From Myxococcota bacterium (lineage in GTDB: Bacteria; Myxococcota_A; UBA9160; UBA4427), in NCBI GenBank assembly GCA_965250285.1, contig OZ252299.1, forward strand, positions 3,680,001-3,744,000: a DNA stretch of 64,000 bases, read 5' to 3'. This document shows positions 1-64,000 of this stretch, piece after piece. A model generated the notes under the pieces. That model worked only from the letters and a program-made list of their open reading frames with translations, was not told the origin of the DNA and ran no database searches. The stretch's first letter is position 1; each line of letters starts with the position of its first letter. The position numbers were made by a program, and so were the translations under genes.

Positions 1-161
1 GACCCGCACCCTAACACGAGCTCGTGTCGACTCGTGTGCGGTGAAGTCCCATCACGGACGCTGTAAGTGCTCAGAATCGTCCGAGACGTCGATGACGCGC
101 CGGTTTCGTGCCTGACTCTGCGTCGAATTCGCCGAACGAAGCGGCACGATCAGCCGACATC

Positions 162-620
162 TCACGCGCTCAGCTGCAGCAACCCGGCGCCGAGGTTGAC
201 CGCGGCTTCGACCGCGTCGACGGCGAAGATCGTGAGCATCGGCCCCGACAGAACGGGCCAATAGGCCTCGCCCTGGCGCTCGCCGCCCCGGAGCACCGGC
301 ACGTTGAAGTAGAACTGTGAGAAGTGAGCGGCCGCGAGCACGAACAACACGATCGCGCGCTCGCCGGGTGCCGTGAAGAGGGCGCTGCCACTGAGGGCGA
401 GGGTCAGCAGCACGAGCGACATGAGGGCAAAGGCGGCGTTGAAGCCGCCCAGAAAGCGCACGCCCGCGGCGTAGGTCTTGAAGATCGGCGAGTCGCGCTG
501 CGACCGGGCCACCATCACCTTCGCGGCCGTCTCGGGCTGATAGCTGAAGTAGCGAAAGCCCATCGTGAACCACACGAGGCTCGCGAAGAGTGCAAACACA
601 TAGGCGGCGGGGGCGATCAT
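162..620 (-). CDS. Hypothetical integral membrane protein (about 4 TM helices)
   Basis: 152-aa ORF with several hydrophobic segments; divergent from a MarR gene across a palindromic site. Confidence 0.7.
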   Translation of the reverse strand: MIAPAAYVFALFASLVWFTMGFRYFSYQPETAAKVMVARSQRDSPIFKTYAAGVRFLGGFNAAFALMSLVLLTLALSGSALFTAPGERAIVLFVLAAAHFSQFYFNVPVLRGGERQGEAYWPVLSGPMLTIFAVDAVEAAVNLGAGLLQLSA

Positions 621-680
621 GGGAGGGTCTCCGGAGGCGTGCGTCCAGTCGGTTGCGTGCGTTCGCGGGCTGAGGCAAAC

Positions 681-718
681 TAGTTCAATCTTGAACTAAA
701 TAGTTCGGACTCGAAGTC
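681..718. promoter_or_regulatory. Probable MarR operator: palindrome TAGTTCAA-TC-TTGAACTA plus a degenerate second copy
   Basis: Perfect 8-2-8 inverted repeat at 681-698; related TAGTTCGG-AC-TCGAAGTC at 701-718; AT-rich patch between divergent genes. Confidence 0.7.
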
Positions 719-1153
719 TTGTCAAACGGCCGGCGCCCGCGCGTCTTTCATCTACTGCATCTCGCCCACGGCGCGATGTTTCGCGCGCTCGACCGACGAC
801 TGCGCGAAGCCGAGGGGATCGTCACCGCCCATCAGGTGGTCCTGTTCACCCTCGCGGCCGAGGACGGTCTGCCGAGCTCGGAGGTCGCGCGCCGCGCCGG
901 GCACACCAAGTCGCGGCTCACCGGCCTCGTCGACACGCTCGAAGCGAGCGGTCTCGTCGAGCGCAGGGTCTCAGACGAGGACGGCCGCGTGCATCTGCTG
1001 CATCTGACCCGAGCCGGGCGCGCCTTGATCGCCCGCACCGTGTCCGAGACGAACGCGCTCAACGCAGCGCTGCTCGCACCCTTCGACCGCAAGGAGCAGG
1101 CGGTGATCCAGGCGTTTCTCGAGCACGTTCGTGCCGAAGCCGAAAAGCTCTAG
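719..1153 (+). CDS. MarR family transcriptional regulator
   Basis: Winged-helix pattern SEVARRAG...LTGLVDTLEASGLVERR..EDGR...L.LT..G. Confidence 0.9.
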   Translation: MSNGRRPRVFHLLHLAHGAMFRALDRRLREAEGIVTAHQVVLFTLAAEDGLPSSEVARRAGHTKSRLTGLVDTLEASGLVERRVSDEDGRVHLLHLTRAGRALIARTVSETNALNAALLAPFDRKEQAVIQAFLEHVRAEAEKL

Positions 1154-2298
1154 CGGGCGAGCGTGAGCTCTTCGAGGGTCTCGGGCGCGTGCGTCAGCGA
1201 CACGTTCCCCTCGTCGGTGACGAGGACGGTGTCCGAGAATCGAAAGCCGCCGATGCCCTCGAAGTAGATGCCGGGCTCAATGCTGAAGAGCATGCCGGGC
1301 TCGACCACGCGGTCATACCCGATGGCGAGGAACGGCGCTTCGTGGCCAGTCACGCCGAAGCTGTGGCCGGTGCGGTGCAGCACGTGGTCGAGGTAGCCGT
1401 GCTTCTCGAAGCAGTCGCGGGTCGCCTGGTCGACGGACGACATCGACACGCCGGGTCGCAGCAAGTCGAACGCGATCTGCCGCGCTTCGAGCATCACGTC
1501 GAACCGTTCGCGAGCCAGGTCGGGCACGATGTTCACGAAGTACGTGCGCTCGACCTCGGCCCCGTAGCCATTGACGCGGCAGTTCACGATGGTCACGTGA
1601 GGACCGCCCTCTTCCTCTTTCAGTGCAGCGCCCGTGAAGTTGTGGGGGTCGTGGGAGATGCTCGGCGGCTGCGCCACGGCAGCGAAGCTGCAGGCCAGGT
1701 GATTCGGGTTCGGCACCTCGCGGTACATGCGAAACGTCATGGCTCGGCTCACGTCGCCGAAACCCACGCCTTCGAGCAGCTGAGCGTGGCCCTCACTGAC
1801 CACGCTCGAGGCATGCGCAATGCGGCCGATCTCGTACGGCGTCTTCACGAACCGAGCCTCGTCGACGACGTCGAGTCGAACCCGCTCCGCATCGATGGCT
1901 TCGTAGACCTGGAGCGGGCAGATCGACTCGACGCCCACGCGCTTCGCCTGGCCGAGCGCGGCGCGCAGCACGTCAGCCCACTCGCCGCCGGCCGGCGCCG
2001 GGAACTCGGCGTATCGGCAGGTGTCGACGTCACCGACCGAGCGCGCTCGCACGTGCGCCTCTTCGAGGTGCGGCACGACGAATCGGATCGGGCCGGTCGG
2101 CGCAATCACGAGCACGAAGGGGCGCTCGTGGATGTAGTTCGCGAAGTGCGTGAGGTAGTAGACGTTGTCGGGGCAGTGACAGACGTAGGCGTCCAGCTCC
2201 GCGGCCGCCATGCGCGCGCGCACGCGAGCCAGTCTGCCCTCCATCTCTTCGGCGTCGGGCGGGGCCATGATGAGATCGGGGCCGCGAGCATCGCTCAT
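1150..2298 (-). CDS. M24 (Xaa-Pro peptidase/creatinase) family hydrolase
   Basis: N-terminal creatinase-like domain (NVYYLT), HRTGHSFG, HEAP, SIEPGIY, GGFRFSDTV. Confidence 0.85.
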   Translation of the reverse strand: MSDARGPDLIMAPPDAEEMEGRLARVRARMAAAELDAYVCHCPDNVYYLTHFANYIHERPFVLVIAPTGPIRFVVPHLEEAHVRARSVGDVDTCRYAEFPAPAGGEWADVLRAALGQAKRVGVESICPLQVYEAIDAERVRLDVVDEARFVKTPYEIGRIAHASSVVSEGHAQLLEGVGFGDVSRAMTFRMYREVPNPNHLACSFAAVAQPPSISHDPHNFTGAALKEEEGGPHVTIVNCRVNGYGAEVERTYFVNIVPDLARERFDVMLEARQIAFDLLRPGVSMSSVDQATRDCFEKHGYLDHVLHRTGHSFGVTGHEAPFLAIGYDRVVEPGMLFSIEPGIYFEGIGGFRFSDTVLVTDEGNVSLTHAPETLEELTLAR

Positions 2299-2349
2299 GA
2301 GCTTCTCCAGACCGCGCCGCGGGGTCGCCTCGAAGGCCGAGACGCGGGC

Positions 2350-3966
2350 TCAATCCGTGTCGACGCCGGGATAGCCTGCCTCGGCGACCTTCGTGATGCG
2401 GTCCGTGTACCGGGGCGCACCGCCCCAGTACGCCATGTAGCGGAACTGGCCCTCGCCGTGGCCCTCGACATTCGCGTTGTAGCCGGTGAACCAGCCGCGG
2501 CTTCGGCGCATGAGCATGCGCTCCTGTGAAGCGATGACCTCCTCGCCCCAGCCCTTCTCGGCTTCTTCGCGCGCCTCGAACCGGGTGATCCCCCGTTCGC
2601 GGACGTGGGCGAGAAAGTCGGTGATCCAATCGACGCCGCCTTCGATCGCGCGAGGAAAGTTCGTCGAGCCCGAGACACTCTGCGGCCCGGCGACCATCAG
2701 CAGGTTCGGAAAGCCGCAGGTCATCAGGCCGATGAAGGTGCTCGGCGATTCTTTCCACTTCTCGCGAAGGACGCGGCCGCCCGCCCCCCGAATGTCGATG
2801 CGATCGAGCGCCCCGGTGATCGCATCGAAGCCCGTCGCGAGCACGAGAAGATCGAGCTCGACCGTCGCATCGCTCGTCTCGACGCCTCGGGGCGTGACGC
2901 GTTCGACCGGCGTCTCGGAGAGGTCGACCAGATGGACGTTCCGTCGGTTGTAGGCCTCGAAGTAGTTCGTCTCGAGGGGCAGCCGCTGCAGGGCGAAGCC
3001 GTGATCCTTGGGGATCAGCTTCTCGGCGATCGCAGGGTCGTCGACGCGTTGCCGGATTCGCTCGGCGACGTACTCGGACATCTCCCGGTTGGCCGCTTCG
3101 TCGAAGAAGATCTCGGGGAAGTTCCCCGCCATGATCGCGAACCCGGGCTGGGCGTAGAGCTCGTCCCACCTGGCCTTGCGCTCTTCGGGCGTCACCTCGT
3201 AGAAGCGCCGCTTCTCGGGCAAGTGCTCGAAGCCGCCGTGGGTCTGCGCGCAGGCCTCGAAGATCTCGTCGTAGCGCGAGCGGATATCCGCCATCTCCTC
3301 CGCCGAGATGGGCGAATTGTTGAGCGGCGTGCTCCAGTTGGGCCGACGTTGAAAGACGAAGAGCTCACCGACCTTGTCCGCGATCTCGGCGATCACCTGG
3401 ATGCCGGTCGCACCGGTGCCGACGACCCCGACCCGACGCCCGGCGAGCGGCACCGGATCTTTCGGCCACCAGTACGTGTGGAAGCACTCGCCGTCGAAGT
3501 CTTCGAGGCCCGGCCAGTCGGGGGTCGTCGGGATCGACAGCACGCCGAGGCCCGTGATGACGAAGCGCGCCGAGAACCTGCGCCCGTCTGCGAGGTCGAG
3601 CTGCCAGAGACGCTCGTCTTCGAGCCAGGTCATCGCTTCGACGCGCGCGTCGAACCGCATGTGCCGACGCAGATCGAACTTGTCGACGACGAAGTTCAGG
3701 TATCGCAGGTTCTCGGGCTGCGGCGAGAAGCGCTCCTTCCAGTGCCACTCGTCGAGCACCTCGCGTGAGAACGAGTAGCCGTACGTGTAGCTCTCCGAAT
3801 CGAAGCGGCAGCCGGGGTAGCGGTTGCGGTACCAGGTGCCGCCGAGGTCGTCGTCGGCTTCGAGAACGATCGCATCGACGCCCAGATCGACCAGGCGCTT
3901 GATCTGGTAGATGCCCGACGCGCCTGCGCCGATCACGATGATCTCGTGGTGCTCCGACTCGCCCAT
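2350..3966 (-). CDS. Baeyer-Villiger monooxygenase (cyclohexanone/phenylacetone monooxygenase family)
   Basis: GAGASG, GGTWYRNRYPG, BVMO fingerprint FDGECFHTYWWP, second Rossmann motif GTGATG, ATGFD. Confidence 0.92.
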   Translation of the reverse strand: MGESEHHEIIVIGAGASGIYQIKRLVDLGVDAIVLEADDDLGGTWYRNRYPGCRFDSESYTYGYSFSREVLDEWHWKERFSPQPENLRYLNFVVDKFDLRRHMRFDARVEAMTWLEDERLWQLDLADGRRFSARFVITGLGVLSIPTTPDWPGLEDFDGECFHTYWWPKDPVPLAGRRVGVVGTGATGIQVIAEIADKVGELFVFQRRPNWSTPLNNSPISAEEMADIRSRYDEIFEACAQTHGGFEHLPEKRRFYEVTPEERKARWDELYAQPGFAIMAGNFPEIFFDEAANREMSEYVAERIRQRVDDPAIAEKLIPKDHGFALQRLPLETNYFEAYNRRNVHLVDLSETPVERVTPRGVETSDATVELDLLVLATGFDAITGALDRIDIRGAGGRVLREKWKESPSTFIGLMTCGFPNLLMVAGPQSVSGSTNFPRAIEGGVDWITDFLAHVRERGITRFEAREEAEKGWGEEVIASQERMLMRRSRGWFTGYNANVEGHGEGQFRYMAYWGGAPRYTDRITKVAEAGYPGVDTD

Positions 3967-4093
3967 CCGCGACGTCTCCTGAGCATCGACCTCGACCCGT
4001 GGATCGAGCCGAGGCGAGCCGTTGACGAGTATACGTCGTCGCAGACTGCGCGATCATCGGTCGACGGTCGTCACGACCGACGCCGCGCGCTCG

Positions 4094-4888
4094 TCAGGCG
4101 TGAAACGTCCCCGGCTCGGCGAAGACCCGAAACGGCGCAACATCGCGAAAGCCGACCGACGCGTAGAGCGACCGCGCCATCGTCGTCGAGTGCAGGACGG
4201 CACGGGTTCGGCCACGGCCGCGCGCGGCGGCGAGCGCTTCGATACACACGCGTCGACCCAAACCGAGCCCCCTCGCCTCGGGCTGCGTGACCATGCCGTA
4301 GACGCCCACCGCCGCTTCGGAGTCGTGGGTGACGCACTTGGCGACCGGTGTGCCTTCCTTCATCGCGAGCCAGGCGCGATTGGGCGAGCCGGGCGCCCCG
4401 AAACGAAGCACATCGGCGAAATCGAGGAGCTTCGATCGAGCCGAGCTCGGCACCTGCCAGCGGTTCGCCACGAACTCGAGGAACGGGGGAAACGCGCGAT
4501 CGGGCGTGACCTCGACCAGCTCGACGTCAGTCGGCAACTCGTCCTCTGCGGGGAGCTCCGCCAGATCGGCAGTCATCCCGGCGAGCACCTCCGATTCGGC
4601 GAGCCCGCGCTCAACCAGCTGCGCGTCGATGTCGGCGGGGGTCGCGCTCGGATGCACGAACCAGAGAAACGGGACACCCGCGTCGGCGTACCGCTGAAAG
4701 ATCGCGTCGATCGAGGGCGCCGAAGGCGCGTCGCCGCGATAGCGCAGCACCATGTTGTAGGGCAGAACGGGCATCGGGGTCTCGACCCAGAGCGCGTCGC
4801 CCTCGTCGTGCAGCGCGCAGCCCTTCGCCCGGCCGAGCTGCGACCACATCGAACACAGGTTCTCTTCGACCGCTGCCACCGCGTCCAT
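4094..4888 (-). CDS. GNAT family N-acetyltransferase
   Basis: C-terminal acetyl-CoA motif T.PEARGLGLG and LYASVGF; start taken at ATG 4888. Confidence 0.8.
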   Translation of the reverse strand: MDAVAAVEENLCSMWSQLGRAKGCALHDEGDALWVETPMPVLPYNMVLRYRGDAPSAPSIDAIFQRYADAGVPFLWFVHPSATPADIDAQLVERGLAESEVLAGMTADLAELPAEDELPTDVELVEVTPDRAFPPFLEFVANRWQVPSSARSKLLDFADVLRFGAPGSPNRAWLAMKEGTPVAKCVTHDSEAAVGVYGMVTQPEARGLGLGRRVCIEALAAARGRGRTRAVLHSTTMARSLYASVGFRDVAPFRVFAEPGTFHA

Positions 4889-5006
4889 ACCCAGAAGGTA
4901 GCGGCGAAGTCGCCGCACGAGCGAAACGCTCCCGGTACACACCGGCGTGTGCCGATCTTCGCCCGCGAGCCGCGTCGCCCGGAGCCAGATCGCGCTCGTA
5001 GACGCG

Positions 5007-6086
5007 CTACGCGCTCTCGCGCGCGGTGTAGGTCCCCATACAGCCCATGATCATCTTCAGGTCGAGGTACGTCTTGAAGCCGGGCTCATCGGCATCGCAG
5101 ACCAGCGGCACGGCGTTTACGCAGTGAAAGGCCGTGGTCGAGAGCCCCTGGGCCACTCTCTGGTCGTGATTGAGCTCGGGAGGAAAGTCGACGTCGATGT
5201 TCAGGTTGACGTCGCCTTCGAGCGCGATGCGCCAACCACTCTCTCGCGGCACTTCCATCTTGCGCTCGAGCCGCCCGTGACTTCGGTCGTCGACGTACCA
5301 GATCTGCTCCTGGATGATCTCCATGCCGCAATCGGTCGTCCCGATGTGCTTGTGATGGTTGAGACCGATCTGCCCCTTCTCGACGGTGCCGATCGCGCAT
5401 TCGATGTCCTCGGCGGCGAGGATGTAGTCGTGGGTCGCCTCGTAGCTCACGACCTTCACACCCAGACCGTCGGCGATCATGTCGATCGACTCGAACCAGT
5501 TCTTGGCGAGGATCTCCTTGAGTGGGTTGTTCTCGGCCTGCTCGGGCGGCACACCCAGGTTCATCACCAGACGCATGACGCCTTCGCTGCTGTATTCGCG
5601 GCAGTCGCCGCACTCGGTCATCTGGATGCGATCGATCTGATTGCACCAGCCGCTGAAGGTCAGCGGGAACCGCTCGGCGATGCCGCCCGGGTTGCAGCCC
5701 GAGGCCAGGAACGCCACGCCGCCCTTCTTCGCAGCCGCGTCGATCTGGTCGGCGATCTCGGGGCTCTGCACGAAGGGGTAGAAGTACGGACACGGCGTGA
5801 CGACGTTCTTGCCGGCCTCGAGCAGCTGACAGATGTCGTTCGGATCCCACGGCAACGGGCAGTAGATGACGCAGTCGGCGTCCGAGGCCAGCACCGCCTC
5901 GACGTCGCGGCTCGCGATCACGCCGGTGTCGTCGGCCTCGATGATCGCGCCGGCGTCGAGCCCCTCCTTCTCTTCGCTGTAGACCTTGACCCCGACGAGC
6001 TCGAGCTTCGGGTGGCGAAGGATGCCGCGAAGCGACGACTTGCCGACGACGCCCGTCGCCCACTGATAGACCTTGTACTCGCTCAT
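5007..6086 (-). CDS. NAD(P)-dependent dehydrogenase, DapB-like / native amine dehydrogenase family
   Basis: QWATGVVG Rossmann variant, LLEAGKNVV, SGCNPGG, C-terminal VNAVPLVCDA.PGFKTYLDL. Confidence 0.8.
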   Translation of the reverse strand: MSEYKVYQWATGVVGKSSLRGILRHPKLELVGVKVYSEEKEGLDAGAIIEADDTGVIASRDVEAVLASDADCVIYCPLPWDPNDICQLLEAGKNVVTPCPYFYPFVQSPEIADQIDAAAKKGGVAFLASGCNPGGIAERFPLTFSGWCNQIDRIQMTECGDCREYSSEGVMRLVMNLGVPPEQAENNPLKEILAKNWFESIDMIADGLGVKVVSYEATHDYILAAEDIECAIGTVEKGQIGLNHHKHIGTTDCGMEIIQEQIWYVDDRSHGRLERKMEVPRESGWRIALEGDVNLNIDVDFPPELNHDQRVAQGLSTTAFHCVNAVPLVCDADEPGFKTYLDLKMIMGCMGTYTARESA

Positions 6087-6161
6087 GCCCTTCTCCTCGA
6101 GGCCGCTCGCACGCTCGGCTCGGGCGGCGCCACGCCCCGGAGCTCGCGTGGCTCCGGCAAT

Positions 6162-6181
6162 AAATTACACGCGTGTTACTT
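6162..6181. promoter_or_regulatory. Possible TetR operator
   Basis: ACACGCGTGT palindrome (6167-6176) within an AT-rich patch between divergent genes. Confidence 0.5.
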
Positions 6182-6229
6182 TACACGGGCACGAGGCGGC
6201 TGCAAGCACCGATGCACACGGAGAGCTCG

Positions 6230-6865
6230 ATGGCGCGCAAGGTTCGCAAGCTCGGCAGGCCCGCCGGTTCGAGCCGCGAGGACACCATCGCCCGCGCTCT
6301 CGTCAGTGCGCGCCGCCTCTTCGCGACGAAAGGCTACGCCGGCACGACGCTCAAGGACGTGGCGCACGACATGGGCGTCACCCACGCGACGCTCTACCGG
6401 TACTTCGACTCGAAGGTCGATCTCTACTGCCAGACGATTGACGCGACCCAGGAGCTGCTTCGACCCGAGTTCGAAGCCGTGCTCTCGATGGAAGGCTCTT
6501 GCAAGCAGCGACTGATCGAGCTGCTTCGGGTGGCACTCGGCGACCGCGATCCCGAATCGGGCCGCTCAGCCTTTCTCGCGGCCGTGCCCATCGAGCTGAT
6601 GCGCCACGACGACCTGCGAAGAGCGATCGACTACGAGCAGAACCGCATGGCGCAGACGCTCCTCACGCTCTTCAGCGAAGGCCTGGATCGCGGCGAGATC
6701 GTCGCCGACGCGACGGCCGAAGACCTGATGGTGCTGTTCATGGGCGGTCTCCTGGGCATGAACGTCTTCCATCAAGGCGGCCGCATCGGCTCGATGGAGA
6801 AGGTCTTCGAGCTGTTCGTGTCGATGTTCGATCACGGTGTGTTCGCGGTGGACGAGCTTGCATGA
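6230..6865 (+). CDS. TetR/AcrR family transcriptional regulator
   Basis: HTH motif LFATKGYAGTTLKDVAHDMGVTHATLYRYFDSK; start could be 6212. Confidence 0.9.
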   Translation: MARKVRKLGRPAGSSREDTIARALVSARRLFATKGYAGTTLKDVAHDMGVTHATLYRYFDSKVDLYCQTIDATQELLRPEFEAVLSMEGSCKQRLIELLRVALGDRDPESGRSAFLAAVPIELMRHDDLRRAIDYEQNRMAQTLLTLFSEGLDRGEIVADATAEDLMVLFMGGLLGMNVFHQGGRIGSMEKVFELFVSMFDHGVFAVDELA

Positions 6866-6913
6866 GTCACATCGCGCTGGCTTCGAAGCAGCGTGGGCGA
6901 CGTGTGCACCGGT

Positions 6914-8680
6914 TCAGGACGGGCTCCGCTCCGCGTCCCCGAGAAGCTGCACATCGCGGCGAGGCACGGCGATCGTGATCGCCTCTTCGTCGAAGCGTCG
7001 CTTCACCGTTCGGTTGAGGTCCCAGTACACGTCCCAGTAATCCTCGGTCTTCACCCAGGGGCGAACGACGAAGTCGACCGACCACTCGTTGAGCTTGTGC
7101 ACCTTCAGGAGCGGCTCGGGCTCGTCGAGGATCCGCTCGTCGGCCTCGAGGATCCCCCTCAGCACCGACTCGACGCGATCGAGATCTTCCGAGTAGGCGA
7201 TGCGGAAGGTCATATCGACGCGACGTTCGCTCTGGTCGGTCACGTTCTTGATCACGTCACCCCAGATCCTGCTGTTGGGCACGACGAGGGTCTGATTGTC
7301 GATGGTCAGGATCGTGGTCGCGATCAGACTCATCTCCGATACCCGGCCGAAGACGCCCGCCGCCTCGATGAGATCGCCGACGTCGTAGGGCCGAACGGCG
7401 AGGATCATCACGCCCGAGGCCAGATTGCCGAGTGAATCCTGGAGCGCGAAACCGACGATGAAGCCGGCGATCCCGAGACCCGCAAGGATGGGCCCGAGCT
7501 CGACGCCGAGTTGCGAGAGCGCGACGAGCACGCCCAGCAGGGTGATCGACGTGCCCGCCACCGACGAAACCATGTTCTTCAGCAGCTGCGAGGCGTCGAC
7601 CCGCTCCGACGAGAGGGTCCTCGTGAGGATCGCGCGTACGATTCGAGCCAACAGCGAGAAGGCCAGCACGATCAACACGAACGTCGCGGCCTTGAACGCG
7701 TAGCCGAGCCCGTTTTCGCGAACCCAGAGCTCGGCTTTCTGAAACGCTTGATCGACGAGGCCGAGCGCGACCTCCTTCTTGAAGATGTCGGCCGTGACCT
7801 CGCCCGTCGAACTGATCAACAGCTGCTGGTACTCGGCCGCGGGCAGCTCGAGACGCTCGAGCAGTCGAATGGCGATCGAGAAGGTACGGACCGTCCGCTC
7901 GCGACGATCCTCGACCGAGGCCAGCTGAAGCTTGAGATCTTCGTCGTCGGGTTGCTCGGCCAGCAGCGACGTGAGCTGACGCTCGCGGTCGACCAGAAAC
8001 GTGAGTCGGCGCGACAGGGTCTCGGCCACTTGGCTGACCAGGCCTTCGAGCTCGGCCCGCTCTTCATCTGCATTCATGCCGAGGGCCGACATGTCGTCGA
8101 CCGTGTCGGCGTACGCGCGAAAGAGGGTCACGCCCCACTCGTTCTCGGCCGCGATCTGCTGATCGATCTCGAGCAGCTCGGTCTTTTCGGCGCTCTCGCG
8201 GCGCTTTCGCAGCCGCGCCATGCGTTTCGAGGTCGAGTTGATGTGGGAGACGATTGCGGGCGCCAGCCGGTCGACCAGCGCCTCGACGCGCTCGCGCTGC
8301 TCGGGGCTCTCGATCTCAGCAAGATCCTGGGCGACGACGTTGTCGACGAGCCTCGAGACGATCCGGATGAGGTCGACCCGCAGCTCACCGATCTGGCGGT
8401 TGAGGCCGATCAGCTGCTCGCCGCTCGCCCGCCGCGCCTCGACTCTGAGCGCATCCAGCTCGGCCTGCCCCGCTTCGAACTCGGCGAACAACTCGCGCCC
8501 CTCGACGATGAGGGCGGGCTCGTCGGGCTCGTCCGGCTCGTCTGCGACCTCTGCGATCGCTTCGCCGTCGGGCGCGGCCTCTTCGCTCGGTGATTCCTGC
8601 GCGTGCAGCGGCGGCGCGAGGCAAAGCACACACACGACCCACGCCCACGCAGCGAGCGAACGGGGCTTCGGCGGCATCAT
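6914..8680 (-). CDS. MscS family mechanosensitive channel with a large N-terminal periplasmic helical domain
   Basis: Signal peptide; C-terminal GFALQDSLGNLASG, RPYDVGD, VPNSRIW motifs; GAGGAG RBS before ATG 8680. Confidence 0.88.
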   Translation of the reverse strand: MMPPKPRSLAAWAWVVCVLCLAPPLHAQESPSEEAAPDGEAIAEVADEPDEPDEPALIVEGRELFAEFEAGQAELDALRVEARRASGEQLIGLNRQIGELRVDLIRIVSRLVDNVVAQDLAEIESPEQRERVEALVDRLAPAIVSHINSTSKRMARLRKRRESAEKTELLEIDQQIAAENEWGVTLFRAYADTVDDMSALGMNADEERAELEGLVSQVAETLSRRLTFLVDRERQLTSLLAEQPDDEDLKLQLASVEDRRERTVRTFSIAIRLLERLELPAAEYQQLLISSTGEVTADIFKKEVALGLVDQAFQKAELWVRENGLGYAFKAATFVLIVLAFSLLARIVRAILTRTLSSERVDASQLLKNMVSSVAGTSITLLGVLVALSQLGVELGPILAGLGIAGFIVGFALQDSLGNLASGVMILAVRPYDVGDLIEAAGVFGRVSEMSLIATTILTIDNQTLVVPNSRIWGDVIKNVTDQSERRVDMTFRIAYSEDLDRVESVLRGILEADERILDEPEPLLKVHKLNEWSVDFVVRPWVKTEDYWDVYWDLNRTVKRRFDEEAITIAVPRRDVQLLGDAERSPS

Positions 8681-8732
8681 GACGATCTCCTCGCGCGATC
8701 CAGACTCGACCAGTGCCGAGTCGAGGCTGTGC

Positions 8733-10076
8733 TCAATCTTGCCCTTCGGCCAGGAACTGCTGCAGCTTGGCGGCCGCGCGGAGCGCGGTCGCCGGGTCGG
8801 GGCCCCGCCCCTCACTGAAGCTGCCCGGGTTGAGCCGCGACTCATCGAGCCAGCGCTGCACCTCGGCGTGCTCGCTCCATGTGCGCATGTTCTTGATGTG
8901 CTCGAGCATGCCGCTGAAGAAGTCGGGCGTGCGATCGGGATGCGGGATCACGGCCGCGAGCGCGTTCTTCTCTTCGAGCGTCGCAGCGAGCGTCTCGACC
9001 AGACCGATCAGCGCCGCGCTGAAGACCTGCTGACAGCCTCGCACCGTCTGCAGGGTGATCCGGCCCTCGGCGAAGACGGGCTCGATCGGACGGGTCTCGA
9101 GGCCGTCGGCCGTGCAGTCGACGTAGACCGACGCTTCACCGCGATCGAGGGCGCCCTCATCGAGCTCGAGCTTCGTGCGGGTGACGCGCTTCACGCGCCC
9201 GAGTCGCACGACGTGCTCGACGCGCCGCAGCTGCTCGAGCTCGGCCTCGGACACCGTGGCACATCGATACATCGTCGGCTCGGTGGAGCGGTCGATGCGC
9301 AGCATGTGTCCGGCGGCCTCGAGCCGAAGCCATGCGTCCGAGGCCGTCTCGGCGTCCGCGATCATGTCGAGCTGGTCGCCAACGCGAAAGCCGTCACCCG
9401 GCTGCGTGATCGCTCGATTGATCAGCCACGAATCGCGCGGGACGATCCAGGTGATCTCGTCGGGATCGACGTGGTTCGCCAGCAGCCACAGGATCGCGTC
9501 GAAGGCGGTCTTGCCGGCGCCGACGATGACGTAGCCGTCCGCCGGTCGATCGACCTTGGGCAGTTCATTGGGCGGCACGACGATGACGCCCGGCTCGATC
9601 GCGTACTTCGGTGGGTGCGTCGAAGGCACCGCCACCTTCATGTACGTGGCGTCGACCATGGCGCGGCGCGCATGCACCTCGAACGAGCGACCCGACGGGC
9701 TCGAGACGGCACGCTCGCCATCGAATCGCGTCGAGCCAAAGAACTGCACTCGCCCCGACGGCAGAAATCGTCGGTTCATGACCTGGTCGTAGTACGCGCA
9801 GACCTCGGCCCCCGAGGCCAGCTCGGAGAGGCCCGCATTGAGACCGGTCTCGTCGATCGCGTCGGTGCCGAGGCGCATCGAGTTCACGCCGTAGAAGAAA
9901 GACGGCTGGTGAAGCCGAACGAAGGGGTACGCATCGTTCCAGTGCCCGCCGGGCCGCGCGCGCCGGTCGATGAGCGCCACCGACGCATCGGAGCGACTGA
10001 GGATCTCGTCGGTGAAGGCGATGCCCATCGCCCCCGCGCCGACGACCACGTAGTCGGCCTCGATCGCTACACCCAT
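8733..10076 (-). CDS. FAD/NAD(P)-dependent oxidoreductase
   Basis: GAGAMG and GAGKTA Rossmann motifs, PGGHWNDAYPFVRLHQP. Confidence 0.8.
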   Translation of the reverse strand: MGVAIEADYVVVGAGAMGIAFTDEILSRSDASVALIDRRARPGGHWNDAYPFVRLHQPSFFYGVNSMRLGTDAIDETGLNAGLSELASGAEVCAYYDQVMNRRFLPSGRVQFFGSTRFDGERAVSSPSGRSFEVHARRAMVDATYMKVAVPSTHPPKYAIEPGVIVVPPNELPKVDRPADGYVIVGAGKTAFDAILWLLANHVDPDEITWIVPRDSWLINRAITQPGDGFRVGDQLDMIADAETASDAWLRLEAAGHMLRIDRSTEPTMYRCATVSEAELEQLRRVEHVVRLGRVKRVTRTKLELDEGALDRGEASVYVDCTADGLETRPIEPVFAEGRITLQTVRGCQQVFSAALIGLVETLAATLEEKNALAAVIPHPDRTPDFFSGMLEHIKNMRTWSEHAEVQRWLDESRLNPGSFSEGRGPDPATALRAAAKLQQFLAEGQD

Positions 10077-11134
10077 GACAGCACCGCCGCCTGCTGGGGC
10101 GGGACACCCCCCGCCACGATGCGCTGATACGCGCGCTCGATCGCATCGGCGCCGGCGGCCCGCTCGATCTCGAGCCAGCCGCTCGACCACTGGGCGAACG
10201 GCTTCCAAGCGTCTGCAAACGCGCGGTGGTAGTGCTCGAGCCCCTCCGACGCCGCGCGCTCTTCGGCCACGTTCGGAATGAAGAAGAAGCGAGGGCCGGG
10301 CCCCGGCATGGGCAGCGGCTCATCCGACGGCGCGCGGTGGGTGGCGCCCACGAGCACCGAGTCGACGAGCCGATCGCCGAGCGCCACGTGCGCCGCGGAT
10401 GTCGCCCGCGCATTCCCCGCGATGTCGACGTAGGCCACTCGGGACGCAGCCTCGACGGCATCGAGCTCGTCGTACGTGCGCACGCGATCGTACACACCCA
10501 GGCCCTCGACGAATGATCGATTCGCCTGGGAAGTGATGCCGACGCACCGAGTGGGCGTGTCGAGATGAGAGATCGACCAGGCGAGCGACAGCGCAGTCTT
10601 GCTGGAGGCGCTCGACACGAAGACCTCGTCGACCGTCTCTACGAGCTCGCGCGCCAGCATCCAGCCCGTCATGAGCAGGGCCCAGAGCACGGGCTGCAGC
10701 GTCGCCGTGTCCTCGGCGAAGAGCGGGTCGCCCTCGCAGCGGTAGTAGCGGTTGTACCAGGCGTGCAGCGCTTCGCGGTGTGCGGTCGCATCCGAGAAGC
10801 ACAGGGTGCTCACATCGACCGGCTTGAGCGTGAGCGATGACGACATCGGCAGGTAGCCGAAGATGCGCTCGCCCACCGTGACCTCGGGGCATGCGCTCTC
10901 GGCAACGCAACCGAAGCCCCAGACCGGCACCCGCCCCCAGCCCGACTCGGCGGGGAAGTAGGCCCAGTAGCCGAGGGCATCGCCCATCGCCGCGTAGCTC
11001 ACGTTGTTGGTCGAGAGCCCGAACGACTCGACGTCGAGGCGGATCTCACCGGCCGCGAGCTCGGCGGCGTCGGAGGTATCGCGGAGCTGCGTCTGCGCCA
11101 CGTCGGCGCGGTTCACCAGGATGTCACTGCGCAC
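10067..11134 (-). CDS. DUF2855-like protein (medium-chain reductase-like fold)
   Basis: FGLSTNNVSYA..G....YW..FP, VPVWGF, SSASSKTA, FFFIP; GTG start after GAGGGAG; overlaps the next gene. Confidence 0.75.
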   Translation of the reverse strand: MRSDILVNRADVAQTQLRDTSDAAELAAGEIRLDVESFGLSTNNVSYAAMGDALGYWAYFPAESGWGRVPVWGFGCVAESACPEVTVGERIFGYLPMSSSLTLKPVDVSTLCFSDATAHREALHAWYNRYYRCEGDPLFAEDTATLQPVLWALLMTGWMLARELVETVDEVFVSSASSKTALSLAWSISHLDTPTRCVGITSQANRSFVEGLGVYDRVRTYDELDAVEAASRVAYVDIAGNARATSAAHVALGDRLVDSVLVGATHRAPSDEPLPMPGPGPRFFFIPNVAEERAASEGLEHYHRAFADAWKPFAQWSSGWLEIERAAGADAIERAYQRIVAGGVPPQQAAVLSWV

Positions 11135-11453
11135 GATCGGCTGCTCCCTCAATGTGTCGGCGTGGCCCTGCCGAGGCCGTACGGCCTCTTCGTCGTCGAT
11201 CTCGACCGAGTCGGGGCTCAGGTGCCCCCGACGAGCGGACAGCGCAAGGATCGTCGGCGCCACCCGTCCCGGCAAGGTGGGCGGAGCCCGCGCAAGGTCG
11301 GCCTCGGGCGAGTCGCTGGCGGCGGCTCAGCTCTCGCCCGAAGCCTGTCGCGGCCGTCGCGCGCATCGACCGGAGCCGTGTCACGCGAGAAAAGAACGAG
11401 GCATCGAAGGCTTTCACGAGCCGCCCACGATCCGCGCTGGCTCGGAGGCCGGC

Positions 11454-12233
11454 ATGCGACCCCTCCTCCCGCTTCTGGCGTGCATCGCTGCGGTCGTGGC
11501 GACCGACACCCCCATCGAGGCTGAGCCCCTGGATCTCGAGCCGACCGAGTACATCGACTCGACGCACCCCGACATCGCGTCGACCGTGGCGACGATCGCG
11601 CCCGAAGCCCTCTCGCAGCGCGAGCGCGCGATCCGGCTGCACGACTTCGTTCGCGACGAGATCGCGTTCGGTTGGGCGCCGGCCTTCTACGACCAGAAGG
11701 CTTCCGAGGTGCTCTCGAGCCGAGTCGGCTTCTGCAACACGAAGTCGACGCTCTTCGTCGCGCTCTTGCGCAGCGCGGGCATTCCCGCGCGCCAGCACTT
11801 CGTCGACATCGACGCGCGGATCCTGAGCGGCCTCATCGACCCGGGCACACCGTACGTCGACCATTCGTTCGTCGAGGTCGAAATCGAAGGCCGATGGATG
11901 CGCGTCGACAGCTTCATCATCGACGCACTGCTCGCCAAAAAAGCGAGGGCGCGTCTCGAACGCGAAGGAAAGCGCGTCGGCTACGGCGCCCACCGAGGTG
12001 GCGTATCGAGCTGGGACGCGACGGGTGACGCCTTCTCGCAGTTCGTCGACGACGGGTCGCATCCGGGCCTCACGAACGAAGATCACGGGGTGTTTCGAGA
12101 CGTGGGCGCATTCTACGCGTCGGGCCTCGGCCGAAATCGATTGAATCCCCTGCTCCGGATCGGCTTTCGTTTCTTCGCGCGAAGGGCGAATGGGCGGATC
12201 GATGCCATCCGGTCGTCGGGAGAGACGCCCTGA
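11454..12233 (+). CDS. Secreted transglutaminase-like domain protein
   Basis: Signal-like N-terminus; GFCNTKSTLFVALLRSAGIPAR (Cys), HSFVEV (His), W.RVD (Asp). Confidence 0.82.
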   Translation: MRPLLPLLACIAAVVATDTPIEAEPLDLEPTEYIDSTHPDIASTVATIAPEALSQRERAIRLHDFVRDEIAFGWAPAFYDQKASEVLSSRVGFCNTKSTLFVALLRSAGIPARQHFVDIDARILSGLIDPGTPYVDHSFVEVEIEGRWMRVDSFIIDALLAKKARARLEREGKRVGYGAHRGGVSSWDATGDAFSQFVDDGSHPGLTNEDHGVFRDVGAFYASGLGRNRLNPLLRIGFRFFARRANGRIDAIRSSGETP

Positions 12234-12345
12234 CAGGCGCCCCGGCGGCCGGCCGAAACGTTCGGTCACGTTCGGCGAGCCGACCCTGCGTGACCATCGA
12301 CGACCAGGTCGCGGGTCGGGGATCAACGATGCGCACCCCCCGCGC

Positions 12346-13149
12346 TCAGCTCGAAGCCGCGATCGTCAGCGGCTCGACCTCGGGCCAGGCTTCGGCGCCG
12401 TTACTCCGCAGCATCTCGACGGCCGCGGGCACGATCCAATCTTCGACGGCCACCGCGTAGGCGGGCAGCGCCTTCACGCGCGCGAGCCAATCGGCGACGC
12501 GCGGCCGCTGCGACGGGTCGAGCACGGCATCCATCGCGAGGTGCTCGAGCCGCAGCACGTAGGGCAGAAGAGAAGCGTCGGCGAGGCCGAACATCGAGCC
12601 CGACAGCCACGGGCCTTCGGCGAGCTCACGCTCCATGCGATCGAGCGTATCGAGGAAGACACGCAGCGCGCCGGCGAACTCGGGCGCCCGTGCACCGTGC
12701 TCGAGCACGCTGCGGCGAATCGCGCGCTGTGCGGGGTCGGGGATGCGGGCGAGATTCGCCTCGCGCACGGCTTCGGGCTGCTCGAGCAGCGCGCGCCGAG
12801 GCCCGATCGCGAACGTGACGGTTGGCGCCGCGGGATGCAGCGCGGCGTCGAGGTGCATGAGCCACGCGTCGACGTGATAGCGGCCCAGCGCGTCGCTCGG
12901 TCGCATCGGCGGCTCGGGGAAGGCGTCATCGAGATACTTGACGATCAGAGAGGACTCGACGAGCGGGCGGCCATCGTGCACGAGCGTCGGCACGACGTGC
13001 TTGGGATTGAGCTTCACGTAGTCAGGCGCGTGCTGCTCGCCCGCCATCAGGTTCACCTCGCGCGACTCGAACGCGACGCCCTTCTCCGCCAGCACGAGGC
13101 GGACCTTCTGCGAGCAGGTCGAGAAGCCGAAGTGGTAGAGCTCGATCAC
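12346..13149 (-). CDS. Glutathione S-transferase family protein
   Basis: STCSQKVRLVL.EKG, LNPKHVVPTL, ESSLI..YLD; GTG start after GGAGG. Confidence 0.88.
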   Translation of the reverse strand: MIELYHFGFSTCSQKVRLVLAEKGVAFESREVNLMAGEQHAPDYVKLNPKHVVPTLVHDGRPLVESSLIVKYLDDAFPEPPMRPSDALGRYHVDAWLMHLDAALHPAAPTVTFAIGPRRALLEQPEAVREANLARIPDPAQRAIRRSVLEHGARAPEFAGALRVFLDTLDRMERELAEGPWLSGSMFGLADASLLPYVLRLEHLAMDAVLDPSQRPRVADWLARVKALPAYAVAVEDWIVPAAVEMLRSNGAEAWPEVEPLTIAASS

Positions 13150-13236
13150 GGCGCATCCTCCCATCGCCTGGTCTTCCGAATCGTCCGAGCCGGAAAGTCG
13201 TCGGCCGTCGACGCGCTTTGCCTGGTCAGCCCAAGC

Positions 13237-13286
13237 TATTCGATCGACCAGCCAAAATTCGCAGCTTGCATTTGACTTGTCAAATG
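13237..13286. promoter_or_regulatory. TetR operator sites in the GST/TetR divergent promoter
   Basis: Perfect CATTTGAC-TT-GTCAAATG (13269-13286) and TATTCGATCGACCAGCCAAAAT (13237-13258), which recurs at 14019. Confidence 0.7.
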
Positions 13287-13300
13287 AATAAAGTGATGTC

Positions 13301-13915
13301 ATGGCGGCGAGCACTCCGACTGCGCGCGATCGACAGCGTGAGGCGACCCGCGAGCGGATCGTCGAGGCGGCCGTCGAGGTCTTCGCCGAGAAGAGCTTCG
13401 CCGGCGCGAGCACGCGCGAGATCGCTCGCCGGGCCGAGACCAACCAGGGCCTCATCACGTATCACTTCAACAGCAAGGAAGACCTGTGGCGCGCCGCCGC
13501 AGACCACATCTTCAATCGACTCGGCGCACAATTGACGGAGCGCCTCGGCGCGCTCGAGCTCTCGGCCCCCCGCGAACGGGCGCGCGAGGGCATCAGGCAG
13601 TACGTGCGGTTCGCGGCCGCACACCCCGAGCTCTTCCGCATCATGGTCGACGAGGGGCGGGTCGCCGACGAACGCATGAACTGGCTCGTCGACACGCACC
13701 TGCGCCCCCGCTTCGAGTCCATCGTGAAGGGGCTCGTCGACGTGGTCGGGATCGACGACTCGATGCTGCCGCATGCGTTCTATGCGCTCGCGGGGGCGGC
13801 TTCGTTGATGTTCGCCGTCGCGCCCGAGTGTCGGCGGCTCACGGGCCTCGACCCGCACACGGCGCAGGCCATCGAGACCCACGCCGACTACGTCGCGCAT
13901 CTGCTCGTCCCCTAG
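13301..13915 (+). CDS. TetR/AcrR family transcriptional regulator
   Basis: HTH motif FAEKSFAGASTREIARRAETNQGLITYHFNSKEDLW. Confidence 0.9.
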   Translation: MAASTPTARDRQREATRERIVEAAVEVFAEKSFAGASTREIARRAETNQGLITYHFNSKEDLWRAAADHIFNRLGAQLTERLGALELSAPRERAREGIRQYVRFAAAHPELFRIMVDEGRVADERMNWLVDTHLRPRFESIVKGLVDVVGIDDSMLPHAFYALAGAASLMFAVAPECRRLTGLDPHTAQAIETHADYVAHLLVP

Positions 13916-14018
13916 CCCCCTCTCTGCCCCAGATCTCCTCCGGCGACGGCGCCTGAGCGGTCTGAGGCCGCGCTCAGCCCGCTGAGCCGGCTGGCCGGTC
14001 GCCTCGCACGTACGAAAT

Positions 14019-14077
14019 TATTCGATTGACAAGCCAAAATCACTGGTGCATATTCTGGCTGTTCAATTGACCAGCCA
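14019..14077. promoter_or_regulatory. TetR operator sites upstream of the monooxygenase operon
   Basis: TATTCGATTGACAAGCCAAAAT (14019-14040; 20/22 identical to 13237-13258) and near-perfect palindrome TGGCTGTTCAATTGACCAGCCA (14056-14077). Confidence 0.7.
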
Positions 14078-14094
14078 AATGGATCGGAGCCGAG

Positions 14095-15831
14095 ATGAAG
14101 CGAATCGAGACCGACGTCCTGGTGATCGGAGCCGGACCGGCGGGCCTGACCGCGAGCGCCCTGCTGGCCCGCCTCGGCATCGACGCGCTGACGCTGACCA
14201 AGTACGCCACAGCCGACGCCCCGCGCGCGCACATCACCAACCAGCGCGCCGTCGAGGTGTTTCGAGACCTCGGCATCGAAGAGAAGGTGCAGGCCCGCGC
14301 GCTGCCCCATCACCTGATGGGCAAGCAGGTCTTCGCCACGTCGTTTGCGGGTCGCGAGCTCTCGCGGCTCATGACGTGGGGGACGGGGGACGACCGCATC
14401 GGCGACTACCGAGCCGCGAGCCCCTGTCAGATGTGCAACGCACCCCAGCACATTCTCGAGCCGATCCTCCTCGAGCGCGCGCAGCAGCTCGGTGCCGACA
14501 TCCGGCTGCATCATGAGGTGGTCTCGGTGACGCAGACCGAGCGGGGCGTGACCGCGCATGTGCGTCCCCGCGACGGCAGCGACGAGTTCGAGGTGGCCGC
14601 GCTCTACGCGATCGGATGCGACGGCGCGCGCACCGTGGTCGGGCGCGACGGCGGCTTCGAGTACGAGGGCGAGACCGGGCTCGGCGATGCCGTCACGGTG
14701 TGGATCGAAGCCGACCTCTCGAAGTACACCGCCCACCGGTCGGGTGCCCTCTTCTTCACCGTCAACCCCGCCAGCCCCGACATGCTCAGCATCTGGACCT
14801 GCGTCGAGCCCTGGACCGAGTGGAGCACGATCCTCCTGCGCCCCGACCTCTCGTCGAACGACCTCGAAGAGACGGCGGTAGCCGAGAGCGTACGCGTCGC
14901 CATCGGCGACGACGACATCCCCTTCACCATCAAGAAGACGAGCGCCTGGCAGTTCAACCACATCGTCGCGTCGGGCTACCGACGCGGGCGGCTCTTCATC
15001 GCGGGTGACGCCGCGCACCGCCATCCCCCCGCGAACGGCCTCGGCAGCAACACGTCGATCCAGGACGCGTACAACCTGGCGTGGAAGCTGGCGCTCGTCG
15101 TCCGCGGCCAGGCCGATGACGTCCTGCTCGACAGCTACAGCGACGAGCGACAGCCCGTCGGCCGACAGGTCGTCGATCGCGCCAACCAGAGCGTGCGCGA
15201 GATGCCCGCGTGGCTGGCCGCGCTCGGCCTCACGCCCGGCATGAGCTCGGATCAAGTCGACGCGCGGCTCGCCGAGCTCTACGGCCCCGAGGGCCACGAC
15301 CAGCGCGAAGCCCTGCTCGCCGGCCTCGAGCTGATGCACGGCCAGTTCAACGCCCACGGCGTCGAGCTCGGGCAGCGCTACCGCTCCGGGGCCGTCGCGG
15401 AGGAAGCGGCGCCGCCGCCCTCGCCCGCCCGCGACGCCGAGCTCTACTTCGAGCCGTCGACTCACCCCGGCAGCCCGGTCCCGCACGCCTGGCTCGCGGC
15501 CCACGACCGCGACGTCTCGACGCTCGACCTGTGCGCCTACGACCGGTTCACGGTGATCACGGGCGCCGGTGGCCAGGCGTGGCTCGACGCCGCCGGGAAG
15601 GTCGCGGCGGAGCTGAATGTGCCGATCGAAGGCGTCGCGGTCTCGCTCGGCCTCGAAACGAACGACGTCTACGGCGACTGGATGCGCCGCCGCGAGATCG
15701 GCGATCGGGGTTGCCTGCTCGTTCGCCCCGATCGCATCATTGCGTGGCGCGCGTTCGATCTCGAAGGTGACCCGACCGACGCGCTTCGCAGCGCGATGTC
15801 CAACCTGCTCGGAAAGGGAACGTCCGCATGA
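14095..15831 (+). CDS. FAD-dependent aromatic hydroxylase, TfdB (2,4-dichlorophenol 6-monooxygenase)-like
   Basis: GAGPAG, PRAHITNQR, IGCDGAR, GDAAHRHPPANGLGSNTSIQDAYNLAWK, C-terminal LVRPD. Confidence 0.88.
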   Translation: MKRIETDVLVIGAGPAGLTASALLARLGIDALTLTKYATADAPRAHITNQRAVEVFRDLGIEEKVQARALPHHLMGKQVFATSFAGRELSRLMTWGTGDDRIGDYRAASPCQMCNAPQHILEPILLERAQQLGADIRLHHEVVSVTQTERGVTAHVRPRDGSDEFEVAALYAIGCDGARTVVGRDGGFEYEGETGLGDAVTVWIEADLSKYTAHRSGALFFTVNPASPDMLSIWTCVEPWTEWSTILLRPDLSSNDLEETAVAESVRVAIGDDDIPFTIKKTSAWQFNHIVASGYRRGRLFIAGDAAHRHPPANGLGSNTSIQDAYNLAWKLALVVRGQADDVLLDSYSDERQPVGRQVVDRANQSVREMPAWLAALGLTPGMSSDQVDARLAELYGPEGHDQREALLAGLELMHGQFNAHGVELGQRYRSGAVAEEAAPPPSPARDAELYFEPSTHPGSPVPHAWLAAHDRDVSTLDLCAYDRFTVITGAGGQAWLDAAGKVAAELNVPIEGVAVSLGLETNDVYGDWMRRREIGDRGCLLVRPDRIIAWRAFDLEGDPTDALRSAMSNLLGKGTSA

Positions 15832-16385
15832 CCGACACGACCAAGACCCCTCGACTCAGCCTCTCTCACACGACGCTCGCCGCGCGCGACCTCGACCAGC
15901 TCGCCGGGTTCTACCGCGACGTGCTCGGCTTTCACGTCACGAACCGCGGACCGGTGCCCGGTGGCTCTGAGATCGCGTTCCTCAGCCAGGATCCGGGTGA
16001 ACACCATCAGATCGCCATGGTGGGCGGGCTCGAGCCGCCGAGCGCCGACTTCGTGATGGTGGATCACCTCGCGTTCCGCACCGCGACCCTCGACGACCTG
16101 CGTGCCATCCGCGCGAAGCTCGACGCCGCCCAAGTCGAAGGCGTCATTCCGATCTGCCACGGCAACGCCTGGTCGCTCTACTTCAACGACCCCGAAGGCA
16201 ACGGTCTCGAGTGCTTCGTCGACTCGCCCTTCCACGTCGCGCAGCCCTTCGCGCAGGGCTTCGACCTGGATCAGTCGGACGAAGACATCCTCGAGGCGAC
16301 GCGCAAGATGGTCGAGGGCGAGCCCGAGTTCGCGCCGATGGGCGAATGGAGCGCCGCGTTCGCGAAGCGCCTCGACGAGAGCTGA
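15828..16385 (+). CDS. VOC (glyoxalase/extradiol dioxygenase) superfamily protein
   Basis: SH......RDL.....FY..VLGF, EHHQIA, DHLAFR, SLYFNDPEGNGLE; ATGA overlap with the monooxygenase. Confidence 0.85.
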   Translation: MTDTTKTPRLSLSHTTLAARDLDQLAGFYRDVLGFHVTNRGPVPGGSEIAFLSQDPGEHHQIAMVGGLEPPSADFVMVDHLAFRTATLDDLRAIRAKLDAAQVEGVIPICHGNAWSLYFNDPEGNGLECFVDSPFHVAQPFAQGFDLDQSDEDILEATRKMVEGEPEFAPMGEWSAAFAKRLDES

Positions 16386-16395
16386 AGCAGGGGCG

Positions 16396-17100
16396 CTACC
16401 CCTGCCGACCCATCAGCCCCTTCACGTTCGACTCGATCGTCGACTCGAGGAGCGCGATCGTCGGCGCGTGCGCCATGCGCTTGTTGTTGCGGAACGCGGG
16501 CTGCTGCAGCGTCGTCGCGAAACGGGTCGCCACTTCGATCGCGCGCGCTTCGAGCGCGTCGGCCTCGACCACCTCGTCGAGCATGCCGCAATCGGCCGCG
16601 GCCTCGGGCCCGTAGATCTCCGACTGCACGATCACCCGGTCATAGTGACGCTTCGAGAGCGCCGCGCGAGCGAACTCGATCGCGAAATCGGGCAGCGTCA
16701 TCCCGATCGCCGTCTCGTTCGCCTGATACTTGAAGCGACCCGTCGCGCCGACCCGGTAGTCGCAGACCATGGCCATGAAGAGACCCATCGCGACGGCGTG
16801 GCCGCCGACGGCGGCGATGATCGGCTTCGGATGCGTGTAGATCTGGAGCGCGAGCTTCCCGCCGTTGGCCACCATCTCGGCCGCCGCTTCGGGGCCCTGG
16901 GCCATCGTTCCGAGGTCGAAGCCGGCCGAGAACATGCCGGGCCGGCCCGTGAGCACGACGGCGTTCGCGTCCTTCTCGGCGGCCTCGAGCGCGGCCATCA
17001 GCTCGGTCGAGAGCGCGGTCGATACCGCGTTGGGCTTGCCGTTGTCCATGCGCAGGACGCGCACGCCTTCGTCGTGGTCTTCGGTCTGGATCAGGGACAT
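16396..17100 (-). CDS. Crotonase/enoyl-CoA hydratase family protein
   Basis: FSAGFDL, P.IIAA..GHAVAMG, NETAIG. Confidence 0.88.
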   Translation of the reverse strand: MSLIQTEDHDEGVRVLRMDNGKPNAVSTALSTELMAALEAAEKDANAVVLTGRPGMFSAGFDLGTMAQGPEAAAEMVANGGKLALQIYTHPKPIIAAVGGHAVAMGLFMAMVCDYRVGATGRFKYQANETAIGMTLPDFAIEFARAALSKRHYDRVIVQSEIYGPEAAADCGMLDEVVEADALEARAIEVATRFATTLQQPAFRNNKRMAHAPTIALLESTIESNVKGLMGRQG

Positions 17101-17155
17101 CGGGGCTCCTCGTAGATGGGACGCGCCTTGAGTGGATACATCAGTCTTCGCCGGA

Positions 17156-17890
17156 TCAGAGATCGGATCGCAGCCGGTCGTTCGACGCGATCGAGGCGCC
17201 TCCCGACGCGTAGCTCTCGCGCCGCTCCTTGCTCCAGCGATCGACCTCGCCCTCGGGTACGCCGTAGGCGAGCCCACGGCCGACGCCCGGCCGAGCCCGG
17301 ACGCGATCGATCCACGCCATCACGTTCGGCCGATCGGTGATGTCGACCTTGCTCCACTTCCAGCCGCGCAGCCACGGGTAGATCGCGATATCGGCGATCG
17401 TGAACGTGTCGCCGCAGACGAAGTCGTGGCCCTCGAGCTGACGGTCGAGCACGCCCGAGAGCCGCCGCGCCTCGGTGCCGAACCGTTCGAGGGGGTGAGC
17501 GCGCGCTTCGTCGGGCACGTCGGTGATGTAGCGGGTGTACGCGAGCTTGTTTCCGAAGATCGGGCCGACGTTGGCCGCCTGCCAGTAGACCCACGGCAAT
17601 ACGTCCCAGCGCGCGTCGCCCTCGGGCAAGAGCGGTGAAGGGAGCTTCTCGCCGAGATACTGGAGGATCGCGCAGCTCTCGATCACGTTGCGGTCGCCAT
17701 CGCGCAGCGCCGGGATCTTCTGGTTGGGATTGACCGCGGTGAAGGCATCGCTGAACTGATCGCCCTGCATGATGTTGATCGGCGTGACGGTCAGATCCGA
17801 GAGCGCGAAGCCCGCTTCGCGGAGCTCCTCGACCATGATCGTCACCTTCCAACCGTTGGGCGTGGGCGACGTGAAGAGTTCCATCGGCAT
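17156..17890 (-). CDS. Glutathione S-transferase, YfcG/YghU-like
   Basis: TPNGWKV, NPNQKIPAL, ESCAILQYL, TIADIAIYPW. Confidence 0.88.
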   Translation of the reverse strand: MPMELFTSPTPNGWKVTIMVEELREAGFALSDLTVTPINIMQGDQFSDAFTAVNPNQKIPALRDGDRNVIESCAILQYLGEKLPSPLLPEGDARWDVLPWVYWQAANVGPIFGNKLAYTRYITDVPDEARAHPLERFGTEARRLSGVLDRQLEGHDFVCGDTFTIADIAIYPWLRGWKWSKVDITDRPNVMAWIDRVRARPGVGRGLAYGVPEGEVDRWSKERRESYASGGASIASNDRLRSDL

Positions 17891-18109
17891 GGGCACCTCG
17901 GGCGCGTCGCGGGGTCGACGACGCATGGGGAGATCGGGCGATTCAGACTGAGTCCACGTCGACGGTCGAGCGCGGGGCGCTCGCCGGCGCCTGGGAAACC
18001 ATCCAACAGAACTCGCGCCCGTGCACGCGGGCGCGGCCGCATCGGCTCGAGCGGGTCGACAGCCACACCTCAGGCACGTGGGCAGAGCTGAGCGCCGCCC
18101 GGCCCCGCC

Positions 18110-19759
18110 TCAGACGCGCAGGCGAAGGTGCGCCCCGGCCAGGCCCGTCAGAATCACCACCAACGCCACGAGGCCCGGGGCCGGCAGGACGGGGACGGCC
18201 TCGGCGACCGGAACACGCTGGCTGCCGACCAGCGGAATCGTGACCGACGAAGGTCGAGCCGCGTCGAGGTACACCACGTTCGAGCTGAACTCGAAGAACG
18301 GCAGAAATCGCAGCACATCCGACTCGGGGGTGTGGCCGTTCGTCGGGTTGACGTCCTGGTCGTCGCGATTCGTGATCTCGAGCCGAATTCGATGCCCGGC
18401 CGGGATCCGACGCCCGGTGATGCTCAACGGGATCGTCAGCGTCGCGGGCGACGTGTCGGCCATCGCGCTGCCCACCGCCAACAGAATGGGCTCGTCACTC
18501 GCGGATACGTCGAACAGATGGACGTTCAGCTGATAGCGACTGCCGGTGCCTTCGACGTAGAGCGTTGCGGTCGGCTCTCCGACGACGAGCGCCTCGTCGA
18601 GGAGGGGGTCGGTCTCATAGGTCAGGACGTCGCGATTGAACGCGCTGCGAAGCGTATTGGGGTTGAAGTTCGGCGCGGTCGCCCACGTGAGGGCGCCCGG
18701 ATCGTTGACGAACGCATCGCTGGCACCGACGCTCGCGGGCGCGACGGGATCGAGCCGACTCGAAGGGCCGAGGTAGAGCGTATCGGTGGCCTGCCCCGGC
18801 GGCGGCCAGCTCGCGTACGAGACGTGCTCGTTGGTGCCCAGCAAGGCGACGCGGATCGCGTCTTCGGCGTCGATGCCCGTCGCCTCACCCTTCAAGTGGT
18901 AGTCGAACCAACGCAGGCGCAGATCGTCTCGAAAGGCCGAGTCGTTGTTCGGCGTGCCGTGTCCGCCGGTGCCCAGATAGACCATGCGCTGCGACGAGGC
19001 GGTGAGGGCCAGATGGTCGCTGACCGCGTGCGTGCCGGGCCATCGCGCATCCAACAGAGCCAGGTGGTTCTGAACCGGGATCGTGATCGACGGAAAGTTG
19101 GCGATCACCGGCCCCATGACCGCATCGAACGTCGACTCGACCAAAGCGCTCGGGTACTCGCCACCGAGCACCAATGCGGTGTCGGCCCCGGTCACACGCT
19201 CGAGACTGCCCTGGCTCACGATGTAGTCGACGAAGTTGTGGTAGGCGAAGTTGTAGGGGACGGCGGTCGCGAGCGCGTCGGTCAGCAGCACGCCCGACCA
19301 CGTCGTGTAGCCGCCGAGCGAGTTGCCCGTCATCCCGAAAGCGGCCGCGTTCATCGGCAACGTGACGCCGGCTTCGGCTTCGAAGCCGGTCAACAGCCAC
19401 GCCTTCAGGGCAACGATGTCGTTGGCGAAGTTGGGGGGCAGCCACTCGTCCGATGGCCGGTTGGTGTAGGACAGGGTGACGTACCCAAAGTCGGCGTAGC
19501 TGCCGGCCAGGCCCGAGTTCGAGTTCTTGCTCCCGCCGGCACCGTGCGCAAAGAAGACGACGGGCCAGCCGCCCGCGGGCGGGCTGCCCGTGTCGGGCCA
19601 GCGGACGTCCACATCGAGGTCGACGCCCGGCGCGACGTTGACGAACGTCGCATACGGTCCGTTGAAGGCATGTGCACTGGCGGCCCCCAAGCAGAACGCG
19701 AGCGCGGTCGCGAGCAGAGATGAAGGCAGGCCGAATCGACCCAGGGTCTTGGCCTTCAT
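18110..19759 (-). CDS. Secreted CocE/NonD (S15)-like alpha/beta hydrolase with IPTL-CTERM-like anchor
   Basis: Signal peptide ending ASAHA; HGAGG, GNSLGG nucleophile elbow; C-terminal PAGHRIRLEIT domain; tail VPVL+TM+RLR. Confidence 0.78.
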   Translation of the reverse strand: MKAKTLGRFGLPSSLLATALAFCLGAASAHAFNGPYATFVNVAPGVDLDVDVRWPDTGSPPAGGWPVVFFAHGAGGSKNSNSGLAGSYADFGYVTLSYTNRPSDEWLPPNFANDIVALKAWLLTGFEAEAGVTLPMNAAAFGMTGNSLGGYTTWSGVLLTDALATAVPYNFAYHNFVDYIVSQGSLERVTGADTALVLGGEYPSALVESTFDAVMGPVIANFPSITIPVQNHLALLDARWPGTHAVSDHLALTASSQRMVYLGTGGHGTPNNDSAFRDDLRLRWFDYHLKGEATGIDAEDAIRVALLGTNEHVSYASWPPPGQATDTLYLGPSSRLDPVAPASVGASDAFVNDPGALTWATAPNFNPNTLRSAFNRDVLTYETDPLLDEALVVGEPTATLYVEGTGSRYQLNVHLFDVSASDEPILLAVGSAMADTSPATLTIPLSITGRRIPAGHRIRLEITNRDDQDVNPTNGHTPESDVLRFLPFFEFSSNVVYLDAARPSSVTIPLVGSQRVPVAEAVPVLPAPGLVALVVILTGLAGAHLRLRV

Positions 19760-20853
19760 GAAGCGTTCTCCTTTCGCACCAGACGGACGCCGCCAGCGGC
19801 CAGCAGCGAGATGACCAGCGCCGCAAGCGCAGCGGGCGGCATCACGGGCACGGCGACGGCCGGCTGCGGGCCGTTCCTCGCGAGAAAGTCGAGCACGATG
19901 ACCGCCAGCTCCTCTCCCTTGTCCTCTTGCAAGAAGTGCCCTGCAGCTTCGATGATGACGTGCGGTTCGTCGGCCGCCCCGGGCACGTGCTCGATGAACT
20001 TGAGCTCGCCGCCCCAGGTGATCCGATCGCCGTCGCTGAAGGCGGTGAGGAAGGGTTTGTCGAAGCTCTGCAAGCCGACCCACGCCGCCGCGGTCTCGCT
20101 GCCAGCCGCGCCGACGAGCGTCGGAAACTCACGCGCGCCGGCGAGATAGACCTCGGCTTCATCGGGGAATGGAGCGCGGTAGGCCTCGCGGATCGCCGTC
20201 GACAGCGCCGTTTCGGTCGCGCCATCGACGATGGTCCCGGTATCGAAGACGGACACCGTCTGTGAATAGTCGAGCCACTCCGAGAAGGAGAGGCCGGGCG
20301 GGCGCGGATGTTCCGGCGGTCCGATCGTCGTCACCGGGCCGCCGGGCAGCGCCGTGTTCGCGGCGACCACGCCAGCGAACCAATCCGGGTTCTCTCCCAC
20401 CAGCCGCAGGCCAATCAATCCGCCCCAGTCCTGGCCGAAGAACGTGATCTCGGTAAGGCCCAGCTCGACGATGAGCTCGGCGACCCAGTTCGTGTGCCGG
20501 GTGTACGTGTAGTCGTCGCGACTCGTGGGCTTGTCGCTGCGACCGAAGCCGATCAGATCGGGGACGATCACGCGGTAGCCCGCCGCTACGAGCGGCGGGA
20601 TCATCTTGCGATAGAGGAACGACCACGACGGCTCGCCGTGCAGCAACAGGATTGGCGGGCCGTCGAGGGGCCCCTCGTCGACGTAGTGCATCCGAAGATC
20701 GCCATCGACCTGGATGTAGTTCGGCTCGAACGTGTACCCAGGCAGCCCGACGAACTGCGTGGCCGGCGTCCGGACGAACGGGATCGGATCGAGCGCTCGA
20801 GCCGGTGCGGCGCATGCGAACACGATGGCAACCACGAGGGGTATGTTCCGCAT
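19756..20853 (-). CDS. Haloalkane dehalogenase (HLD-I type) with signal peptide and IPTL-CTERM-like anchor
   Basis: HGEPSWS.LYR, PDLIGFGRSDKP, GQDWGGLIG, FSDGD, AGHFLQEDKG; N-terminal signal (APARA); tail VPVM+TM+RK. Confidence 0.85.
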   Translation of the reverse strand: MRNIPLVVAIVFACAAPARALDPIPFVRTPATQFVGLPGYTFEPNYIQVDGDLRMHYVDEGPLDGPPILLLHGEPSWSFLYRKMIPPLVAAGYRVIVPDLIGFGRSDKPTSRDDYTYTRHTNWVAELIVELGLTEITFFGQDWGGLIGLRLVGENPDWFAGVVAANTALPGGPVTTIGPPEHPRPPGLSFSEWLDYSQTVSVFDTGTIVDGATETALSTAIREAYRAPFPDEAEVYLAGAREFPTLVGAAGSETAAAWVGLQSFDKPFLTAFSDGDRITWGGELKFIEHVPGAADEPHVIIEAAGHFLQEDKGEELAVIVLDFLARNGPQPAVAVPVMPPAALAALVISLLAAGGVRLVRKENAS

Positions 20854-21242
20854 CGAATCTCCACGTCGGCGTCGGTCGGCATGCCGCGATCCACAGCCGC
20901 GCGGGGCAGCGCGGTGCGATCGGAGCCCTGGACGGCATTGCGTCCACCCGGCTCGAAGCGATCGATGGAGAGGTCGGCGCGCGTTGCCGCAAACGACGCG
21001 CCACTGCCGTGGAGCCAAGAACCCGAAGCTACGACGACTGGCGCTTCGAACTCAAGCGAAACCTGGGGCGCGCTACGTGACGTCGAGTCGCATGGCACGC
21101 GTCGATCCATCGACCGGCAAGCACGACGCATCGCTGCGGGACGGTGCTTCGGGTGTGCGCGAGGAAGCGGCTGCAGAGCACGCGACGTGCCGATCCGGGC
21201 CGAGGATCGAACGCTCGTACGAAGCGCAGTTGGCGTCGCCAA

Positions 21243-21764
21243 CTACGACCGCGGTGCCACCTCGTAGAACCACACGTCGCCGTTGCGCACGACGTCGTTG
21301 GGATCACCGAACCCATCGCCAAGGCCGTACTTCTCGACCAGCTGCTCGAGGACCGGCGCGACCATCGGCCCCTCCATGATGCGGACGAGCCTGCGCTCGT
21401 AGATCACGTCGTCGACGCGCAGCAGGATCCGATCGTCCTTCGCGATCTCATGGGGCCACTGCTTCCAGAGCTTGCCGAAGGTCGAGTTCATGTAGCCCGA
21501 GACGATATACGGCTTGCCATCGTGCTCTGCGATCCAGGTGATGCGCGAGCGCGCGGGCTCGAGCAGCTGAAACTCGACCTCCTGCCGCGTTCGCATCGGC
21601 GACCAGTCGGGCTCGGGACCTTCGTAGAGCTCGCCCGTGGTGAACGGCCCGCCGGCGATGATCACGACCGGCCCGTCATGAAAGCGTGCGTAGATAAGGA
21701 GGACGGCCACGGCGAGGACGATCACGCCGATGAACCCACCGACGATCTTGAGCGTGGTCTGCAT
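21243..21764 (-). CDS. Hypothetical membrane-anchored protein (possible split-barrel fold)
   Basis: N-terminal TM helix, DGP..IIAGG, PARSRITWI; GGAG RBS. Confidence 0.65.
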   Translation of the reverse strand: MQTTLKIVGGFIGVIVLAVAVLLIYARFHDGPVVIIAGGPFTTGELYEGPEPDWSPMRTRQEVEFQLLEPARSRITWIAEHDGKPYIVSGYMNSTFGKLWKQWPHEIAKDDRILLRVDDVIYERRLVRIMEGPMVAPVLEQLVEKYGLGDGFGDPNDVVRNGDVWFYEVAPRS

Positions 21765-21886
21765 CGATTGGCTCCTTGGAAGAGGCTTCGCGGGGAGAGG
21801 CTTCGCGGCATGGGCGCCGGGTCGCGAGATTCTGCCGCAGCGTGACCGCTTCGAGAAGATCGATTCGTCGATCTGTCGAATCGGAG

Positions 21887-23653
21887 CTAGCTCGAGGGGG
21901 CCTCGATCGGGGCCGCGGGCTCACGCCCGAATCGCGTCGGCCGCGCTGCCGCCACACCGGTCGCACCGAGCAGCCCCCACAGAATCGGACCACTGCCGAC
22001 CGGGACCGGCGGCGCGCTCGGCAGATCGACCACGAGCGTCTGCCCCGAAGCCACATCGTGCTCGACGAGCCACGGGAGCGTCGCGCCGGGGGCATAGACA
22101 CGAACCCGGTGCACCGAGCCCGCGTGGTCGCCCAGACCGAAGTGCGCAACCGGCTCGCTCCACGCGAGAAAGTGCGGGCCGCCGGTGATCTCACGCGACA
22201 TCGAGACGGCGCCGGGCTGTGCCTCGACCTCGACGCGCGCACCGATCGCGTCTCGCACACCGCCCGCGGTGCGCACGCGCACGCGGAGCCACGCGCCGTC
22301 GTTGCCCCCGTCGTTGCGCAGAAGGTGCGGTGCCTCGCCGTTCGCGACGACGAAGACGTCGAGGTCGCCGTCGTCATCGTAGTCGAACGTGAGCAGCCCC
22401 TTGCCGGCGGTCGTCGCTGCGAACCCGGCGCTTGCGGCGACGTCGGGCATGACCGTGCCCGCACCGTCGTTGCGGAAGAGACGCTGTGGATCGAAGTTGT
22501 AGGGCCCGACGAGCCCCCCGAGCCCGACGAAGCGCTGGCCGTTGGTCATCGCGAGGTCGAGGTCGCCGTCGTTGTCGTAGTCGAAGAAGGCGGCGCCCCA
22601 CCCCCAGCGCCCGTCGCGTACGCCGTAGGTATCCGTGCCGTCGCTGAAGCTGCGAAGCCCCTCGTTCAGATAGAGTCGGTTGCCCGACGTCCCCCAGTTG
22701 CAGAATTGTCCGCCGTTGCAGATGTCGAGGGGATCCCAGATCGACGTCACGAACCAGTCGAGGTCACCGTCGCCGTCGACGTCGCCCAGCGCAGCCCCCA
22801 TGCCGTTCTCGTCGGTTCCGACGCCCGCCGCGATCGTGCCGTCGGTGAAGGTGCCGTCGCCGTCGTTCCAGAAGAGGCGCGTCGTCTCGAAGTCGCTCGC
22901 GATCAGCAGATCGGGGTGGCCATCGAGGTCGACGTCCGAGAAACGCGAGGTGAACGCGAAGACGCCACCGGGGATGCCGGGCACGTCCGACAGGTCGAGG
23001 CCTGCGTCCACCGTCTCGTCATCGAAGTAGCCCGGAGCAGAAGGGCCACGGTTGCGCAGAATGCGAGCGTGGGCCTGGCTCGAGCCCCACTCACAGATGT
23101 GGAGGTCGAGCCATCCATCGCCATCGTAGTCGCCGACGGCGACGCTCTGTCCGCCGTTCAGCTCGCCGTCATCGACGTCGGCACCGCGCAGCGCCGCTTC
23201 TTCTGTGAAGTGGCCCGTTCCATCGTTGACGTAGAGCAGGTAGCGGCTCTCGCGCACCGTCGACACGAACAGGTCGAGATCGCCATCGTTGTCGATGTCT
23301 GCGAAGGCCGCTCCGTTCGTCTGCATGTCTTGCGTGAACCCGGCCAGCACCGATCCCGTCGACGAGAACGTGCCGTCACCCTGATTCAGGTGCAGCAGAT
23401 CGGTGTCGTCGAAGCGGGTCGTGAAGAGGTCGACGTGGCCATCCCCATCGACGTCGCCGGCGGCGGCGCCCCCCGTCATCCACAGCATCTCGGTGAGCGG
23501 GCCGCCGGGCGCCACCCCGTGTTGGTCGTACACGAGGCCGGCGGCGGCCGCCTCGTCGCTGAAGGTCGGCGCGGCACGAGCGGGCAACGACGCGAGCATC
23601 CCCACCACCGTGAGCACGATGGCGATCCAGCCCGCCGGCTTGCTCGATGCCAT
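21887..23653 (-). CDS. CRTAC1-like FG-GAP repeat protein with ASPIC/UnbV domain and VPV-type C-terminal anchor
   Basis: Signal peptide; seven D.D.DG..DL repeats; REI.GG...L....AHFGLG; tail VPVGSGPILWGLLGATGVAAAR. Confidence 0.85.
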   Translation of the reverse strand: MASSKPAGWIAIVLTVVGMLASLPARAAPTFSDEAAAAGLVYDQHGVAPGGPLTEMLWMTGGAAAGDVDGDGHVDLFTTRFDDTDLLHLNQGDGTFSSTGSVLAGFTQDMQTNGAAFADIDNDGDLDLFVSTVRESRYLLYVNDGTGHFTEEAALRGADVDDGELNGGQSVAVGDYDGDGWLDLHICEWGSSQAHARILRNRGPSAPGYFDDETVDAGLDLSDVPGIPGGVFAFTSRFSDVDLDGHPDLLIASDFETTRLFWNDGDGTFTDGTIAAGVGTDENGMGAALGDVDGDGDLDWFVTSIWDPLDICNGGQFCNWGTSGNRLYLNEGLRSFSDGTDTYGVRDGRWGWGAAFFDYDNDGDLDLAMTNGQRFVGLGGLVGPYNFDPQRLFRNDGAGTVMPDVAASAGFAATTAGKGLLTFDYDDDGDLDVFVVANGEAPHLLRNDGGNDGAWLRVRVRTAGGVRDAIGARVEVEAQPGAVSMSREITGGPHFLAWSEPVAHFGLGDHAGSVHRVRVYAPGATLPWLVEHDVASGQTLVVDLPSAPPVPVGSGPILWGLLGATGVAAARPTRFGREPAAPIEAPSS

Positions 23654-24011
23654 CGATCCTCGCCTCGTCGTTGCGTTCCGAAGCCGCACCGGCACCCCCT
23701 CCGACGGATCCGCGCGCTGACACACGATCTTGCCATCCCGACCGCTCGGGGTGAATGCCGAGTTCGCTCGCGCGGGCGCGAGGCAGCGGGACCCTTCGAT
23801 TCGGCATAAGAAAAGAAATCCCTCGAAAGAAATACAGATGGACAGCGCGTCGGCGACGCACGTAGGATGCGGGGGCTCCCGGGTGATCGGTTTGGGAAGG
23901 CCGGCCACCTCGTCTTGCGCGGCATGCGGCTCGCGCGCGATGGCCTCGGATAGGGCGGAGCAGTCGAGGGGCTCGTGGCATGCGCCCGAGCCCGGAGAAG
24001 GGGATATTGCG

Positions 24012-24776
24012 ATGCGATGCGGGAGACGTGCGCCCATGCGGCGGGCGCACTCGACGATCGGCACGATCGTCACGGCATGCCTGTTCGCGCTTGCGATGGC
24101 AGGCAGCGCTCAGGCACTCAAGTTCGACTACCAGATCGGCAATCAGAACAGCTCGGGTGGGATCACCGTCTCGGACGGTGGCTACACGGCGACGGCCACG
24201 GGATGGGGGGGCATTTCGAATCCCCAGAACAGCCTGAACCCGACGAATCCGGGCGCGTCCGGCGCTCAGAACCTGGGCACCAACATCGGTACGGCGCTCG
24301 GCTTCGGGCGCGGCATCGGCTGCGGCACGGTCATCAGCATCAGCCAATGTGATCTCATCGCGCCGTCCGGCGAAGATGCGCTGCTCATCGAGTTCAGTGC
24401 GCTGATGGAGATCACGCGCATCTACGGCACGCTGCTCGAGAACCCCGACGACATCTCGGCGTGGAGCTGGAACGGCAGCAGCTGGGACCTGATCGGTACG
24501 GACGACTGCCCCCCCGACGGCTTCTTCAACAACTGCGGATCGTTCGGCCAGTTCGACGGCGAGGACATCGGGCACATCGACCTCATCGGTGGCGGCACGC
24601 TCCTGCCGTCGAACCCGACCGAGTATCTGCTGATCGTCGCCGAAGACACCAGCGCGAGTGCGTTTCGGCTGGGCTTCATCGAGGCGACGGTCATCCCCGA
24701 GCCGAGCACCGCGCTGCTGATCGGGGTCGGTCTGGCGGTGGCTGCTCGCGCTCGCCGGGGCCGAAGCGGCGCCTAG
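24012..24776 (+). CDS. PEP-CTERM sorting domain protein
   Basis: Signal peptide ending AQA; tail VIPEPSTALLIGVGLAVAARARR; start could be 24036. Confidence 0.88.
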   Translation: MRCGRRAPMRRAHSTIGTIVTACLFALAMAGSAQALKFDYQIGNQNSSGGITVSDGGYTATATGWGGISNPQNSLNPTNPGASGAQNLGTNIGTALGFGRGIGCGTVISISQCDLIAPSGEDALLIEFSALMEITRIYGTLLENPDDISAWSWNGSSWDLIGTDDCPPDGFFNNCGSFGQFDGEDIGHIDLIGGGTLLPSNPTEYLLIVAEDTSASAFRLGFIEATVIPEPSTALLIGVGLAVAARARRGRSGA

Positions 24777-24881
24777 CGGGCATCGAGGGGGGCCGGGCCT
24801 AACGCGCCGAGTTCGAGTTCGCTCGACTCGGCGGGGCGCGTTCGCAGCCGACCTGATCGCCCGGTTCGCGTGAAAACCCGG

Positions 24882-24920
24882 GAGCCGACGCGCGCTGTTG
24901 CCGCAGCGTTGCGTCGGCTC
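24882..24920. other. Strong intergenic stem-loop (terminator or RNA structure)
   Basis: GAGCCGACGC / GCGTCGGCTC 10-bp stem plus inner CGCTG/CAGCG stem; no U-tract. Confidence 0.45.
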
Positions 24921-25163
24921 GGGGCGCGGCCCCGATCTGCACACGCTCCCGGACGGCTCACGCCGTGAGCCGCTGCGGTTGAGACGTGGCGCGCAGATTG
25001 TCCGACACAATCGGCGACCCCACACCACCCATTCAGAACACGAAGCCTTGCGGGTCTCGACCATTCGAGGGCCCGGAGGATGCTGTGCGTGCCCGGCCGG
25101 TGTCTTCGATGCACCGAATACCGGATGTGATGTGACGTTGACGTAGAGACGCTGGAGTTCCCG

Positions 25164-25736
25164 ATGATTCGTCCGCTCGCCCTTTCCCTCTGCTTGTTCA
25201 TGGCACTCGCCGGTCCTGCTTCGGCCATCACGATCTACGACGAATCGGTCGATGGTGACCTGTCGGGCGTGCCGTCTTCGCCGGATGCCCTGGCCGTGTC
25301 GGTCGGTGCGAATACGGTGATCGGCAGCGTCGGCCAGAACGGCGGCACCGGCGCGACCAACGGCAGCGACGCCGACTACTTCAGCATCACGATCGGCGCC
25401 GGCGAATCGCTCACGGCACTGACCATCGACAGCTACACGTTCGCCCCGTCGAACCCGGGTGCGAGCTTCATCGGCATCGTGGCGGGGGACGGCTTCAGCG
25501 GTCAGGGGGGCGGCAGCGTCGACAACTTCGTGCTCTTCAACGCGTTGTCGGCTGACGTGCTGCCCGGTCTCGCCGGTGGACCGCTCGGCGAAGGCACCTA
25601 CTCGTTCTGGGTGCAGGAAGTTTCGCCCACCGTCGTCGACTATCAGCTCACGGCGACGGTCGTGCCCGAGCCGTCGACCGCACTGTTCGTCGGCCTCGGC
25701 CTGTGCGGCCTCGCCGCCCGCGCGCGACGCGCCTGA
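25164..25736 (+). CDS. PEP-CTERM sorting domain protein
   Basis: Signal peptide ending ASA; tail VVPEPSTALFVGLGLCGLAARARR. Confidence 0.9.
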   Translation: MIRPLALSLCLFMALAGPASAITIYDESVDGDLSGVPSSPDALAVSVGANTVIGSVGQNGGTGATNGSDADYFSITIGAGESLTALTIDSYTFAPSNPGASFIGIVAGDGFSGQGGGSVDNFVLFNALSADVLPGLAGGPLGEGTYSFWVQEVSPTVVDYQLTATVVPEPSTALFVGLGLCGLAARARRA

Positions 25737-25914
25737 GCGTTGCCCGGCGCCCGGCGCGCGCGCGCCGGGCGACGATTCGGCGCCCGGGAAACGCAGCCGT
25801 CGACGCGCAGGTGACCGGCCCCTAGGATCGGGCGGATCGGGGGCTCTGGCTCGGGTCCACCCCATGCACCCCTGATCCTGCGCGGTCGGTCGCGCTCGGA
25901 AGAGGCGAGCACAC

Positions 25915-27186
25915 ATGGTGCGATTGAGCGACCTCCCGCCCGAAGAGGCCGAACACCTGCTGGCGAAGGCGTGCGACCCCTTCGACACGCAGCCGTGGGT
26001 CACCGGTGTCCCGCTTGCCGAGCGACGGGTCTCGATCGTCACCACCGCCGGACTCCACCGAGCAGATGATGCGGCCTTCGCCGCGATCGATCTCAGCTAT
26101 CGCGTGATTCCGGGTCATGCGGCGGCCACCGATCTCACGATGACCCACTCGTCGATCCATTTCGACCGGGTCGGCTTTCGGGAAGACACGAATGTGGTGT
26201 TCCCGATCGACCGACTGCACGAGCTCGAGCGCGATGGCGTCATCGGGTCGGTCGCCGACTACCACTATTCACTGATGGGCGCCGGCTGGCCCCCGGCAGC
26301 CATCGAACCCACCGCACTCGAGCTGGCGCAGCGGCTTCGGGAGGATGGGGCGGATGCGGTCTGCCTCGTCCCCGTCTGACCGAACTGCACCCGCGCGGTC
26401 GGCGCGGTCAGCCACTACCTGGAGCGTGCCGGCATCGCGACCACGGGCATCAGCCTGGTTCGAGAGAACACCGAGCGCATGCGCCTGCCGCGTTTTCTCT
26501 GGGTGCCGTTCGAGCTGGGCCGGCCGTTCGGCGCGCCTCACGAGCCCGACTTCCAGCGCCGCGTCCTGCGCGCGGCCCTCGAGCTGCTCGAACGCGACGA
26601 TGGCCCGGTCGTTCTCGAGGACTTCCCCGACGATGCCCCCGTGGCCGTCGGCGATGGAGGCGAAGCCTGGTCATGCCCGGTCTCCTTCCAGCCGACGCAC
26701 GACGACGAGACCGAGCTCGTACGCGACACGCTCGACGAGATGGCGCAGCTCGCGCCCTGGCACGAGCTCTACACCGCACGCACGGGGCGCTCGGCGCCCG
26801 CCGCCTCGGGTCTGTCTCAGGTCGACATCGTGCGCGGACTCGGTGACCTGGCCGAGGACGAGACGGCCTCGACCGTCACCACGAACCGGCCGCTCATCGA
26901 GTGGGTTCGGCTCGGCTGTGACGACGTCCGAACCTGGTACCTCGAGGCGGCCCGCGGCCGCCCCGGCACGGCCTCGTCGACCGAGCTGAACGCCTGGTTC
27001 TGGGAGCAGACGGCCTTCGCTCGTCTGATCGCCGAGGCGGCCACGACGCTGGCACGGTCGAGCGACCCGGGCGTACAGCTCTTCGCGCGGCGCTCGATGG
27101 TTCCGCGCGCGCACATGCCAGCCTTGATGCCCGGCGTCGCGCCTTCGGCCGGCGAGCTCGTCGGCCCGGACAGGACGAAGCCATGA
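25915..27186 (+). CDS. PrdB/GrdB-like selenoprotein (Sec at UGA 26377-26379) with extra C-terminal domain, 423 aa
   Basis: ORFs 25915-26379 and 26479-27186 share a frame with a single TGA between them; readthrough gives VPV-U-PNCTRAVG...LERAGIAT...PRFLWVPFELGRPFG; N-part has SIVTTAG, D.NVVFPIDRL; hairpin 11 nt after the UGA. Confidence 0.85.
26391..26407 (+). promoter_or_regulatory. Putative bacterial SECIS element
   Basis: CCGCGC-GGTCG-GCGCGG, 6-bp stem with a G-starting loop, beginning 11 nt after the UGA. Confidence 0.65.
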
Positions 27187-28028
27187 AGATCACGCCGCTC
27201 TCCCCGGTCTTCGGCGCCGACATCGAAGACGTCGATCTCGCAACCGTCGACGATGCGGGCTTCGAACCGATCTACCGAGCCTGGATCGAGCACGGCGTCC
27301 TTCGCTTCCGAGGCCAGAGCCTCGACGACGCCCAGCTCGAGGCCTTCAGCGCGCGGTTCGGCCCACTCGAACGAATCCCCTTGAAGCTGACGCCCGAGCA
27401 GGAGAAGCGGTTCGCGAGTCTGTACGTGACGCCGTTGTCGAACATCACCATCGAAGGTCGACCCATCGGCGGCCTGGGCAATGCCGAGGCCAACTGGCAC
27501 TCGGACATGACGTACCTGCCCGTCCCACCGACTGCGAGCGTGCTGCTGAGCGTCGAGATCCCGGAAGAAGGTGGGGACACGCAGTTCAGCTGTCAGCACG
27601 CCGCACTCGATCGGTTGCCCGCTGCCCTGCGAGCGCGAGTGGATGGCCTGCGCATCAAGCACGACGCGTCGCACACCAGCATCGGAGACCTCCGGGCGGG
27701 CTTCGACGCGATCAGCGATCCGCGCGCGGTGCCCGGCGCTACGCACCCCGCCGTCCGAAGCCACGAAGAGAACGGTCGCGATGCGCTCTACCTGGGCCGC
27801 CGCGAGTTCGCCTACGTCGAAGGTCTCCCGCTCCCCGAGAGCGAGACCTTGCTCGATGAGCTCTGGCAATACGCAGCCCTGCCCGAGCACACGTGGACCC
27901 AGCAGTGGCGCGTCGGCGACGTGATCGTCTGGGACAACCGTCGCGTGCTCCACCGTCGCGACGCGTTTCCGAACCACATGCGTCGGATGCTGCGGCGTTG
28001 CCAGGTGCTCGCGCGCGAGGCGCCCTGA
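27183..28028 (+). CDS. TauD/TfdA family Fe(II)/2-oxoglutarate dioxygenase
   Basis: WHSD (HxD), GGDTQF, W.VGD...WDNRRVLHRR; ATGA overlap with the selenoprotein gene. Confidence 0.9.
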   Translation: MKITPLSPVFGADIEDVDLATVDDAGFEPIYRAWIEHGVLRFRGQSLDDAQLEAFSARFGPLERIPLKLTPEQEKRFASLYVTPLSNITIEGRPIGGLGNAEANWHSDMTYLPVPPTASVLLSVEIPEEGGDTQFSCQHAALDRLPAALRARVDGLRIKHDASHTSIGDLRAGFDAISDPRAVPGATHPAVRSHEENGRDALYLGRREFAYVEGLPLPESETLLDELWQYAALPEHTWTQQWRVGDVIVWDNRRVLHRRDAFPNHMRRMLRRCQVLAREAP

Positions 28029-28054
28029 CGGCCCGGTTGCGGCAGAATCTCAGC

Positions 28055-30052
28055 ATGTATGATTCTCACTCGCCGTCCGATGAAGGCGCGCGCGAGCGGT
28101 CGCCCTTCGAGCATTTTGCAGCGAGCGCCGCCTTCGTCCTGGTCGCGTTCGCGCTCGGCGCATGCGCAAGACCGGCCGACCCGGCCTTCGACGCCAGCGT
28201 GAGCGGCGCAGAAGCGCGACGGGCTCGATCGGCGCCGACGACTCCCGAGACGCGCGGGGTCGACGTGCTCGCCACGGCGGCCTTCGAAGAAGGCGTGCCC
28301 GGGCGCACCTTCCCGGTCGAGGTGACCGTCGCCGGCGGCGATCACGGCGAGCTGCTCTTCGAGTTCAACGAAACGCACTCACCCGGATCGGGCGCGATGT
28401 GGCGCGCCTCGGAGCTCTCGGCCGCGGTCCAGGCAATGCTCGCGACGAGCGTGCCCCCCGAAGGCCTCGAGATCACGTACTCGGTCGAGGGCGACCTCGA
28501 TGGTCCGAGCGCCGGGGCGCTGCTGACGATCGGCCTCATGGCGGCGATGCAGGGGCACGCCCTGCGCCCCGACGTCACGATGACGGGCACGATCAACCCC
28601 GACGGGTCGATCGGTGCCGTCTCGAAGATCCCCGAGAAGGTGGTCGGTGCGGGCAACGAGGGCATGAAGCTCGTGCTGATCCCGGTGGGCACGCGCCGCG
28701 GCCTGGATGGCCAGGGCCCCGACGTCGTCGAGGTGGGGCGTCGAGTCGGTGTCGAGGTGCGCGAGGTCGCCGACATCTACGAGGCCTATGAAGCCATGAC
28801 CGGGGTCGCATTCGTCGGTGCGGGCGAGGCCGACGACGTACCGACGTATGGCGGCGCGTTCGCTCGGCGCTTCGACGAGAAGTCGGCCGAGTGGCGTGCG
28901 CGCTTCGAGCGCAACGAGGTGGCGCTCATCGAGATCGACCCGAAGCTGCTCGCGCGATTCGGCTCGTTCGCGGCGATGGAGCGCGCCCAGGCCGAGCTGA
29001 AGGCCGCGAACCTGCTTCGCGCCGCCGGCCACCACTCGGCGGCCTACAACACGACGGTGACTGCGACGCGCACGATTGCGGCCGCGCGCCTCGTCCCCGA
29101 GGCCCTCGAGCGGCTCGACGAAAGCGGCGCGGCCTCGGTCGAGGCGTGGCTCGAGCGCGGCGGACACGTCGAGCAGGATCTGATCGCAACGCTCACGCGC
29201 ATTCAGCAGGTCGAGCCACGGACCTTCAACGACCTGACCGCGCTTGCGATCATCTACGCAACCCTGCTCGAGGGCTTCTCGCTCGAGCGGAGCGCGGGGC
29301 GGCTGTTCGACCGCGCGCGCGAGCCCGGCCGCTCCGAGGCCGAAGTCGAAGCCCTGCTCGCCGAAGCGGTTCGTCGCGAGGTCGAGGCGGCGGCCTTCAG
29401 CCTCTTCGCGATCGACTACCTCGACTTTCGAGCGGCGCTCGGCGACGGCGGCCGCGCGGTCGAGGTCGACCTCGATCGGGTCGCCGACCTCCTGCTCCAG
29501 GCGGCCGACGCGAACCTGATGCTCTTCGAGTCGATCACGCTCGCGACCCTGGCCCAGGCGAGCGGCCTGCCGCTCGAAGTCATGCGGAAGCGCTTCGAGT
29601 CGCAGTCGCGAACGTACCGCGAGGTCATGGCCGTCGAGGCGTTCCGCTCGCGCATCGATCCTCACATCAGCGATCCGCGACACCGGGCGCTCGCGCGCGT
29701 CGGCCTCGACCTCTGGCGCTACGTCGGCGCCGCCGAGCTGCTTGCCACGCACTACTCGCTGTCGGTGCGGGTCGACCCCGAGACGCTCGCCGTCGAAGCG
29801 TTCGCGGTGACGCCTCCCCTGGTTGCGATGTTCGAGAGCTCACAGAAGCAGATTCACCGCGCGCTCTACGCCATCGACGAGCTCGACATCGATCCGCAGC
29901 TGGTGCTCGCGATCAACGAGGTCGGCATGGAGGCAGCTCGAAGCGCCGCGGCCCTCGGCAACGGCCCGATGATGATGCGCAGTCTGCGGGCGATGTGGAT
30001 CACGCGCGTGATCACCGAGGCCTTCCTGCTGGGTCTCGAACCCGACACCTGA
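28055..30052 (+). CDS. S16 (Lon proteolytic domain) serine protease without AAA+ module, probable lipoprotein
   Basis: DGPSAG Ser with Lys 43 residues later (IPEK), MTGTINPDGSIG; hydrophobic segment ending LGAC; long helical C-terminal region. Confidence 0.78.
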   Translation: MYDSHSPSDEGARERSPFEHFAASAAFVLVAFALGACARPADPAFDASVSGAEARRARSAPTTPETRGVDVLATAAFEEGVPGRTFPVEVTVAGGDHGELLFEFNETHSPGSGAMWRASELSAAVQAMLATSVPPEGLEITYSVEGDLDGPSAGALLTIGLMAAMQGHALRPDVTMTGTINPDGSIGAVSKIPEKVVGAGNEGMKLVLIPVGTRRGLDGQGPDVVEVGRRVGVEVREVADIYEAYEAMTGVAFVGAGEADDVPTYGGAFARRFDEKSAEWRARFERNEVALIEIDPKLLARFGSFAAMERAQAELKAANLLRAAGHHSAAYNTTVTATRTIAAARLVPEALERLDESGAASVEAWLERGGHVEQDLIATLTRIQQVEPRTFNDLTALAIIYATLLEGFSLERSAGRLFDRAREPGRSEAEVEALLAEAVRREVEAAAFSLFAIDYLDFRAALGDGGRAVEVDLDRVADLLLQAADANLMLFESITLATLAQASGLPLEVMRKRFESQSRTYREVMAVEAFRSRIDPHISDPRHRALARVGLDLWRYVGAAELLATHYSLSVRVDPETLAVEAFAVTPPLVAMFESSQKQIHRALYAIDELDIDPQLVLAINEVGMEAARSAAALGNGPMMMRSLRAMWITRVITEAFLLGLEPDT

Positions 30053-30158
30053 ATGGCGATTGAGGGGGGATCGACCCATACGCGTGTGCCACACCGTCGG
30101 CGTGCCGGTTACTCTGACCCGAAGCGCGTGCGAGCCCGACGCGAGGGAGGAGCGCCTC

Positions 30159-31787
30159 ATGAACCGCATCGTCTGCATCACGGCGGCCCTGGCCGCGCTC
30201 TCGCTGGGCGGCTGTGCCGAGCGTGAGGAGGACACGCCCGCCGCGCAACCGACACCGGATGTGGTGGTGCTCGCGACCGGCGCCGAGATCTCGGGCGCGA
30301 ATGGCATGCATTTCTCACCCGATGGTCGACTCTTCGTCGCTTCCGTCACCGGCTCCGAACTCGTCGTGCTCGACCCCGACACCGGTGCAGTGCTCGAGCG
30401 ACTCGCCGACGGCATCGATGGTCCGGACGACGTCGCCTTCAACGCAGACGGCGACTTCTACTGGACGTCGATCCTGACGGGCGAAGTCGCGGGCATGACC
30501 GCCGACGGCGAGCGCATCCAGGCCGCGTCGCTGACCCCCGGCGTCAACCCGATCACGTTCTCGCCCGACGGACGTCTCTTCGTCTCGCAGTGCTTCTTCG
30601 ACGACAAGCTCTATGAGGTCGATCCACGCGGTGTCGACCCGCCGCGGCTCCTGTCGGACACGCTCGGCCCCGGCTGCGGCCTGAACGGCATGGACTGGGG
30701 CCCCGACGATCGTCTCTACGGCCCGCGCTGGTTCCAGCAGTCGGTCGTGAGCTTCGACGTGGACGAGCTCGACATGCGCGTCGAAGCGAGCGGGTTCGCT
30801 GTGCCGGCCGCGGTCAAGTTCGACTCGCAGGGCCGACTGCACGTCCTCGATACGGGCAAGGGCGCGGTCGTTCGAGTCGATGGCGACGACCAGACCGTCG
30901 TCGCTCAGCTGGCACCCGGCCTCGACAACTTCGCCTTCGACGAGAACGATCGACTCTTCGTCTCGAGCTTCGTCGATGGCGCGGTGTGGCGCGTCGAGCC
31001 CGATGGTGAAGCGGTCGCCCTCGTGCCGCCGGGCATGGCGCATCCGGGCGGGATCGCAGCCGTGCGGAAGGAAGACGGCATCCAGGTCTTCGTGGGCGAC
31101 CTGCACGCCTTGCGGGTCTTCGACGGCACGACGGGCGACCTCGAGTTCGTCGAGCGGAACGTCCTGGGCGTCGGCGAGCTCGGGTCGGTGCTGTCGATTT
31201 CGCGCGACGGCGACCGTCTGATCCTGGCGTCGTTCACCGACGGCGACGTTCGAATCTTCGATCCGGCGACACGGCAGGTGGTCGAGCGATTCGATGGTCT
31301 GACGATGCCCGTGAGCGCTGTCCGCTATGGCCCGATGCTCGTCGTGGCCGAGCACGGGTCGGGCAGCGTGCGCGTCGTCGACGGTGGGCCGGCCGAGACG
31401 CTCGCCCAGGGCCTCCCCGCACCGACCGCTCTGCTCACCGATGGTGAACGCCTCTGGGTCAGCGACCGCGAGCTCGGCCAGGTGCTCCGAATCGCCGAGG
31501 GGGGCGCCGCGATCGAGCCCGTCGTCGAAGCCGAAGGGCTCGCTGCACCCGAGGGCCTCGCGCTCTGGGGCGAGCGACTGCTCGTTCGCGAGGGAGAGTC
31601 GGGGCAGGTGTTCGAGATCGGGGGCGAAGAGCCTCGGCTGCTCGTCACGCTCGGCGCAGGCTCGCCTGCCGCGGGCGCAGCGCAGCCGCCCAGCATGATC
31701 GTGAACGACATCGACGTGGTTGGCGACGTGCTGTTCGGCACCAATGAAGGGCGCCGTGAGCTGGTGCGCGTTGAGCTCGCGGACTGA
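30159..31787 (+). CDS. Beta-propeller lipoprotein (SMP-30/gluconolactonase/NHL-like)
   Basis: Lipobox LGGC; repeated G....F.PDGRLFV, GPDDVAF, GLDNFAFD units; GGAGG RBS. Confidence 0.78.
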   Translation: MNRIVCITAALAALSLGGCAEREEDTPAAQPTPDVVVLATGAEISGANGMHFSPDGRLFVASVTGSELVVLDPDTGAVLERLADGIDGPDDVAFNADGDFYWTSILTGEVAGMTADGERIQAASLTPGVNPITFSPDGRLFVSQCFFDDKLYEVDPRGVDPPRLLSDTLGPGCGLNGMDWGPDDRLYGPRWFQQSVVSFDVDELDMRVEASGFAVPAAVKFDSQGRLHVLDTGKGAVVRVDGDDQTVVAQLAPGLDNFAFDENDRLFVSSFVDGAVWRVEPDGEAVALVPPGMAHPGGIAAVRKEDGIQVFVGDLHALRVFDGTTGDLEFVERNVLGVGELGSVLSISRDGDRLILASFTDGDVRIFDPATRQVVERFDGLTMPVSAVRYGPMLVVAEHGSGSVRVVDGGPAETLAQGLPAPTALLTDGERLWVSDRELGQVLRIAEGGAAIEPVVEAEGLAAPEGLALWGERLLVREGESGQVFEIGGEEPRLLVTLGAGSPAAGAAQPPSMIVNDIDVVGDVLFGTNEGRRELVRVELAD

Positions 31788-31811
31788 GGGCATGCGAATG
31801 GCCGCGCGGCG

Positions 31812-32771
31812 TCAACGCATCCTCAGGTCTCCGAAGTAGAACCGAGCCACCTCGTTCAGCACGTCGGCACGCTCCCATTGAAGGAAGTGCCCGGCTTCGG
31901 GCACGACGAGCGGGCCCGTTCGATTCGGAAACGCGATCTCGCACTTCTTCGCGAAGTCACGCGGGACGACGTGATCGTCAGGGCCGTACAGGATCAGCGT
32001 CGGGGTCTCGGTCTTCTGCATGACCATGGGCATCTCACGCATCGGCCGACCAAAGCCGAGCTGGTACACCGCCCAGCTCGCCTCGAGATGATCGATATCC
32101 TCGAAGGGCTCGCACATGAACGCATAGTCCTCTTCCGCGAATGCGCCCTCCGACGCCCAGAGCCTGTGCTCGTAGAAGTCGCGCACGTAGCGATGACAGC
32201 GCTCGGGGGTGTCGAGCTCGGCGCGGAGTGCAGCCGGGTCCCGCCCCTGTCGCACGCGGTAGTCGCCCGTCGGGCCCTCTTCGAGGGGCGCCATCGTGAG
32301 TCCGTGCGCGGCGTACCACTCGGCTTCTTCCGGCACGATCGGGGCCGCGGTGTTGAAGAGAATCATGCGGTCGACGAAGCCGGGGAATCGATTCGCCAGA
32401 TCGACGATGACCATCCCGCCGACGTCGCCCGCGACGAGGCCGACACGCTCGTGGCCGAGGATCTCGTGCGCGAGCGTGTGCACATCGCGTGAGTAGAAGA
32501 CGAGGTCGTACTCGTCCTTCGACGAGAGATCGGAGTCGCCGTAGCCGCGAAGATCGGGAACGATCACCTCGTAGCCGGCTTCGACGAGCGGGCGGATGTT
32601 GCGCCACCAGATCCGCTTCGTCTCGGGATACCCGTGCAGCAGAACGAGCGGATAGCCACCCACACCCTCACGTACGTATGCGATTCGAAGGTCGGGCTCG
32701 ACCTCGGCGAAGTGGATCTCGAACGCATCGGGGGCAGGCGTTTCGGGCTGCGCGGGGCGCGGAGCGCTCAT
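31812..32771 (-). CDS. Alpha/beta hydrolase, epoxide hydrolase/haloacetate dehalogenase-like
   Basis: HGYPET, PDLRGYGDS, GDVGG (Asp nucleophile), AGHFLQWE. Confidence 0.85.
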   Translation of the reverse strand: MSAPRPAQPETPAPDAFEIHFAEVEPDLRIAYVREGVGGYPLVLLHGYPETKRIWWRNIRPLVEAGYEVIVPDLRGYGDSDLSSKDEYDLVFYSRDVHTLAHEILGHERVGLVAGDVGGMVIVDLANRFPGFVDRMILFNTAAPIVPEEAEWYAAHGLTMAPLEEGPTGDYRVRQGRDPAALRAELDTPERCHRYVRDFYEHRLWASEGAFAEEDYAFMCEPFEDIDHLEASWAVYQLGFGRPMREMPMVMQKTETPTLILYGPDDHVVPRDFAKKCEIAFPNRTGPLVVPEAGHFLQWERADVLNEVARFYFGDLRMR

Positions 32772-33206
32772 CTTGGATCCCTCTCATGGGTTGTGCGTCG
32801 AACATCGAACACGCGGGGTCGCTCGCCGGCTGCCGAACCGGCCTCGATTCGCGGCGAGACTTCGACGCGATCGAGCGATGGCGTAGCGCGGATACGCGGG
32901 CGTGCACGTCGACCAACGTGATGATCGCGCCGGGCCCGGGCCGGCAGAGGGTGCGCTCCACCACAGTCGATGCGCCGGTCTTCGCACGGCGAAGCCGCGG
33001 CCTCTCTTTCGGCGGCGCGGCGCGGACCGCACGGCGCTTCGAGCGCTCGCGGACGCCACGCGCGTTCGCCCATTCGGGCGGAACAAGTGACGCAGAGCAC
33101 CAAACAGCCGGGCCCGGCGGGTGCGATCCTTTCCTATTGTCCCGGTGTCACAATGACCGCCTCGGCTATGGGGCGCTCCGCAGATGGGCGATGAACTCGC
33201 GACAGA

Positions 33207-33821
33207 ATGAAGATGACCTTACGGCCCCCCCGCCTTCGCGCCCTCGCCTATTCGGCACTCGTCTGCTTGCTGCCTGCGTGCACGCTGTTCTCTGGCGGCG
33301 CGCCGCCGCCGGAACCCGTCGTTGAGCCACTGCCGCCGCCGACGCGTGTCGTTTGTGCCGAGCCCGTCCCGCCCGCGGTGAAGGAGACCGGCCCTCTGAC
33401 GATCGGTGCCACCGAGCGCGTGATCCTCCAACCAGAGGGGATCGCGTTCGAGGCGCGCATCGACACGGGGGCGGAGACCTCTTCGATGGGTGCGGCCAAC
33501 ATCACCGAGTTCGAACGCGACGGGAAGACCTGGGTGAGCTTCGATGTGACCGGTCAGGGCGGCACGACCGAAGAGATCAAGCGACCCGTCGTGCGCTTCG
33601 CCCGGATCAAGGTGCATCGCGGTGAGCCCGACCGCCGTCCGGTCGTCAAGCTTCGCGTGATGCTCGGCCCGCTGGAAGAGATGCGTGAGTTCACGCTCGC
33701 CGATCGTTCCCAGTACGAGTATCCGGTGCTGATCGGGCGCAACTTCATCCGCGACAACGCCCTGGTGGACGTCAGTCGCGAGAACACGCAGCGCCCCGCT
33801 CGCCGCAGCGAGAGCCGGTAG
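33207..33821 (+). CDS. Retropepsin-like aspartic peptidase (so-called ATP-dependent zinc protease / RimB-like), lipoprotein
   Basis: Lipobox-like LPAC; ARIDTGAETSS, RRPVV, EFTLADRS...YPVLIGRNF. Confidence 0.85.
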   Translation: MKMTLRPPRLRALAYSALVCLLPACTLFSGGAPPPEPVVEPLPPPTRVVCAEPVPPAVKETGPLTIGATERVILQPEGIAFEARIDTGAETSSMGAANITEFERDGKTWVSFDVTGQGGTTEEIKRPVVRFARIKVHRGEPDRRPVVKLRVMLGPLEEMREFTLADRSQYEYPVLIGRNFIRDNALVDVSRENTQRPARRSESR

Positions 33822-33827
33822 CACACG

Positions 33828-35372
33828 GTGTCCCCCCGCCTTCAGCTCTCGGTGGTGATCGCGCTGTTGGTGGCGCTCGGTTCGGGGCTCGCGATCTACA
33901 AGAGCCGCGTGCTGGGGTTTCCCTTCGTCCCGGGTGAGGCGACCCGTGTCTTCGTGGCCGAGGCGAAGATCGAGTTCGAGGCGGAGGGGAAGCCCGTCCT
34001 GGTCTCGTTCGCGCTGCCCGAAGACACGCGCACGCTTCGCGTCACCGACGCGAACTTTGCATCGCCCGGCTACGGCTTCTTGCGACAGAAGATCTCGGGT
34101 GACAGCCGCGGCGTGTGGAGCAAGCGCGAAGCCAGCGGCTCGCAGACGCTCTACTACCAGGCGCACGTCTTTGCGTCGCCCGGCAACCCGCCAGCCGACG
34201 ACGAAGAGGCGCCGCCGACGCCAGAGCCGCCCTTCTTCGAAGAGCCGCAGAAGACGGCCGCGCGCGCCGTCGTCGATGCCGCGTACAACCGGTCGGCCTC
34301 ACCCGAGACGCTCGCCGGCGATCTCATGCGTCGGCTCAACGAAGCGGCGCCTTCTCAGAACGTCGAGCTGCTCGTGGGCGACGTCGAGACGGCGGAGCAG
34401 CAGGTCGCGCTCGAGGTCAAGCTGCTCGCCCTGGCCGAGATCTCGGCGCGGGTCGTCCGCGGGATCCAGCTCGAAGACGGCCGCCGACGCCAGAAGCTCG
34501 TCGAGTGGCTCGAGATCTGGAACGGCGACGAGTGGGTCCCCGTCGACCCCGAGACGGGTCAGCTCGGCTTTCCGCCGAGCTTCCTGCCCTGGCAGCGGGG
34601 CGGAGAGTCGTTGCTCGACGTCACCGGTGGCCACGGATCGAGCGTCCGCTTCTCGACCCTCTCCGAGCTGCGGCCCGCGCGTGCGACGGCGGTCTCGATC
34701 GGCGCGAGAGAGCACGCCGCGCTCGTCGACTTCTCGATCTACAGCCTCCCGATCGAAGACCAGAACGCCTTCAAGCTGCTCCTCCTCGTGCCCATGGGCG
34801 CCCTGGTGGTCGTCGTCATGCGTAACCTGATCGGCGTGCGGACGAGCGGGACGTTCATGCCGATCCTCATCGCCCTGGCCTTCATTCAGACGACGCTGGT
34901 CACGGGCCTCGTGCTCTTCGTGTTGATCGTGTCGATCGGCCTGCTGATCCGCGCGTATCTCTCGCGCCTCGACCTACTACTCGTGCCGCGCATCGCGGCC
35001 ATCGTGATCGTCGTGATCCTGCTCTTCGGTGCGTTCGCCATCGTGAGCCACAAGCTCCAGCTCGAGGGCGGCCTGCGCGTGACCTTCTTCCCGATGATCA
35101 TCATGGCGTGGACGATCGAGCGCATGAGCGTGCTCTGGGACGAGGACGGCCCGGTCGAGGTGCTGGTGCAGGGGTCGGGCAGCCTGGTCGTGGCGACGCT
35201 CGCCTACCTGGTCATGGTGAACCGCTACGTCGCACACCTCACCTATTCGTTCCCCGAGCTGCTCCTGGTGGTCCTGGCGCTGATCCTCGCGATCGGCCAG
35301 TACACGGGCTACCGGCTCACCGAGCTGCGGCGCTTCGAGCCCCTCGTGCGCGAGGGCGACTCGCCGTCATGA
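33828..35372 (+). CDS. Inactive transglutaminase family protein with 7TM C-terminal domain
   Basis: L.DGRRRQ, DFSIYSLP, G..TSGTFMPILIA, LLLVPR, FFPMIIMAWTIER, GQYTGYRLTEL.RF. Confidence 0.88.
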   Translation: MSPRLQLSVVIALLVALGSGLAIYKSRVLGFPFVPGEATRVFVAEAKIEFEAEGKPVLVSFALPEDTRTLRVTDANFASPGYGFLRQKISGDSRGVWSKREASGSQTLYYQAHVFASPGNPPADDEEAPPTPEPPFFEEPQKTAARAVVDAAYNRSASPETLAGDLMRRLNEAAPSQNVELLVGDVETAEQQVALEVKLLALAEISARVVRGIQLEDGRRRQKLVEWLEIWNGDEWVPVDPETGQLGFPPSFLPWQRGGESLLDVTGGHGSSVRFSTLSELRPARATAVSIGAREHAALVDFSIYSLPIEDQNAFKLLLLVPMGALVVVVMRNLIGVRTSGTFMPILIALAFIQTTLVTGLVLFVLIVSIGLLIRAYLSRLDLLLVPRIAAIVIVVILLFGAFAIVSHKLQLEGGLRVTFFPMIIMAWTIERMSVLWDEDGPVEVLVQGSGSLVVATLAYLVMVNRYVAHLTYSFPELLLVVLALILAIGQYTGYRLTELRRFEPLVREGDSPS

Positions 35373-36316
35373 GCCTCTTTGCATGGCCGCGGCAGCTGCG
35401 CGAGTTCGGGGTGCTCGGCATGAACGCCCGCAACGTTCGGTACATCGCGCGGCACAACCCGCGTCCCCTCTACCCGCGCGTCGATGACAAGCTCGAGACG
35501 AAGCGGTTGGCCGAAGATGCCGATCTCGCCGTGCCGAAGCTGCTCGGCGTCGTCCGCTATCAGCATCAGGTCCGTGAGCTGCCCGGCTTTCTCGAAGGCC
35601 TCGACCAGTTCGTGATCAAGCCGGCGAAGGGGGCAGCGGGCAAGGGCATCCTCGTGGTGCAGGGAAGGCAGGACGGGCTGTACCAGAAGCCGAGCGGCGC
35701 GCTGGTCGGCGAGCAGGACGTGGCTCGGCACGTCACGAGCATCCTCGCCGGGCTCTTCAGCCTGGGCGGCAAGCCCGACGTCGCGATGGTCGAATCGCTC
35801 GTCCACCTCGCGCCCACCTTCGACGGCTACTCCTACCAGGGCGTGCCCGACATTCGAACCGTCGTCTTTCGGGGCTACCCGGTCATGGCGATGGTGCGCC
35901 TCTCGACCGAGGCTTCGGATGGTCGAGCCAACCTGCACCAGGGCGCCGTCGGCGTGGGGCTCGACATCGCCACCGGACGAACCCTTCGGGCCGTGCAGGG
36001 AGGCCAACCGGTCGACGCGCATCCCGACACCGGGAGCGCGTTCGGGAAGCTCGAGATTCCGCACTGGCGTGAGCTGCTCGTGCTGGCCAGCCAATGCTTC
36101 GACGTCACGGGCCTGGGCTTTCTTGGCGTCGACATCGTGCTCGACGCGCATCGAGGCCCGCTCATTCTCGAGCTGAATGCGCGCCCGGGCCTCGCGATCC
36201 AGGTCGCCAACCGCGCGGGCCTCGCGCCCCGGCTGCGCGACATCGAGCGCCTCGACGAGATTGCGAAGCGGCCCGAGGCGCGGGTCGACTACGCGGTGCG
36301 GCGCTGGGGCGCCTGA
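35369..36316 (+). CDS. Alpha-L-glutamate ligase-like ATP-grasp protein (RimK-related)
   Basis: GMNARN..YI..HN.R..YP.VDDK, FVIKPAKG..GKGI, GVPDIR, ANLHQG, LELNARPGL.IQ.AN. Confidence 0.9.
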   Translation: MSLFAWPRQLREFGVLGMNARNVRYIARHNPRPLYPRVDDKLETKRLAEDADLAVPKLLGVVRYQHQVRELPGFLEGLDQFVIKPAKGAAGKGILVVQGRQDGLYQKPSGALVGEQDVARHVTSILAGLFSLGGKPDVAMVESLVHLAPTFDGYSYQGVPDIRTVVFRGYPVMAMVRLSTEASDGRANLHQGAVGVGLDIATGRTLRAVQGGQPVDAHPDTGSAFGKLEIPHWRELLVLASQCFDVTGLGFLGVDIVLDAHRGPLILELNARPGLAIQVANRAGLAPRLRDIERLDEIAKRPEARVDYAVRRWGA

Positions 36317-36411
36317 GCGAGCGTCCTCGTCGGGCGCGCTCCGGCCGAGCTGTCTCGCCCCCTCCAATCGACGGATCGACCTGTAACAATTCGATATTCC
36401 TCAAGTAAATA

Positions 36412-36437
36412 AAATACATACATCGATGAATAAATTT
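36412..36437. promoter_or_regulatory. Probable TetR operator/promoter
   Basis: Imperfect palindrome AAATACATACATCGATGAATAAATTT (10 of 13 pairs) in a strongly AT-rich patch just upstream of tetR. Confidence 0.6.
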
Positions 36438-36451
36438 GCTACCGTGCCGTC

Positions 36452-37048
36452 ATGCAGCGACGCACTCAGGCACAGCGATCGGCAGCGACCCGCGAGGCCC
36501 TCGTCGAGGCGACGCTCGATCTGCTGGTCGATCACGGCTGGGCGGGCGTCACATCGGTCGCGGTCTGCGCGCGCGCAGGCCTGACCCGCGGCGCCTTCGT
36601 GCATCACTTCGATGGGCTGCCCGCGCTGTTCGCCGCCGCGCTCGAGCACCGCTACGCCGCGCTCGCCGAAGCCGCGACGGCGCGTCCAACCCCGGCGTCG
36701 ATCACCGATCTGGTGACGTTCACGTGGGAGTCGATGACGACGATCGACTTCAAGGTCGTCATCGAAGCCTGGCTCGCGGCTGCCAACGACGAGGCCCTCG
36801 GTGAAGCCATCGGCCCCGTGATCGAGCGCTTCGCCAAGCTGGTCCATCCCGAGCAGCAGTCGGTTCTGCTGAGCGACGAGAGCGCCCAGGCGTTCTTCTT
36901 GCTCGCGCGCGAGAGCATGCTCGGGCTCTCACTCGGGCGCGCCACCAATCGGGCGCCGCTCGCCCACGAGGCCCGCGTGCTCGAGCAGCTGCACCGGCTC
37001 GCAGACCAACACGACGCCCGACTCGGGCACGAAGGAGCCCAATCGTGA
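36452..37048 (+). CDS. TetR/AcrR family transcriptional regulator
   Basis: RRTQAQRS..TR..L..AT, VCARAGLTRGAFVHHF; GTGA overlap with the next gene. Confidence 0.88.
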   Translation: MQRRTQAQRSAATREALVEATLDLLVDHGWAGVTSVAVCARAGLTRGAFVHHFDGLPALFAAALEHRYAALAEAATARPTPASITDLVTFTWESMTTIDFKVVIEAWLAAANDEALGEAIGPVIERFAKLVHPEQQSVLLSDESAQAFFLLARESMLGLSLGRATNRAPLAHEARVLEQLHRLADQHDARLGHEGAQS

Positions 37049-39258
37049 CGACGAAGCCCGACTCGAACGAGCGCACCGGCTACTCGATCTGCTCGATCTG
37101 CGACATCGGCTGTCAGTTCCGCACCACCGCCGTCGACGGCCGGGTCGAACGCATTCGCGCGCATGACTCCCCCGCCCTCGCCAAGAACATCTGTTACAAG
37201 GGCACGGCCGCACCGCACATCCACAACCACGCCGAGCGGCTGCGCGTGCCGCTCAAGCGCGTGGGTGCCCGCGGTGAGGACCGCTGGGAAGAGATCTCGT
37301 ACGAGCAGGCCATGAACGAGATCGCCGAGCGCCTGCACGGTGTGATCGACACATACGGCCCGGAAGCCTTCGCGGTGTCGACGTCGGGCTGGAACACCCA
37401 GGTGACCAACGGGCTCGACCGGCGGTTCATGAATCTGCTGGGCGCGCCGAACTGGATCTCGGGCGTCTCGCTCTGTGCGGGCAACACGGCCGCGGTGAAC
37501 CGACTCACGTACGGCTGGATGCCCTTCCCCGACATCGGCAACGCGAACTGTATCGTGCTGCTGGGCCACAACCCGCGCAAGCACTCGTGGACCCCGATCT
37601 ACAACCAGATCGAGAGCGCGCGCAAGCGCGGCGCGACGACGATCGTGGTCGACCCCCGCATCTCCGAGCAGGCCGAGCGCGCGACGCTCCACCTGCAAAT
37701 TCGTGCGGGCACCGATGCGGCGCTGCTGCTCGGCTGGACCAAGGTCATCATCGACGAGGGGCTCTACGACAAGGATTTCGTCCGCGACTTCTGCGTCGGC
37801 TTCCAGGCGCTCTGCGATCGCGTCGACGAGTATCCGCTCGACCGCGTCGCCGAGATCACCGGCGTCGATGCCGAGTCGATCGCCGAAGCGGCGCGCATGT
37901 ACGCCAACGCCGATGGGGCCGTCATCCCCTGGACGCCCATCACCGATCAGCAGCTCGACTCGACCTCGGGCATCCGGCTGCAGTCGATTCTGCGCGCGAT
38001 CACCGGCAATCTCGACGTCGTCGGCGGAGAGAGCCTCGGCGGGATCAACCCCGACTTCCGCACCGAGGCCGAGCTTCATCTGCACGACGTCATCTCGCCC
38101 GAGCAGCGCGCGAAGCAGCTCGGCTACGAGAAGCACCCCGTCTACACCTACCGAACGGCCGAGATCCTGAAGCCGCACATGGAGCGGGTGTGGGGCGCAC
38201 CGTGGGTCGACCAGGTGATGGGCTGCCACATGGCGAACCCCACCGAAGTCTTCCGCGCGATGGCCGACGGCGACCCGTATCCGGTCAAGGCCTTCTTCGT
38301 GCTCGGCAACAACGCCCTGCTCTCGTACCCGAATCAGCACCAGATCCACCGCGGGATGCTGAATCAGGATCTCATCGTCGCACACGAGATCTTCATGACG
38401 CCGACCGCCATGCTGGCCGACTACGTCCTGCCGGGCGACGTCTTCAGCGAACGCAATCACATCGCCGACAGCTGGGCCTGGACCTCGCGCCTCGCGCTGA
38501 ACGAGCAGATCGCCGAACCGCCCGAGCAGGCGAGCTCGACGTTCCGCTTCTGGACCGACCTCGCTCACCGGATGAACCTGGGCGAGCACTTTCCGTGGCG
38601 GTCGGTCGAAGAGCTGCTCGACTACCGGCTCGAGCCTTCCGGCCAGACGTTCGAGGTGTTCCGCAAGTCGAAGCTGATGGACATGCCGATTCCGCAGTTT
38701 CGCAAGTACCGAAAGACCGGCTTCGCCACGCCGTCGGGCAAGGTCGAGCTCGCGTCGTCGATCCTCGCCGATCTCGGCTTCGACCCTCTGCCCTATCACC
38801 GACCCGCGCCCGAGCCGAGCGCGGACTATCCCTACCTGGTCTTCTCGGGTGTGCGTGAAGATCCGTTCTTCCAGACTGGACAACGCAACATCGGCGTCCT
38901 GCGGCGGCGTTCGCCGGCGCCACAGTTCTTCGTGCACCCCGTCGACGCCGCTCGCGATGGCCTCGAAGAAGGCGGCTGGGCGCGACTCGAGACCGAGCAT
39001 GGCCACGTGTACGCGAAGATCAGCGTGCAGGACGGCATGCGACCGGGGCACGTCCGCGTGCCGCACGGGTGGTGGTACCCCGAGACGCGGGGCAGCGTCG
39101 ATCTCGCGGGCGCGTTCGTCTCGTCCGATGCGGTGCTGACGACCGACACCGACGAACTCCTCGACCGCGAGCAGGGGATTCCGCACTTCAAGGGCTACCC
39201 GGGTCGGCTCGTCGCGTGTGATCCGCCGGCGGGCATGTCGGCGACGACGCTGGGGTGA
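37045..39258 (+). CDS. DMSO-reductase-family molybdopterin/tungstopterin enzyme, acetylene hydratase-like
   Basis: [4Fe-4S] motif CSICDIGC...CYKG; RRFMNLLG.PNW, SLCAGNT, IPW, MANPT, ADYVLPGD, G.RED, PHGWW; no Tat signal and no partner subunits. Confidence 0.85.
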   Translation: MTTKPDSNERTGYSICSICDIGCQFRTTAVDGRVERIRAHDSPALAKNICYKGTAAPHIHNHAERLRVPLKRVGARGEDRWEEISYEQAMNEIAERLHGVIDTYGPEAFAVSTSGWNTQVTNGLDRRFMNLLGAPNWISGVSLCAGNTAAVNRLTYGWMPFPDIGNANCIVLLGHNPRKHSWTPIYNQIESARKRGATTIVVDPRISEQAERATLHLQIRAGTDAALLLGWTKVIIDEGLYDKDFVRDFCVGFQALCDRVDEYPLDRVAEITGVDAESIAEAARMYANADGAVIPWTPITDQQLDSTSGIRLQSILRAITGNLDVVGGESLGGINPDFRTEAELHLHDVISPEQRAKQLGYEKHPVYTYRTAEILKPHMERVWGAPWVDQVMGCHMANPTEVFRAMADGDPYPVKAFFVLGNNALLSYPNQHQIHRGMLNQDLIVAHEIFMTPTAMLADYVLPGDVFSERNHIADSWAWTSRLALNEQIAEPPEQASSTFRFWTDLAHRMNLGEHFPWRSVEELLDYRLEPSGQTFEVFRKSKLMDMPIPQFRKYRKTGFATPSGKVELASSILADLGFDPLPYHRPAPEPSADYPYLVFSGVREDPFFQTGQRNIGVLRRRSPAPQFFVHPVDAARDGLEEGGWARLETEHGHVYAKISVQDGMRPGHVRVPHGWWYPETRGSVDLAGAFVSSDAVLTTDTDELLDREQGIPHFKGYPGRLVACDPPAGMSATTLG

Positions 39259-39262
39259 TGCG

Positions 39263-39466
39263 ATGACGACGCGAAACGAACGCGATCAATGGCTGCGAGA
39301 GCTCAAGGAGTCGCTGATGACCCGCGTCGCGAAGCGCGCGCTCTCGACGCGCACGACCGGTCTCGACGGCATGGCCAAGTCGTTGCTGGCGCGCAGCGCG
39401 AGCAGCGGTGGCGAGCCCGACCCCGAGCTCGAGCATCCCGACGACTGGGACCGACCGATCGACTGA
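39263..39466 (+). CDS. Small hypothetical protein (67 aa)
   Basis: ATG 4 nt after the upstream stop; helical N-half and acidic tail. Confidence 0.4.
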   Translation: MTTRNERDQWLRELKESLMTRVAKRALSTRTTGLDGMAKSLLARSASSGGEPDPELEHPDDWDRPID

Positions 39467-39631
39467 CGTCGAGTGCGCCGCCGCTGCGCCGTTCTTCGGG
39501 CGCGTCCCGGTCGAGTCGATGCGCCGAGCGCGACCGGGCCACTCCGCCTCGGTGTGCCGACTCGATCTCACCTGTTCGCATCGCCGATGCCCGTTTCGCG
39601 TCGCGACGCGAGCTGCGCGAAGCTCGCAGCG

Positions 39632-40624
39632 ATGCCCCGCCTGCTCCTCCGACTGTTGATCGTGTCCTGGTCCCTGTTGGGGGGGACGACTGCGCAGGCT
39701 CAGATCGTGGCCGTCGGTGATCCGATCTCGGCTTTCACGCTCGACGACATCTCCGAATCACTGATCTCCCTTGGCAGCTTCAACGTCTCACCCGGAGTTG
39801 CTGGAGCGCGCGTCAAAGGCGACTCGGGCAGCGACCTTACTCCGTTCGACATCGCGCGAGGCTCGATCGAGATCCCGATGTGGTTCTCGACGCCGATCGA
39901 CTGGCTCAGCGTGTTCGCCGAGGTGGGCTACGGCTCGGTGCGGCTCGAAACTCGGTTCGGCTTCGAGAACACGTCGGGCGAGCAGGTCGACGTTCACTCC
40001 GAGATTCGGGTGCGCACAGGTCGGATCGGTCTGGGCGTCGACTTTCTCGTGGCGCCCGACCTGCACATCACCCCGTTCTTCCTGGCCGCGATCACCGGGA
40101 TCAGCTCTGATCCGACGCTCTCGACGGGACCGGTCGATCCGGCGGTACTCAGTGATTCTGAAGTGCTGCTCTTCACCGACTGGACCGTCAATGCCTGGAC
40201 CGTCGCGGGCTTGCTCGACGTGCAGTACCTGCCGTGGATCGTGAAGGACAAGCACCGACTCGACTTCACGGCGCGCTACGCATCGCTCTGGTCGAAATCG
40301 TTCAATGAATCGGTCGACGGCGGCTCGGTCTCGGCCCTGCGTCACACGCTCTCGGCCGAGATCCTCTGGCACGTCATCCTGCGTTGGAAGCTGCTCGGGA
40401 GAAATCTGTCGCCGAATCTGTTCACCAACGCGACGACCTTTCCCGGTCAGGATCGCGACGACCTGGGGTTCAATGCGTACTTCGGGGTGGGCGCCGGGAT
40501 CGACCTGTACTCGCCCAAGCCGCTCTTCGGCCTCGTGCGGCGGGACTTCATCGGGGTGCGCGGCGCGGCCGTGCTCGGCAATGGTGTTCGCGGGTGGTCC
40601 GTGGTCGCGTCGATTCGACGCTGA
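39632..40624 (+). CDS. Probable outer-membrane beta-barrel protein (solitary autotransporter-barrel-like)
   Basis: Signal peptide ending AQA; alternating amphipathic beta-strand pattern; C-terminal GNGVRGWSV. Confidence 0.55.
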   Translation: MPRLLLRLLIVSWSLLGGTTAQAQIVAVGDPISAFTLDDISESLISLGSFNVSPGVAGARVKGDSGSDLTPFDIARGSIEIPMWFSTPIDWLSVFAEVGYGSVRLETRFGFENTSGEQVDVHSEIRVRTGRIGLGVDFLVAPDLHITPFFLAAITGISSDPTLSTGPVDPAVLSDSEVLLFTDWTVNAWTVAGLLDVQYLPWIVKDKHRLDFTARYASLWSKSFNESVDGGSVSALRHTLSAEILWHVILRWKLLGRNLSPNLFTNATTFPGQDRDDLGFNAYFGVGAGIDLYSPKPLFGLVRRDFIGVRGAAVLGNGVRGWSVVASIRR

Positions 40625-40636
40625 CTGGCGGCACGC

Positions 40637-41572
40637 TCAGACGCCCAGCCCGCGCGCCAACGCGGCGACATGGTCGGCCGCGAATCGTTTGCCCATCGCC
40701 GTCCCCGGCAGCAGCTGGAAGCCGTGGCACGCGTCGGGGTAGACGTGCAGCTCGACCGATACGCCTGCGCCGAGTAGCCGCTTCGCGTAGTCGATGTTCT
40801 CGTCGCGAAAGAGATCGAGGGCCGCGGTGAACATCCAGGTGTGCGGCAGCCCGCGGCAATCCTCGACTCGGGCCGGCACCTGCGGCGCCTCGGCCGGGGC
40901 GTCGCCGAGGTAGCTCTGCCAGCCGAAGCGATTCTGCGCGCGGGTCCAGACGAACTCACCCACCAGCGGGTCGCCCGGCTGCGCCTCGGTGCCGGTGCGA
41001 TCGTCGAGCATCGGATACGTCAGCTGCTGATGGCAGACGGCGTACTCGCCGGCGTCGCGGGCCTTGATCGCGAGGGCTGCCGCGAGGCCTCCGCCTGCGC
41101 TCTCGCCGCCAATGGCGATGCGTTCGCGGTCGATGCGCAGCGCGGCCGCGTTCTCGTGCAGGTACGCGAGCCCCGCATAGCAGTCGTCGAGGGGTGCGGG
41201 GATGGGGTGCTCGGGCGCGAGCCGGTAGTCGACCGAGAGGATGACGACGCCGAGTCGCTTGCAGAGGGCGAGGTTGGTGATGTCCGAGCCTTCGGGCGAG
41301 CCGGTGATGTAGCCGCCGCCGTGGATGTGCACGTAGCCAGGGTGCGCATCGGCGGGCGTCTTCGGCGTATAGAGCAGGCAGCGGACGTCGCCGTCGACGC
41401 CCGGGATCCGGATCTCCTCACGCACGACGCCGGCGCGATCGGGATCACCCATCACGACGCGCTCGGCCCCGACCGAGCGGATCAGCGCGAGGTTGTCGTT
41501 GCTGATCTCGACGGCCGGCATGAGGTCGAGGAGCGGATGGAGCTCTTCGGCGAGCAGCGACTGGGTCGACAT
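40637..41572 (-). CDS. Alpha/beta hydrolase, HSL-family esterase/lipase
   Basis: HGGGY, VDYRLAPEHP, GESAGG, DLFRDE, HGF. Confidence 0.9.
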   Translation of the reverse strand: MSTQSLLAEELHPLLDLMPAVEISNDNLALIRSVGAERVVMGDPDRAGVVREEIRIPGVDGDVRCLLYTPKTPADAHPGYVHIHGGGYITGSPEGSDITNLALCKRLGVVILSVDYRLAPEHPIPAPLDDCYAGLAYLHENAAALRIDRERIAIGGESAGGGLAAALAIKARDAGEYAVCHQQLTYPMLDDRTGTEAQPGDPLVGEFVWTRAQNRFGWQSYLGDAPAEAPQVPARVEDCRGLPHTWMFTAALDLFRDENIDYAKRLLGAGVSVELHVYPDACHGFQLLPGTAMGKRFAADHVAALARGLGV

Positions 41573-41674
41573 GACACTCCACGTGTGCGCGACGACCGCG
41601 CGAGCGACGGGCGAAGGCGCGCGTCGGGCGTTGCGGTTGCGCGCTGCTTCGGTAGGCCCGAGTCGGCGCCGCGG

Positions 41675-42301
41675 CTACAGCCCGTGCTGCAGCTCCCGCA
41701 GAGCATCTCGCGTCGCGGCCTGGAGGTCGACCCCGGTCGGGTCGGCGAGCCACACCTCCATGGCCGCGTTGCTCGCCGCGTTGAGCGCATGCGTCTGCGT
41801 GCGCACGCGCAGACTGCCCACCGGCTCACCCAGCCGGCGGGCCACATCGGCTGCGATGCGGCTCAGGAACTGCTCGCCCATGGCGATGCCGCGCGGCGCG
41901 AGCTCGGGCGTCGACGCGAGCAGGGCGATGTCGGCCGCCTCGTCGGCGCTGGGCTTGATCTGCGCGACATCGGGGCTCATCGAAACGGCGATACAGGCCT
42001 CGATCGGCGATTCGTGTGCGGGGCGGGCGCAGACCGCCTCGACGATCGCCTGGGCGCGGCGGCGCATGCCCTCGAGCGCAACGCCCTCCTTGCTCTCGAA
42101 GTAGCGAAAGAAGGTGCTCTCCGAGACGTCGGCCGCCTCGGCGATCTCGGCGATGCGGGTCGCGCGAAAGCCCTGCTGCGAAAACAGATCGAGCGCCGCC
42201 CGGTGGAGACGCGCGCGGGTCTGCTGCTTCTTTCGCTCGCGCAGACCGAGCGACACGACCGGGGACGAATCCCGTTCGAGGGAGGTGGCTTCGGGCGTCA
42301 T
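41675..42301 (-). CDS. TetR/AcrR family transcriptional regulator
   Basis: GLRERKKQQTR, IAEAADVSESTFFRYFESKE. Confidence 0.9.
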   Translation of the reverse strand: MTPEATSLERDSSPVVSLGLRERKKQQTRARLHRAALDLFSQQGFRATRIAEIAEAADVSESTFFRYFESKEGVALEGMRRRAQAIVEAVCARPAHESPIEACIAVSMSPDVAQIKPSADEAADIALLASTPELAPRGIAMGEQFLSRIAADVARRLGEPVGSLRVRTQTHALNAASNAAMEVWLADPTGVDLQAATRDALRELQHGL

Positions 42302-42468
42302 GGCGAAGACCCTACCGCATCGGTCATCAAAGTGGAAGCTCTCTCAATTGACAGTATTTGCAATTTTTGCGAGTGTGAGGGCATGGGCGGGCCGCCCAGC
42401 TCACCGTGCCCGGCGTCCGGCCGGCGGCTCCACCCGATCGCCCCAAACCCAGCCGAGGAGTTTTCGAG

Positions 42469-44211
42469 ATGCTCGATACCGTGATTCAGGGCGCCACCAT
42501 CGTCGACGGCACTGGCGAAGCGCCGCGCAGCGGCGACGTCGGCGTGCGCGCAGGCCGCATCGTCGAAGTCGGCGCCGTGACGGAAGCGGCGAAAGAGACC
42601 ATCGACGCACAGGGCGCTCTGCTCGTGCCCGGCTGGGTCGACGTCCACACCCACTACGACGGTCAGGTCACCTGGGACGACACACTCGACCCGTCGGCCT
42701 CGCATGGCGTGACGACCGTGGTGACCGGCAACTGCGGCGTCGGCTTCGCACCGGTGCCGCCCGGCGGCTACCAGGATCTCATCGAGTTGATGGAGGGCGT
42801 CGAAGACATCCCCGGAACCGCCCTCTACGAGGGCATGCCCTGGGGCGAGTGGGAGACCTTCCCCCAGTACCTCGCGCTGCTCGACCGTCGCGCCTTTGCG
42901 CTCGACGTCGGTACGCAGCTCTCTCACGGCGCGCTGCGCAACTACGTGATGGGGGAGCGCGGGCGCGCGAACGAAGCGCCGACCGACGACGACCTGACCC
43001 GCATGCGCGATCTGGTGGAAGAGGCGATGCGCGCGGGCGCCGTCGGCTTCTCGAGCTCGCGGCTGCTCGCGCACCGATCGATGAGCGGCGAAGTCGTGCC
43101 GGGCACCCACGCCGACGAGGCCGAGCTCGTCGCGCTGGCCGAGGGCATGCAGCGCGCGGGATCGGGCGTCTTCGAGATCATCCCGATGATCGAGGAGATG
43201 GGAGGCGAAGAGGTCTGCACCCGCGAGCTCGACCTGATCCGTCGGATCGGCGAGGCCTCTGGGCGGCCCGTGACGTTCACGACGGCGCAGCCGCCGCCGC
43301 TGCCCAACGTGTGGAAGACGGTCCTCGACTACAGCGCCGAGCAGAACGCGGCCGGCGCGCAGCTGCGGCCCCAGGTGGCCTCGCGACCCGTCAGCGTGGT
43401 CACGAGCTTGCAGACCTATCACATGTTCATGCGGCGCAAGACGTATCTGTCGCTCGAGCATCTGCCGATCGAGAAGCGCATCGCCGAGATGCGCAAGCCC
43501 GAGGTCAAGGCCGCGATCCTCGGCGACGTCGACGTACCGCCCGAGAACCCGGGCTCGATGGCGAATGCGTACATGCTCTTCAAGCTGACTGCGCCGATGA
43601 TGTTCCCGATCACGGCCCCGATGGACTACGAGCCCGACCCCGACGACCGGCTCGGGGTGCGCGCCGAGCGCGAGGGCCGGTCGATCGACGACCTGATGTA
43701 CGACTACCTGCTGGAGAATGACGGCAACAGCTTCGCCGTGATGTTCCTCGCGAACTACGCCGAGGGGAACATGGACGTGATCCACACCATGCTGACCGAC
43801 CCGCACACGATCTCGGGGCTGTCGGATGCCGGGGCCCACGTCAATCTGATCTTCGACGCCGTGGCGCCGACCTACCAGCTCATCCACTGGGCGCGCGATC
43901 GCAAGCGCGGGCCCAAGCTCCCGGTCGAGTTCGTCGTGCACAAGCAGACGGGCAACAACGCCGAGCTCTACGGCTTCAGCGATCGCGGCACGATCGAAGT
44001 GGGCAAGCGTGCCGATCTGAATCTGATCGACTTCGACAACCTCGGCCTCGGCGAGCTCGCGGTGCACCACGATCTTCCGGCGGGCGGCAGCCGCATCCTG
44101 CAGCCCGCAACCGGATACCTCGGCACGTGGGTCAACGGGGTGCGCACGCGGGATCACGACACCGACACCGGCGCGCGCCCCGGCCGCGTCGTGCGCCCGG
44201 GCCAGGCCTAG
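42469..44211 (+). CDS. N-acyl-D-amino-acid deacylase family amidohydrolase (paralog 1)
   Basis: [41 protein letters not shown]. Confidence 0.9.
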   Translation: MLDTVIQGATIVDGTGEAPRSGDVGVRAGRIVEVGAVTEAAKETIDAQGALLVPGWVDVHTHYDGQVTWDDTLDPSASHGVTTVVTGNCGVGFAPVPPGGYQDLIELMEGVEDIPGTALYEGMPWGEWETFPQYLALLDRRAFALDVGTQLSHGALRNYVMGERGRANEAPTDDDLTRMRDLVEEAMRAGAVGFSSSRLLAHRSMSGEVVPGTHADEAELVALAEGMQRAGSGVFEIIPMIEEMGGEEVCTRELDLIRRIGEASGRPVTFTTAQPPPLPNVWKTVLDYSAEQNAAGAQLRPQVASRPVSVVTSLQTYHMFMRRKTYLSLEHLPIEKRIAEMRKPEVKAAILGDVDVPPENPGSMANAYMLFKLTAPMMFPITAPMDYEPDPDDRLGVRAEREGRSIDDLMYDYLLENDGNSFAVMFLANYAEGNMDVIHTMLTDPHTISGLSDAGAHVNLIFDAVAPTYQLIHWARDRKRGPKLPVEFVVHKQTGNNAELYGFSDRGTIEVGKRADLNLIDFDNLGLGELAVHHDLPAGGSRILQPATGYLGTWVNGVRTRDHDTDTGARPGRVVRPGQA

Positions 44212-44223
44212 GCGGAAGCTCCG

Positions 44224-44865
44224 ATGACGCGCACGCGGTGGATCTGGCTCGTCCTGGTGGGCCTCTACGCCCTCTTCTTCGGCTGGTACACGTCGTTTGG
44301 TGGCCCGCTCAGCGACGAAGAGATCGAGCACTACATGGCGATCGTTCAGGCCCGTGAGCCCGACGCCCGGCCCGCCGACCTCGAGCAGATGCGCCGCTTC
44401 ATGGAGGAAGACAGCGGCGACGACTTCGTGATGGTCAACGTGATCGACATGTATGAGACACCGCTCGCGATCGAAGGTGTCGCGCCCGGCGAGTCGAGCG
44501 ACGAGGTGCTCGCGAAGTACATGGCCTACATGAATGGCGCGCTCATCAGCCGGGCCAGTCACCCGATCTTCTTCGGCCGCGCCGCCGCACCCGCCATGGA
44601 CCTGATGAACGCCGACGGCATGGAATCCTGGACCACCGGGGCTGGGATGCGCTACCGCAGCCGCCGCGACCTGCTCGAGATCGCCATGAACCCCGAGTTC
44701 GAGGCGGCCCACAAGTTCAAGGTCGCGGCCATGCGCAAGACCATCGCCTTCCCGATCGATCCGTGGGGCCAGCTCGGCGACCCGCGCCTGGTCCTTGCGC
44801 TGCTCTTCGGCCTGATCGGATGCGCCCTCAGCTGGCGCGAGGCGGCGCGAAGGAGCCCGTCTTGA
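44224..44865 (+). CDS. Hypothetical membrane protein (two terminal TM helices)
   Basis: TM helices at both ends; D.GDDFVMVN and MRYRSRRD segments. Confidence 0.7.
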   Translation: MTRTRWIWLVLVGLYALFFGWYTSFGGPLSDEEIEHYMAIVQAREPDARPADLEQMRRFMEEDSGDDFVMVNVIDMYETPLAIEGVAPGESSDEVLAKYMAYMNGALISRASHPIFFGRAAAPAMDLMNADGMESWTTGAGMRYRSRRDLLEIAMNPEFEAAHKFKVAAMRKTIAFPIDPWGQLGDPRLVLALLFGLIGCALSWREAARRSPS

Positions 44866-45755
44866 CCGAAGAGATCCGCTCCGAGCGCATCCGGGCGAAC
44901 GGTCTCGAGTTTCACGTCAACACGTGCGGCGAGGGCGACCGACTCGCGCTCTGCCTTCACGGCTGTCCCGAGCTCGGTCTATCGTGGCGCCGACAGCTGC
45001 CGTTGCTCGCGTCGCTCGGCTACCGGGCCTGGGCGCCCGACCTGAGGGGCTACGGGCAGAGCGATCGCCCGAAGGGGATGCGCCACTACGCGATCGAGGC
45101 CCTGCTCGAGGACGTGGCCGGTCTCATCGACGCGGCCGCACCGCGCGAGACCGTGCTCATCGCCCACGACTGGGGCACGCTCATCGCCTGGCCGTTCGCG
45201 GCTCATCGCGTGCGACCGCTCGATCGCCTGGTCATCCTGAATGGCGCGCCCGCCGGCCCCCCGCAGCGACCGTCCCTCGCCGACCTCCGACGCATCGGAT
45301 ACATCCTCTTCTTCCAGCTGCCCTGGCTCCCCGAGTGGAGCCTTGCGCGCCGCAACTTCGCCGGCTTCATGAAAGCCTTCTCGGCCGCGGCCGGAAAGCC
45401 CGAACGCCTCGACCGGGACGACCTGCGACAGTTCCGCGAGGCCGCGGCGCAGCCCGGCGCCCTGACCGCGATGATCAACTACTACCGCGCGCTCATACGA
45501 GGCCGCGGCGCGCGGCGTCTGGCCGCGCGCGGCTTCCCGACGATCGAGACGCCGACGCTGATGGTCTGGGGCGCCGCCGATCCAATCCTCATCCCCGAGA
45601 CGACCGATGGCGCCGACAAGTGGGTCAAGGACCTGACCCGTCGCTTCATTCCGGGCGTCGGCCACTGGGTGCAGCAGGAGGCGCCCGACGAGGTGAACGA
45701 CATCCTCTCCGCCTGGCTGACCGACGAGTCGGTGCCCGGCAGCGAGCAGTACTAG
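44862..45755 (+). CDS. Alpha/beta hydrolase, epoxide hydrolase-like
   Basis: HGCPE, PDLRGYG, HDWG, NYYR, GHWVQQE; TTG start overlapping the upstream TGA, after AAGGAG. Confidence 0.85.
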   Translation: MTEEIRSERIRANGLEFHVNTCGEGDRLALCLHGCPELGLSWRRQLPLLASLGYRAWAPDLRGYGQSDRPKGMRHYAIEALLEDVAGLIDAAAPRETVLIAHDWGTLIAWPFAAHRVRPLDRLVILNGAPAGPPQRPSLADLRRIGYILFFQLPWLPEWSLARRNFAGFMKAFSAAAGKPERLDRDDLRQFREAAAQPGALTAMINYYRALIRGRGARRLAARGFPTIETPTLMVWGAADPILIPETTDGADKWVKDLTRRFIPGVGHWVQQEAPDEVNDILSAWLTDESVPGSEQY

Positions 45756-45779
45756 ATCGAAAGGCCGCCTCGAATCGAC

Positions 45780-47525
45780 TCAGACGCGCACGACCCGGCC
45801 GGGCCGTTCGCCGGTATCGGCGTCGTTCTCGCGGGTCTTCACGCCGGCCACGAAGGTGTTCCGATACCCCTGCGCTTCCTGCAGAATGCGCGTCCCACCG
45901 GCGGGCAGATCGCTCTCGACGTGCAGCGCGCTGAGCGAGAGTCGATCGAGATCGAACACGTTGAGGTCGGCACGCTTGCCGACTGCGACGGCCCCTCGAT
46001 CATGCATGCCAAAGAGCGCGGCATTGCGCTGCGTCTGCTTGTGCACCATCAGCTCGATCGGCATACGCGGGCCGCGGCTTCGGTCGCGGACCCAGTGCGT
46101 GAGCTGATAGGTCGGCCCGACGGCATCGAAGATCAGGTTGACGTGCGCGCCAGCGTCCGAGAGGCCGATCGTCGTGTTCGGGTGCGTCAGCATCTCTTCC
46201 ATCACTCGGAACGAGCCGTCGACGTAGTTGGCGCCGAGCAAGATCGCGAAGTCGTTGCCGTCGCCCTGGGTCAGGTAGTCGTACATGAACGACGGCACGT
46301 CCTGCCCCTTCGCGGCGGCGAGCATGGCGACGTTGCCCGAAGGCTCGGGCTCGTAGTCGATCGGCATCTCGATCGGGTACATCACCGGCGCCGCCATCCC
46401 GAGCAGCCCGTAGATGTTGGCCATCGTGCCGGGCTGATCGGGCGGCACGTCGCTGTCGGCGAGGATGGCCGCCTTCACCTCGGGCTTGCGCATCTCGGCG
46501 AGCCGCTGCTCGATCGGCAGGTCGGCGAGCTTCAGGTAAGTCTCGCGGCGCATGAACATGTGGTACGAGCGCAGGCTGGTGACGAAGCCGATGGGCCGAC
46601 TCGCGATCTGAGGGGTCACCTCGATGCCCGATGCGTTCGCCTCCTCGACCAGCTTGATGCAATTGCGCCACTGATCCGGTCGGTCGACGTTCTGCACGAG
46701 CGTGAATGTGCACGGTCGGTCGGCGGCGGCAGCGATCTCGGAGAAGAGCGCGACCTCCTGCTCGGTCGTCCAGCGCTCGGGCCCGGCCAGGTCACCGACG
46801 ACGCCGGCCGGGACCGCCTGGAACACGCCCTTGCCGGCCTGCTTCATGGCGCCGGCGATCGCGAGCAGCTCGGCCTTCTCAGCGAAGGTGCCCGGGATCT
46901 CGTCGCCCCCCACCGAGCGATGGCCGACCGTGCGACTCGTCGAGAAGCCGACGGCGCCCGCGGCCAGGCCTTCGGTCACGATGGCGCCCATTGCAGCCAG
47001 GTCTTCGGCCGTCGCATCTTCATGGGCGAGCGCGCGCTCTCCCATGACGTAGTACCGCACGGCCGAGTGCGGGATCTGGGCCGCCACGTCCATGCTGAAG
47101 GCGCGCGAACCGAGATAGTCGAGATACTCGGGGAAGGTCTCCCATCGCCCCCACTCGATGCCCTCGTGCAGCGCGGTGCCGGGGATGTCCTCGACGCCCT
47201 CCATGAGCTCGATCATCTGCCGCTCATGGCCTGGCGGGCAAGGCGCGAAACCCACGCCGCAGTTGCCCATCACGATGCTGGTGACGCCATGCGAGAACGA
47301 CGGCTCGATCGTGTCGTCCCAGCTGACCTGTCCGTCGTAGTGCGTGTGCACGTCGATCCAACCGGGCGTCAAGAAAGCCCCCTCGGCATCGATGACCTCG
47401 CGCGCCGAGCCTTCGCAGGCGCCGACCGCGGCGATGCGGTCGCCCTCGATGGCGACGTCGCCTTCGAAGGGGGCGGCTCCCGTTCCGTCGACGATGTGGG
47501 CGTTCTTGATGAGATAGTCGTGCAT
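45780..47525 (-). CDS. N-acyl-D-amino-acid deacylase family amidohydrolase (paralog 2)
   Basis: [41 protein letters not shown]. Confidence 0.9.
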
Positions 47526-47814
47526 CGTGGTTCTCCGATGGGTGGGCTCGAGCGCGAAGATACCGACGCCGGGCGCGCCCGGGTACTGCGTCGGATCCCG
47601 CGTGTCGGGGCCCGGCGCGGACAGCGCGAGAGGCTCCGCGGCGCCCGATGCAGGGCGCTGCCGGTGATGGACAGACCCCGGGGAGGCGTCGCTCGCGGAC
47701 GCCGTCTCTGTCATCATCGGGGGCCGGCTGCGCGATCGAGGTCGCTGACCACGACGATGCGCGGCCCCCGCGCCCCCCTCCCAACTGGCCCCAAAAGAAG
47801 GATTCGAACCCCAG

Positions 47815-48453
47815 ATGATCACGCTCTACGGCGCCAACGCGTCCCCGTTCGTTCGCAAGACCATGGCCGTGCTCGCTCTCAAGCAGGTCCCCTATGAACA
47901 CGTACCGTCGATGCCGTTCTCGGGCGACCCCGAGCTGGCCAAGGTCAGCCCGCTGAGCAAGGTGCCCGCGCTGGTCGACGGCGATCTCAACATCGCCGAC
48001 TCGAAGGTCATCTGCCGATACCTCGAGACGGCCTACCCCGACACGCCCGTGTACCCGACCGACGAGCAGCAGCGCGCCCGGGCGGATTGGCTCGAGGAGT
48101 ATGGCGGCACCGTGCTCGCCGAGTCGGCGGCCGGCATCTTCTTCCACCGCTTCATGGTCCCGAACGTGTTCAAGCGTCCGGTCGACGAGGAAGCCGTGAG
48201 CAAGATCATCGACGAAAAGCTGCCGCCGCTGCTCGACTATCTCGAGAGTCAGGTGCCGGCCGATGGGTTCATCTTCGGCGACCTCACCGTCGCCGACCTG
48301 GCCCTCGCCTCTCCGTTCGTCAACGCGGGTTACGCCGGGTACACCGTCGACGCCGAACGGTGGCCGAACTTCGCAGGCCTGGTCGACCGCGTGAAGGCGC
48401 ACCCGGTCATGGCCGAGCTGCTGAAGACCGAAGCGGCGGCGTTCGGCGGCTAG
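47815..48453 (+). CDS. Glutathione S-transferase family protein
   Basis: SPFVRK, SPLSKVPAL, DSKVICRYLE, LTVADLA. Confidence 0.9.
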   Translation: MITLYGANASPFVRKTMAVLALKQVPYEHVPSMPFSGDPELAKVSPLSKVPALVDGDLNIADSKVICRYLETAYPDTPVYPTDEQQRARADWLEEYGGTVLAESAAGIFFHRFMVPNVFKRPVDEEAVSKIIDEKLPPLLDYLESQVPADGFIFGDLTVADLALASPFVNAGYAGYTVDAERWPNFAGLVDRVKAHPVMAELLKTEAAAFGG

Positions 48454-48694
48454 GGAACCTCTGCACAGTCCGTCTTGCCAGGGCCGGGGCAGGCGGGGGC
48501 ACCGTGCTCAGACATGCTCGGCGCGATCAGGCTGGGAAGCGCATTTGCTGCGCACGTCGCGCCTGCGAACTGCGCGCGGTACCCCCGCCTGCCCCGGCCT
48601 CGGAACGCCTCGGTCGCGGCGCGGCACTCTCGGCGCTGGTCTGGGATGAGGGGAGCGAGCTCTGCAGCGCATCCCTAGCCCCCCTGCCGAGCGT

Positions 48695-50143
48695 TCAGTG
48701 CGGCAGGATCTCGCGGATGAAGTCGTTCGTAAAGCGTCCCTCGGGATCGGCGTCGCGCGCGGCCGCCGTGAATTCGTCGACGGCTGCATCGCCGTAGAGT
48801 CGTCGCACGTCCTCGGCGCTGAGATAGAAGAGCTTGCCGAAGTGCGGACGGGCGTCGAAAGCGGCAGCGAGGGCGCGCGTCAAGAACGATGCGTAGGCTT
48901 CGAACGGCCCGATCTCGCGGGCGTAGCTGAAGAAGCTGATCGTGTAGACCGGGCCGCCCGACGACTGCGAGAGCAGTGTGTCGTCGCGTTTCACACGCCG
49001 AAATGACATCGGGTAGTTGAGCGTGAAGGTGCCGCTTTGCTGCTCGAGCTCATCGCGCAGACTCGCTCGATCGAGCGCCTGCGCGACGGCTGTCGGCGGC
49101 TCGACCGGCTCGCCGGCGAAGCGCTGCGTCACGAACCGGACGAGCGTCGCGGCCGATGCGATGTGATGTTCGGGCACCGCGATCTCGCACTCGACGTGGC
49201 GATAGAGATGGTGCGCGAGCGTCAAGGCCCGGTCGCTTCGATCGAGCTTCGGCGTGTTGCGCAGCAGCAGAGGGCCCACGGCCACTCGGTAGAGCCACCG
49301 CAGCCGCGCTGGGCGGTCGAGGAGGTGCCCCGCCTTCGACATCAGCCAGTGAAAGCCGTGGTCCACGAACGCGAAGTAAGCGGTACGCCGGAGCCAGGCG
49401 CGCACGCGCGCGCGGCGTGATGGCGGACCGATGACCGGATGGCGGTGGAAGGCGACGAATCGCCAGTCGAAGGGCAGCCACAGAAAGTACTGAAGCGGCT
49501 CGGCCCCCAGCTGTTCGAGCACGTCTTCGATGCGGGACCACCGTTTCACGCGCTCACCCACGGTGTACTGACGCCGGCACGCGATGCGAACGCCGACGAC
49601 GAGCCCGAACGCACCGAGCCCGCAGCGCGCGGCCAGGAGCGCTCGCATGGCGCGTTCGGCATCTGGCTCGTCGGGATCGACGTCGTCGAGCGAGAGGGTC
49701 TCGACGACGGCTCGCCCGTCGCGAAAGCGCGCGATCTCGAGCCCGCGAACGTGGTGCGAGATCGAGTGCTGCCCGGAGCCATGGGTCCCCGTCGCGATGG
49801 CGCCCGCAATCGTCTGCTCGAGCACGCCACCGATGGCCGGCAGCGTCGCGTCGGCATCTTGTTGAAGGACGTGCACGAGCTTTCGCATCGTGCATCCCGC
49901 GCCCACCCTCGCTTCGAGGCCACCGTCGTGGCTCCGTGCGAGCTCGACCGAGTCGAGCCGCGACAGATCGACCAGCACCTGATCGACCTCGATCACCCGG
50001 CTCCACGAGTGCAACGAGCCGATCGCACGAATGGATCGGGTGCGGTGCTTCTCGAGCACGCGCAGCACCTCGCGTACGCTCGAAGGTCGCTCGATTTCTT
50101 CCGGGTCGAGCAGGACGTTGCCACCGAAGTTGCGCTTCGACAC
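48695..50143 (-). CDS. FAD-linked oxidase, aldonolactone oxidase (GULO/ALO)-like
   Basis: GSLHSW (covalent-FAD His position), QTIAGAIATGTHGSG, RPHFGK, DPEGRF.N; GTG start after GGAGG. Confidence 0.82.
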   Translation of the reverse strand: MSKRNFGGNVLLDPEEIERPSSVREVLRVLEKHRTRSIRAIGSLHSWSRVIEVDQVLVDLSRLDSVELARSHDGGLEARVGAGCTMRKLVHVLQQDADATLPAIGGVLEQTIAGAIATGTHGSGQHSISHHVRGLEIARFRDGRAVVETLSLDDVDPDEPDAERAMRALLAARCGLGAFGLVVGVRIACRRQYTVGERVKRWSRIEDVLEQLGAEPLQYFLWLPFDWRFVAFHRHPVIGPPSRRARVRAWLRRTAYFAFVDHGFHWLMSKAGHLLDRPARLRWLYRVAVGPLLLRNTPKLDRSDRALTLAHHLYRHVECEIAVPEHHIASAATLVRFVTQRFAGEPVEPPTAVAQALDRASLRDELEQQSGTFTLNYPMSFRRVKRDDTLLSQSSGGPVYTISFFSYAREIGPFEAYASFLTRALAAAFDARPHFGKLFYLSAEDVRRLYGDAAVDEFTAAARDADPEGRFTNDFIREILPH

Positions 50144-50409
50144 CGGTGCGCCTCCATACTCGGCGGGGCGGGCGATGCTGCGCGCCCTGCCCGGGACGCC
50201 TCCGATCCCACACCGGCCCTCGCAGGCGGGACGCGGTCTTCGCGTGGTCGGCTTCGACCACGTTCGATGTTCGACCTCGCGCTCCCGCATTTCAACCGCT
50301 CATTTCGTATCCCAGACGACACGGGGCGCACGCCGCGCGGTGATAGAATCAGAGCAGCGTCCGACGAACGTGCCGTTTTGCAGCTGGTCCTGGAGCCCTC
50401 CCCCCGCTC

Positions 50410-53076
50410 ATGGCATTCAGAGTCAAGATCCCCTGGCTGGTCGATGTGTTCCTCGTCTGGCGTCCACTCGAGATTCGAGAGCTCGAGGCGACCGACGCCA
50501 TCGACCGCCCCGTGCCCGATGCAGGCGCATGGCTCAATCGGCGCATCGGCCGGCGTATGGATCCCGGCCTGCGCTTCGACGGCGTGTTGCTGCGTGTCTT
50601 TCGCAGCCGTGACGACGTGACGCGACGCGGGCCGAACGGCCGAAGCGCCCGGTTCTCTGGACTGCCGACGCACGACCCCGCGCGGCGCGCCCACCTCGTG
50701 TCGCAGCTCGCACGCTACGTCGCGGGCTACCCGGGGCCCCGCAGCGTCGGCAGCCTGATACAGGAGGCGCTCGGCACCCAGTTCGTGCCCGAGTACCGGT
50801 CGACCGAATCGCTCTACGCGGCGGCGCGGCGTATGGAGCGATGGTTCGGGATCGGGTCTGCTCTGGGGCTCGGCGCGCGACGACTCGCTTCGGCTCGGCG
50901 ACGCCTCCACTCGGCCGCCGCCGGCGACCTCGACTGCTTTCATGCAACGACCTTCGCCGTACACTCGGCGGTCGACGCCATCGAGCGGATGCGCGCGCAC
51001 GTGCTCGACGACCGAACACGCCGGCTCGCCGCTCTCGAGGCCGTCGATCGTTGCGCCCGCCCGCCGAAGCGGGCGCTGCGCACGAGCGTCCGGGCGTTTC
51101 AGCCGAGCTTCCGTCGCTCCCCGCTTCCTGCGCATGTCCTCGTCGTCTATGCCACGCGACGCGCGCATCGCATCGATTCGACGCTCGTCGATCCCTTCGC
51201 GGGCCACACGTGGAGCGAGTGCCCCGGCGATGACATGGTGCGCGCCCTGCTGCGCGACGTGTGGGAGGCGCGCCGCGCCGACTACCCGATCATCGCCCCG
51301 CGCGTGTGGTGCTATGAGCGGCTGGCACGGTTCGTTGGCGAGCGGCTACTCGGCGCCTTCACGTGGCACAAGCTGCCGGGGCTGCTCGGCGTGACGCGCC
51401 TCGTCGGCTTCCGCACGATCCTGCGCGAGCGCGTGCTCCTCGATGGCCAGCCCGCAGCCCAGGGCCCCGCCCCCACCCCGACTCGCAGCCAGCTCGCCCA
51501 CCGCAGCGCCGACGGCACGTTCAACGATCTCGACGTGCCCGACATGGGCGCCGCGGGACAGCGCTTCGCACGCAACGTCCCGCCCACGGCGCCGGCGGCG
51601 GGCGACTTGCTCGACCCCAATCCCCGCGCCGTGAGCGCCGCGCTCATGACACGAAAAGCGTTCGTCCCGGCGCCGACGCTCAACGTGCTGGCCGCGGCAT
51701 GGATCCAGTTCATGGTGCACGGCTGGTTCAACCACGATCCCGACGAGCACCGCACGATCGCACTCAGCCCGTCCGGTCATGCCGACGACCCATTCGGCGA
51801 GGCGACACTCGACATCCCCGCGAGCAAGCCGTCGCCCAGCCAAGTCGGTGAGCCCGAGAGCCTCGGTCCGTTCTTCGACAACACCGAGACGCATTGGTGG
51901 GATGGCTCGCAGCTCTACGGCAGCGACCCGGTGCTCGCCGAGGCGCTGCGCGCCCCCAGCGGTGGCCACCTCTTGCTGCCGAACGGCTATCTGCCGCTCG
52001 ACGAAGCCGGCCTCGAGCGTTCGGGCTTCGTCACCAACTGGTGGATCGGCCTCGGCGTGATGCACACGCTCTTTGCGCGCGAGCACAACGCGGTCTGCGA
52101 TCATCTCGCCCGAGCCCACCCGGGCTGGAGCAGCGACGAGCTCTACGGTCGCGCCCGGCTGGTGATCGCGGCGCTGATCGCGAAGATTCACACGCTCGAG
52201 TGGACCCCGGCCATCCTCGACCAGCCGGCGCTTCATCTCACCGGGCTCACGACATGGCAAGGCGTGCTCCGCCGGCTCCCCGACCACGTCTTCCCCCGCG
52301 AACGTTTCCGATCGGATCTCTGGCGCGGCGTGCCCGGCTCGGAGTCGACGCATCACGGCGTCCGCTACGCGATGACCGAAGAGTTCGTGTCGGTCTATCG
52401 CATGCACCAGCTGCTGCCCGACTGGTTCGAGTTTCGCCGCGTCGAGGACGACGTCGACGTCTGCGGGGCGGGCCTCGACCGTTTGCTCGGGGCGGACGCC
52501 GCCCGCGTCCTTCGGCGCGTCGGCCTCGAGAGCAGCTTCTATTCGCTCGGCATCGCCCATGCGGGTGCGATCGTGCTCGACAACTTCCCCGCGACCCTCC
52601 AGCACTTTCGACGCGCCGGTGAGTTCGACCTCGACCTTGCGGCCGTCGACATCCTGCGCGACCGCGAGCGGGGCGTGCCCCGCTACAACGCATTCCGCGA
52701 GCGGCTGCTGCTGCCCCCGATTCGTCGCTTCGAGGATCTCACCGACGACCGCTCGCTCGTGCAGCGGCTGAAGGCTGCCTACGGCGACGACGTCGACAAG
52801 CTCGACCTCCAGGTCGGGATGTGCGCCGAGGCCAAGCCAGCTGGCTTCGGTTTCGGCGAGACGGCCTTCCGCGTGTTCACGCTGATGGCGGTGCGGCGGC
52901 TCAAGAGCGACCGCTTCTTCACCACCGACTACAACGAACAGACGTACTCGCGCGAAGGGCTCGAGTGGATCGCGAACAACACCTTCGCGAGCGTCCTGGC
53001 GCGTCACGTCCCAAGCGCCGCGACGCGCGCGCAGCAGGCCGCGAACTGCTTCGCGCCGTGGCCGACGAACCGCTGA
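50410..53076 (+). CDS. Heme peroxidase-cyclooxygenase family protein (fatty-acid alpha-dioxygenase type) fused to an N-terminal P450-like domain
   Basis: R..DG.FNDL, WIQFMVH, THWWDGSQLYG, FAREHN, KIHTLEWT, EEFVSVYRMH, RDRERGVPRYN, RRLKSDRFFT; N-terminal ~290 aa ending PFAGHTWSECPG. Confidence 0.88.
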   Translation: MAFRVKIPWLVDVFLVWRPLEIRELEATDAIDRPVPDAGAWLNRRIGRRMDPGLRFDGVLLRVFRSRDDVTRRGPNGRSARFSGLPTHDPARRAHLVSQLARYVAGYPGPRSVGSLIQEALGTQFVPEYRSTESLYAAARRMERWFGIGSALGLGARRLASARRRLHSAAAGDLDCFHATTFAVHSAVDAIERMRAHVLDDRTRRLAALEAVDRCARPPKRALRTSVRAFQPSFRRSPLPAHVLVVYATRRAHRIDSTLVDPFAGHTWSECPGDDMVRALLRDVWEARRADYPIIAPRVWCYERLARFVGERLLGAFTWHKLPGLLGVTRLVGFRTILRERVLLDGQPAAQGPAPTPTRSQLAHRSADGTFNDLDVPDMGAAGQRFARNVPPTAPAAGDLLDPNPRAVSAALMTRKAFVPAPTLNVLAAAWIQFMVHGWFNHDPDEHRTIALSPSGHADDPFGEATLDIPASKPSPSQVGEPESLGPFFDNTETHWWDGSQLYGSDPVLAEALRAPSGGHLLLPNGYLPLDEAGLERSGFVTNWWIGLGVMHTLFAREHNAVCDHLARAHPGWSSDELYGRARLVIAALIAKIHTLEWTPAILDQPALHLTGLTTWQGVLRRLPDHVFPRERFRSDLWRGVPGSESTHHGVRYAMTEEFVSVYRMHQLLPDWFEFRRVEDDVDVCGAGLDRLLGADAARVLRRVGLESSFYSLGIAHAGAIVLDNFPATLQHFRRAGEFDLDLAAVDILRDRERGVPRYNAFRERLLLPPIRRFEDLTDDRSLVQRLKAAYGDDVDKLDLQVGMCAEAKPAGFGFGETAFRVFTLMAVRRLKSDRFFTTDYNEQTYSREGLEWIANNTFASVLARHVPSAATRAQQAANCFAPWPTNR

Positions 53077-53111
53077 GCGGCGGGCCCCCATCCCGACGGG
53101 AGGACCAAGAG

Positions 53112-54515
53112 ATGCACGCGAACTACGAGGTCAAGAACTGGGGCGGCACGATCACGTCGCATCCGTCGCGACTCGAGCGACCGTCGTCGATCGACCAGAT
53201 CCAAGACATCATCCGGAACGAGCGCGACTACCCGTCGCCGGTGCGTGCCGTCGGCTCGAATCACTCGACGACGCGATGTGGCGTCGCCGACGGCGGGACG
53301 CTGCTCGAGATGTGCGACGTCGACCACATCCATGTCGACCCCGACGCCTGCGAGGTCACCGCAGGCGCCGGCGCGATCTACATCGACGTCGCAGAGGCCG
53401 TGGCCGAGCACGGCTTCCAGCTCTTCGTGAACCCCGAGATCGGCAACGTCTCGGTGGGCAGCGCGTGCTGCGGGGGGACGAAGGACGCGTCGATGCCGGG
53501 TGAGAAACCCCAGCTCTCGAGCTACTGCGTGCGCATGAAGGTCGTCCGATCGAACGGCACGATCGCGACGATTCACGAGGGTGATGACGAGATGCAGATC
53601 ATGCGATCGAGCTACGGCATGCTCGGCATCGTCTACGAAGCCACCTTTCGCATCAAGCCGACCGTCGCAATGCGGTTCTCGCACGAGAGCATGAGCGTGG
53701 AAGCGTTCATCCGAAACTTCGACGAGATCAGGCAGAAGCCCTGCTCGATGATGCTCTACGTGCTGCCGTTCCGAGATCGCATCGTCATCGAATACCGCGA
53801 AGAGGTCGAGGATGGCCCCTTCTTTCGCAGCGACGCGCTGAAGTGGTGGCTACGCAACAAGGTCTGGAGCTTCATCGCGCCCGCCTTCGGCCGACTCTGC
53901 TCGTTCTGGATCCCGTTTCGACGCCCACGCTACGCGTTGGTCAATCTCTTCAACGATCTCGTCATCTGGGTGCTCTGCAATGTGCTCGAAGGCCGGGGCA
54001 GTCACCCGAAGGATCAGATCATCCGGTATCCCGACAAGGGAGGCTGGGGGATGTACACGTTCAGCATCTGGGCGTTTCCCGAGGAGCGGTTCCCCGAGAC
54101 CGTTCGAGACTACGTCGCCTTCTGCAAGCGCTACGACCGCGACCATGGGTACCGGTGCAACATGCTGAACGTCGGGTACCGCTTCGCTCAGGACGAGGGC
54201 TCGATCCTCTCGTACTCGTACACGGGCGACATGTGGAGCCTCGACGTGGTCTCGACGGGCGACGACGGGTGGGACCGCTTCGTTTGGAGCTACAACCGCT
54301 TCTGCAGCGAGAAGCGGGGCAAGCCGCTCTTCAATCAGACTCGCTCGATCACGCCCGAACAGGCCGCGGACGCTTTCCCCGGCCTGCTGGAGCAGTACCG
54401 CCAGGCGATCCTCGACCAGCCGAACTACGAGCGATTCCTGAACCAGTACTTCGCGTGGCTTCTGCGACTCTCGCCGGCATCGGCGGCCGTGCCGGGCGCA
54501 CCCGGCCAACCGTAG
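53112..54515 (+). CDS. FAD-linked oxidase (VAO/aldonolactone oxidase-like)
   Basis: NWG, PVRAVGSNHS, SYGMLGIVYE, GKPLFNQT; GGAGG RBS. Confidence 0.8.
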   Translation: MHANYEVKNWGGTITSHPSRLERPSSIDQIQDIIRNERDYPSPVRAVGSNHSTTRCGVADGGTLLEMCDVDHIHVDPDACEVTAGAGAIYIDVAEAVAEHGFQLFVNPEIGNVSVGSACCGGTKDASMPGEKPQLSSYCVRMKVVRSNGTIATIHEGDDEMQIMRSSYGMLGIVYEATFRIKPTVAMRFSHESMSVEAFIRNFDEIRQKPCSMMLYVLPFRDRIVIEYREEVEDGPFFRSDALKWWLRNKVWSFIAPAFGRLCSFWIPFRRPRYALVNLFNDLVIWVLCNVLEGRGSHPKDQIIRYPDKGGWGMYTFSIWAFPEERFPETVRDYVAFCKRYDRDHGYRCNMLNVGYRFAQDEGSILSYSYTGDMWSLDVVSTGDDGWDRFVWSYNRFCSEKRGKPLFNQTRSITPEQAADAFPGLLEQYRQAILDQPNYERFLNQYFAWLLRLSPASAAVPGAPGQP

Positions 54516-54554
54516 GCGCTCCGCCCGAGCCGGTCCGACGCTCGCGTCGTGCCG

Positions 54555-55643
54555 CTACGTGGTGGGTTGCTGGTGCGGATACCCGCCCTGGATCCACTCG
54601 TCGATGAGGCGGGTCACTTCGGCGGGCGCCTCCTGCTGCATCCAGTGCCCGCACGCCACGGTATGAACCTGCAGCGGCAGGTTGGCGTGGTTGATCATCC
54701 AGTCGGCTCGTTGGGGCGGCACCAGGGGGTCGTACTGGCCCGCGAGAAAGAGGATGGGGACGGCCTGGCTCTGCGCCGCGGTCGGCGACGGCGTGTACTG
54801 CGTCGGCTTCTCGGGCGGCGTCGACGTCGCATTTGCCTCGGCCTGGCGGTACGCGCGCCAGTCCGACCCGAGGTTGCGGTACCAGTTGATTCCGCCGGTG
54901 AAGCCGGTGTGGCTGTACATGTCGATGTAGACCCGAATCTCGTCTTCGGTGAGAAAGGGGAGATCACCGAGCGGCGGATCGTCGAGGAAGATGCCGACGG
55001 GCAGGACGACCAGCTTGTCGCCGAAGACCTTCATCAGCTGGGGAAGCGTCTTCGTCGTCGTTCTCAGGATCGTGCGAAAGACGCGGCCGACGTCTCCCTC
55101 GAGGACTGTCTCGGCCACCGCGTCGTTCGGGAGGACATCACTCAGCTGGCGCTGGAAGCACACGACGTAGTTCTCACCGCCGCGCTTGGCGGCCAGCGCC
55201 TCGATCGGGTTGATCGCGAGCTTCTCTCTCATCGGAATGTTGAGTGAGACGATCGCCTTGCAGAGGCCCGGCTGCATCGCGCGCATCGCGTACGCAAGAT
55301 TGCTGCCCATGTCGTGCCCCACGAAGACGGCCTGTTCGATCTCGAGCTCGCGAAGCAGCGCGACCATGTCGCCCACGAGCGTCTTCATCTGATACTTCGA
55401 GGCGTCCTTGGGCGCGGTCGTGTCTGCGTAGCCGCGCAGGTCGGGGGCGATGGTGCGGTAGCCCCGCTCCCCGAGCGCTTTCAGCTGGTGCCGCCACGAG
55501 TACGCCATCTCGGGAAAGCCGTGAAGGAAGACGATCGCGGGCTTCTCGTCGCTCGGCTCGATCTTGTCGGAGTGCTGGTACACGCACATCTCGATCTCTT
55601 TGTCGATCTGCACGATCGTGTGCGGCGCAAAGTCGAGCGGCAT
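54555..55643 (-). CDS. Epoxide hydrolase (soluble EH-like alpha/beta hydrolase)
   Basis: HGFPE..YSWRHQ, PDLRGY, GHDMG, GFTGGINWYRN, CGHWMQQE. Confidence 0.88.
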   Translation of the reverse strand: MPLDFAPHTIVQIDKEIEMCVYQHSDKIEPSDEKPAIVFLHGFPEMAYSWRHQLKALGERGYRTIAPDLRGYADTTAPKDASKYQMKTLVGDMVALLRELEIEQAVFVGHDMGSNLAYAMRAMQPGLCKAIVSLNIPMREKLAINPIEALAAKRGGENYVVCFQRQLSDVLPNDAVAETVLEGDVGRVFRTILRTTTKTLPQLMKVFGDKLVVLPVGIFLDDPPLGDLPFLTEDEIRVYIDMYSHTGFTGGINWYRNLGSDWRAYRQAEANATSTPPEKPTQYTPSPTAAQSQAVPILFLAGQYDPLVPPQRADWMINHANLPLQVHTVACGHWMQQEAPAEVTRLIDEWIQGGYPHQQPTT

Positions 55644-55797
55644 CGGGGCGACCTCTCCTCGGTCAGTTGAGAAGTCACCATACCCGACGCGTCCCCTCGT
55701 CGACGGAGCGGTTCGAAGAACTGCAAACCGATTTACACACTGGCGCGAGACCGCGTGGGGTCTGCGCCTCACCCCAACACGGGGCGTTCGGGCTTCG

Positions 55798-57300
55798 TCA
55801 GGGGCGAGCCACGCGGCTGCTCACGTAGACCGACGTCGAGGGGTGATGCAGCTTCCACGCGAACCAGTACGCCTGAACGCCGACCATGCGTTCGAAGCGC
55901 TGGCCGTCGGGACCGCTGAGCCCGGCTTCTTCGACGCGCCAGCGCAAACCGGCTGCATCGACGAGGTAGTCGGCATCGGGCTCGCGCACGACGCGCTCGA
56001 AGCGCACCCCCTTCACAGCGTATGCCCGCACTTCGGCACCCGCTTCGTAGCGAAGCCGCAATCGAGTGCGGGCACTGCGCCCATCGACGCGAATCGGCGG
56101 GCGTGGCGCAACGATCACGACGGATCGATCGCCGAGGCGATCCTGCACGAGCCTTTCGCGGGTGAGATCTCGAATGGTGTAGGCGCGCACGTCGTCATCG
56201 GCCTCGAGCCCGAAGACGCGGGTCTTGGGCGGCATCAAGGGCGTCGGCTGCACCGGAAACATGGTGTCGCCCGAGGCGAAGTAGTCGGCGTAGGCCGCGC
56301 CCGGCTCGTAAGGCCGACGATGACCGGTCTGCAGCGAGAGCACCTTCGTCTCGGGGTGTCGACGGCGCCAGTCGCTCCACGTCGTCACGACGCTGGGGAG
56401 GGCCCGCAATCGAACGGCAGGACCGTCGACCAGCGGGCCCAGCACGGGGCGCCCGCTCAGCTGGTCCCACAGCGTGCGCGTCTGGCGGTCGACCATGAGC
56501 TTGTTGCTTCGCATCAACAGCCCCGACGATCCGAAGTCGTACACGGTGCCGTCCGGAGCGCGGCGATCGTATGCGATCCCCGAGCCACAGAGCGTGCAGT
56601 AGGCGAGCGCGATGGGGACACCACCGATCGTGTCGTTCGCCATCTCGTGCCAGTCGAGAATTCGCAGCGGATACGCTCGCGCGTCGCCGTCGACGACGAT
56701 GCCGAAGACGGGCTCCCCCGGTCGCAGGTACGACGCCGCGCCAGCATCGATCATGGTCGGGTCGGCGAGCGCCGGGATCCCCTCGTAGCGCACACCGCCC
56801 CAGACGATCTCCTCGACGCGGATCGCCGAAGGCATGCCCGTCGCGAGGAGCGGCCCGAACGCTGGGTCGATTCTCGAAAGCAGCTGCCCCTTCCAACCCG
56901 TGAAGCCGGGCGGCGGCTCGTGCTCATGGGCGGCATACCAGCTGACCCAAGCGGACCATGCGTCGCCCTGGGACTCGCCGCTCAGCGCTTCGAGCGAGGC
57001 GACCAGCTCATCGCGACGCAGTCCCTCGACGAGGTCGAGATCGTCGGCGCGCAGCAACTCGATGAGCGGGGCGATGAAGCGCGGATCACCCGTCGCGCCG
57101 GCTTGCCGCACGGCCGACCGCGCGGTCGTCGGATCCCGGCTCTTGAGCGCGCCCAGCAGCAGCGCGACTTCGCTCGGGGCCAGCTCGGCGGCGCGGGCGA
57201 TCGTCGGGACGGGCCCGCTCGAGACCATAAGGCCAAGGAGGAGAAGACAAGAAAGAAGATGCGATCGTCCGCGTCCCGGCGGGCCTCGGCGGCTCAGCAT
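55798..57300 (-). CDS. DUF3179 domain protein with N-terminal HEAT-like region
   Basis: GIPAL, RAYPLRIL.WHE..ND, YCTLCGSG, FG.SGLL..SNKLM.DRQT..LW.Q, YWFAW. Confidence 0.82.
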   Translation of the reverse strand: MLSRRGPPGRGRSHLLSCLLLLGLMVSSGPVPTIARAAELAPSEVALLLGALKSRDPTTARSAVRQAGATGDPRFIAPLIELLRADDLDLVEGLRRDELVASLEALSGESQGDAWSAWVSWYAAHEHEPPPGFTGWKGQLLSRIDPAFGPLLATGMPSAIRVEEIVWGGVRYEGIPALADPTMIDAGAASYLRPGEPVFGIVVDGDARAYPLRILDWHEMANDTIGGVPIALAYCTLCGSGIAYDRRAPDGTVYDFGSSGLLMRSNKLMVDRQTRTLWDQLSGRPVLGPLVDGPAVRLRALPSVVTTWSDWRRRHPETKVLSLQTGHRRPYEPGAAYADYFASGDTMFPVQPTPLMPPKTRVFGLEADDDVRAYTIRDLTRERLVQDRLGDRSVVIVAPRPPIRVDGRSARTRLRLRYEAGAEVRAYAVKGVRFERVVREPDADYLVDAAGLRWRVEEAGLSGPDGQRFERMVGVQAYWFAWKLHHPSTSVYVSSRVARP

Positions 57301-57595
57301 GTTTGACTCTACGCCCTCTCGTGGCAGAGGTTACGCCCGACTCGGCCCACGCGACCGACCCGAGAGAAGCGAAAAAACGAGCAAACTCAATAGGTCAAGA
57401 CCCGATCTGCACATGTGTTGCGCATCCGACCGCGGCCCCTTGGGCGACCGCCCCGCGTGCCCCCTTCGGCCTGTCACCCAGTGATGGGCCGGTGGATCTC
57501 CGCTCACGCGATCTCCTCGCGAATGCGGATCGATTTCTCGACACATTCGGTCCTCAGACGAATACGATGGGGTCTCCTGGGAAGGAGAAGTACTT

Positions 57596-58234
57596 ATGCG
57601 GCCCTTGGTACGTCTGGCCTCCCATGGAGGCCTGCGAACGTCGCTCTTGGCGTTCGTGTTCATCGCGGCCCTGGCAGTGGGAGGGTCGGCGGCAGCCGGC
57701 ACGATCCTGCCGGGCCAATACTTCCTGCTCGATCATCCCGATGGTGAGATCAGCCCTCCGCCGTACGGCTTGCGGATGGACGATCTCGGGTACACGTTCA
57801 GCACCGAGCTCAATGGTGCGAGCGTGATCCTCGACTGGGACGATCTCGCGGGAACCGCCACGATCAGTGGCACGCTCTGGAACAACCAGCTCAGCGAGCT
57901 GTGGACCGTGAGCTACACGCTGACCGGCGTCGTCGCAGAGCCCGGCAATCTGGGCTTCAAGGCGAGCGCGGGCAGCGGCTTGCTCACCGATCCGCTGCTC
58001 AACGACACGGTGCTGACCGGTGAGTCGATGGGCGGGGGTGGCCCCGTCTTCGAGTTCCTCGCCGACGGCTATCGAATCTCGGGCGACAACGACACGCCCG
58101 TGGGACGCGGCTGGCTGCTGCCGGCCGGGTCGACCGATGACTGGCTCGTGACCGCGGTGCCGGTGCCCGAGCCGACGACCGCGCTCATGCTCGGACTCGG
58201 TCTCGCCGTGATGGGTGTTCGACGACGCAACTGA
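57596..58234 (+). CDS. PEP-CTERM sorting domain protein
   Basis: AAGGAG RBS, signal peptide, tail VPEPTTALMLGLGLAVMGVRRR. Confidence 0.9.
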   Translation: MRPLVRLASHGGLRTSLLAFVFIAALAVGGSAAAGTILPGQYFLLDHPDGEISPPPYGLRMDDLGYTFSTELNGASVILDWDDLAGTATISGTLWNNQLSELWTVSYTLTGVVAEPGNLGFKASAGSGLLTDPLLNDTVLTGESMGGGGPVFEFLADGYRISGDNDTPVGRGWLLPAGSTDDWLVTAVPVPEPTTALMLGLGLAVMGVRRRN

Positions 58235-58267
58235 CGCAACGCAACGCAGCAACGTATTCGCGCCATC

Positions 58268-58311
58268 GAAGACGCGCTCCGGCCGACCGGCCAGGGCGCG
58301 TCTTCTTCGTT
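58268..58311 (+). terminator. Possible intrinsic terminator
   Basis: GAAGACGCGC / GCGCGTCTTC 10-bp stem with inner GGCC/GGCC pairing, followed by TTCGTT. Confidence 0.45.
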
Positions 58312-58560
58312 CGGGCCCGGCTCTCCGGGTGAGGATGCAGCACGCGCTGCGTCACGGCCCGATCCGCCCGCCGATCGGGACGGTCGTGCGAGGCGCACCG
58401 GCCGCCGGCCGCCGGCTGCGCTTCAGTGCGTCGTTTCACCCGCGCCCGCGCGGGCGGGCACGCATCATGCCTATGTGGGCCCTTCGATATCGATTGAGTC
58501 GAACACACGGGTACGCGTAGGATGTGGAAGGCCGCATCCACCCACCCTGAGGATCCCGAC

Positions 58561-60126
58561 ATGACCCGCTCGGTTCGACTGTGCCTCGCCCTGCTCCTGC
58601 TCCTCGTCACGCTGCCGCTTCTCGGTACGAAGTGCAGCAGCCCCTTCCTGCGCGCCGGCGTCTGCAAGCGCGACATCACGCCCATCAGCCCTTCGCTCGC
58701 GTCGGCGTACGAAGCGCAGTTCGGCGGCGTGGCCGAGGTGAATCACACCGATCCCGTCTGGATCGCAGGCTTCGGCAGCGGTCGCGCTGCGACCGGGTAC
58801 AACGATCAGATCTGGGCGCGCGGTCTGGTGCTCGAGGGGCTCGGTCAGCGCGTCGCGATCGTGTCGCTCGACCTGATCGGCTACCTGAACGGCGAGGTCG
58901 ATACGATCCGCGCCCTGGTCTCCCCCGACAGCGAGATCGACTACGCCGTCGTGACCAGCACGCATCAGCACGAGGGTCCCGACACGATCGGCATCTGGGG
59001 CCCGAGCGAGCTGGAGACCGGGATCGACTTCGGATACCTCGACTTCGTGAACGAGAGCGTCGCATCGTGCATCGATGAGGCCGCAGAAAACCTCGAGCCC
59101 GCCCGCGTCAAGTTCGCGACCACCGACAGCGTCGGTCTCAGCCTCGGCCTCGACGTCGAGGACGACGGAGACGGCGTGGCCGACAGCCGCGTCCTCGTGG
59201 GCGACGACGAGATCGCGCCCGACACCGACGGGCGCATCGTCGACTCGCGCCTGTCGATCATGCAGATCACCAAGCGGTGGGGAAAGAAGGACGTCCTCGC
59301 GACGCTGGTCAACTTCGCGAGCCACCCCGAGAGCCTCGGCAGCAACAACACGCTGATCACGAGCGACTTTCCGCACTACGCGCGTGAACGCATCGAAGCC
59401 GACGCGGGCGGAACGGCGATCTGGGTGAGCGGCGACCTCGGCGTGCTGCTCGGCCCGCTCGACATCGACGTGCTCGACCCCGATACGAACGCGCCCGCCG
59501 TGCGCCGCACCTTCCGATGGGCCGAGGTGCACGGTGACCAGCTCGGTGAGCGCGTCGTCTCGGCGATTCCGAGCAAGCGAGGTTCGTCGTTCGGCCTGCT
59601 TCGCTACTCGACGAACCCGACGGTCCCGGTGCGACTCGACAATCCGTACTTCCGCTTCTTCATCGCGATCGGCGTGCTGAACCCGCGTCTCGATCTCTTC
59701 ACCGATGGAGAGCCCGATGACGGCGTCGGCTTCCCGTACCCGCCGCCCTTCGACTCGATCCCTCTGGCGACCGGCGACGATCTCCAGACCGAGGTGGGTG
59801 TCTTTGCATTGAACCACTCGAGCTTCGCCGTCGTGCCGAGCGAGCTCGACCCGCAGATCGGCGAGCAGTACCGGGCCGCCATGACCGGCGCGGATCACAC
59901 CTTCATCATCGGGCTCGGCAACGACGAGATCGGCTACCAGCTGCCGGCCGAGAAGTGGGACGACAGCTGCCACGCCTGCGCGCCGTTCGTGCTCGGGGGC
60001 GTGCCCGAGCTGTGCCCGCTGTTCCCGAACATCGACTGCAACACGGTCTTCCAGAACAACGTCGGGCAGGAGGTGGATCCGACCATCTCTGCGGCGCTCT
60101 ACCCGCTCATCGAGGAGCTTCACTGA
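58561..60126 (+). CDS. Secreted neutral/alkaline ceramidase-like metallo-amidohydrolase
   Basis: RDITP, STHQHEGPDTIG.WG, NFASHPE, GLGNDEIGY; signal peptide with Cys. Confidence 0.72.
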   Translation: MTRSVRLCLALLLLLVTLPLLGTKCSSPFLRAGVCKRDITPISPSLASAYEAQFGGVAEVNHTDPVWIAGFGSGRAATGYNDQIWARGLVLEGLGQRVAIVSLDLIGYLNGEVDTIRALVSPDSEIDYAVVTSTHQHEGPDTIGIWGPSELETGIDFGYLDFVNESVASCIDEAAENLEPARVKFATTDSVGLSLGLDVEDDGDGVADSRVLVGDDEIAPDTDGRIVDSRLSIMQITKRWGKKDVLATLVNFASHPESLGSNNTLITSDFPHYARERIEADAGGTAIWVSGDLGVLLGPLDIDVLDPDTNAPAVRRTFRWAEVHGDQLGERVVSAIPSKRGSSFGLLRYSTNPTVPVRLDNPYFRFFIAIGVLNPRLDLFTDGEPDDGVGFPYPPPFDSIPLATGDDLQTEVGVFALNHSSFAVVPSELDPQIGEQYRAAMTGADHTFIIGLGNDEIGYQLPAEKWDDSCHACAPFVLGGVPELCPLFPNIDCNTVFQNNVGQEVDPTISAALYPLIEELH

Positions 60127-60130
60127 GCGG

Positions 60131-61534
60131 ATGACTTCGCGGGAGCGCCGGGGCAAGCGCGTCTCTCGGGCGCGTGACACAGACCGCATCGGGTTCAGCG
60201 CGGCGGCGGGCTTGCGGTTCGGCGCACGGTCGACGCTGCTCTTGATCGCGCTCGCAGCGACCGCCGCGTCGAGCCACATCGTCTACGGGCAGCCGACCCT
60301 GATGTCGCTCGTCGGCGGGGCCGACGTCGTCGCCTACGTGCGCGTGGTCGACGCGAACGGCCACGTCGAGGTCGGGGCCCATCGTGCGCAGCACGCGCCC
60401 GATGCCCACCCACACGGCACGCCCGATCACGATCACGCGACGGGGACGAACCTGGCCGGGCACGACCACGGCCCCGATGGCGCACCGGTCTCTCGGACGC
60501 CCGATCGGCGGCCCGTCACTCGGGTCGAGGTGCTCGAGGCGCTGAAGGGCCCGGTGAGCGCGGGCGAAACGCTTCAGTTCGCGGCGCATGGTCACGGTGT
60601 CGCCGAGTACGTCGATGGCGAGCGGGCCCTCGTCTTTCTGCTACCGATCGAAACGAACCAGGAGCTCGACGTGCTCGCCCAGAGTGGTCTGCGGTGGGTG
60701 TCGTATCAGGAGCACGCGACGCGGTATCCGATCGAGGGCGAAACGGGCGAGCGCGCGCTCGCCGCCGCGAGGCGGTACGCAGCAGCGCGACGCATCGACG
60801 ACCCCGAGCAGCGCATCGCCGCTCTGCAGGTCGCCACGCTCGCTGCGTTGCGATCGGGCGACGACCGGCTCGCGGCCGATGCCGTGCAGGATCTCTCGAT
60901 GGGCGAGTCGACCCTGCAGCTCGACCCCGCGAGCGTTCCGCAGCTCCTCGACGACATCGTCCACGACGCGTCGACGTCGATCGGGGTGCGCGTGGCGCTG
61001 CTGAACGAGCTCGGACAGCGGCAGCTGGTCGAGACGGTGCCCCACTGGCTGAACCTGATCGAGACCGTCCCGTTGCCCGACCGGCTTCAGGTCGTGCGCG
61101 CGGCCGGTCTGCAGCGCTCGCCCGCCATCGAGCGTCGCCTGGTCGCGATGCTCAACGACGAGCGGGCGCTTGCCGAAGCTGCGGCGCTCTCAGACAAGGC
61201 GGCGCTTCCAGAAGCCGCGGCGCTCTCAGAAGCCGCGGCGCTCTCAGAAGCCGCGGCGCCCTCGGAAGCCGCGGCGCTCTCAGAAGCTGCGGCGCTCGCC
61301 GAAGCCGCGGCGCTCGCGCTCGGCCACCCTCACCACGCGGCCGCCGTGCCCGCCCTCGCGCTCGCCCTCGACGCCGACGCGCCGCGCACACGCAACGCCG
61401 CGATTCGGTCGCTCGGCCGCATCGGCGACCCCGCCGCCCTGCGCGCGCTCGAGTCGGCGGCCGCAAACCACGAAGACGCATCGACCCGCAGACGCGCCGG
61501 TGCCGAGATCAGGCGAAGACAGCAGGGGTCATGA
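60131..61534 (+). CDS. Exported HEAT-repeat protein with His-rich insert and EAAALS tandem repeat
   Basis: Hydrophobic signal segment; His-rich loop; AAALALG and R.AAIRSLGRIGD HEAT units; start uncertain. Confidence 0.7.
   Translation: MTSRERRGKRVSRARDTDRIGFSAAAGLRFGARSTLLLIALAATAASSHIVYGQPTLMSLVGGADVVAYVRVVDANGHVEVGAHRAQHAPDAHPHGTPDHDHATGTNLAGHDHGPDGAPVSRTPDRRPVTRVEVLEALKGPVSAGETLQFAAHGHGVAEYVDGERALVFLLPIETNQELDVLAQSGLRWVSYQEHATRYPIEGETGERALAAARRYAAARRIDDPEQRIAALQVATLAALRSGDDRLAADAVQDLSMGESTLQLDPASVPQLLDDIVHDASTSIGVRVALLNELGQRQLVETVPHWLNLIETVPLPDRLQVVRAAGLQRSPAIERRLVAMLNDERALAEAAALSDKAALPEAAALSEAAALSEAAAPSEAAALSEAAALAEAAALALGHPHHAAAVPALALALDADAPRTRNAAIRSLGRIGDPAALRALESAAANHEDASTRRRAGAEIRRRQQGS
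61175..61318 (+). repeat. Intragenic tandem repeat, 8 x 18 nt (consensus GAAGCCGCGGCGCTCTCA, encoding EAAALS)
   Basis: Units start at 61175, 61193, 61211, 61229, 61247, 61265, 61283 and 61301; three are exact copies. Confidence 0.92.
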
Positions 61535-61558
61535 AGCGGGGCGCGTCGCCGCCCCGAC

Positions 61559-63574
61559 CTAGGCGGCGTCGCTCGGCCGCGGCCCGAGCAGCTCGGCGAG
61601 ATCGGTCTGATCGATCTTCTCGCGTTCGAGCAGGCGGGTGGCCAGCGCCTCGAGCTGATCGCGATGCGCTTCGAGCAGCGCCTTGGCTTCGGCGTACCCG
61701 CTCTCGAGGATCGCGAGCTGTTCCTCACCGAGCCGCCGCTCGATCTCGGCGGAGTGCTCGCCCGAACCGGACCGGTTCCCGAGAAAGTCGGGCTGACCCG
61801 CACCGAGCGACAGGTTCGGCATCTCCTGGCTCATGCCATACACGGTCAGCATGTCGCGAATGATCCGACTCGCCTTGTCGAGGTCGTCCGAGGCCCCGGT
61901 CGAGATGTCGCCGAAGACGAGCTCTTCGGCTGCACGACCGCCGAGCAACGTGCGCACGCGGCCCAGCACCTCGCTGCGCGACATCAGAAAGCGGTCCTCG
62001 AGCGGCGCCTGCAGCGTGTAGCCCAGCGCGCCCTGCCCGCGCGGCACGATCGAGACCTTTTGTACGGGGTCGGCACCCGGCGTGAAGTAGCCGACGAGCG
62101 TGTGGCCGCTCTCGTGGTACGCGACGCGCCGGCGCTCGGCCTCGTTCATGACGCGCCCCTTGCGCTCGAGGCCGCCGATCACGCGCTCGAGCGCATCCTG
62201 GAAGTCGGTCATCGCCACCTCGTCGACGTCTCGACGCGAGGCGAGCAGCGCGGCCTCGTTGCAGAGGTTCGCGATGTCGGCGCCCACCATGCCCGCGGTC
62301 TCACCCGCGAGCCGGTCGAAGTCGACGTCCGCCGCGAGCGGCAGCTCGGCCGCGTGCACTTCGAAGATCGCGCGGCGGCCATCGCGGTGGGGCCGCCCGA
62401 CGAGGATCTGACGGTCGAAGCGCCCCGGCCGCAATAGCGCGGGATCGAGCACCTCGGGGCGGTTCGTCGCGCCCATCAACACGACCGCCGAGTGGGCGTC
62501 GAACCCGTCGAGCTCGACGAGCAGCTGATTCAACGTGTTCTCGCGCTCGTCGAAGCCGCCGACCGGCGACTGCGCACCGCCCCGCGCGCGCCCGATCGCG
62601 TCGAGCTCGTCGACGAAGATGATGCAGGGCGCGCGCTCCTTGGCGGCCCGAAAGAGATCGCGCACGCGCGAGGCGCCGACCCCGACGAACATCTCGACGA
62701 AGTCCGAGCCGCTCAGGCTGAAGAACGGCACGCCCGACTCACCGGCGACGGCGCGCGCGAGCAGCGTCTTGCCCGTGCCCGGGGGCCCCACGAGCAGCAC
62801 CCCCTTCGGCAGCTTCGCGCCAAGGCGCGTGAAGCGATCGGGCTCTTTCAAGAACTCGACGATCTCACGCGTCTCTTCGACGGCCTCGTCGACGCCGGCC
62901 ACGTCCTTGAAGTGAACCTTCTCTTCGGCCGAAGCCTCATAGACCTTCGCCTTGCTCTGACCCATCTGAAGCGGACCGCCGATGCCGGCGCCCGACATGC
63001 GCTTCATGACGAAGCCCCAGACGATGAACAGGATCGCGAACGGCAGGATCCAATTGGAGAGCAGGTTGCGCAGGTAGTGCGTCTCGATGCGGCGGCTGAA
63101 CTCGACCCCGTGCTTGTGCAGCCGGTCGACCAGGGTCGAGTCGGTCACCGGCGTGACGACGAAGTGAAGCTTCGCTTCGGCCTCGGCGGCCGCCTCGGAA
63201 GCCTCGATGCGCGACTCGACCCCCTTGAACCAGCCGACGATGTCGAAGTGCCAGGGCGCCTTCTTGACGGGCGGCGTGTGAGGCGCCTTCGTCTCGTCCG
63301 ACTTGGGCTTGCTCTCGTCGCGCAGAAGCCCGTAGATCTTCTCGTCCGTGAGGACGACGCTCTGCACCTTGCCGGCGTCGATTCGATCAAGGAACTCGCT
63401 GTACGGCATCTGCGGGCTCGGCGAGCCACCGAACAGCGCCGAGTCGAGCAGATAGATCGAGCCGAAGATGAAGATGTAATAGAGGAGCGATACGCCGGCG
63501 CGGCCACCGAGCGACGGCATCGGGCCCCCTCCGTCGGAACGCTCGGGCGTGCCCTGGTCGCGCGCGTCAGCCAT
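61559..63574 (-). CDS. ftsH: ATP-dependent zinc metalloprotease FtsH
   Basis: Two TM helices, Walker A GPPGTGKT, Walker [34 protein letters not shown] zinc motif. Confidence 0.95.
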
Positions 63575-63749
63575 CCCCGTTCTGATTCCTCCGGACCCGC
63601 GTGGTTGCGATGACAGCGGCCCGCCGCAGACCGGATCGCCCGTTTCGGGTACTCTGCCGGCTACGCACCCGCTTCGCCAGACGTCGCGACGCGAAGCCCG
63701 ATGGCACGCGACCGACCGACAGCGCGATGGGACCTCTTGGGAGCAGATC

Positions 63750-63912
63750 GATGCTGAATCTACAGAGCCTGCTCGTCTTCGTGGGCCTGCTGGTCGTGCT
63801 GAACTTCGTGCTGAGCGAGGTCGACTACGGTGTCCATATTTCGATCGTCGGCAGCCTCGTGCTCACGGTGGTCGTCTCGCTCGTGATGGGCAGCTTCTCG
63901 AACCGACGCTGA
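63750..63912 (+). CDS. Small membrane protein (about 53 aa, 2 TM)
   Basis: MLNLQSLL...HISIVGSLVLT after a GGAG-like RBS; two hydrophobic segments. Confidence 0.55.
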
Positions 63913-64000
63913 CGCGACGGTGCACCCGTGATCGCGGCGTGCGTGGCCCGTGGCGGCATTCGCCGGCAGCATCACTTCCTGCGACGCCGGCGAGAGCGCG

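Follow-up and report, generated by a model that had tools for sequence, protein, structure and literature searches.

An in-frame UGA codon in the window (the whole 64,000-nucleotide stretch of Myxococcota DNA analysed here, to which all window positions refer) almost certainly encodes selenocysteine (Sec), as predicted from the sequence. The 423-aa product resembles PrdB in its core, carries a predicted helical C-terminal domain and a third conserved redox residue, and is encoded directly upstream of a TauD/TfdA-family dioxygenase. We propose, tentatively, that this long form of the PrdB-like family acts as a stand-alone selenol/dithiol enzyme.

A split reading frame encodes a 423-aa protein

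Translation gave a single frame from ATG 25915 to TGA 27184-27186, the sole internal stop being TGA 26377-26379. The program-made ORF list splits this frame into two ORFs, 25915-26379 (154 aa) and 26479-27186 (235 aa). An earlier note on this DNA had read the two as one frame parted only by that TGA; the frame check agrees, and the C-terminal motifs that it quoted are all found in the readthrough product, ...DAVCLVPV-U155-PN-C158-TRAVGAVSHYLE.... GC3 was high on both sides of the UGA (0.80 before it, 0.91 just after it and 0.88 in the C-terminal part). The UGA codon was covered without a differing letter by one contig in each of three runs, all from one study that is possibly the source. No sigma-70-like promoter was detected, and the one terminator-like match was at chance level. 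The positions of the main features are listed in Table 1.

Table 1. Features of the selenoprotein gene and the adjoining dioxygenase gene
Feature	Window position	Strand	Evidence
Shine-Dalgarno-like AAGAGG, 9 nt 5' of ATG	25900..25905	+	sequence; function presumed
Long-form PrdB-like selenoprotein gene, 423 aa with UGA as predicted Sec codon	25915..27186	+	frame, profiles, homologues, TGA conservation
PrdB/GrdB-like alpha/beta domain (about residues 32-240)	26008..26634	+	TIGR04483 E 6.6e-31, PF07355 above cut-off, model
UGA, predicted Sec155 of U-P-N-C motif	26377..26379	+	TGA in 106/107 alignments; Cys in 30/31 full-length database proteins
Cys158, second residue of UxxC	26386..26388	+	Cys in 122/122
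Putative bacterial SECIS hairpin: stem CCGCGC/GCGCGG, loop GGUCG 17 nt after UGA, -12.6 kcal/mol	26391..26407	+	covariation, synonymous constraint, codon-shuffle null, local fold
Cys254 in C-P motif of low-confidence linker, predicted resolving cysteine	26674..26676	+	conservation; role presumed
All-helical C-terminal domain (about residues 267-404)	26713..27126	+	conservation, model pLDDT 92.8
TauD/TfdA-family Fe(II)/2-oxoglutarate dioxygenase	27183..28028	+	PF02668 E 2.5e-63; nearest solved chains TfdA-like, RdpA

Two PEP-CTERM proteins are encoded directly upstream on the same strand (23730-24776 and 25164-25736); they were not present in the related loci examined. Downstream of tauD lies an ORF with a Lon S16 protease domain (27893-30052), whose true start is probably later than 27893. 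Farther along, 33207-35372 holds a pair encoding an RloA-like retropepsin and an RloB-like 7TM inactive transglutaminase.

The UGA is conserved and followed by a covarying hairpin

Homologous loci were gathered from genomes (17 loci), from metagenomes (the best 79 of 553 matches) and from six regions of relatives. With the window these make 103 loci, some of them near-duplicates, and 102 span position 155. TGA occupied this position in 106 of 107 homologous alignments (102 loci) and TAA or TAG in none; the sole non-TGA alignment came from an N-gapped scaffold. A chance stop is therefore ruled out. Those records that had names carried Myxococcota, Acidobacteriota and Alpha-, Gamma- and Deltaproteobacteria labels. 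Cys was aligned to Sec155 in 30 of the 31 full-length database homologues. The host genome, G000, is a single contig of 6.25 Mb that is 95% complete; it contains selA, selB and selD above cut-offs, and a tRNA-Sec with a TCA anticodon (selC) is present.

The bacterial SECIS model, as given in the available part of its source, has a 3-9 nt loop located 16-37 nt after the UGA, G in the first two loop positions, a stem of 4-16 bp and an MFE of -7.5 or below (PMC13188914). The window hairpin satisfies the model in that form (5-nt loop GGUCG at 17 nt, 6 bp, -12.6 kcal/mol). Across 78 non-redundant Sec genes, the stem lies at +12..+17 and +23..+28 after the UGA, and the loop G-U at +19/+20 was found in 77. 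The stem covaries: pair 12-28 is GC in 48 genes, CG in 16 and TA in 3, and pair 13-27 is CG in 60 and TA in 10. The three most constrained of 127 four-fold sites were those of codons 163, 160 and 161, all in or beside the stem. Observed pairing was 5.54 of 6, compared with 3.73 +/- 0.10 (maximum 4.08) in 2000 synonymous-codon shuffles, a contrast that is inflated by kinship among the genes. The region 3' of the UGA folded no better than shuffles (z -0.89, -0.70 and +0.68); the SECIS call thus rests on conservation, not on stability.

Taken alone, decoding of the UGA as Sec is a prediction in which we have very high confidence. The earlier note had asked for homologues with Cys at the UGA and for selA, selB, selC and selD. 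Full-length Cys forms were found and all four genes are present in G000, and its proposal of a 423-aa selenoenzyme with an additional domain accords with the Sec machinery, the Cys homologues, the conserved UGA and the SECIS. A true stop, which would leave two separate genes or a pseudogene, has almost no probability: gene callers do split the gene, most database entries are its two halves and the region 3' of the UGA folds like shuffles (z -0.7 to -0.9), but such a stop would cut the PrdB-like domain midway, the codon is always TGA and never TAA or TAG, uninterrupted Cys homologues exist, the SECIS covaries and the Sec machinery is complete.

Several related genes have their own peculiarities. 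Two short PrdB-like paralogues in G000 (L004, G000:C1:120935-121537; L005, G000:C1:3939144-3939725) have TGA at the aligned site (UPDC and UPVC) and a SECIS-like hairpin; the C-domain and C254 are absent from both. Two UGSC-family genes of G000:C1 (2261707-2262138 and 3019995-3020429) contain an in-frame TGA, with hairpins at the same spacing. L017, L048, L043, L055 and L085 each carry a tandem pair of divergent long-form Sec genes. At L022, about 1.4 kb of other sequence interrupts the long gene a few codons past the UGA.

The core is PrdB/GrdB-like and no reductase partners were found in the genome

TIGR04483 (PrdB) matched residues 32-226 with 107.6 bits against an equivalog cut-off of 300, and TIGR01918 matched residues 79-226 (model positions 268-421 of 431) with 60.7 bits against 65.45. 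PF07355 was passed (45 bits; gathering threshold 22) with the U155-x-x-C158 motif. Many non-Cys residues are invariant (H78, S80, D84, R85, D91 and N93). An AlphaFold model (pLDDT 80) contained an alpha/beta domain, a low-confidence linker (residues 245-250 and 259-265) and a helical domain. Structure searches with the N-terminal domain returned generic LacI/SDR-type matches only (Z 7-9), Foldseek returned nothing at E <= 0.001 with either this model or the separate C-domain model, and the best E of a PDB sequence search with the full protein was 0.44.

The protein shares with clostridial D-proline reductase PrdB (TIGR04483) the alpha/beta domain over residues 32-226 and the aligned Sec of UxxC. 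However, it scores far below the equivalog cut-off, has 423 residues where the PrdB model has 238 positions, and comes from a host with haem-copper oxidases in which no PrdA pyruvoyl proprotein was detected. In GrdB/GrdF/GrdH (TIGR01918, PF07355) and FarB of fluoroacetate reduction (PMC10838667) the likeness is to the C-terminal, Sec-bearing part of GrdB, matched by residues 79-226. Unlike GrdB, the window protein has no 270-residue N-terminal part and has a C-terminal domain of its own; its motif is UxxC, not UxxCxxC, and GrdE and GrdA were not found in the host.

G000 yielded no match to PF09338 (PrdA/GrdE) or PF04723 (GrdA), and 14 control genomes likewise gave neither. Among 301 genomes of the phylum, PrdB-like genes occurred in 51 and PF09338 in a single genome, G248. 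GrdA was detected in one of five genomes, again G248; the other four were long-form genomes including G000. On one contig of G248 (L119, G248:C182) are a GrdE/PrdA-family gene, a GrdB-like gene and a TGA-containing GrdA gene. This contig holds a full glycine-reductase-type cluster, and the genome belongs to the same order.

Because its PrdB score lies so far under the threshold and no partner subunit was detected, the window protein is, as judged from sequence, a PrdB-like protein that does not belong to a proline or glycine reductase; the profile matches thereby bear out the PrdB/GrdB-like core named in the earlier note and refine it. It is very improbable that it serves a true D-proline, glycine, sarcosine or betaine reductase as its PrdB or GrdB subunit. 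TIGR04483 and TIGR01918 are its best HMM matches, and databases name the Cys homologues 'D-proline reductase PrdB' or 'selenoprotein B family', but 108 bits stand against 300 for PrdB and 60.7 against 65.45 for TIGR01918, and the two partner families missed in the 95%-complete G000 were both detected in the control G248. G000 encodes three haem-copper oxidase subunits I and, in its 6.25 Mb, 15 (14+1) TauD-like genes; the host therefore likely respires oxygen.

A helical C-terminal domain and a third cysteine define the long form

The roughly 180 residues that had been noticed beyond the PrdB-like core lie at about residues 245-423, and the structure prediction suggested for them yielded a helical domain. 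Modelled alone from 83 sequences, it had seven helices and a pLDDT of 92.8. E275, W282 and P350 are invariant, and D337, Y342, E344, W361, W363 and T366 nearly so. No Pfam family was common to more than 2 of the 83 members. Searches of solved structures gave a best Foldseek E of 2.0 and a best VIA match of Z 5.3 (rmsd 6.0 Å over 106 residues), and a PDB sequence search with the C-domain profile reached E 0.28 at best. Weak structural matches of this kind (Z <= 5.3) do not prove a new fold. Kinship of the C-domain with the GrdE/PrdA-family protein of G248 was considered and rejected (hhalign probability 0.1). A C-domain query matched 10 of the 301 phylum genomes, seven of them at E <= 1e-9.

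C254 was found in all 86 non-redundant sequences and in 119 of 122 in a wider set, and sits in a low-confidence region of the predicted model. The long form thus has three conserved redox residues (U155, C158 and C254). A further Cys occurs at position 160 in 15 of the 86 sequences.

A profile of the long family retrieved 556 representatives (50% clustering, E <= 1e-30), which among the 150 listed were mostly split halves. Cys forms filed as 'glycine/sarcosine/betaine reductase selenoprotein B family protein' (NCBI/JGI) have the same two-domain layout over their full length, with about 40-45% identity. Examples are WP_293750912 of Limnohabitans, proteins of Luminiphilus MAGs and the TauD fusion MGF1454876; they differ in having Cys for Sec, their names are automatic, and three are fused to TauD. 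A distant all-Cys long-form clade (P0129, P0130, P0132, P0136, P0137, P0141, P0149, P0150, P0152, P0153 and P0238) keeps the linker Cys; one of its members is labelled Solirubrobacterales. In P0273 (417 aa) the long-form half that follows the UGA is fused to a Cys-rich DUF3795 domain, the rest of its cluster being shorter.

TauD-family genes adjoin or are fused to some long forms

The start of the dioxygenase gene overlaps the stop of the selenoprotein gene (ATGA), and the metal triad H106-x-D108...H257 is present. The nearest solved relatives, TfdA-like enzymes and RdpA, are remote (best E 4.5e-40) and cannot serve to identify the substrate. TfdA-like and RdpA enzymes hydroxylate the alpha carbon of ether-linked alpha-carboxylates. 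The clade of the window TauD does not have the H-P motif present in several paralogues, whose His may correspond to His70 of E. coli TauD. His70 of that enzyme binds the sulfonate, and His70 and Arg270 are its anion-binding residues in the available text of PMC12951627.

Linkage was scored at 73 loci whose sequence extends at least 500 nt past the long gene, eight near-duplicates having been dropped; these loci are related, so that the counts are not independent. A TauD gene was directly downstream on the same strand in 14, including the window, and within 1.5 kb in 16; 59 of the 73 had no adjoining TauD. For comparison, the entire genome of G000 has 15 TauD-like genes. Three Cys forms (708-724 aa), one labelled Alphaproteobacteria, are fused in frame to a TauD of the window type. 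The window TauD clade has 11 members (support 0.999), all linked or fused, nine of which had been fetched by way of the link itself. Three TauD lineages occur beside the long gene: the window clade, that of L050 from another subclade, and an FrbJ-like type that makes up 8 of the 14 directly adjoining loci. Recruitment of such unrelated types may argue against one specific pathway.

An unbiased TauD search of the 301 genomes gave four matches at E <= 1e-70, of which two had >55% identity, both directly behind a long gene. In the order of G301, TauD was found at E <= 1e-85 in 0 of 81 genomes, a search run without a positive control, and a search of another order gave 12 of 91 genomes. Around more distant TauDs (34-53% identity), the long gene lay within 1.5 kb in none of 19 loci.

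Long-form genes of other clades have different neighbours

Neighbour scans covered 107 immediate neighbours and 105 of 203 further candidates. Long-form genes of other clades adjoined genes for TetR (11 loci), sigma-factor/NrsF, ArsS, arsenosugar enzymes, MerA, GST and UGSC. Further neighbours were selB, selD, a choline-sulfatase-like gene and TauC. Genes for ArsS radical SAM, arsenosugar glycosyltransferase, MerA or sigma-factor/NrsF are found close to the long gene at L062, L070, L080, L092, L052 and L065.

Proposed function

By analogy with characterised relatives, the long form may be a stand-alone selenol/dithiol enzyme of aerobic breakdown of small hetero-substituted carboxylates, in a route shared with the adjoining dioxygenase. 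As a whole this mechanism is a tentative choice, to which we give somewhat less than an even chance. Glycine and proline reductases are described in the accessible text of PMC10298544 as using a selenolate that attacks the alpha carbon, after which a thiol cleaves the selenoether. By extension from GrdB/PrdB chemistry, the Sec155 selenolate would attack an X-CH(R)-COO- substrate at its alpha carbon and expel a leaving group. If that leaving group were built in (of onium, halide or thioether type), pyruvoyl activation would not be needed. A GrdB-like selenoprotein has been proposed to displace fluoride from fluoroacetate, as given in the available part of PMC10838667; that system, as described there, retains a GrdE-like partner and GrdA, a point against the analogy. 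The conservation of C158 and a mobile C254 suggests that they would resolve the selenoether or selenenyl-sulfide, and that of the C-domain suggests that it could close the active site and replace the missing partner subunits. In the most speculative step, the dioxygenase would take substrates of the same class, or else the carboxyalkyl product, and yield glyoxylate or a 2-oxo acid. The TauD fusion would make sense if both enzymes acted on one class of X-CH(R)-COO- substrates.

A close rival, a serious possibility though also a doubtful one, is a general thiol/selenol redox or electrophile-detoxifying enzyme acting on peroxide, disulfide, oxidised thiol or metalloid. C254 would then resolve as in peroxiredoxins or MsrA; beside TauD, the enzyme would maintain the iron centre or cysteines in their reduced state or remove the by-products that uncoupled turnover creates. 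The three conserved redox residues and the recruitment of three unrelated TauD lineages favour such a role, and so do the sigma-factor/NrsF, MerA, ArsS, arsenosugar, GST, UGSC, selB and selD neighbours of other clades; the TetR, sigma-factor/NrsF, ArsS, arsenosugar, MerA, GST, selB and selD neighbours fit general redox service equally well. Most marine UxxC selenoproteins are also listed as thiol-redox proteins in Table 3 of PMC1088965, as far as that source was available. However, the core is PrdB/GrdB-like and not thioredoxin-like, and characterised members cleave C-N bonds according to the available text of PMC10298544. The invariant H78, S80, D84, R85, D91 and N93 suggest a defined pocket for a small substrate, and one TauD clade tracks the gene tightly, fusions included.

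It is unlikely that the selenoprotein is real and its TauD neighbour incidental, the two sharing no reaction and having been brought together by one ancestral juxtaposition or by co-regulation in TauD-rich genomes. The TauD-linked genes do all group together in the tree, within a clade of 51 of 122 sequences whose FastTree support is 0.925; when the set was thinned (19 of 65), SH-aLRT was only 49.9. TauD paralogues are numerous in some hosts (14+1 in G000, 21 in G302), and the link is absent from most loci. Against this stand the three different TauD lineages, the overlapping start and stop codons and the three in-frame fusions.

Earlier descriptions and significance

The family has been listed since 2005-2008. 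The Sargasso Sea paper reports 42 'PrdB' selenoproteins in its available part (PMC1088965), and the GOS paper, likewise, a 'PrdB' family of 235 Sec and 110 Cys sequences (PMC2398784). Long-form Sec sequences were already in the 2008 GOS dataset: in the part of Dataset S1 after the '#Proline reductase' heading, a motif search judged by eye found PVUPNC and the C-P-V-S-F linker plus helical tail, with 21 and 15 occurrences. In the available passages of both papers, the marine 'Proline reductase PrdB' UxxC family has the same motif and fold class as the window protein. It is treated there as a proline reductase, long and short forms are not divided, and the C-domain, C254, the missing partners and TauD go unmentioned. 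The GOS passages on fusions that were available do not name PrdB (PMC2398784), and the term 'TauD' is absent from the 2026 review. Nothing on the long-form subfamily was found in the openly accessible literature searched, the only relevant items listed being two reviews; a description may nonetheless stand in the supplementary files of the Sargasso paper or of the 2022 and 2026 reviews. Within that scope, the two-domain anatomy with a third Cys (C254), the helical domain that could not be assigned and the recurrent adjacency or fusion to TauD were not found in print. Since partners occurred in one of the 301 phylum genomes and PrdB-like genes in 51, the name 'PrdB' is probably wrong for the family.

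The Sec call by itself is ordinary. 'PrdB' is, however, among the most abundant selenoprotein families in ocean metagenomes (235 sequences in GOS), and the TauD fusions together with natural Cys forms offer a first concrete handle on its reaction and make the function testable. Since a Cys-form fusion needs no Sec machinery, a single such protein could be produced in E. coli and screened for substrates. The C-domain is confidently modelled and is without a family or a clear solved relative. In the broadest form of our proposal, which we consider distinctly improbable, long forms would be widespread, mislabelled, self-sufficient selenoenzymes that bring Stickland-type C-X cleavage to aerobes; the helical domain and third Cys would replace the pyruvoyl and GrdA partners, and the fused or adjoining Fe/2-oxoglutarate dioxygenase would oxidatively remove the carboxyalkyl group. 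If this were true, marine and soil microbes would possess a route, so far undescribed, for the catabolism of onium, thioether or organo-metalloid carboxylates.
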